DNA from: Diadema antillarum
Taxonomy: Eukaryota
Assembly (NCBI RefSeq): GCF_040938485.1
Contig: NW_027271348.1
Span: forward strand, 310,001-374,000
Direction of reading: 5' to 3'
Length of the DNA stretch: 64,000 nucleotides
Shown: piece after piece, positions 1 through 64,000 of the stretch
Layout: each line of letters begins with the position of its first letter
Position numbering within the stretch: position 1 is the first letter of the stretch
Notes under the pieces: model-generated
What the model was told of the DNA's origin: nothing
Seen by the model: the letters and a program-made list of their open reading frames with translations, nothing else
Database searches by the model: none
Position numbers and translations under genes: made by a program

Positions 1-23870: not shown

Positions 23871-26409
23871 CCATCTTTTTTTCTTCATATTCTGCTTAGT
23901 TTCCTTTTTTCTCTTCCGTCTTCTTCTCTTTCTTCTTCAATCAGTTCCAAAGTTATACATCTTTAAACGTTTCACAGTCGCCTCGCGCCCGGCGGCACGC
24001 ACGCTTGACATGCACAAGTCCGTCCACTAATTATCTTCCATATAGCACAAAGAAGAGGCCCTCCCAGCGGGAGCGACAGCCCAGTTGCCAAGCTAGGCGT
24101 GTAGAGGGTAGAGAGGACATGTAGAGAGGATTCCTCGGCGCTGCCCTGAGGCGATGGTAATCAGGAAAAGCATTTTGATAGTGAAGTCACGGAATGACTC
24201 CTAGGTTAGGTGGCTCAAAAGGTAGATTACTGAGGGCCTCCAGGACCTTGGGCAGACTCCAAGAGGGGAGAAGTGTCTTAGTAGGTGGTTGTTGGAGGAA
24301 AAATTCCCCGGAGAGGCGAGTTAAAGTGGGGGCGGTAGACACATTCGTGCCACCTTGGAACCCGCGGTGAATGGCGGCAATGGCACATCTGTAGCCCTGA
24401 ATCGTGGCGAGGGCCAGGCCCTTGTCAAAAAGGTGCACTAGAAAGTCAGCCACCTTAGGTAGCAGAGTCGTGTGGGGGTCGATCTTGACTCCAGCACACC
24501 AATTTAAGAAGCCAGGCGGGCGAGGCCAGCCTGAGAGCTGCCCTTCGGGATGATGGCCACGTAGGCAGGTGCAAGTGGTTCGGGGGGGGGGGGGAGGGTG
24601 TGGCTCACCTGACAGAGGCTGTGTCAGTAGATCTGGCCTGCTTGGAAGGGCTCTTAAGAACTCTGCCAACAGGCCCAGACGCTCTGGATACCACAGTCAC
24701 TTTGGCCAACATGGTGCAATCAGGAGTACGGAGGCCTAATTATTGGAGGAAAGGCATAGGCGCGGAGACTCGTCCATTGCACGGAGAACGCATTCCCGAC
24801 CCACACCGCCACGTCTTGCATTCAGGAGCAGTACCGAGGCAGGCATATGTTCAGGGCTGATGGGATGTTCAGGGAGTGGAATAACTGATGCATCACCTCA
24901 CTATTCAGGGTCCATTCTCATGGGAGACGTTGCCTTCGAGAGGATGTTGTCCACCCCTAAGATTTAGAAGCAACCAGGGTGACACTCCACCTCTGACATC
25001 AGAGCCACAGATGTGTTGCAAATGGATTCAGCTGTGTGGAAGGAGTGCCCCCTGCTTATTAATATAGGCCACAAAAGTGATGTTGTCTGTGAAAATAGGC
25101 ACAGGACGGCCCTGAACCTCCGATCGAAATGCTGGGGGGCCTGCAGTTCCAGGATGTTGATGTTGGGGGTGACATTCGAGTGGGGCCAGGAGCCACTGGC
25201 TGTTCTCCCCCGACAGTGACCTCCCCAATTCTGTAGTGAGGCATCCGTCGTGACCCTGACAGACGGGATCGCCGTACAGGTGGGCTTGCCCTGAGAGAGG
25301 AAGGCAGAGGCACTCTACCTCTACAGTAGAGCAAGGATACGAGGTGTGGTACTTATGCTCTTGTGCAGGGGGTCGCAGTGGGGGTGTAGTGGTTGAAGAG
25401 GTGTACTTGGAGCTGACACATATGCAGCCTTGAGGCCTGAAAGTACATCCAGGCTGGCCAGATACCCGAGAATCCTGAGCCAGCACCTGGTGGACGTTCT
25501 GGGCCTTGAGCATAGGGTACACGCCGCCACAGTAATTGCTTCGACATACTGGGGCGTAGGTCTCGCATGCCCGCTCCGAAGATCAATAACTGCGCCCAGA
25601 AAGGTGGGGTGTTGTGTCGGAGATAGGACTGACTTCTCCCAATTGACTATGACCTCCAGATTCTCTACTGTGTGAAGTAGAAAGCTGGTTGATGCGGTCC
25701 TGAGAATCTGCCATCAGAAACCAGTTGTCCAGGTAACAGTACAGTCTGAGACCGTGGAGTCTGAGAAAACCTGCCATGCAGGTGGATGTGCAATGTGAAC
25801 AGTTGAGGGGCCGGTTTGAGGCTGAGTGGAACGGAATGATAATCGTAGGTTCTGCCGAGCAGATTTCTGGAGGACTGTGTGATCGGGACGTGCCAGTTCA
25901 CGTCCTTGAGGTCTATGGAGACCATCCAATCCCCTGTGCGTAGCTTGCAGCCAACCTCCCATTGGGGTTCCTGTACTAAGGCTGAGCCATCAGAAGCCAC
26001 CTTTGTTTTGTTTTTTTGGGCAGAGCGGGTACCGGGGTGCAATGGGCCACGGCCATGCCCTCTGCCCCAGGTGGAGTGCTGGTGGTAATCCCAAAAACTG
26101 TGGTTACCCATTGGGGGCAAAGGAGCAGTGCCTTGGTGTGGCTGGGCACGGAAGGAGAAGCGGCTGAAAGGGGTTGGAAAAATGGCACAGCTGCGAGGTC
26201 CTGTTGGTGCACTGCGATCTCCTCTTAGTGCTGCCGCACAAACTGACCTGAAAATAACTATGGCCTCTCTTAGGGGACGCTGCGCATGAGCTGGGCACTG
26301 TGCCACAGATAGAATCTGAGTGCTCGGAGGGTAAGGTCCCGGCACCGATGGGTCGTATACAGGGCCGTACGTGTTGTCTGCTGACACAGCTCGGTTACTG
26401 TAAGCAGCA

Positions 26410-26824
26410 GCAATAATAGCAGGTGACAGCTCTGGGGACAGTTACTCAGGGGCATTCCGTTTGCTGACTATTGCTGGTCACCTGGGATGAACCACAAGGG
26501 GTCGGCATCATTCGCCCGTTTTCTTGTGTGGGTGGGTAGGGGACCACTTCACCGGGTTGGCACCCTGCTCTTGGCGATGAATGAATAAGTGTGTGTCATG
26601 GCTAAACACACACTGGACCTCCATTTAATATCCTGCCCAGGGGACAGAGTGTTTTGCCTCTTACTAGAGGGGACGGAATGCTTACACACAACATTGCTCA
26701 GTGAGACTCGGGACTCGAACCCGGTACTCTTGGATGTGAAGGAAGATGCGCTACCGACTGAGCTATATCCCCGCCCTTGCCTCCAAAGCAGCTGGATTAC
26801 AGGTGCACGCCACAATGCCCAGCC
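26410..26824 (-). mobile_element. SINE inside the DIRS element: 7SL-like 5' segment + tRNA-derived head + Deu/Nin-type central domain
   Basis: 7SL-like GCTGGGCATTGTGGCGTGCACCTGTAATCCAGCTGCTTTGGAGGC (26823-26779). A-box TAGCTCAGTCGG (26765-26754); B-box GGTTCGAGTCC (26721-26711). Deu-like CCCCTGGGCAGGATATTAAATGGAGGTCC ... AAGAGCAGGGTG..AACCCGGTG (26645-26550). The 3' end is approximate. Confidence 0.8.
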
Positions 26825-27982
26825 ATCAAATTAATAATGGTCTATTCAAGGTTTATCAATAATGCTTTACGCTGACACTGGATACTTATCAGGGCAAGCG
26901 TCCAAACTTGGTCTCAGCGGCCAGTCAATCATATTCCTGGTGAAAATCTGTTGTGAGCGGTATGCCATGGGCCGCCAAGAGGAGGGAGTCCTGCTGTTCC
27001 TGGGTGGAGGACTCGGGATTCATTGAGTAGAACTCCTCGAGGTAACGCAACAGCAGGGTCTCAACAGGGCGGGGTCTCCGTGGGAGCTGTGGCCCAGTGT
27101 CACGGGGGACGGGTCATCATAGGAAAGGGAGTCATCTGGCCAGTTAGACCAGTCAGATTCCAACGAGTAATGGGCTGACCAGGGAGTGGCAGCCCTAGGC
27201 AGGGGGGTTGGGGCCCAAGAGGGGAGTGGGCGGGAGTGGCTCACTGCTAAGCCCGGGAACCAGAGGGACACCCTGAGTGGGGTTAACCTGTCACTCGGCT
27301 GCCCCATAGTGGCAATGTCGACTGGGGGCGGGTGCTGTCTTGGGGAAGCCACCGGGGGAGACGTGCCTGCAGCTGCCGCAGGCCGCTGAGGACCCGCAAT
27401 GGCCCAGCCATACTTATTGATGAGGACTTATATCATTCCGAACAGCTGGGGAAGCCAGGGGTAGGGGAGGGAGCACGGCAGATGGTCCTGAGCCCATGTG
27501 GAAGATGTGATACACCAGCACAAGACGGGGGCTCCCGTTGCCCACAGGCTCATCCTCTCAGGAGGACTTCACTGAGGGCAGCCAGGAGCGAGAAGGCTCA
27601 TGCGGGTGCCGTACTAGGGGTGGCGACTGCAATATCAGCTGACCTATCCACTAGCCTGGTCTCCTGGGGCTGCCAAAGAGGCCCGCGTCCACCTATTGCA
27701 CAGGGCTTTCCACAGAACTTCGGAAAAAGGGAACCCCCTTCAGGAAGAGGACAGGAAAACTTGCTGCAGCAGAGGGACATGCTGTAAGGGAAAAGAAATG
27801 TGAACAATAACTGTCAGAAGAAAATTTGTGTACTTACCGACCCTGTAGGGAAGGGAAAACATGGTACATAAATATCATACCAGTCAGTCAGACTGCAGCT
27901 CGTACTGTATTGATTAATACGCTTCCCATTTATCGTACTTCTCATTTCACATATTGTCAAAATGAATCTGACATTGGTGCGA

Positions 27983-28325
27983 GTGTAGGTTTCGCTTGGT
28001 TCCCAATAGAGGGAGCCTATGCTAGATAGACACATATTTTGGAGAAAAATTTGAATATGATTTGAATGTTATGTAGCAGGAATTTGTGGCTAGGGTGCGG
28101 TTGTGCATCAAGATAGGAGAGTGAGCAGTTGCATTTGAGTCGTGTAGGTTTCGCTTGGTTCCCAATAGAGGGAGCTTATGCTAGATAGACAAATATTTTG
28201 GAGAAAAATTTGAATATGATTTGAATGTTATGTAGGAGGAATGTGTGGCTACGGTGCGTTTGTGCATTGAGATAGGCGGTTGTGCATTGAGATAGGAGAG
28301 AGAGCGAGCAGTTGCATTTGAGTCG
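27983..28325. repeat. 159-bp tandem duplication in the putative DIRS 5' region
   Basis: gtgtaggtttcgcttggttcccaatagaggga starts at both 27983 and 28142; the copies are nearly identical. Confidence 0.9.
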
Positions 28326-29245
28326 TGCTGGCGAGAGGTTGCCGAGGACGGGTTGAAACGCAAAAACCAGAGCCTGACCATCTTTGAGATAATTCGACTG
28401 CGTCGCTTGGTGCCATCTCCGTGGCAGCCGTAATCTGGCAGAACTCCCTAAGTCGATTTTGGTCGATTTTCAGGTTTTGAGTGTTTTGGGAGTTTTTCTC
28501 ATGCTCTTTCAAATTGGCCAAAAATGAGTTGTGATTCCGTACAGAAAGTTATTTTTAGAAAGTACTTTTGGCAAAATTTCTAGGGAGAGAGGGCGATTAA
28601 TCTGGCGGAACTGCATAAGGCGAGATACGAAATGAATTTTCCGATGTTAATCAGGCAGAAATGCGTAAGTCAACTTACGACAACACTTGGGCAACGGTGT
28701 TTCTACATCCCGCACGGACATGGTGTATCCTAACACGCGCGTGCGCGGCCTTGGTAGTGACGAACGCGCTGCGCGTTGTTTTGAAGTTAACTGGATAAAT
28801 TGCATACAGTATATACGACAGTCACGCTAAAGCAATGGATCCAAAAGCAATGACCCTCAACTCTAGGGGGAAATTGCCACTTTCTTTCCCTCGTAGACTG
28901 GCAGGCTTCAAAACAGGTCAATATGAGGTATGCCTTACTCTTAAGTTTTGTTACAAGCTAGGGGTTTTTTTAAGCCTAGAGCATTTCTAGATCTAACAAA
29001 CGTTATAGTTTGCATCTTGTCTGACATCACGCTTCAGTCAACTTTAGGCCTAGGGTCTACTTAGTACTGCAGCACTTGTCCATTGTTAGTGTACGTGAAA
29101 TCAATATATTGTGCGGTAGGTCACGCGAACAACAATGTGATACTGCGCTGCTGATTAAGTCCATCTGTAATCCATAGTTTCTCATTTTGTTTTTCATTGT
29201 AATAAACGGTAAGTTGTCTTGGATCTATCAGATTGATCTCGAGGA

Positions 29246-32200
29246 GATTTGCTGAAGTCTGAGCATGACAATATCTCTAGTGATTTTATTCACACACTTC
29301 TATCTTCATCCTTTCTCCCGCTTATCTCCAAACCCACACGTATTACAGATCGTTCTGCCACCCTCATTGACAACTTTTTTTGTAATATTTTACCCCTCCC
29401 CGATTCTTTCATAATTCTTTCAGATATGACTGATCATTTTCCAATAATGACTTATTTTACTCTTAAAACATCATCTTATATTAAACCTCTGTCACTTCCT
29501 TTGTTTAGTCGTAGAGTTTCACCCGAAAAGCTAGCTAGTTTTGATGTGGCTCTCGAGAATGCTGACTGGTCAGGAGTGTTTGGCAGCGATGACATCAATA
29601 TATCTTTTCATAATTTCATGGAAATATTTAATCATCATTTAGATGTTGTAATTCCAAAACAAAAAAATAGAACAGACTATAAAAAAAAACACCCAGATTA
29701 CCTTGGATCTCAAAATCAATCCTTCGTTCAATTAATAGGAAAAATCGTTTGTATTATAAGTATAAGTTGGAAAAAACTGAGCGATCGAAAAATAGATATA
29801 CATCATACAAAAATACTCTGACGATGATTTTACGTTCTGAAAAGAAAAGATATTACTTCAAGCAATTCTCGAGATATAGGTTTGATATGAAAAATACTTG
29901 GAAAATTCTGAAACAGGCCATGAATGTTCCGAGTAAACACTCTGACATTGATAAAATTAAAGTGAATGATGAAGTGATTAATGATTCTCTTCATATTGCA
30001 AATATTTTCAATTCCTATTTTTCAAAAATAGGTGAAAATTATACTCAAACTATTCCTGCAACAGAAACTCATTTTACTGAATTTTTAGGTCAGCGCAACT
30101 CTGATTCCATATTTTTGACACCAACTAATAGATTTGAAATTATTGATATAGTTTCCTGTTTTGAGAACAAACGAAGTTCTGGTTATGATGAGATAGATAA
30201 TTTCATACTTAAGGGTGTTATTTCCTCGATTGCTGATCCACTTGTTCATATATTTAATTTGTCAATCCTCAACGGTGTGTTTCCGGATAAAATGAAATTG
30301 GCTAAAGTAATACCAATATTTAAGAAAGGTGATAAACTTGAAGTCAGTAATTATCGCCCAATTTCATTATTGTCGTCACTTTCTAACGTTCTAGAAAAAC
30401 TTATTTATAAGAGAATGAGCAATTTTTTGACGGTACATGAAGTTTTTACGAACTATCAGTTTGGTTTTCGTGAGAAACATAGTACTTCGCATGCTCTTTT
30501 ATATTTCGTTGATAGAGTAGTTCATGCCATTGATAATCACTCTCATTTAGTTAGTATTTTCTTGGACTTCTCCAAGGCCTTCGACACCATCAATCATGAC
30601 ATTTTACTTTATAAATTATCGCATTATGGAGTACGTGGGAAGGCCTTGGAGTGGTTCAAGAGTTATTTGTTCGATAGAAAACAATTTGTTACAATTAAGA
30701 ACAATGATTCAGTTATCAGAGAAGTCAAATGTGGCGTCCCACAGGGAAGTCTTTTAGGGCCGTTATTGTTCATTATTTATATCAATGATTTTTGTCGTGT
30801 ATCTGATGATCTCTCTTTTATTCATTTTGCAGATGATACGTATTTTTTGCCCATAATGATATTGACTTTCTTGTTCACAAAATTAACATTGAATTGAATA
30901 AAGTGACAAATTGGGCCAGAGCTAATAAGTTATCACTTAATGCTAAAAAAACGAAATATATGATTTTCAGCAATACTGTTGATAGTTTAATCACTAATAT
31001 AGTTTTAGATGATTCTCATCTACAAAGAGTATCAAATATTAAATTCTTGGGGGTCATTGTAGATGATAAACTTTCCTGGAAATCACATGTTGATAATATT
31101 TGTAATATAATATCGCGTAATACAGGTGTTATTAATAGATTGAAATTTCATATTCCTCAAAAAACATTACTTATGTTATATTCGTCGTTAATATTGCCTC
31201 ATTTGAATTATGGAGTTTTAGTATGGGGCAACACGCATCAGAATTTACTTGAAAGAGTGTCCCTCTTGCAAAAGAAAGCCCTCCGCATTATCTGTCATTC
31301 CCCTGTACGTTCTCATACAAACACGTTGTTTACCTCCAATAAGCTCTTAAAAATTAAAGATTTATTTTTGTATAACTTAGGCCAATTTATGTATAAGTAT
31401 TGTAACAATTTGCTTCCGTCTATTTTTAATTCCATGTTCCTAAAAAGCCAATCATTTCATGAATATCCCACTAGGCGTTCCAATGAATTTCACTTACCCC
31501 TCTTACGCACGATTCTTGCTAAAAATACACTTATTTATATCGGCCCAAATTATTGGAATTCTCTGAATCATGATATAAAAAACGCCCCATCCATACATTC
31601 TTTCAAGAGGAGACTGAAGTCCTTTCTACTGCAGTCGTATGACTTTCCAGGACTCAACTAGCCATTTGGCCTTCTTTCTCACATACAGACTTACTTTTTC
31701 CTCTTTGAAGAATAAATTCTAATCTTTTGGATGTCTGCTGCTATCTACGCTTTCGCCAAAAGAGTCAAAGACATGAATGTCTGTCTTATTCCTGTTCTCA
31801 CGTCCCTTCATTTCCTTGCTTTTCTCCTTTCAGACGTTACAATCACTTTTTCCCCCTCCACAACCATTTCCTGTTTCCCTTGATACACTTCTGTCGAAGA
31901 TCGCTGTCTCTGTTGTGCATTTTCGTTTGCTATTTTGTCTTCTATTTGTTCATCGTTTCCATTCCGTTTTGTCCCGTACAGCCTTTTCTTCAGTAGTTGT
32001 TTTGCTGTCTAGTCTTGTTTCATGTTTTTTCGCGTCTGTTAGTCTTATCCATCCCGTTTTGTCCCGTACAGCCTTTTCTCCAGCAGTTGTTTTGTTGTCT
32101 AGTCTTGTTTTATGCTGTTCACGTCTGTAATAGTAAGTGTATTTATCTGTAATTCTAGTTCTCAGTGGGCTTCCAGACTTCTTCCTTTTTTTTCCTCTCC

Positions 32201-32525
32201 TATAGTATTTATAATGCTTTAATTAATTTTTCTATTGATGTTATTATTCCAGAGGGGCCCACATTCTACAAGCTCTGTCTTTTTAGTGGGTCTCTCCATT
32301 TTTCGCATGCACTTTAAGCAAAGTTATACGTGTACTATATTTCGATCACTTCTGGTTTTTTTTATTACAATGTATAATTACTATGTGGTCCTCCTCAATT
32401 GTTTTATATTCTTTTCGATACATAATGTTCTGTTTACCTTATTTTCTGTTGTCAAAAGAAGTGTAACTTATATGTTTTGTCGAAAAATGAAATAAACTTT
32501 GAATTGAATTGAAAAAAAATTGAAG
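29246..32525 (+). mobile_element. 5'-truncated CR1-group LINE, copy 1 (frameshifted ORF2, long 3' UTR, (TTGAA)n tail)
   Basis: ORF pieces 29249-29821, 29749-30897 and 30894-31661 carry the endonuclease end (PTRIT..SATLIDN, DHFPI) and RT (NYRPISLL, FLDFSKAFDT, GVPQGSLLGP, FADD). AATAAA + ttgaa repeats. Confidence 0.93.
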
Positions 32526-33589
32526 TTTATTGAATATCTAGGATACCGTCCATAACAATGGCATTTTCGATCCAATCTTAAAGACGTCAGAAATTGGCCA
32601 ACACTAACACTTTTACAGTTATACCGGTACCGGTAGAGTTCTACTAGGATTTAGGAAGATCTCATCATGCCGTTACTAAACTTAGGCCGAAGCGCCGGTT
32701 CTTGTGTCTTTACTTAGTTTTCTATTTTTCTAGATTCAATTCGGCATAGGCAGTCTTTCAGTCTGTAATATAAAGAATCTAGAATCTACAGGTTAAAAGC
32801 TAAATCATAACCATGTAGCCCTAGAAGTAGATCTAGATCTGTGATCTAGACATTAGGCAGGTAAGGCCTTACCTTGTTGTTAGTTCTACTGACGTTAGTA
32901 CTAGATCCCCAATAGACAGTCTAGCTCTAGATTTAGACTCCACCTAAATGTAGATCTGGAGTCTAGATCTAGACTAGATACTAATTTTCATTGATTTTAG
33001 TCTGTTAATGATGCCCCAATATAGACGTCTGGATCTAACACTTTCTAGTAGAGTTCTAGTACGTTGTAGGCCTACGTAGAGGGTATAACATTACTACCCT
33101 CGTACTGTAGTAGGAGTGGCTAGTACAGTACTGCACAAACTAGACCTAGGGCCTGTTTTCTATTTCTAATAGAGCTGTAAATAAGCCTTTAGCTAGGCCT
33201 AGTATTATCTAGTTTAAATAGAGTTTAGACCTACAGCCCATAGGGTCTGGGCCTACTCTTACTTTGGGCATAGAGTAGGGACGATGAGATCTGTATCGTA
33301 TGCAGATCCCTCTACCGCTCTACTCTAGTCTAGTCTCCAGATAGTCTAGTGTAACATTAGGCCTGAATAGACTACAGTCTAAGACGGTCTACAATGTAGT
33401 ACATGTAGTCTTGATGAACAATCTTTACGTCTAGTCTAATATCATTCTTAATCCAAACGCAATGCTTCATGAGATCGACAATGACCCAAGTAGCAGCCAG
33501 GCTTTTGATGTAGCGGTTCTTCTCATGCCGCTAAATAAGACTGAAACATGAATACAGACGTACAATATTTGGGGAAAACAAGTTATTTT

Positions 33590-36268
33590 CCACATACGAA
33601 TAAATGTATTTTTTGAGAATTTTTCAGGGATAGTTAATAGACATTTAGATGAATATATTCCCAGATTAAAAGAAAAGTCAGTTAATTATAAAACGTCCCC
33701 CAAATTACCATGGATTACAAAATCTCTTCTTCGTTCAATAAATAGGAAAAATAGGTTATATTATAAATTCAAAATGAAAAAAACTGAGAAGTTAATATAT
33801 AAATACACTTCGTATAAAAATATTTTAACGAAGATTATACGATTGGAAAAGAGAAAATATTATATGATTCAGTTAGAAAAATATAAACATGATATGAAAA
33901 ATACATGGAAGGTGTTGAAGCAGGCTATGAATATATCAAAAAAGAAATCAGAAATTATAAAAATAAGACATGATAATAAAGTTTTTGAAGATCCTAATGA
34001 TATAGTCAATATTTTTAACTCTTATTTTTCAATGATTGGAGAGAATTTGGCAGAAAAAATACCGCAGTCAAATATACATTTTTCTGAATTTTTAGGTCAA
34101 TCCAATTCCAGTTCTATTTTTTTTGTTCCAACAACAAAATATGAAATAATAGATATTGTTACCGCAATGAATAACAAGCGAAGTGCCGGTCATGACGATA
34201 TCAGTAATTTTATTTTAAAGGGGATTATATCTTCAATTGCAGACCCACTTTCATATATTTTCAATAAATCCTTATCAAGTGGTGTTTTTCCTGATTTTAT
34301 GAAAATAGCTAAGGTTTTCCCTTTATTTAAAAAAGGAGATGATTCTGATATATGTAATTATAGACCTATTTCTTTGCTTTCATCTTTATCTAAAATATTG
34401 GAAAAATTGATATTTACAAGAACAATTAATTTTTTGAATTTGCATAATGTTTTTACAAATTCTCAATTTGGGTTCCGTCAGAAACATAGCACCATTCATG
34501 CTCTTTTAAAGTTTATTGACCACGCTGCGCACACTATTGATAATCATTCTCATCTTATTGGTATCTTCCTGGACTTCTCCAAGGCCTTCGATACAATTAA
34601 TCATGAAATATTACTTTATAAACTGTCTCATTATGGAATACGCGGGAAGGCCTTGGAGTGGTTCAGGAGTTACCTACAAAACCGAAAACAATATGTATCT
34701 CTGAACGAGTACAGCTCGAGTTTAGAATTCATTAAATGTGGCGTCCCACAGGGTAGTTTATTAGGACCTTTACTTTTTATCATTTATATTAATGACTTTT
34801 GTAGATCATCTGACATACTCTCATCTATACTTTTTGCTGACGATTCAAATATTTTCTTTTCTCACCAAAATCCAGATACTCTTGTACGCATAGTTAATTC
34901 CGAATTGAAAAAAGTAACTCAGTGGATAAGAGCTAATAAATTATCTCTTAATCTTCAGAAAACTAAGTATATGTTTTTTAGTAATTCTTTAGAAGATTTA
35001 GACACAGGTATTGTTCTTGATAACACTTTGTTAGAACGAGTTCCTCATATAAAATTCCTTGGTATCACAGTGGATGATAAACTTTCGTGGAGGCCGCATA
35101 TTACTAACATTAGTACAATAATTTCACGCAATATTGGTATTATTAATAGACTCAAGTTTCATATTCCATTATCCTCTTTGTTGACGTTGTATTTTTCTCT
35201 AATTTTACCTTATCTTAATTACGGACTCCTAGCGTGGGGTAGTGCCCATCAAAACTTACTAGATAAATTACTTTTGTTACAAAAAAAGGTTATTCGTATT
35301 ATTTGTGGCGTCCCGCCACGTTCCCATACAGAGCCATTATTTATTAAACATGAGATTTTGAAAATTAAAGATTTGTATTTTTTTCAACTTGGTCAGTTTA
35401 TGTTTAATTACAATGTAAATGCACTTCCCAGTATTTTTAATTCAATGTTCCCACGGAACCAGTCTTTTCATGATTATCCCACTAGACAATCTAATGAGTT
35501 TCATTTACCCCTCCTGAGAACTTTATTGGCTCAGAATACATTTACATACACTGGTCCTAGATTTTGGAACTCACTGAGCTGTGAAATAAAATATTCCCCA
35601 TCTTTGTATTCTTTTAAGCGCAAGTTGAAACTTTTTTTTATTAAATCCTAACTGACATGTTTTTTTTCCATTAACAGCTATAGTTTTTGTTAACCTCAGA
35701 GTTCATCATCCACCATCCAAACACTGAATTTATTATTACGTAAAGAAGTAGCCATTACAATCCTTGCTCAGCTGCATGCAGCACCAACTCTATGAAGCAC
35801 ATTCTCTACCATCCTCTGTTCCATTTCCCTTATTCAGCGTGTAGGTATTCTCTCATTCTCTCTTTTCTTCTTTCTTTCCTTCCATACTTTTCATCTATTC
35901 TGGCAAGTTGTGTCATGTTGTTGCGTTTCTTCTGTTTTGTCCCGTCCTGTCGTATATTATATTCGTCACAAGTGTTTGTAAATAAGTAATTTATAGGTTT
36001 TATGAGTGGTTCACAATCTACAAGCTTTGCTTTTTAGTGGACCTCTCTATTCTTTCTTCCTTTTTTTTTCAACTAAAGCATGACTTTGTATTATTTTTTT
36101 TTTGCCAGTATGCGCTCCTATGTTTATTGATACCATTTATTGATTAAGACAAATGTTCTTTGTTTATGATGTAAAACCTGATTTATCTTGTGTTATGTTT
36201 TTGTTGAAAAAGAAAAAAGAAGAAGAATGAAAATAAATGAATTGAATTGAATTGAAATTGAATTGAAA
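33590..36268 (+). mobile_element. 5'-truncated CR1-group LINE, copy 2 (same lineage as copy 1)
   Basis: Shares long near-identical stretches with copy 1 (e.g. tggacttctccaaggccttcga; gggaaggccttggagtggttca) and the same (TTGAA)n tail. Confidence 0.93.
33774..35651 (+). CDS. Uninterrupted C-terminal ORF2 (reverse transcriptase), 625 aa, of CR1-group copy 2; lacks the endonuclease domain
   Basis: ORF track: NYRPISLLSSLSKILEK, QFGFR, FLDFSKAFDTINH, GVPQGSLLGP, ILFADD, IKFLG; no stops over 1.9 kb. Confidence 0.85.
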   Translation: MKKTEKLIYKYTSYKNILTKIIRLEKRKYYMIQLEKYKHDMKNTWKVLKQAMNISKKKSEIIKIRHDNKVFEDPNDIVNIFNSYFSMIGENLAEKIPQSNIHFSEFLGQSNSSSIFFVPTTKYEIIDIVTAMNNKRSAGHDDISNFILKGIISSIADPLSYIFNKSLSSGVFPDFMKIAKVFPLFKKGDDSDICNYRPISLLSSLSKILEKLIFTRTINFLNLHNVFTNSQFGFRQKHSTIHALLKFIDHAAHTIDNHSHLIGIFLDFSKAFDTINHEILLYKLSHYGIRGKALEWFRSYLQNRKQYVSLNEYSSSLEFIKCGVPQGSLLGPLLFIIYINDFCRSSDILSSILFADDSNIFFSHQNPDTLVRIVNSELKKVTQWIRANKLSLNLQKTKYMFFSNSLEDLDTGIVLDNTLLERVPHIKFLGITVDDKLSWRPHITNISTIISRNIGIINRLKFHIPLSSLLTLYFSLILPYLNYGLLAWGSAHQNLLDKLLLLQKKVIRIICGVPPRSHTEPLFIKHEILKIKDLYFFQLGQFMFNYNVNALPSIFNSMFPRNQSFHDYPTRQSNEFHLPLLRTLLAQNTFTYTGPRFWNSLSCEIKYSPSLYSFKRKLKLFFIKS

Positions 36269-36299
36269 ATGGATAAAATCTAATTAAATGTGAATCAAT

Positions 36300-36530
36300 A
36301 ATGATGACATTATACAATGTGAACAACCAATTCAAAAAGTTGTACTCGAACTATTATGTTTTTGTTGTTTCTTGTGTATGTGATGTAATGTATTTTTTTT
36401 AGGCAGCTCACCAAAAGCTCTGCTTTTTTTAGGTTCTGCCTTCCTTGTACAATCTTATGTATGTGATATACAACATGAAAAAGAGGGAAAATAAATGTTT
36501 TACAAACTTGAAACTTGAAACTTGATCTAA
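36300..36530 (+). mobile_element. Isolated 3' tail of another CR1-group LINE
   Basis: aagctctgcttttttagg loop motif as in copies 1 and 2, AATAAA, (AACTTGA)3 tail. Confidence 0.55.
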
Positions 36531-36614
36531 AATATTCATTGTTTTGACGCTGCATCTGCTGAATAGTAAGGGGGATGGATGGTAATCTGCTAGACAATCC
36601 GCAGAAAAGAGACT

Positions 36615-37165
36615 GAGATACGTAGTTCTGCCTGATAAACCACGTGTTTATCAGCCAGAACTGCGTATCTCTAGGAGATACGCAGTTTTTGCTGATGATA
36701 AGCACGTGGTTAACCACGAAAAGAGATACGTAGTTCTGCCTGATGAAACACGTGCGTATCAGGCAGAACTGCGTATGTATCTCCTAGAGATACGCAGTTC
36801 TGCCTGAAACCCCCCCCCCCCCCCGCATGGCCAAAGACTACACAGCTCTGGCTGATCAACCCGCGCACGTGATCAGAGATATGCAATTCTGCCAGGTTAC
36901 GATCGCTGAAATTTGGCTGCGATTAATCTGGCAGAACTGCGTAAGTTTTTTAAATTGTTTATTATTAGTACTTACTAAAGGTCAAATTGTGATTTTGTTG
37001 TTGTTGTTGGTAATTAATTCTTTAGACCAATTATGACCAAGAAAAGAAGAAAAATGCAACTCATTGTATCCCAGTTTAGAAAGGTGTAACAATGAATCTT
37101 TTAAGCCGATTTCTTGCGTAATGGGTTAAAGGAGATACGCAGTTCTGCCAGATTACGGCCGCTGG
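36615..37165. repeat. Cluster of palindromic gagatacg(c/t)agttctgcc motifs, probably the terminal region of a non-autonomous DNA transposon
   Basis: 57-bp near-perfect palindrome at 36615-36671 centred on CACGTG, a second at ~36723-36776, and further half-sites to 37159. Confidence 0.7.
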
Positions 37166-38199
37166 ACACCGCTTACCTGACATTCCAAAAGGAAAAGGGA
37201 CCGAGAAGCTGTAGGTTTGCAAACATTGCTGTTGCTTTAATTAACAACCGGTAGGACAGAATAGATTTTTTTTTTTTAATTTGACTCGAATAGTAGTAAA
37301 GGTATGTTGACATCAAAGAGTAGCAAGTACACCGCACGGTGTTCCCGAAAGTAGTTCGTTATGATGCTTTTTGAGTGCGTAATGCTCCGAAAAATATTTA
37401 AGCCAGAAAGAAAACTGGTCTGACAGTGAGGTTAGGTTGCTTGTTACACGCCAAAAGTGAAACCGGTTGAGTAAAAGAAATGGCAATAAGGTTCTTATTC
37501 GTAACGATAATTCCTGTTTATGGTGTAATTGTTCCGGTGTTCATTTTTTAGTCCGATACTCGCAATGATTACGATATATGATAATTTGACATACATATAT
37601 CGGTATGCATACATACGATATACATCAGGATTGATAAAGAGATGATGTGAATCGATTGAGAAATTAATGTTAAAAGAACGTAAGGTTTGTGTGAAATTAG
37701 GATTTGAACACCAGAAACAAAATAGATATAGTGTAAAGTATGCATGTGGAGTTAATAACAGAAGCTGGTAAGAACTGATTGTTCATCGAGAGATTTGTAC
37801 TGCTAGTAGTTTGATTCGATAGCTGGACATTTAGTAACCGCCCCATTAATAGTGTGACGTTTCGATTAATTGGAGAGGTTACACTCATGCGTTGCTAACA
37901 CATCGCTTATGTATTCCACTGAACGGCAATTTGTGGCAAAAGGACTTGAAATGTGACACAAATGTATTTTTCTTTCGTAAGAGAGAATTAAGTGAAGATG
38001 ATATATGAAAGCTGAGGAAAACGATAAATTTGGATGAGAAAGTTTGGTTTTATTCTATATGCATAAGTGCAAGGGTAGACAATAATTTTATATTAGGAGT
38101 TTAGAATTAGAAGTCCCAATAAGAGTTGTATTATGACAAGGGATTTGTTGCCATATTCTGTAGCCGTTATCCATGCACTGAGTATCCGAGACACAGCCA

Positions 38200-38480
38200 C
38201 AATCGGATGCTGTCCAGTCATCCAGTTATCACACACCCAGCTGTAGAGACAGGCAGACACCCGCGAACCGGACAGCTACCAGCGACTCCCGACCGTGTGT
38301 ATCCGGCCACGCTGTGCTGCCACACCTAAAAAGGGCGCCGCGACAGACTGCCAGGAACAGGCATCAGCCACCCCGCGAGAACCGGCTATCCGACGCCAGC
38401 ATCCGGCTTCGCCCGAGCTGCAGTCATCGAGCGGTTACCGACATCACGGAATTGCATCTAATATGTTCATTGGGGGATCT
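38200..38480 (+). mobile_element. Possible decayed Gypsy integrase C-terminal remnant
   Basis: GC-rich; with frameshifts it gives VET..RRNRRQL-like text followed by a Pro/Ser/Arg-rich tail. Weak. Confidence 0.3.
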
Positions 38481-38769
38481 CAATGGTAAAAATGCACGTG
38501 CTTAGGGATTTACTCAGAATATAGGAAATTGTGAGGCGATTTGTTTGTGTTTGTGTTTTTTCTACCCGAAAGAACATTTTCGGTGAGATTGTACTACGAT
38601 CCAGGAGCACACCATCCCACATTGCACCGACCATGCTCAAATAAAAAAGTCGGATGACACGTATTTAGTTTGACACCGTGATTCACTGTGTTCAGTTTAT
38701 TATTACGGTCGTCCTCCGAGAAACCCTTTGACACATATGTATTGACACTTATATAGAGGGCGCCATCAA

Positions 38770-41700
38770 CGACGTAACACATCTTCTGAATCGCTGCCTC
38801 ATTTAGTTGATAAAATTTCTGCAATTTAGCGAGTTCCTGACATTTTCATCATAGTATTACTGAACTGTTGCTACCAATATCCTGGCTCGTTTTCCTGGAT
38901 GATATCCCGTTCTTGGAAATGGCCCCCAGGAACAGTGGCAAGTCTGCCAAAAAGAAGGCAGAAAACGCCGAAGACATCAACGCGCCCCAGTCGATGGACC
39001 CTGGGCAAGCTTCCCCGTTGACGAATTTCGGTGAAGCTGCGGCCACTGCTGCTGGTCATTCGAGCGTTGTGCCTTCTGGCCTTTCTATGGAAGAGTTCAA
39101 TGGCACCCTTCAAAAACGCATCGTGGAAGCATTGTCTACTGCTGAAGTAGTAGACGTCATCGGACGCCATCTTGGAATCTGTTACGCAGCGAGTGTATGC
39201 GTCACTGGACCATGACCTCCAGGCAAAACTCAAAATGATCCAGGACCTCGAAAAACACATCGGTAATCTCGAGCACAAGCTGTCCAAAGTTACTGATGAG
39301 ATGAAAGAACTTGAACTCTACAGTCGTCGGAACTGTTTGAGGATCTACGGACTTGCCGAGTCCGCAAACGAGGACACCGATGCAGTTGTCATGGATCTCG
39401 TCAACCAAAAGCTAGGGATCGAACTCACCCCAGAAGACATCGATCGTTCACATCGTCTCCAGGTCAAGCACACAGAGGAATGTCGTGGTCCCAACCCCCT
39501 GCTCGTCAAGTTCACGAGAAACAACATAAGTGACAAGATCTACCGTGCTCGAAGCACGCTGCGAGGGACCAGTATTTTCGTCAACGAACATCTCACGAGA
39601 GACTCGTCAAGCCCTGTTCGGCAAAGTTCGGAGCAGTCGAAGCGTAAGAAAGGCATGGACAAGGGACACAACAGACAACAGGAAGGTGAAAGTCAACAGT
39701 TAGCGTGATCTTGAAAACCTCTAGCTCAGTTTTATCACCACTGAATATCGCAAACAGCGTGATCATCTGTTATGTTACACAAGTTCCCATGTATTCAATG
39801 TTCGATGCTTGCAAAATCTAGTCACAACGCTATATTATGTGTTTCATGCCACAACTTGATTCATCTCTCATGCTCAAACGTGGACGACGATTTCTTTCAT
39901 TCAACAGCTGACTGGTTTTGTAGTAAGTGCATCTTCACCGAATTGCCTTTCAATAACTTGCCTGAGCCAAATGAACCCATGCAGACAACATTGTCCTCAG
40001 TGACTAACACATTTCAATATGACGACTGCGAGACAATCTTTCGCAATCTCAAATCACACCGTGGTTTAAAACTTTGTCATTTAAGTGTGTGTTCTCTCAT
40101 GAAGAACTTAGAAGAAATAGAAAATTTACTGATTAATAACCATTTTGATATGTTCACTTTGTGTGAGACTAGACTTGATGGGTCTATATCTGATACTGAG
40201 ATAGAGATAGCCGGTTATAATGTAATACGTCGTGATAGGAATAGACAAGGAGGAGGTATAACTAATATATGCTACGAGATTCAATAGCATATACGATTTA
40301 TACAGAAATTGTTTGTGATATCGAGCTTCTATGTATAAATGTTACCTTTAAAAGGCAGAAGCCACTGTGTATTGTGGTGTGGTATAGGCCCCCAGATGCT
40401 CCAGTGAAATGTTTTGAAGAATTTGAAAATACTCTTCAGTGTTTAGATGCTAAATCTTTTGATTATATTGTGATCGGTGATTTGAATTGTGATGTGACGA
40501 AGCCTGTGTTATCTAATCATACTAGGAAGCCGTTAAACATCGTCTCAGATTATGGTCTGAAACAATTTGTAACAAAGCCCACTAGAATTACACCACTGTC
40601 TGCCACAACCATTGACTTACTGTTTTTCATCTAACCATGAACATATACAGTATTGTGACGTAGCACCGAATCACACTCAGTGATCATTATATGGTGGTAT
40701 CAGCTATTGGTAGAGTGAAAACAGCCACCTCAAATCATAAAAATGTCAACTTTCGCAATTTAACAAATCTGGATTTTCACACATTTTGTAATGAGCTACG
40801 CAGTGAATGTTGGGATGAAGTGTTTTGTGAAGTAGACACCAATACCGCCTATGAGATGATGGTTTCTAAATATTGTGAACATATTAGATAAATTTGCCCC
40901 AATGAAACGCAGAAGGGGTTAAGCACAAATCAGCCCATGGATGAATGATGACATTAAGTCGCTTATGTTTGAAAGAGATAAAAGTAAAAAGACGGCACTA
41001 AAGACTAAACAGATATCCGATTGGAATAAATATAAGCAATTGAGAAATCTGTAACTTGTTTGATTCGTAAATGTAGAAGAAAATATATAAATGAAAGCAT
41101 TTTGAAAAATAAGGGTGACTCGTCCGTTCTCTGGAAGATTCTTCATACACTGTTACCTAAGAGAAAGGGACACGTATTGCATCATGTCAAATGCGAAGGA
41201 AAGGACGTTCACAACTACAAAGATATAGCCAATGTTATGAATAACTTGTTTGTGGATGCGCCAAAACGTCTTAAGTCTAGTTTGCCGAAAGAAGATTATC
41301 GCAGGTCCGCTCAGTACATCAAACATAGTAACCTGCAAATTTTCATTTGATCCTGTCACCGAATGTGAAATCATGAAATCTTTTGATACAATTCCGAGAA
41401 ATAAGGCAGCTGGTTTAGATAATTTATCAACAAGTGTGTTTGAAAGATACTCTGCCTGTGATTGTGAAACCGTTATGTCATGTACTAAATTTGTCTCTGG
41501 CTCAGGGTAGAATACCAGAAGCCCTGGAAACTAGCTCGAGTTTCGCCAATTTTCAAAGGAGGCGACGTAACCGACCCACAAAGTTATCGACCCATCTCGG
41601 TCCTTCCAGTCCTTTCAAAAGTCGTCGAGGAGGTCGTTTTTAAGCAATTATACAATTATTTCAATGAAAATAATCTTTTAACAAATAATCAATTTGGATT

Positions 41701-43210
41701 TCGCCCTAATTATTCAACTTTGCTTGCTCTTGTAACAATTACAGAAAAAATCCGGAAGGCTTTAGATGAAGGGCGTGCAGTTGCACTCGTTACACTTGAC
41801 TTGAAAAAAGCCTTCGATTTAATACCTCATGATGTGATAATTGAGAAGCTGCGAAAATACGGTGTAGAATCCGACAGTTTAGCCTGGTTCAAAGATTATT
41901 TGGCGTTTAGGAAGCAAGTCACAGTTGTTAACGGAAATATGTCTGAACAATGTCTCGTTACGTGCGGCGTTCCCCAGGGAAGTATCCTCGGACCGCTTCT
42001 GTTCGTGATAACTATTAATGACATTGTTGAAGTTGTACAACATTGTACTGTCTCTTTGTATGCTGATGACACTTGCCTTTACTACGCAGCAAACAATCCC
42101 CATGACTTAGAAAAGTGTGTAAACCATGACTTAAGGGCGATCACGAACTGGCTCAGGTACAATGGACTACTGCTAAACGAAAAAAAGTATGAATACATGA
42201 TTGTCACACCCATGCGGAAAAAAACAGCTCTTTGATAACGTTAAGGTTACGGTTAATGATTTTTGCGTACAACAAAGAAACTCCTGTAAGTATTTAGGTG
42301 TGACCCTAAACGACACTCTGACGTGGAACAATCACATTGCGAATGTAAAGGCCAAACTCTCTTCTGCTTTGTACTGCTTCAAGAGAATAAGGCCATATAT
42401 TCCGCAAGACACCGCCCTTATTTTTTATACAAAGGGTTAATTCAGCCCCATTTGGACTACTGTTCAATTGTGTGGAGGAACGCCGGTAAACGTCTAATAA
42501 ATCAAATAACTGTTTTGCAAAAAAGGGCTCTCCGCACCATTTTATTAGTAAATTATCGTTTCAGTAGTCGAGCGTTATATGAATTATCTGGAGTGGAAGC
42601 AATTAGTAATCGCTGGGAAAAACACGCCGCAATATTCATTTTCAGATTATAACATCATTTACTGCCATCATTTATCTGTCAAAAAAGAGTTATCAAAAGA
42701 GATAGATATCATTTACGCAATTCACGCAATATTATCACACTTCCAAAGCCTATAACAAATTTCATGAAATTTGAATGCATTTATTCCAGTGTTAAGATAT
42801 CAAATAACCTCCCCGAAAATGTAGGAATGAGAAGTAATTTGAAAGCTTTTGAAAGAATGTTAGAGTATGTGTTATAGTGTGGATTTCATAACTATGTTTG
42901 AGCTAAATTGTCTGAATTAACGTGAACCTGTTTGTGTCACCCTCTTTTGTAGCGTTTGTGTTAAGTGGTTACATCTATATTCCTTTTTTTCTTGGTATCT
43001 AGTTTCTGCTATGTTGTAATGTATTTCATTTTGTTATGCTTGTTTTTTTTGTTTTTATTGTTAATTTGCTTTAATTGATTTGTTAACTGTTGCATTGTTT
43101 TTGTTGTTGCTGTAACACTGTATTCACGGCCTCTCTGAAAAACAGCCTCACCTGGCTGATCGAGGGCATTTTAACCCATGATTAAACAAAATAAAACAAA
43201 ACAAACACAC
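38770..43210 (+). mobile_element. Near full-length but decayed CR1-group LINE (ORF1 coiled-coil/RRM type; ORF2 PHD-endonuclease-RT)
   Basis: ORF1 from ATG 38919: ELYSRRNCLRIYGL.E, IDRSHRL, PLLVKF. ORF2 from 39772: C4HC3 PHD, LCETRL, RRDRNRQGGG, WYRPP, IGDLN, DLKKAFD, GVPQGSILGP, LYADD. Tail ggcctctctgaaaaacagcc...AATAAA(ACAAA)n. The 5' boundary is approximate. Confidence 0.9.
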
Positions 43211-44091
43211 AAACATATCTTGTCGCTCCCTTGAACGAGAATTCGCGAGATTTTGCGAAGAAAGAGGAAAAGGCCTACAAATTGTGAAGTCAAAACAGAG
43301 TGTGCGTACAAGGACATGGAAGGATGGTAGGGTGATTTGATCTCCTGATAAACGCTCTTTTGTTTGATGTTTTTTAAGGTCTTCTAGTAAGCAATGAAGT
43401 TTGAGCAATTTTAAGACTTTTTGTTGTCCTGGATTTAATTGATTTTCTTCTTATTCTTTTTTATTTTTGTTCGTAAGTTGGCCTTGACGAAAAGCAAAGC
43501 TGTTAAAAAATGTGAAAAAAAGGTTAGTGTCGCATGGTTTAGAAGGGATTTCAATAGGTTCAAAGTGCGACAGAAATTACAAAGTTTACCAGAAGTTCCT
43601 CGAATATATTTTGTACATGTGGTGGGAAATATACATACATATATATATATATATATGCTTTTTTTTTTTGACTGGCGCCCTGTTCTTTCATCTCACATTC
43701 ATTTTATGTTTGTTTCACGTATCTGTTCGTGTATTACGTGCCCATCTTTAATAAAGCGTTTCTTTTCAAAGATTTGACAGTGATTAATCTAATATCTGTA
43801 TGCCTATGTAAACGGATGTAGGGCCTAAATACATGTACAAGTACCTGCATTACTCCCTTCAACATTTTGTGTGGTATCTCTCGATGTGAGTTTAGTTCCC
43901 TGTAGGTATCATGGCAATGATTTGACCTTGTTACATTTGTACATGTGCTAAGGTAGGTGTATTTTATAACATGTACAGATTTGATTTGACTTGTTATTTT
44001 GTTTTCAATTACCAATGACATCACTTGTTTGTGCAGGTCTTGTGGATGAAGTACGACTTGGATATCAGCTCAGCGATTCGAATTTGAAAAT

Positions 44092-45243
44092 GAATAAGTT
44101 GGACTTGTTCGCATTGCGATTTTTACAATGGTTATTTTGATGATTACACTTCACAGTGAATGCCATGGAGCAATTATTTTTCTTTTTTTTAATAAAACAC
44201 AAGTTCAATCTAGATTTTATATTAGCATAAATCATTTCCCATTGACAATGTCGATATACATAATTGTGTTGCCCCTTTTTTGAGGGGAGGAAGTTCATTG
44301 AAGCAAGGTTGAACCCAGGTCAACATGCGCCAGCCAATCACCGAACCAAAAGTTGCTATATTCCTGCAGAATATATACAGACGATTCATTTGAACACAAG
44401 ATCACAGTATTTTGCGACCCTGAACATAAAACTCTTCAATTTTTTTTTTCACCACATACTTCGTACCATAATTACGTTAATGTCTATCCAAAAAATTAGA
44501 ACTGATTTTGCCTTCATGAGAATGAGCTATTTTTCTACTTTTAGCTGATATCCGTTTGCTTAGGTTTTTACTTTGCCTATTGCAATAACAAGCTGTGAAA
44601 TGGCAAGGTGTTGTAGCTCATTATGTATTCGTATGACCGTTTGGCGTGCATACGAGTACGATAAATGCGAATAAGTTGGACTTGTTCGCATTGCGATTTT
44701 TACAATGGTTATTTTGATGATTACACTTCACAGTGAATGTCATGGAGCAAATATTTTTCTTTTTTTAATAAAAAACACAAGTACAATCTAGATTTTATAT
44801 TAGCATAAATCATTTTCCTATTGACAATGCCAATATACATAATTGTGTTGCCCCTTTTTTGAGGGAAGTTCATTGAAGCAAGGTTGAACCCAGGTCAACA
44901 TGCGCCAGCCAATCACCGAACCAAAAGTTGATATATTTCAGCAGAATATATACAGACGATTCATTTGAGCACAAGATCACAGTATTTTGCGACCCTGAAC
45001 ATAAAACTCTTCAATTTTTTTTCACCACATACTTCGTACTATAATTACGTTAATGTATATCCAAAAAATTAGAACTGATTTTGCCTTCATGAGAATGAGC
45101 TATTTTTCTACTTTTAGATGATATCCGTTTGCTTAGGTTTTTACTTTGCCTATTGCAATAATAAGCTGTGAAATGGCAAGGTGTTGTAGCACATTATGTA
45201 TTCGTATGACCGTTTGGCGTGCATACGAGTACGATAAATGCGA
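44092..45243. repeat. Tandem direct duplication, 577-bp period, two nearly identical copies
   Basis: gaataagttggacttgttcgc starts at 44092 and 44669; both copies end gagtacgataaatgcga; GA microhomology at the junction. Confidence 0.95.
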
Positions 45244-46797
45244 GCACTTTTCGCCGCGCTGCGGTCTGACTGATACACGCAAGAGTAACCCTGTACAGTA
45301 CATGAAAAACAGATTCCAGAAAAAATGAGTAATTCGGCTAATTTAGATAAAGGAACTGGCCTTAGGAAGGTCCTAGTCCAAGGGAACCCTTGCCTAAGCT
45401 GAGAAGCCAAAAACACGAGAGTCAAGGGGGGGGGGTTGTTTCTGGCCTTCTGGGGACATGAAATTGAGCTAAGTTTCGCCTGACCGAGTGGCTGTCCAAA
45501 AATAAACGCCACGTGTGTGCGTGGCAGGATGGAAAACGTCAATTAAAAATCGCAACGAGTCGCTACCATGCTAAAGTGCTTGACGGACTTAAGAAAGCTA
45601 ACAAACAGTTAAGCTAGGCGTAAGAGCCCCCCAAAACCCCGGGGCTGCACCTGGACACGGACAAGAACCCCATATATAGGTAGAGAACGGATGCGAAAGG
45701 CGAGGTTTCTTTAATTTTCCTTTAAAGGGATGGTACAGTTTCCGTTGAGCGTCTCGAGTCATGAATGGTAAAAAGAGGATGATTGGTGAATGGACTTGCG
45801 CGCGTCGGGGGTGCGTGCCGCCGGGCCCGTGCTGTGAGCTGCTGTTTTTGTTTCTCTGTGTTATTATGCTCTAGGCTTCGGGCGTAGCCAGTATGATATA
45901 ATAACATAATTTGAGGGACGGGCGGCCAGTTGTTTTACTTGTAGATATTACACTCTTTCTTTCGATAAATGAGTGTGTGTGCGCGGTTAGGTTTGATGTA
46001 ATATTTCACTGTGAACAGCAAGGGCAGATATCAAAGATTTTAACTTGACCTCGTGTAATCATCATGATTTAACCAATGTGTAGAAGCGCTTTGTTTGGAT
46101 CAGGTACGCCTCTACTGTGAGACTTTTTGAGTCTTAAATATTGACTGAAAAACACAACAAATCACACTACATTCCGTGGGTTGCTTACCACTGACCCTTG
46201 ACCCAAGCACGCGAATTACCCATGGCCATCCCCGGGCCAGCAGCCCTCCCCCTACACTTAAACAACAACTACAAAAACAGTTCCCCGGCTCCAGATTTGA
46301 CAGAATTCGTCCTCCTTTAGTTTAATATTTATAAAAATATAAATAAGATATAAGATCTTATACCTTGTGAAAACTGAAAAATATTAAGGTACTCACTTCT
46401 CTCAGGCCTTCAAAGTTTATTGAAGTACAATTTAATATTTAGATAGGAAGAAAAAAATACAATCAAGGATCGATGATTAGGACCGTGTAATTAAGTAGCA
46501 TAGCATGACATTGGTTATAGAGTGCCCTGTATTCATGTACTTGTTTGAAAACGTATTAGACAAACCTGCTGTTGTCATGAAAACTGTTATCTGATGATAT
46601 ATCAACTTTCTTGATTATATTCATTTGTTTGTGAATATGCAATAAGATGAATCAAGTACAAAACGCTGGTGGAAGCACATTGCTTCAGCAAGTAGAGATT
46701 GTAAGTCCGTTATATAAGAGAACACCACATGACAATTTGTACAGCAGTGAGTGATGAAAATGAAAAAAAAAATGATTGCATAGTAAAAGCGATGTAC

Positions 46798-46896
46798 CTT
46801 CTCCATTTGATTCCATACGTGAGGCCGTGTTGACTGTGTCCCCAAACAGGCAATACCGTGGCATTGTCAGTCCCACCACACCAGCTACAGTTGAGC
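46798..46896 (-). CDS. Receptor-type guanylyl cyclase, 99-nt coding exon
   Basis: Acceptor tttctttacAG|GCTCA and donor GAAG|GTacat; phase 1 to phase 1. Encodes (G)[32 protein letters not shown](A), with the GC-specific Cys (RYCLFG) and catalytic Asn/Arg (NTASR). Joins in frame with both neighbouring exons. Confidence 0.97.
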
Positions 46897-48699
46897 CTGT
46901 AAAGAAATTAAGAGCCACGTATTAAACAATTCTTTTTCCTTGTCACCGAGTTAAAAGAATAAACCATTCTGGCAATTTCTACTGGTATAATCTGAACGTT
47001 CTTTACAAAATGTAAAAGAGAGCTTTGAAGATGGTGAATGTGCATCAAGTGCTCTAATAGAAGCGTTTGCAGCGTTCTAGTCTATAGAACGGATGCTATT
47101 GATTCATAAATACTCACACGTGGGACTTCAGACGATCGCTCCACTGTTAGCCAAATATGTAGGTGAGAAAATATTTTTAGCATGTTCCTCTTAAGGAGGA
47201 AAAAGGTGAATTTGTAAGCATATTTATAAACAATGACAATATGATGCATATTATAAAAAATGTGAATATTCATTATGAATATCAAGTAAATGTGTAAGTG
47301 TGCAAGTACATATAGTGGAAAGAGAAGGGGGATATTCAACCAGTTTCAAATGACAAACTTTTTAAAGATATCCTGCCACCAACATGGGAGTGGAGGCGCC
47401 TGATGATCGTCCAAAGAATCAATCGCACCTTCTCACAGACCCACGTGCATTAACTGCTAGATGTAAGGCCTATGCTGTATTCCTAATGCTAGAGACGAAA
47501 AACTTACACTTAAACTTGCATGCACTGCTCACGGAGTGATGCTGCAAAACGTGATGCACTGCGACGTGCGCTACATGTTCGTTTGCGTGTAACATGTATG
47601 TAGACGTCACACTGTCCAGAAATTGAGCAATGATGGACACATGATAAAGGCAATTTTCAAATTCGACTCTGATTGTATAAACACCGGGTCTTTCGTGAGG
47701 GCATCTTAAGCCATTGTATGACCGCTTGTGGAATTTTTCAGGATCCGTCAACAACTTCGTGAGCGGTGGCAAAATCTTTGGAAAGCCAAAAATGGCCTGA
47801 AGACCGTGTGGAAGTTCATATTCGTGTTGGAATCGTGAGTCTATTTTGCCCGTCGCAGGGCCATCGTTAGGGCACCTTGCCAAGTCGTGTCATCTTCGTC
47901 TTAACTTCGTAGAATCACCTGTGCCATTGGACATTTTTCGCCTCACAAAGATAATACGACGGAAAAAAGAAGCTGCCCGATTGTCTTAGGAAGGCAACAC
48001 GTCTACTTAGAGCAGATCTCGTAATGCCTATATGTAGCCATCGTATCATATTACTATGACATCGTGATGAAACCACGGTGTTGGCGTAGACAGCCTAATT
48101 TGAGTAGCTCTAGCCTTCCCCGTGTGTTATAGATAACGTGGACATTATGGCCAGCCTGTGAGCATCTACCTCAGTCAAAGCAACTTTGCAAAGTAGAGCG
48201 GTGTTTAATTCCCATAGCCTTAATCACAATTAATCGTAATTCAGTTCCTGCAGAGTAGCGAACTTCGATGATAAGACTTCTGAAAAAAGCAGCAACATTG
48301 CTTATTTGGATGCACATCTTAACACACGACGAACATCTTTCACGTAATAGGCATATCACCTGGTCTTCCCAATAAGTTTTTTTTTCTCTTTCTTATTTCC
48401 TACTACTAAACCTATGAAATAGTCGGAATAAAATCTGATGAATAGTGAGGAATTAATATTTTAGGTATGAAAACAAAAGTTTGAAGAAAAACAATGACAA
48501 AGACGAACAAGAATGAGCATGAGGAGAAAAGTTGGACAAAGCAAAGAGGGGAAGAAACAGAAGACAAAGAAATAAGAATAAAAAATAAGAATAAAAGACA
48601 AAGAGAACAAAAACCAGACTAAAAAATTTGTCATAAGTGACAAATTAGATGATCCGTTTAATTTGAGACGGGGGCAATTGGCCACGCAATTTCATATAT

Positions 48700-49510
48700 G
48701 TTTATGAGTATTGAACAAAATCTCCGTAAATTGAAGCCTGAGTTTCAAATTCAACCACATTCTTAGAAATGATTGCCACATTCAATTGACAAACAATGGC
48801 AACGTGACGATAGTCCAGAGTACCAGCCAAGTTATATCGAAATCTAGGAGAAATCGAAACAGGAATAATTGTGCTACTGCTCAATGAATAAAGTCATGTC
48901 AATTTGGGTTTCGGGAAAAGAAAATAAATGGATTGCTATAATGACTAAACGTAAAATGGTCAAATTTGACAAAGATAACTTCAGTCGAGTTTGCCACGAT
49001 GATGACATCATCAAATTGAACAAATGTAAGAATAATTTCGATTGAAAATTTGATAAGCTACAACATACTTAGTTGTGGGTACAAATTGATCAAGGATAAG
49101 TGAGACACGATCGAATAAATTTGACGTTATGCCTGTACATGATACGGATTGCATAAAATCTCCATAATTCGGAACCTAACTTTCGATTTTAACCAATTTT
49201 AAGACACGATTCAGACATTCATTTAAAAATTACAATAATTATCACAGACACTAAAAGTGTAAGCTGCAACATATCAAAATCTGGGAGAAATTCTGTGAGC
49301 TACTGCTCAAGTCAATTGGCATTTAGAAGAAAATGGACTGCATAGAGATAACACGTAAATTGTCAAATTTTACAAGGGTAATTTCAATCGATTTTTTTCA
49401 CAAAGATGTCATAACATTGAAAAATAGTTATTACAATTAAAACGGAAAATGTAATAAGCTACAACATACTAAAATTTGGGTAAAAGATGGTGAAGCATAA
49501 GAGTGATAAG
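48700..49510. repeat. Old, diverged tandem duplication (~430-450-bp units)
   Basis: Co-linear motifs aaaatctcc.taa, gctactgctcaa, aaatgga.tgc, gtcaaattt.acaa and taagctacaacatact each occur twice. Confidence 0.6.
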
Positions 49511-50076
49511 CTTGAAATCTGATGACGTCATTATGAAATTAGATATATTTAATTTCATGCAGAAACTTGATAGCTTTAAATACTTTTGTCACCCTTAAAG
49601 TCCCATTTGGTAGAAATATGCTCGAGAAACTGACTCCATGCAGAAGCATTCTTTTGTTTTTGTTGTTTTTTGTTACGGACGCGCAAATACGCCCGAATGA
49701 CGGGCGCGCGGACATGCAAAAGTTTGAAATGCTCAAAATGGTCTGAGACGTATGCAAAATGAATTCTAGCTCGATTGGAGTATTATGAAATTTTGACGTG
49801 TGCGCAACGGCGATCTTTTATAATGAAATATAGATCACTTCATGGAATATGCGCCTACCTATTTCACTGGAAAATAACGTTAAGAAATGGAGGTAGAGGC
49901 GATGTGATTTGTGAAAATGACGTCATAATTGCAGTGTCCGGCTACGTTAAGCACGCACGCCATGGTGGAAGAAGCCCAAGAAAGATGTCCAGTGTGAAGT
50001 AAGCATTACCCGTTTGTTTGACCGATTTGTGCGTTCTCATATACACATATCTGACTAGCATGTTAGTATGTAACAC

Positions 50077-50089
50077 TGGCGACGAGGAT
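50077..50089 (+). promoter_or_regulatory. Gypsy primer-binding site complementary to the 3' end of tRNA-Ser(GCU)
   Basis: TGGCGACGAGGAT directly after the LTR end (...TAACA c) is the reverse complement of ...ATCCTCGTCGCCA, the eukaryotic tRNA-Ser(GCU) 3' end as I recall it. Confidence 0.75.
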
Positions 50090-53000
50090 AGCTTGATTTC
50101 TTCTCGCTGTTTTGCTGACGTCTCGCCATGGCCCTCATGGACCCCACGTCTCTTCTCGTACGATGGGAACGTTGGCTATGCCGGTTCAAAGGAGCCATGG
50201 TCGCTTTTGGGATAGGCCTAACCGATTTTAAGCGACAGAAAGCTCTGTTATTTCATTATGGAGGAGAAACATTCCAAGATATATTCGACACCCAGAGAAG
50301 CAAGCCCTTACTAACTACTTCACTCCGAAGAAAAACATACTGTATGAAGGCATTGTGTTCAGGCGCACAACTCAGAAAACTGATGAGACAGTTGTTCAAT
50401 ATTACACACGCCTTAGCAGACAGCAACCGAGTGTGAACCAGTGATGTTGACAGCGAACTAAAAACTCAGATCATCGAAGGCTGTCACTCTAGCCAACTCA
50501 GACGTAAAGCTCTACAGAAAGACATGTTATTAGCCGAACTCCTAGGACTTGTCAGATCGCTGTCACTATCCGCCTCCAGAGCTGCAGAAGTCGAGCATGA
50601 GCAGACTGCGCATGCCAGAGTCAATAAAGTGTTCAAACACAACAAGCATAAACCGCATCGCAAACCCAAGACCCCTCAGTCGAAGCAGTCATCTGCTAAA
50701 GCGAAGGAGTGTTTTACCGTGGATGCGATTACCCTCATCAGAATGAATGTCCCGTGCGAGGACAGAAATGCCGAAACTGCGAGAGGTCGAGTTCGTGAAC
50801 TAACTATGACTAATGCCGCAAACAGGGCAGTGACCGTGAATACACGTTTGGTATCGAACAAAGTGAAAGCCAAAAGATCCTTTACGCTGGAGGACGATGA
50901 CATCAGTATCTACGCATCTACGCATATGCAGCAAGGCTCCACTCATGGTTCGCGACACTTTCGAATCTGAATTGACCTTCAGAGACAATACTACTGAAGC
51001 TACATTCTATGTGGTCTATGGAGATTCTGATAAACTGCTGAGTTGTGACACTGCAGAATCGCTAGGCACTGTCAAGCTCAGTACGCTGTAACCAACGACA
51101 ATGACTTGTCATCACGCTACACCGAACTCTTCAAAGGGTTGGGAAACTCAAAGACGTGAAGTGTAAACTTCACATTGACGACACCACGAAGCCAGAAGCC
51201 CAGCCCCATCGCAGAATTCCGTTCTACGTTCGAAAACAAACGGAGAAAGAACTGCAACATCTTTTTGATTTGGGCAGCATTGAACGTGTTGGCGATGAAC
51301 CGACGCCCTGGGTGTCGCCGATTCAAGTTGTCAAAAAAACCCAAGAGTCCGAATCAAATTCGCATCTGTGTAGATATGCGTGCTCCCAACAAAACCATCC
51401 AGAGATAACGCCACTTGCCCCCTACCATTTACGAGATAATCACAAAAGTGCATGGAGCTCGACATTTCGCAAAGTTGGATCTCAACGCTTGCTACCACAA
51501 GATAGAGCTTGCCGAAGAGTCACGTTACATAACTGTCTTCTCTACTCATATCGGCCTGTTTCGATATAAGCGACTGAACTTTGGCGTCAACGCAGGAGCA
51601 GAGATGTTTCAGAAGCTGATACAAACCACCCTGAGCGGTCTCAATGGAGTTCTGAATATCACTGATGATATTCTAGTGTTTGGCAGCACACCCGAGGAAC
51701 TTGACGGCATGCTCGAACAATGCTTGAAGCGATTGAAAGCCAATCATCTCACTCTCAACAAGGAAAAGTGTGAATTCCACAAAGAAACGATGGAGTTCTT
51801 CGGACGTGTCCTGAGTGCAGATGGGGTGTCACCTGATCCAAAGAAAGTGCAAGCGATAATCAACGCATCAGATCCATCGAGTGTTCAGGAAGTGCGCAGT
51901 CTTCTACGCCTGATTAATTACTGTGGTCGATTCATTCTAGACCTCGCTACGCTTTCTGCCCCACTTCGCAACCTTACCAAAGAAAAGATGGAGTGGCAGT
52001 GGACCACATAACATCAGCTAGCCATGCATAACGTCAAGCAGTACCTCGCAGCCGGATGCACGAATGCATTCTACGACCCCGACAAACAAACACAGCTTCT
52101 CGTAGACACTTTAGCGATCACCTGGCGAGTTCAGCATTATCATCTTTACTTGTATGGTAATACGTTTGAAGTAATTACCGACCACAAGTCACTATAGTGG
52201 CCGTCTTCAACAATCCTCACAGCAAACCGCCGACGCGAATAGAGAAATGGATCCTCAAAGTTCAAGAGTATGATTTCGTTGTCGTGTACGAGACCAGAAA
52301 GTCCAACCCAACGGATTACTTGTCCCCGCCATCCTCTGCCGACCACTGAGCGTAGTAACCGCGAAGAAAAAAAAAAACCAGCAGAGCAACATATCAATTT
52401 CGTGAGTGTGAACGGAGCACCCAAATCGATGAAGCTAAGCGAAATCCAAGTCGCGACCGAGCAAAACGTCGCATTGAATCTGTGTATGCAGGCACTCAGA
52501 TTGCGAAATTGGAAGGAAGCGATAGATTCCGCTCTATCTCATGATGTAAAGAGCCGCCTACAGAGTCTCTACAATGTCCGCGATGAGCTGTCAATTGTGC
52601 CAAATGATGATCTTGTGTTGCGCGGAAATTTATTGTCATCCCACAATCACTGAGGGATTGCATGATCGACATCGCTCATGAAAGTCATCAAGGCGTTGTA
52701 AAAACTAAGCAGCTTCTGAGAGAAAAAGCGTGGTTCCCTGGCATTGATGGAATGGTCGAGCGAAAAATAAACAAGTGCATACCATGTCAGGCGACAACCG
52801 TAGGGCCAAGTCCTCGTGCACCGCTTGAAATGTCTGATCTGCCCATTGGTCCGTGGGTAGAACTGAGCATACATTTCGCCGACTTGCCCTCAGGAGATCA
52901 CCTGCTAGTAGTCATTGATGATTATAGTCGATACCATGTTGTGGAAGTCGTGTCGTCGACGTCGAGCAAAGCTATAATCCCGCTATTGCATAAAATATTC

Positions 53001-53585
53001 TCATTGTTCGGAGTCCCGCAGATCGTGCGATCCGATAATGGCCTACATTTCAACAGACAGTATCAATACCTAATACCTATAATACCTAGGCTTCACCCAT
53101 CGTAAGATAACGCCGCGATGGCCACGTGTCAATGGTGAAGCAAAGCGGTTTATGCGCACATGTTGAAGAAAGTTCTCCGCACAGGTCATGCCTAATCCAA
53201 ATCATGGAGACAAGAGATGCATCGATTTCTTCGCAACTATCGCGTAACACCGCACGCGACGACATCGCTACCTTCAGCAACGACCATGTTCGCGAGACCT
53301 ATGCGCACACGACCATATGACGTTCAGACGCGATCCCCTTCGTGTCGGAGATAGAGTTCTAGTGAAGCGTGATGACGATGACTCCCTATGAGTGCGAGCC
53401 ACTGGTAGTCACGATTGTTAAAGGCTCTATGGTAACAGCTAGTTGTGATAACCCGCAACACATCTTTCTTCAAAGCCATGAAGGAGAACAATTATGAACC
53501 AGCTTTCAGAGAAAATGAACAGGAGCAAACAAAACAACCCAGTGCTTCCGATAATTTGTCAGATGACAGTGACAATGAGTACACT

Positions 53586-55572
53586 AATAATAATAATAAT
53601 GAATAAATAACACTTATATAGTGCTTATTATTGACGTTACTTCTAAGCGCGTAGATGCGGGAAAAATATCAAATTAAAGTACAGCATTATGTACATATAA
53701 TATAACAACAAAAAATAGGACTTCAGCAGTGAATTAAACTTATCAACACTTTCAGCATTCTGGATATAAAGAGGGAGTTTGTTCCAAAGAGATGGAGAAA
53801 TAACAGGAAAAGTCCTGGCACCATGACAGGTGCGGAGACCATGTGACAGAGGAAGAACGGAGAGAACGGGTTGAAGTGGAGGAGCGGAGAGAAATCAAGT
53901 CTTTGAGATAAGATGGGGCAAGAATATTACATATCTTATGAACAATGAGAAGGATTTTAAAGGTGATACGTTATTGTATGGGGAGCTAGTGGAGAGATTG
54001 GAGAACTGGAGTAATGTGGTCAGATCGTTTTGTATGGGTCACAAGCCTAGCAGCTGTATTTTGAATTCTTTGGAGAGAGCTACAGTAATCAAGATGAGAA
54101 GATACAAATGCATGAATAAGACGTTCAGTGGAAGACTGATTTTACAAATTTTACAAATACCCCAAGAAGCAGAACGACATGAGTTCTTAATATGTTGTTG
54201 AAAGTTCGGATGCTTATCTACAATAACTTCGAGATCTCTGACTGACTGAGAGATGGGGATAGTACTATCTTCAAAAGAAAATTTTGTGAGAGAGCTACCC
54301 CGCCTGAACGGAGAATGAACATAATGGACAGAATTCTGATTTGACACAATTCAATTTTAGGTAGTTATCGCGGGACCATTGCTTGATATCATCAACACAA
54401 CTACTAAGTTTACAGAGTGCTTCGACTTGGGTATTTGGTTGTATGATTATGTAAATTTGAGTATCGTCAGTATACATAACATGTAGTATATCTTCATGAG
54501 AGTTGATTACCGAAGATGGAGGGGCTGTGTATAGAAGAAATACAGTAGAAATGGACCAACCACAGACCCCTGGGGGACACCATGTCTGAAAGGGAACGAC
54601 CGGGAAAAGGCGCCATTAAGAGTAACCATCTGGTGGCGGTCATGTAAGTAAGATGCATTCCATCTCAAGACTGTTAAAGTAAGACCAAAATTAGTCTCTA
54701 ATCTGTTGAGGAGCAATGCATGATTAATGGTGTCAAACGCAGCAGAATATTCTAAAAGCAGGAGAGCAGCTTCATGGCCTTTGTCTACTGCTAAGAGGAG
54801 GTCATTGAGTACCTTCAATAAGGCGGTTTGCGTGAAGTGGAAGTGCCTGTAGGCAGACTGATTTCTAGGAAACAACTGGTGTTTATCAAAATGATCTCTG
54901 AGTTGGCAAGCAACCACTTTCTCAAGAACTTTGCCACGAAAAGACAAATTAGTAATGGGGCGAAAATTGTTCAAATTATTACGGTCTAAGCTAGGTTTCT
55001 TCAAAAAGGGCAATATGATCGACCTTTTGAAGTGTTCAGGAACTACGCCTGATGACAATGAAAGGTTCAGGATGTGAGTTATTGTAGGAAGAAATTCATC
55101 TAGACACTCTTAGCAGCCATGTGGGAAGAGGATCTAGAGAACATGACTTGGACGGAAGAGAATTGATGAGATCTTTCATTTGCGACTCAGTGATTACAGC
55201 AAAGTCAGAAAATATACAGTGTTTACATTTATGTGAGAGGAATCATAAAGAGAGATTTCAGGAGACATTGGGAATGAAGATACAATGCTACTAAACTTGT
55301 TGTCAAAAAACTCAGCAAACCGATTAGCCAGTTCAGGATTTGAAGTATCATCAGGAAGAGCAAAATCCGGATGTGCAATTGTGAGTCTTTTGACGATGTT
55401 GAAAAGTCGTTAGGTGTCTGCGTCAGCAATCTCCTGTCTAAGGTCTTAGGATTCACACTCTTGCCGATAAAGCTCTCTTGTCGAAGAAAAGACCAGACTT
55501 GCGGCGCTCTGCGCGACGTCTGCGCCTCTTGGCCTCCTTCGCTTCTGTTGTGTACCAAGGATTATTCGGCCG
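53586..55572 (-). mobile_element. 5'-truncated L2-clade LINE inserted into the Gypsy pol tail
   Basis: RPNNPWYT, LKKPSLD..NLNNFRPITNL, LLLLEYSAAFDTINH, GVPQGSVVGP, YTDDTQIY. Tail gcgcttaga...agcactatataag(TTA)n; CACT at both junctions. Confidence 0.9.
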
Positions 55573-56399
55573 CACTGATACAGATCTAGTCTTTAACGGA
55601 GCGTACTTATCATCCAACTACCCGAAAGGCTGAGCGGTATTCGACCCGTACTCGAAATCCCCAGCGTACTTGAAAGAATACGCAACATCATTCACTTCAC
55701 TTTGTGTATCCTTAACCTGCATATATAAGCACTGTGAAACCAGAGATATCAAATGCCCTCTAATTAGAATACGAAAAGTTTACAGTTTGTTGTATCTGAT
55801 TAGTGCATCTGTGAGGGACACGCCCTATACAGCTTGCCATTCACATAAATGTCACACAAAGAAAAAAAAAATCTTCACACAGGTATCTTAGTTGACTCAA
55901 GGAACATCTAATATCAATCTTATGTTGTGATGTGCCTTTATAGAAATGCCTTTTATTGTAATGTGCGTTTTCAACTAACATGGGAATGATGTAGTGTTCT
56001 ACTTAAAGATGTCATAAACAGAAAGGAAACTGTCCGGCTATATTCAGCACGCACGTCATCTTGGAAGAAGCCCAATAAAGATGTCCAGTTTGAAGTAAAC
56101 GTTACTCGTCTGTTTGACCAATTTGTCCGTTCTCAGATACACATATAATCCAATCTCAGTCTCTTTATTCATTTAAGCATAAACTTAAACTAGTTTTTCT
56201 GAATTCATATCTATAGCTATTCTTCAATCCTCCTCGATATTCTTTGCTCATACTTCACATTACTGACATTATCGATTATGTAACATGTGCCTCGCTCGTG
56301 ATTTCTGTATTATCTCCTGAACTTCCTTTGTACACATTTGGTATCTCTGCTATTGTACACTGCATCTGACTTGTACCTCGCTCGGGTGATCACGCAACT

Positions 56400-56715
56400 C
56401 TCAAGAAGTCTGTGCCGCGGACATTGTTTTCTTTGTTTTTTTTCATTTTTCTTTTTACTTTTTGGCGTTTATATTTCTCCAATTCACAAATTGTCATTCC
56501 TTTAATTACATAACCAAGTAAGAAATAATCTCACATCCGCATCTGGGAATGTACACCCTACAAGCAATGCTTCTATGTAGATTCCTCATATTTCACATGA
56601 TTTATTGTCTTATAAGCTGTACTTGACAATTCATCCAGGCTTTTGTATTGTGATGTTTATGTTTTAAGTATTTGTTGAAATGTGGAATATGGAACAATAA
56701 AACAAAACAACAAAA
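56400..56715 (+). mobile_element. Probable LINE 3' UTR/tail remnant
   Basis: T-rich UTR-like text ending ttgttgaaatgtgg...AATAAAacaaaacaacaaaaaa. No coding motif. Confidence 0.35.
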
Positions 56716-57207
56716 AATAATCTGACAAGCACTGTTTGTATGTTACAATAATGACGTAATGGTTGAGCGATAACAAAGAAAAAAAAATCAAGAGCATCTT
56801 GAGCTCATGATACATAAGTGCTGCAAGTTTCAAGAGCTAGCAGATTGAGCTTTTAGAGATATGCTCTGCACAGGATTTACAAAGAAGGCAACAAAGATAA
56901 CGAAATTATAAATTTGTACAGAAACAGAAGGCGATCTGTGAGCTGTCACGGATAACCTAATTAAGGTGAAAGATAGAAACGGTTCGTATCCACATAATCC
57001 ATTTCATTAGCATAATACCAATGAAACCTTATTACGTAATGAACAAGGAAAGATCGTTCTTTTCTTCATGATTCTGTCATTCCTATGTTATTTCTTCTAT
57101 CCACTCATTCAGTTACAGGGACCACAACTAATCGCATGAGTTGCACCGGTGCTGATGATAATGACGATGGCTCTAACTGTATTTACAATATCATTATTCC
57201 ATACATT

Positions 57208-58722
57208 AAATGTGACCCTGCACCACAAAACAAACAAAAAGTCGCCAGACATGAATTTTTAGTTAAGACCATATTCTGAAAGAGCAGACTTTCAGCTTTA
57301 AAATGATGTATATGGGCAATTCCGCGAAAAATGTTACCTTTCCTAAAAATCATGAATCTGCAATAATTTGAAAAATATATGAGCTACAGGGACAAGTTTA
57401 GTATCAAATGCTAGAACTTGTTTAGTTCTTTCATTTAAGTGGTATTTTGATACAATTAAAGTATTTTTAGGCGTTCTTTTCTTTAAGAAACCCATTTTGG
57501 GGCAAAATTGTTAATAATTTTTGTAAAAACACACAATCTTTGACTCTCATTATTCCATAATTCAGAAACACTTCAGCACTTGTTTCAAAGTAGTTTATAG
57601 TTAAGAATGAACCAAAAAAAAAAACCACCACTAATATTAGCCTTGTCTGAGATATGGACTGTGTTAAAGTCTGAATATTCGGACTTTAAAATGTGGACGA
57701 AGTTGTAATGTCCGTAACGCTAAAAATGTAATGTCCGTAACGCTACATTTGTGACTCTGTATAGTAAATGCTGAATGTGTTGCACACCATGATCAATCTA
57801 CAACTTAAACAGGACCAGAGCACTCATTTCAGAAGAAAATTCCTTTTACTTAATCCTCTGATTCATAAATTTCTCAACATATCCACATAAAGGTAAAAAA
57901 TCGTTTCCAAAAAAATGTAATGTCTGTAACGGCAAACGTTTTATGTAATATCTACCAAATGATTTATAGTAACTGATCAAAACTCGGACTGTTGACATTT
58001 CAGGATGACTGGGTTAGAATAAACCATGAATGGATTAAGAATGATTGTGTTGGGTTGTTGAAATAAGCCCACAAAGTCACCAAAAATTCTCTAACTGTAA
58101 TGTCCATAACGCTGGAATTGCCCACAACTCAAATCAAATGGACTCTCCTAACCTATCTAAATATTGGAAAGAAAGCACAAATTCACGAAAAGTGTGAACT
58201 GAGAAAAGAGGCTCTTAAGTACAGTATCTATTCAAGTGCTTCATAATCTTTACCTAACCGCGCTGGCTGTGTAATGAATGGGACAAAAACAGGAAGTAAT
58301 CCACCGGAGTAACAACAATGAAGGGATTATCAGATTAAACTGCAATTAGCCATACCTCATTAACACATTCTGTCCATAATTAATGCCAACTTTCAAAGCA
58401 GTACCATTATCCTTTCAAAAGTTATTAGAGTTGAAAGTTTAGAATGTGTACAAGTTTTTTTTTCAGAAATGAAAAGGGGACTGTAAAGACACACCGAATC
58501 ACACTATTCTAACAAAAATTTTCGAGATAAACTGCTAAAAAACACACTTTCCTGCCTGTCTTATGATCCCAAATTTTAGCAAAATGTAAAAGAAGACTTG
58601 CTCTTTCAGGAAATATGAAAAAGTCAAGATAGGCTAGGTTGACCCATTTTACTTATTTTCAGTCCTCACGCAAAATCAGTGTGTGCGACTTTTTGTTCGT
58701 TTTGTGATGCACGGTCACAAAT
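57208..58722. mobile_element. Non-autonomous DNA transposon with ~35-bp TIRs (superfamily unassigned)
   Basis: 5' ATGTGACCCTGCACCACAAAACAAACAAAAAGTCGC and 3' GCGACTTTTTGTTCGTTTTGTGATGCACGGTCACAAAT. Confidence 0.8.
57313..58124. mobile_element. MITE nested in the previous element (TIR TGGGCAATTCC)
   Basis: tgggcaattcc ... ggaattgccca; four copies of gtaatgtc(c/t)(g/a)taacg inside. Confidence 0.7.
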
Positions 58723-59564
58723 GATAACAATGATAGTAATGATAATGATAATGACAGTAATTAGAAAGGTAACAATAATAACATTAATACCAGCCGGCTT
58801 CTTACCTATGCCTCTTCCTGCCATGGGTGATGTGTTAACGGTGTTAACACTGTATTTTCTGTTCACAAATACAAGTATCCGATCAGCATTTGAGTTTCAA
58901 GCGCGTCTTTTCGGCCGACGGTTTTATACCATCGGAAAGTCACATGACGTCATCGTGACCTATATCGAATGCATCGTAATCTCAAGACGACGTCGCCTAG
59001 CCATCATGTAACCATCGTGTTGCCTTTGTGTGTCCTTCGGGTAAACTTTTAAACGAAAATTCTTGTTTTCGTGTTGCCTTCATGTACGATTCGGGTGCCA
59101 TCGTATGACCTTCTGTATATAGGCATCGTTATTGCTTCGGTTGTTTATTGGCTGTTGACCAACTTTTGGACCAACTTCGCACGAAATGTGGAATTTGTCA
59201 ATTTCGTGACAGTTTGATACTACCGTGCAAAATGTGCTCCTGGTTGTAAATCATCGAAGCATATACAAGAAACAACTATGAGGAAAGATTCATCTCGTAT
59301 CAAAACAAAAACACCAGACTAGAGTTCTGAAGATCACACACCTTTTATTGCCATCGGTTCCGGTTTTATATGCCTATGTGGCCAATTTCCTTCTGCTTAA
59401 TCATCAGCCGTTTTCTCTGCTTGTATTTCGAGCAAAACAGAAAGTGGACAGGACCACAAATGATAACATCACGTTTTCCAACTCTATGGATACTTATGTT
59501 ATACTGTTGAAAATTTATCGATCGCATTTGGAGAGGTTTTCATGGTAAGATGGGTGAGACTGAG

Positions 59565-59610
59565 AGAGCAAGAGAGAGAGAGAGAGAGAGGGAGGGGAGA
59601 GGGAGAGAGA
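59565..59610. repeat. (GA)n microsatellite
   Basis: gagagagcaagagagagagagagagagagggaggggagagggagagaga. Confidence 0.95.
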
Positions 59611-60237
59611 AACAAATCATTTCCCTGCTGATTGCTTTCCCTTTGGTAATGCAAGAAATGTTGAGTTTGCTTGCATGCGATTAAAATACGTCAGAACGTA
59701 ATGTGGCAATCCACTTTTGGTCATTCAAGTCAAACCACAAGTATTTTGTTGCATCGACAGGAGTGATTTCAGTTATAAAACGTCATTATGTTATAACGCG
59801 TTTAAGGTAAGAAATGCGATATCACTTTTCGCGTGTAGGCATTAAAACATTATTACCTTTCTTACGATGTTGTTTGATGTGAATTAAACTAACATTTCTA
59901 CAAAAAAAAGTGAAAAGGAAAATGCTGACACTGATACTTATGATATGCCAGGTGTGCACAACGTCTGTCACCTGGCTCAGATTCGATAATATCTGGTATT
60001 ATTTGTTTTTAACTTTCTTGATGACTCGGAGACCAAAAAATTCATTTTTAAGGACTTTGTTTCTAGCAGCGAATCGCGTACTATTTCATTGTGAATGGAT
60101 CTTACACATTGAAATGATTTTCAGCGTGAGCGTTATGATTGTTCACTGGTAGGTAAGCCAACCCATCTGTCTAGTACAATAAACAAATGCATGCAAACAA
60201 GAAATGGAAATAAGTTATAACTAGTCTTTGCCAGCAG

Positions 60238-60412
60238 ATTGTATTTCAGTTAACGACTTATTCTTTGATAAAGGTTGTTCGTTTTGAAGTCCCCAGCTAT
60301 TGCAAGAATTTTGACGCACAAAGAAGCTCTGTGGAACTTTTTGTATTGATTGTATTACAGTTAACGACTTATTCTTTGATAGAGGTTGTTTCGTTTTGAA
60401 GTCCCTAGCTAT
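60238..60412. repeat. Short direct duplication (~62 bp, period 111)
   Basis: cagttaacgacttattctttgata(a/g)aggttgtt at 60247 and 60358. Confidence 0.85.
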
Positions 60413-60544
60413 GAAATTTTGTTAGACTTCCCGCTTTTTTGTTACCCATTCCACACGTGGTGAGAAATGTTTTAATAAAATAAGTGGAAAATGTCAACTC
60501 ACTATCAAACAGCCAAAAAGAATGTGTGAGGTGGTCATTCTCAC

Positions 60545-60788
60545 CAGAATGGATTCCAATGCGTAGCTTTAGATTGACGTCGGGGCGGTGCCTAACCCGA
60601 AACTGTTTAACAGCATCAAGCAGGTGTAGCGCTGTGGACGCAATCTCAGCCGCGTGTTTGTTCTCGTTTCGCAGGGGAAGTCCGGAGACCAGCATGTAGG
60701 CGTCACCAATGGTCTCCACCTTGTAGACATCGTAGTAGCTGATGATTTCATCAAAAAGTGTGTAGAGATCGTTCAGCATATCAACGAC
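60545..60788 (-). CDS. Receptor-type guanylyl cyclase, internal coding exon (first half of catalytic domain)
   Basis: Acceptor ...ccatctcAG|GTCGTT and donor TCTG|GTgaga; 244 nt = 81 codons + 1. Encodes [81 protein letters not shown](G). Glu in KVETIGD marks GTP specificity; RHRP and SGLP..N are typical of membrane GCs. Confidence 0.97.
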
Positions 60789-61261
60789 CTGAGATGGCAA
60801 TCGAAATGAAACAAAAAATGGATAATTTGTTTTCACTCGACTGATTTCATAGATTATAAATATTTGGTTTTCAAAACTTTACCTTTTTTTCTGATTGTTT
60901 GTATTTATCACCCTAAATGATATGTAGGTATTAGGCACGAATTTCTTTTATTTAGTGGCTATGCCAAAGAATACAAAGAATACCTATTGAGTGCTTCAAC
61001 TACCGTCTCACTACAGTACATAGAGTTTCTATCATAGAGGTATTAGCTCCAGGCTTCTACAGAACGAATATTCTGAAGAGGCAGGGTGAACGCGCTGTGA
61101 CTACAACAATCGTATGGCTTTAATATATTTATGTCGTATGGTTTTAATATATTGATTTTACAACGCCTACATACTCACATCAAGTTATTATTGGCCATAT
61201 GTTGTCACAAAATACTGTATATTTTAAGCATTAAGATATTATTCAGTTTTGTCCGATAGTA

Positions 61262-62744
61262 TTATAGTCAATTTCATATCTTTGTCATTCAAGTTCCTAT
61301 TTCGAGGATTCGATTTCACGCATTCCACGCTCGCAGCACTAAATCAGCAATCAAATTCAAAATCTGGTCATTCGAATGCACTATTGGAGCATTCAAATTC
61401 ACTGTCGGGGCATTCAATATCACTATCGGAGCATTCAAATTCACTATCGGAGCATTCAAATTTAAGAGAGGAGCACGCATTTCAGCAATGAGCATTCAAA
61501 TTCATGTCAAGCTGGCGACGGAATCTCGTCGGTCATTCAAATTCGTGAATAGGTAACCATGTTCCAAATGAATGCATTCTATTTAAAAGAAGTCCTGAAT
61601 TTAGTTAGTTAGTTTGAAGCCGTATATGTGTGTTATTTTCACTTTGCTTTGAATATATTATTGGGATTTCTGATGAAGATTATTTATTTTGCAGTACAGG
61701 TCAACCTTTTCAATGAAAATTTTGAACTCGGGCTTCACGAAAAGGAATATACAGGCACATGCCCCTCAGATAGGACATAAAATGGAGGTCTCATGTGTGA
61801 GAGAGTCACAGATCTTGCACGTATCAAAAAGATCCCACTTCATTTATTAATCGCAAAGAGTAGGGTGTTTAACTGGACCCCATGGAAGACCAGCTACCGC
61901 AGCTTAATATGGGCTACCCAGCTATCTTCTTAGATGAAAAATGAAACAAACAATTAAACAAGCATTAGGCACTGTATAGGCCTACAGATGAGCATAATAC
62001 GGAAGGTTGATTGACACCTTCGGTTTCGACTACATTGAAACTGATAACATGAACATTGCATACGTTTTGTTTGTTGTTTATTGCTATCTTATTGGTTTAC
62101 CTCTCCGGAACTATGTGAGATCATTGTGTGTCAGCTTGTCTTTAAATTGATGCATTTTCATTATGTGGTTATAGTGTTTTGGTATGTTGTCAGCATGCAG
62201 TATCATCAAGAAATATGATTAGATTGTCGTTGTGTTGTTTGGATGCACTGCTGATTGGGCCTTAAAATGTAACATTTATTGAGATGAAAAACAAAGAATA
62301 CATGAACAAAGAACAATGTACAACCTTTAGACAATCATAATTACACTATATGCAAGCCTTCATTGGTTTTGTGTGCCCTTTCTCCTTTCTTAAAAAAGTC
62401 TACTCCATTTTCCTCGTTAAATTGATTGCACGAAGTAGGAACTTGATCGCCTGAAAATGAAACTGAACGCTCCAAACAAGCTCATCGGGACTATCATATT
62501 GACTATCGCGTGAATTTGAATGCACGAGTAGGAAATGCAATGCTCACATTTGGAAAATGAACGTCCAAGCTCGAATTCGATTTGACGAAAACGAAATAGA
62601 ACTCCCATAAATGAAATTGATCGCTCGGATTCTGAATTTGAATGCCCGAATATTTTCCCGTGCGTGCGCTGTGTGAATTTGAATGCACATTAATGAATTG
62701 GAATGACAAAAGTATGAAATTGACCGGGAAAACCTATACTATAA
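61262..62744. mobile_element. Foldback-like non-autonomous transposon with subterminal GCATTCAAATTC repeats
   Basis: 24-bp inverted match gtcaatttcatatctttgtcattc (61267) / gaatgacaaaagtatgaaattgac (62701). GCATTCAAATTC is repeated in the left arm and GAATTTGAATGC in the right arm. Confidence 0.7.
61755..61945 (+). mobile_element. Headless Deu/Nin-domain SINE fragment
   Basis: cccctcagataggacataaaatggaggtc...aaagatcccac...tcgcaaagagtagggtgtttaac matches the Deu-domain layout and the body of the SINE at 26550-26650. Confidence 0.7.
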
Positions 62745-62873
62745 GACAAAACAGAAAAATCATTTAATGCTTAAAATAACAGTATTCTATGAAAACATAT
62801 GGCCAACAATACCTTGATGTGAGTATGTAGGTGAAAGACAAAAACAAATCGACATGTTAGGATATGCTTAATG

Positions 62874-64000
62874 CAGGGCTCCACACTAACTTTTATTTTT
62901 GGTGGCCCGATCGGGCCACCAAAATCATTGATTTTTATTTTTTGGTGGCACGAAAGTAAAATCTGGTGGCCCGAAAAAAAAATCAAGAAAAACATAAGAA
63001 AAACTAAATCGGTCCTACTAAATATAGACAAATAAATATTAAGATATTAAGCATTACTGAAGTGATGCAGGTACCCATGTCTAAAATAAATAAATAGAAA
63101 ATTCAATCATCTTACCGTTATTCTGAGTTCTAAGATTTAGCAAATAGGCTTATAGATTATTATAAAAGTTGATGCCTATTTAGGTGGTCAAAACTTACGT
63201 TTGAAATGAGAAAGTGGGAGCATTTGCAGACATTTATAAACATCCGACATCTGTTTTATCATTGTAAAGAGCCGAAAGTTACCGTTATTCATTTCTGATT
63301 GTAAAAGCAATCATTTATTTTTATTTATTTATTGAAAGGTTTATTTATTCATATCACATCTCGTAGCCCAAGGGGTAAATTGCGTATAATATTACATAAA
63401 ATATATATATATACAAATTCAACCATTCAGACAGGTACAGAATAAAGCATTTGCACGTGTGGTAGAAATGAGTGGGAAAATATCCAAAGTACACAAATCA
63501 ATAAGTTGAGCATTATCCGATATATATCATGCAAAATAAGAACATATTCCACATTTGTCAAAACAAGCAGAACTATATAAAAAAATACTGTGCCTGGTTT
63601 GCCTCTACTCCAATAAAACTACAAAACATCATACACAAGACATCAGGTTTGCATGACTGATAATAATCAAAAATAAAATAAAAATGTGATTGCACAACCC
63701 CAATATAATCATATCAACTGTTTTTTATATTTCATAACCAAATTTTATTCTAATGACTAAATTATCACATGAAACATATACCCTAGCACTCTCACCGACC
63801 CCTACAAAACCCCGTGACCCACATTCTTCTTTAAACATCATCCAAATAACAACATCAAATTCACAAAATAGTTCCTCTAACTGTCCCAAAAAATACATAA
63901 AATCATCCAACATTTACTAGTATTTTAGCACCTTACGGAGCCGAATGTTACCGTTAATCATTTTCAAATGTAAAAGCAAACAACCGACATTCATTTTAGC
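62874..64000. mobile_element. Left end of a hAT-like non-autonomous element, followed by reverse-oriented units of the 72-bp minisatellite
   Basis: Starts CAGGGCTCCACACTAAC (CAGGG termini are typical of hAT). The palindrome ggtggcccgatcgggccacc is also seen at window positions 1-15. Minisatellite monomers on the minus strand at ~63236-63312 and 63920-64000. Confidence 0.55.

What the first reader, a model, noticed from the sequence alone, without database searches (positions are those of the whole stretch)
26410..26824. Candidate 7SL-tRNA-Deu chimeric SINE (an Alu-domain-headed SINE in an invertebrate-like genome)
Seen: on the minus strand GGCTGGGCATTGTGGCGTGCACCTGTAATCCAGCTGCTTTGGAGGCAAGGGC runs directly, with no spacer, into a tRNA-like head (GGGGATATAGCTCAGTCGGTAGC...GGTTCGAGTCC) and then a Deu/Nin-type body. 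The first ~45 nt align co-linearly with the 7SL RNA 5' Alu domain (GCCGGGCGCGGTGGCGCGTGCCTGTAGTCCCAGCTACTCGGGAGGC). The CUGUAR motif is kept, GCTGG/CCAGC can pair, and most differences are at CpG positions. Known: well-defined 7SL-derived SINEs are reported from Euarchontoglires and from hagfish, where one arose by fusing 7SL to an older tRNA SINE. Inference: if multi-copy, this would be an independent origin of a 7SL-headed SINE in a non-vertebrate lineage, here on a Deu-domain backbone. A one-off template-switch chimera of 7SL and a SINE is the main alternative.
Basis: partly seen in the sequence, partly recalled or inferred. Interest (0 to 1): 0.82.

Follow-up and report, generated by a model that had tools for sequence, protein, structure and literature searches.

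The report
Sea-urchin SINE with 7SL head
A 423-base retroposon copy, in what earlier notes call a sea-urchin genome, starts with the first 52 bases of signal-recognition-particle (7SL) RNA fused to a tRNA-type, Deu-domain SINE. The fusion is real, but I could not test whether it is a propagating family, which would be the first 7SL-headed SINE outside vertebrates.

Summary
On the minus strand, 26824-26773 matches the 5' Alu domain of Metazoa_SRP (Rfam partial hit, 29.9 bits, E 6.5e-06). It runs without a spacer into a tRNA-like head with consensus-perfect A and B boxes, then a Deu domain, then a 148-nt tail ending in a short simple repeat.

The interpretation as a multi-copy SINE family stays untested. 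The window holds one copy. Protein, metagenome, prokaryote-genome, viral-contig and full-text routes found no relative.

Indirect evidence leans towards a propagated family. The head has lost 5 of 7 consensus CpGs, while the tRNA promoter part keeps all five of its CpGs. Very small contig sets from relatives hold parts of the element. This scan also noted the same architecture before on three other pieces of the same genome; one was followed up and has the same ~52-nt head. I could not read or verify those notes.

No significant target-site duplication was found, and helix 3 of the head is broken in this copy.

It differs from every published 7SL SINE (supraprimates, shrew mole, hagfish): it has only the 5' domain, keeps the tRNA head, has a Deu body, and sits in a non-vertebrate.

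The parts
26773..26824 (-). 7SL-derived head: about the first 52 nt of SRP RNA (Alu 5' domain: helices 2-4, the U-turn and the start of helix 5). The boundary with the tRNA part is blurred by a short G-rich microhomology.
   Evidence: Rfam RF00017 partial hit at 29.9 bits, E 6.5e-06, model positions 1-52. Unique in the window.
26699..26772 (-). tRNA-derived head of the underlying SINE
   Evidence: Rfam tRNA 16.8 bits, E 1.4; ARAGORN negative. D-arm and T-arm are recognisable. CpG observed/expected is 0.88.
26754..26765 (-). Pol III A box (TAGCTCAGTCGG)
   Evidence: The only match to TRGCNNAGTNGG in 64 kb.
26711..26721 (-). Pol III B box (GGTTCGAGTCC)
   Evidence: Exact match to GGTTCGANNCC. 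3 matches in the window against 0.27 expected; the other two lie in the tRNA-derived array near 10.8-12.3 kb.
26550..26682 (-). Deu-domain body (about 133 nt)
   Evidence: Co-linear by eye with the Deu-domain alignment in the supplement of PMC7245038. The motif AAGAGYAGGG..AACCC.GGTG occurs once, with 0 expected.
26402..26549 (-). 3' tail of unknown LINE origin, ending in the short simple repeat (ATT)2(GCT)3
   Evidence: Read directly. No similarity to any LINE 3' end in the window.

Best explanation
This is one retroposed copy of a low-copy composite SINE of an echinoid genome. Shown here: the architecture is 7SL 5' domain (52 nt), then tRNA-derived promoter unit, then Deu domain, then a LINE-type tail. 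Inferred origin: a reverse transcriptase copying a tRNA-Deu SINE RNA reached its 5' end and switched, at a short G-rich microhomology, onto 7SL RNA near nt 52-60, then ran to the 7SL 5' end. DNA recombination would give the same product. Inferred propagation: the chimera became a source gene. For the head to be inherited, Pol III must start at the first base of the head. That start would be directed by the 7SL-type A box in the head (about +13 to +23) working with the tRNA B box (about +104), or by both A boxes. A partner LINE recognising the tail then copies the transcript. The head equals the minimal Alu 5' domain that binds SRP9/14. It could therefore dock the RNA on ribosomes that are translating the LINE protein, as proposed for Alu. 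In this copy helix 3 is degraded, so that function is at best a property of the source gene.
For: Architecture. The head is homologous to 7SL (E 6.5e-06) and resembles the metazoan consensus (3-bp helix 4, AGCUGC loop) more than it resembles human Alu.

CpG asymmetry: of 7 consensus CpG sites in the head only 2 remain. The adjacent tRNA promoter part keeps 5 CpGs (observed/expected 0.88), and body plus tail are depleted (0.35). The one-sided p is 0.03-0.14, depending on the assumed ancestral count. This is the pattern of a source-gene lineage selected only for its promoter. It suggests the head was already old when this copy was made, and so was not copied fresh from authentic 7SL RNA.

Sequencing runs: two independent studies of organism A hold 55-60% of the element's sampled words. 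Runs of three other organism codes hold 5-25%. These include contig sets of only 13-19 million letters, in which a single-copy locus would rarely appear.

Unverified leads: three other notes on other pieces of this genome describe the same 7SL + tRNA + Deu chimera. Their lengths are 443, 411 and 168 nt, and one was followed up as 'first ~52 bases of 7SL joined to a tRNA-type SINE'.

Against: I saw no second copy myself. There is none in the 64 kb. There is none in JGI metagenome, prokaryote-genome or viral contigs. No look-alike of its translations exists among 5.8 billion or 1.84 billion proteins, although contigs of a host-like animal are in that collection.

Small libraries of organism A hold none of the words. 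There is no significant target-site duplication: the best candidate is 8 nt, reached by 35 of 500 shuffles, and it lies 46 nt upstream of the head. Three helix-3 pairs of the head are broken, and the 52-nt RNA folds no better than shuffles (z +0.74). The CpG argument rests on small numbers and on the Rfam consensus, because the host's own 7SL was not available.
Confidence: 0.6

Rival explanations
1. A non-propagating chimeric retrocopy. A single template switch from a tRNA-Deu SINE RNA to 7SL RNA during target-primed reverse transcription produced this locus. If other loci exist, they arose by recurrent, microhomology-guided switches, as with U6/L1 chimeras. The chimera itself was never a source gene.
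For: Only one copy was seen in all the data I could read. The junction lies at a G-rich stretch shared by the 7SL helix-5 start and the tRNA 5' end, which would favour repeated switching at the same place. With only the tRNA boxes active, Pol III would be expected to start near tRNA +1 and drop the head (established knowledge of type-2 promoters; inference). Diadema genomes are SINE-poor: 0.23% and 7,829 annotated pieces in D. setosum (PMC11066563).
Against: The head has lost most consensus CpGs and three helix-3 pairs, while the neighbouring promoter CpGs are all intact. That is unexpected if both parts were copied at the same moment, one of them from functional 7SL RNA. Small-RNA/LINE chimeras made by template switching usually carry the 3' end of the small RNA, not an internal breakpoint (own knowledge). 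The scan's notes report similar total lengths and the same ~52-nt head at other loci (unverified).
Confidence: 0.3
2. Assembly artefact or contamination: a piece of human Alu or 7SL, or a mis-join, placed next to a genuine SINE.
For: The head is Alu-like enough to hit the Alu-derived mir-1268 model (28.1 bits) and to trip the reads filter at 26786-26825 (the tool itself says this is no evidence of anything).
Against: Only 52 nt are 7SL-like, with no further Alu or 7SL sequence. The head matches the metazoan consensus in features that differ from Alu. It ends exactly at the tRNA +1 position. Two independent studies of organism A hold most of the element's words, and similar loci are noted elsewhere in the genome.
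Confidence: 0.03
3. Chance resemblance of a G-rich SINE leader to 7SL.
For: The score is below the family gathering threshold, and helix 3 is poorly paired.
Against: E 6.5e-06 for the 651-nt search, which is still about 6e-04 when scaled to the whole window. The match is co-linear from model position 1 and includes the invariant U-turn and both loop motifs. Two CM scans of the rest of the window found no other match to Metazoa_SRP with E up to 1.
Confidence: 0.02

Closest known systems
SINE1-1_EBu (Ebu1-1), the hagfish 7SL-derived SINE (Kojima 2020, PMC7245038)
   Same: A 7SL-derived 5' end joined to an older tRNA-SINE lineage by chimera formation. A non-L1 partner with a simple-repeat tail. 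An origin independent of Alu/B1.
   Different: The hagfish element carries both the 5' (96 nt) and 3' (44 nt) parts of the Alu domain, with the central deletion. It has lost the tRNA head, and its body and tail are RTE-derived. The element here has only the first 52 nt, keeps a complete tRNA promoter unit behind them, and has a Deu body. The hagfish family has 2,363 documented copies with target-site duplications. Here only one copy was seen.
Composite 7SL/tRNA SINEs of supraprimates (B1-dID, B4, MEN, Tu types I-III)
   Same: 7SL-derived and tRNA-derived units combined in one Pol III retroposon (PMC13023118).
   Different: Those are dimers or trimers of complete monomers descended from the FLAM/pB1 lineage (5' + 3' 7SL parts), and L1 mobilises them through A-tails. 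Here a bare 5' domain is fused to the tRNA unit with no linker, in a non-vertebrate, with a non-A tail.
DeuSINE superfamily (AmnSINE1, EbuSINE1/2, SINE2-6/7_EBu; Nin/Inv variants)
   Same: A tRNA (or 5S) head followed by the conserved Deu domain. The body here aligns with the published domain.
   Different: None of the papers read or searched here reports a DeuSINE with a 7SL-derived leader in front of its head.
Minimal 46-nt Alu 5' domain / SA50 RNA
   Same: The head covers the same structural unit (helices 3 and 4, the U-turn, loops L2 and L1.2). That unit alone associates with SRP9/14 and is necessary for, and can promote, Alu retrotransposition (PMC12199147). The loop G-G and C..C positions and the U-turn are kept here (their role is from my own knowledge of Weichenrieder et al. 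2000).
   Different: Three helix-3 base pairs are broken in this copy. Binding is untested.
Template-switch chimeric retrocopies (U6/L1-type)
   Same: A small cellular RNA joined 5' to a retroposon by reverse-transcriptase template switching. This is the likely founding event.
   Different: Such chimeras are dead on arrival and normally include the small RNA's 3' end. Here the 7SL breakpoint is internal, and the unit has intact Pol III boxes.

Membership tests
SINE (general definition, SINEBase/Kojima) | Short (about 80-600 bp) with an internal Pol III promoter (A and B boxes) | tested here: met
   423 nt. The A box at 26765-26754 and the B box at 26721-26711 both match the consensus exactly.
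SINE (general definition, SINEBase/Kojima) | Many dispersed copies with a uniform chimeric structure | not testable with these tools
   One copy in the window. The only support is unverified notes of three further loci.
SINE (general definition, SINEBase/Kojima) | Flanking target-site duplications | tested here: inconclusive
   The best shared flank word is 8 nt, reached by 35 of 500 shuffles, and it is not adjacent to the termini.
SINE (general definition, SINEBase/Kojima) | 3' tail shared with a partner LINE | tested here: inconclusive
   No similarity to the LINE copies in the window. The tail ends in a short simple repeat, as in CR1-, L2- and RTE-mobilised SINEs. No TE library was available.
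SINE1 (7SL-derived SINEs) | 5' end homologous to 7SL RNA | tested here: met
   RF00017 model positions 1-52, 29.9 bits, E 6.5e-06.
SINE1 (7SL-derived SINEs) | Both the 5' and 3' Alu-domain parts, joined after a central deletion of about 183 nt | tested here: not met
   Only the 5' 52 nt are present. The CM's proposed 3' closing strand is 8 nt inside the tRNA part at low posterior probability.
SINE1 (7SL-derived SINEs) | Head able to fold as an Alu domain | tested here: inconclusive
   The U-turn, helix 4 and the loop residues are kept. Three helix-3 pairs are non-canonical. The MFE fold is not the Alu fold, z +0.74. A single decayed copy says little about the source gene.
SINE2 / DeuSINE superfamily | tRNA-derived head followed by the conserved Deu domain | tested here: met
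7SL RNA gene or full retropseudogene | An RNA of about 300 nt with an S domain | tested here: not met
   No match at the gathering score anywhere in the window. Only model positions 1-52 align.

The most novel reading that the evidence does not exclude
An echinoid Deu-SINE lineage captured only the minimal SRP9/14-binding 5' domain of 7SL RNA and has propagated with it, using a 7SL-type A box together with a tRNA B box. This would be an independent origin of a 7SL-headed SINE and the first in an invertebrate. It would be a natural experiment showing that the 5' domain alone gives a retroposition advantage with a non-L1 LINE partner.
Probability: 0.3. Interest if true: 0.8.

Novelty: new variant of a known kind. 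Interest (0 to 1): 0.55.

Why it matters
7SL-derived SINEs include the most successful retroposons known (Alu, B1). Yet they have been reported only from supraprimates, one shrew mole and hagfish, always with the same 5'+3' Alu-domain design (PMC13023118, PMC7245038).

A family in a sea urchin would extend this parallel evolution beyond vertebrates. It would also differ in design: it carries only the 5' domain, placed in front of an intact tRNA promoter and a Deu body.

That would provide natural support for the recent cell-culture result that a 46-nt 5' domain is the functional core of Alu (PMC12199147). It would also raise a testable question about how Pol III picks its start site with two A boxes in tandem.

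If the element is instead a set of dead chimeras, it is a minor curiosity of template switching.

Tried and rejected
(1) Other copies in the window.

No depth, joint or transcript data were obtained.

(3) Spurious-ORF route to other copies. There were no hits among 5.8 billion or 1.84 billion proteins.

(4) Host DNA through a LINE protein. The best hit is a 3.1-kb Tara scaffold carrying another copy of the LINE (97.7% nt). Its flank has an unrelated tRNA-like element and no 7SL head. The window's own genome is not in the collection, so I did not continue fetching short contigs.

(5) Junction and family patterns in metagenome, prokaryote-genome and viral contigs. The only hits were ordinary prokaryote-type tRNA genes.

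(6) Full-text search for allowed-part strings, and for echinoderm 7SL SINEs. Nothing relevant was found.

(7) Target-site duplication. Not significant.

(8) Pfam and PDB typing of the surrounding GC-rich block. Only weak hints came out.

Rejected readings: a true 7SL gene or pseudogene (only 52 nt align) and a human Alu contaminant (too short, and consensus-metazoan features).

Full report
OBSERVATION. A covariance-model scan of 26300-26950 against all Rfam families gives Metazoa_SRP as the best hit: 29.9 bits, E 6.5e-06. Model positions 1-52 align to 26823-26773, after which the model's middle 240 positions are skipped. The score is below the full-length gathering threshold (70), so the whole-window scan at gathering thresholds is empty. 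That is expected for a 52-nt fragment.

Reading the alignment, 41 of 51 positions equal the consensus. The CUGUAAU U-turn, the 3-bp helix 4 and the G-G and C..C loop positions are kept. Five of the ten mismatches are CpG transitions, and three helix-3 pairs are non-canonical. The second-best hit is mir-1268, an Alu-derived family (28.1 bits). This shows how Alu-like the stretch is.

The head runs with no spacer into a tRNA-like unit at 26772-26699. Its CM score is weak (16.8 bits, E 1.4) and ARAGORN calls nothing. It does hold the only A-box consensus match in 64 kb, and a perfect B box 44 nt further on.

The next ~133 nt (26682-26550) are co-linear with the published Deu-domain alignment of AmnSINE1 and the hagfish EbuSINEs (supplement of PMC7245038). 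A diagnostic Deu motif occurs once in the window with 0 expected. A 148-nt tail ends in (ATT)2(GCT)3 at about 26402.

CONTEXT. The element lies in the same orientation inside a GC-rich block (about 23900-27900; 52-63% GC against 30-40% around it). The block is full of stop-ridden minus-strand ORFs. Pfam sees nothing in them. One ORF resembles RT-RNase H clusters by language-model features (0.94). Another has a weak Cre-type recombinase match (E 0.047). The block is therefore probably a decayed tyrosine-recombinase (DIRS-like) retroelement into which the SINE inserted. LINE fragments flank the block.

The flanks of the SINE show no convincing target-site duplication. The longest shared word is 8 nt. 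It lies 46 nt upstream of the head and 14 nt beyond the tail, and 35 of 500 shuffles reach that length.

IS IT MULTI-COPY? This is the decisive question, and I could not answer it directly.
- The look-up of sequencing runs lists two studies of organism A holding 55-60% of the sampled 31-mers. Runs of organisms B, C and D hold 5-25%, and an 'echinoderm metagenome' RNA-type library holds 23%.
Later queries used 26785 and below or 26826 and above. The only later call that spanned them was a within-window repeat analysis by reference.
- Translations of the element found no relatives among 5.8 billion and 1.84 billion proteins.
- The window's genome is not in the contig collection. A LINE ORF finds a 99%-identical protein on a 3.1-kb Tara scaffold, which is another copy of that LINE (97.7% nt) with a different flank. 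Host-like DNA is therefore present there only as short pieces.
- Junction and family patterns found only prokaryote-type tRNA genes in metagenomes. They found nothing in prokaryote genomes or viral contigs, and nothing in full texts.

INDIRECT EVIDENCE. (a) CpG asymmetry. Of the seven CpG sites of the SRP consensus within the head, two survive. The adjoining tRNA unit keeps five CpGs (observed/expected 0.88), including those inside both promoter boxes. Body plus tail are depleted (0.35). If head and SINE had been copied at the same moment, the head from functional 7SL RNA, equal decay would be expected. The contrast gives a one-sided p of 0.03-0.14, depending on how many tRNA CpGs are assumed lost. 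The pattern fits a source-gene lineage in which only the promoter is selected and the head has been a passenger for a long time. That would mean propagation after the fusion. The numbers are small, and the host 7SL is unknown.

(b) Contig sets of only 13-19 million letters from relatives hold 5-23% of the words. This is unlikely for a single-copy locus, but I do not know which part they hold. Small libraries of organism A hold none.

(c) Leads from this scan. Three other notes on other pieces of the same genome describe a 7SL + tRNA + Deu chimera (443, 411 and 168 letters). One follow-up calls the genome Diadema antillarum and reports 'the first ~52 bases' of 7SL joined to a tRNA-type SINE in a DDX23 intron. 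I could not read those loci, so they are not counted as support. They do raise my prior that the junction recurs.

(d) Diadema genomes are SINE-poor: 0.23% and 7,829 annotated pieces in D. setosum (PMC11066563). A low-copy family is therefore what one would expect, and random host DNA would rarely contain a copy.

MECHANISM (inferred). The founding event was most likely a template switch, or a recombination, between the 5' end of a tRNA-Deu SINE RNA and 7SL RNA near nt 52-60. The G-rich start of helix 5 resembles the G-rich 5' end of the tRNA unit there, so the exact breakpoint is blurred.

To be inherited, the head must be transcribed. A type-2 promoter normally starts Pol III some 10-20 nt upstream of its A box, which here would be inside the head. 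Propagation with a constant 5' end therefore implies that the 7SL-type A box at about +13 to +23 is used with the tRNA B box at about +104. This is an inference from established Pol III biology.

The head corresponds to the 5' domain that alone associates with SRP9/14 and that is necessary for, and can promote, Alu retrotransposition (PMC12199147). A ribosome-docking advantage is therefore plausible for a source gene. In this copy helix 3 is damaged, and the 52-nt RNA folds no better than shuffles.

COMPARISON. Published 7SL SINEs are confined to supraprimates, a shrew mole and hagfish. All keep the 5' and 3' Alu-domain parts after a central deletion (PMC13023118; PMC7245038). The hagfish element also arose by fusing 7SL to an older tRNA-SINE lineage, but it lost the tRNA head and has an RTE body and tail. 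Rodent and tree-shrew composites join complete monomers. The element here meets the '7SL-homologous 5' end' criterion but not the '5'+3' Alu domain' criterion. It is a member of the DeuSINE/tRNA-SINE class by head and body. I therefore file it as a new variant of a known kind: a DeuSINE with a 7SL 5'-domain leader. That filing depends on multi-copy status.

VERDICT. The chimeric element is real (confidence about 0.9). A propagating family is the best reading (0.6). Dead template-switch chimera(s) are the main rival (0.3). Artefact or chance is unlikely (0.05 together).

Noticed in passing
window 23900-27900 (minus strand): A GC-rich (52-63%) ~4-kb block with stop-ridden ORFs. It shows RT-RNase H-like features (atlas 0.94) and a weak Cre-type recombinase match (E 0.047). 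It is probably a decayed DIRS-like tyrosine-recombinase retroelement hosting the SINE. Pfam finds nothing.
   Followed up: partly
window 27983-28305: A 159-nt unit repeated 1.8 times (94% matches), with a nested 20-nt repeat, at the edge of the GC-rich block.
   Followed up: no
window 33703-36266; L001:1-2566: A LINE (RVT_1) copy that is 97.7% identical in DNA to a Tara metagenome scaffold (ERZ28654717, TARA_SAMEA6040077_METAG). DNA of the host or a close relative is therefore present in that ocean sample. The LINE ends in a (GAATT)n tail.
   Followed up: partly
L001:2603-2675: A different tRNA-like element (Rfam tRNA 25.6 bits) lies about 40 nt past the end of the LINE tail on the Tara scaffold. 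It has no 7SL head.
   Followed up: partly
window 10769-10779 and 12301-12311 (minus strand): Two further perfect B-box matches lie in or near the tRNA-derived ~230-bp tandem array that another first-reader note describes at 9190-12330. They do not resemble the SINE studied here (blastn negative).
   Followed up: no
window 7705-8568 (minus strand): A 288-aa ORF with a borderline match to the adenylate/guanylate cyclase catalytic domain (21.8 bits against a cut-off of 21.9). It may be a host exon.
   Followed up: no
window 2641-2824: A run of 184 N (assembly gap or masked stretch), left untouched.
   Followed up: no
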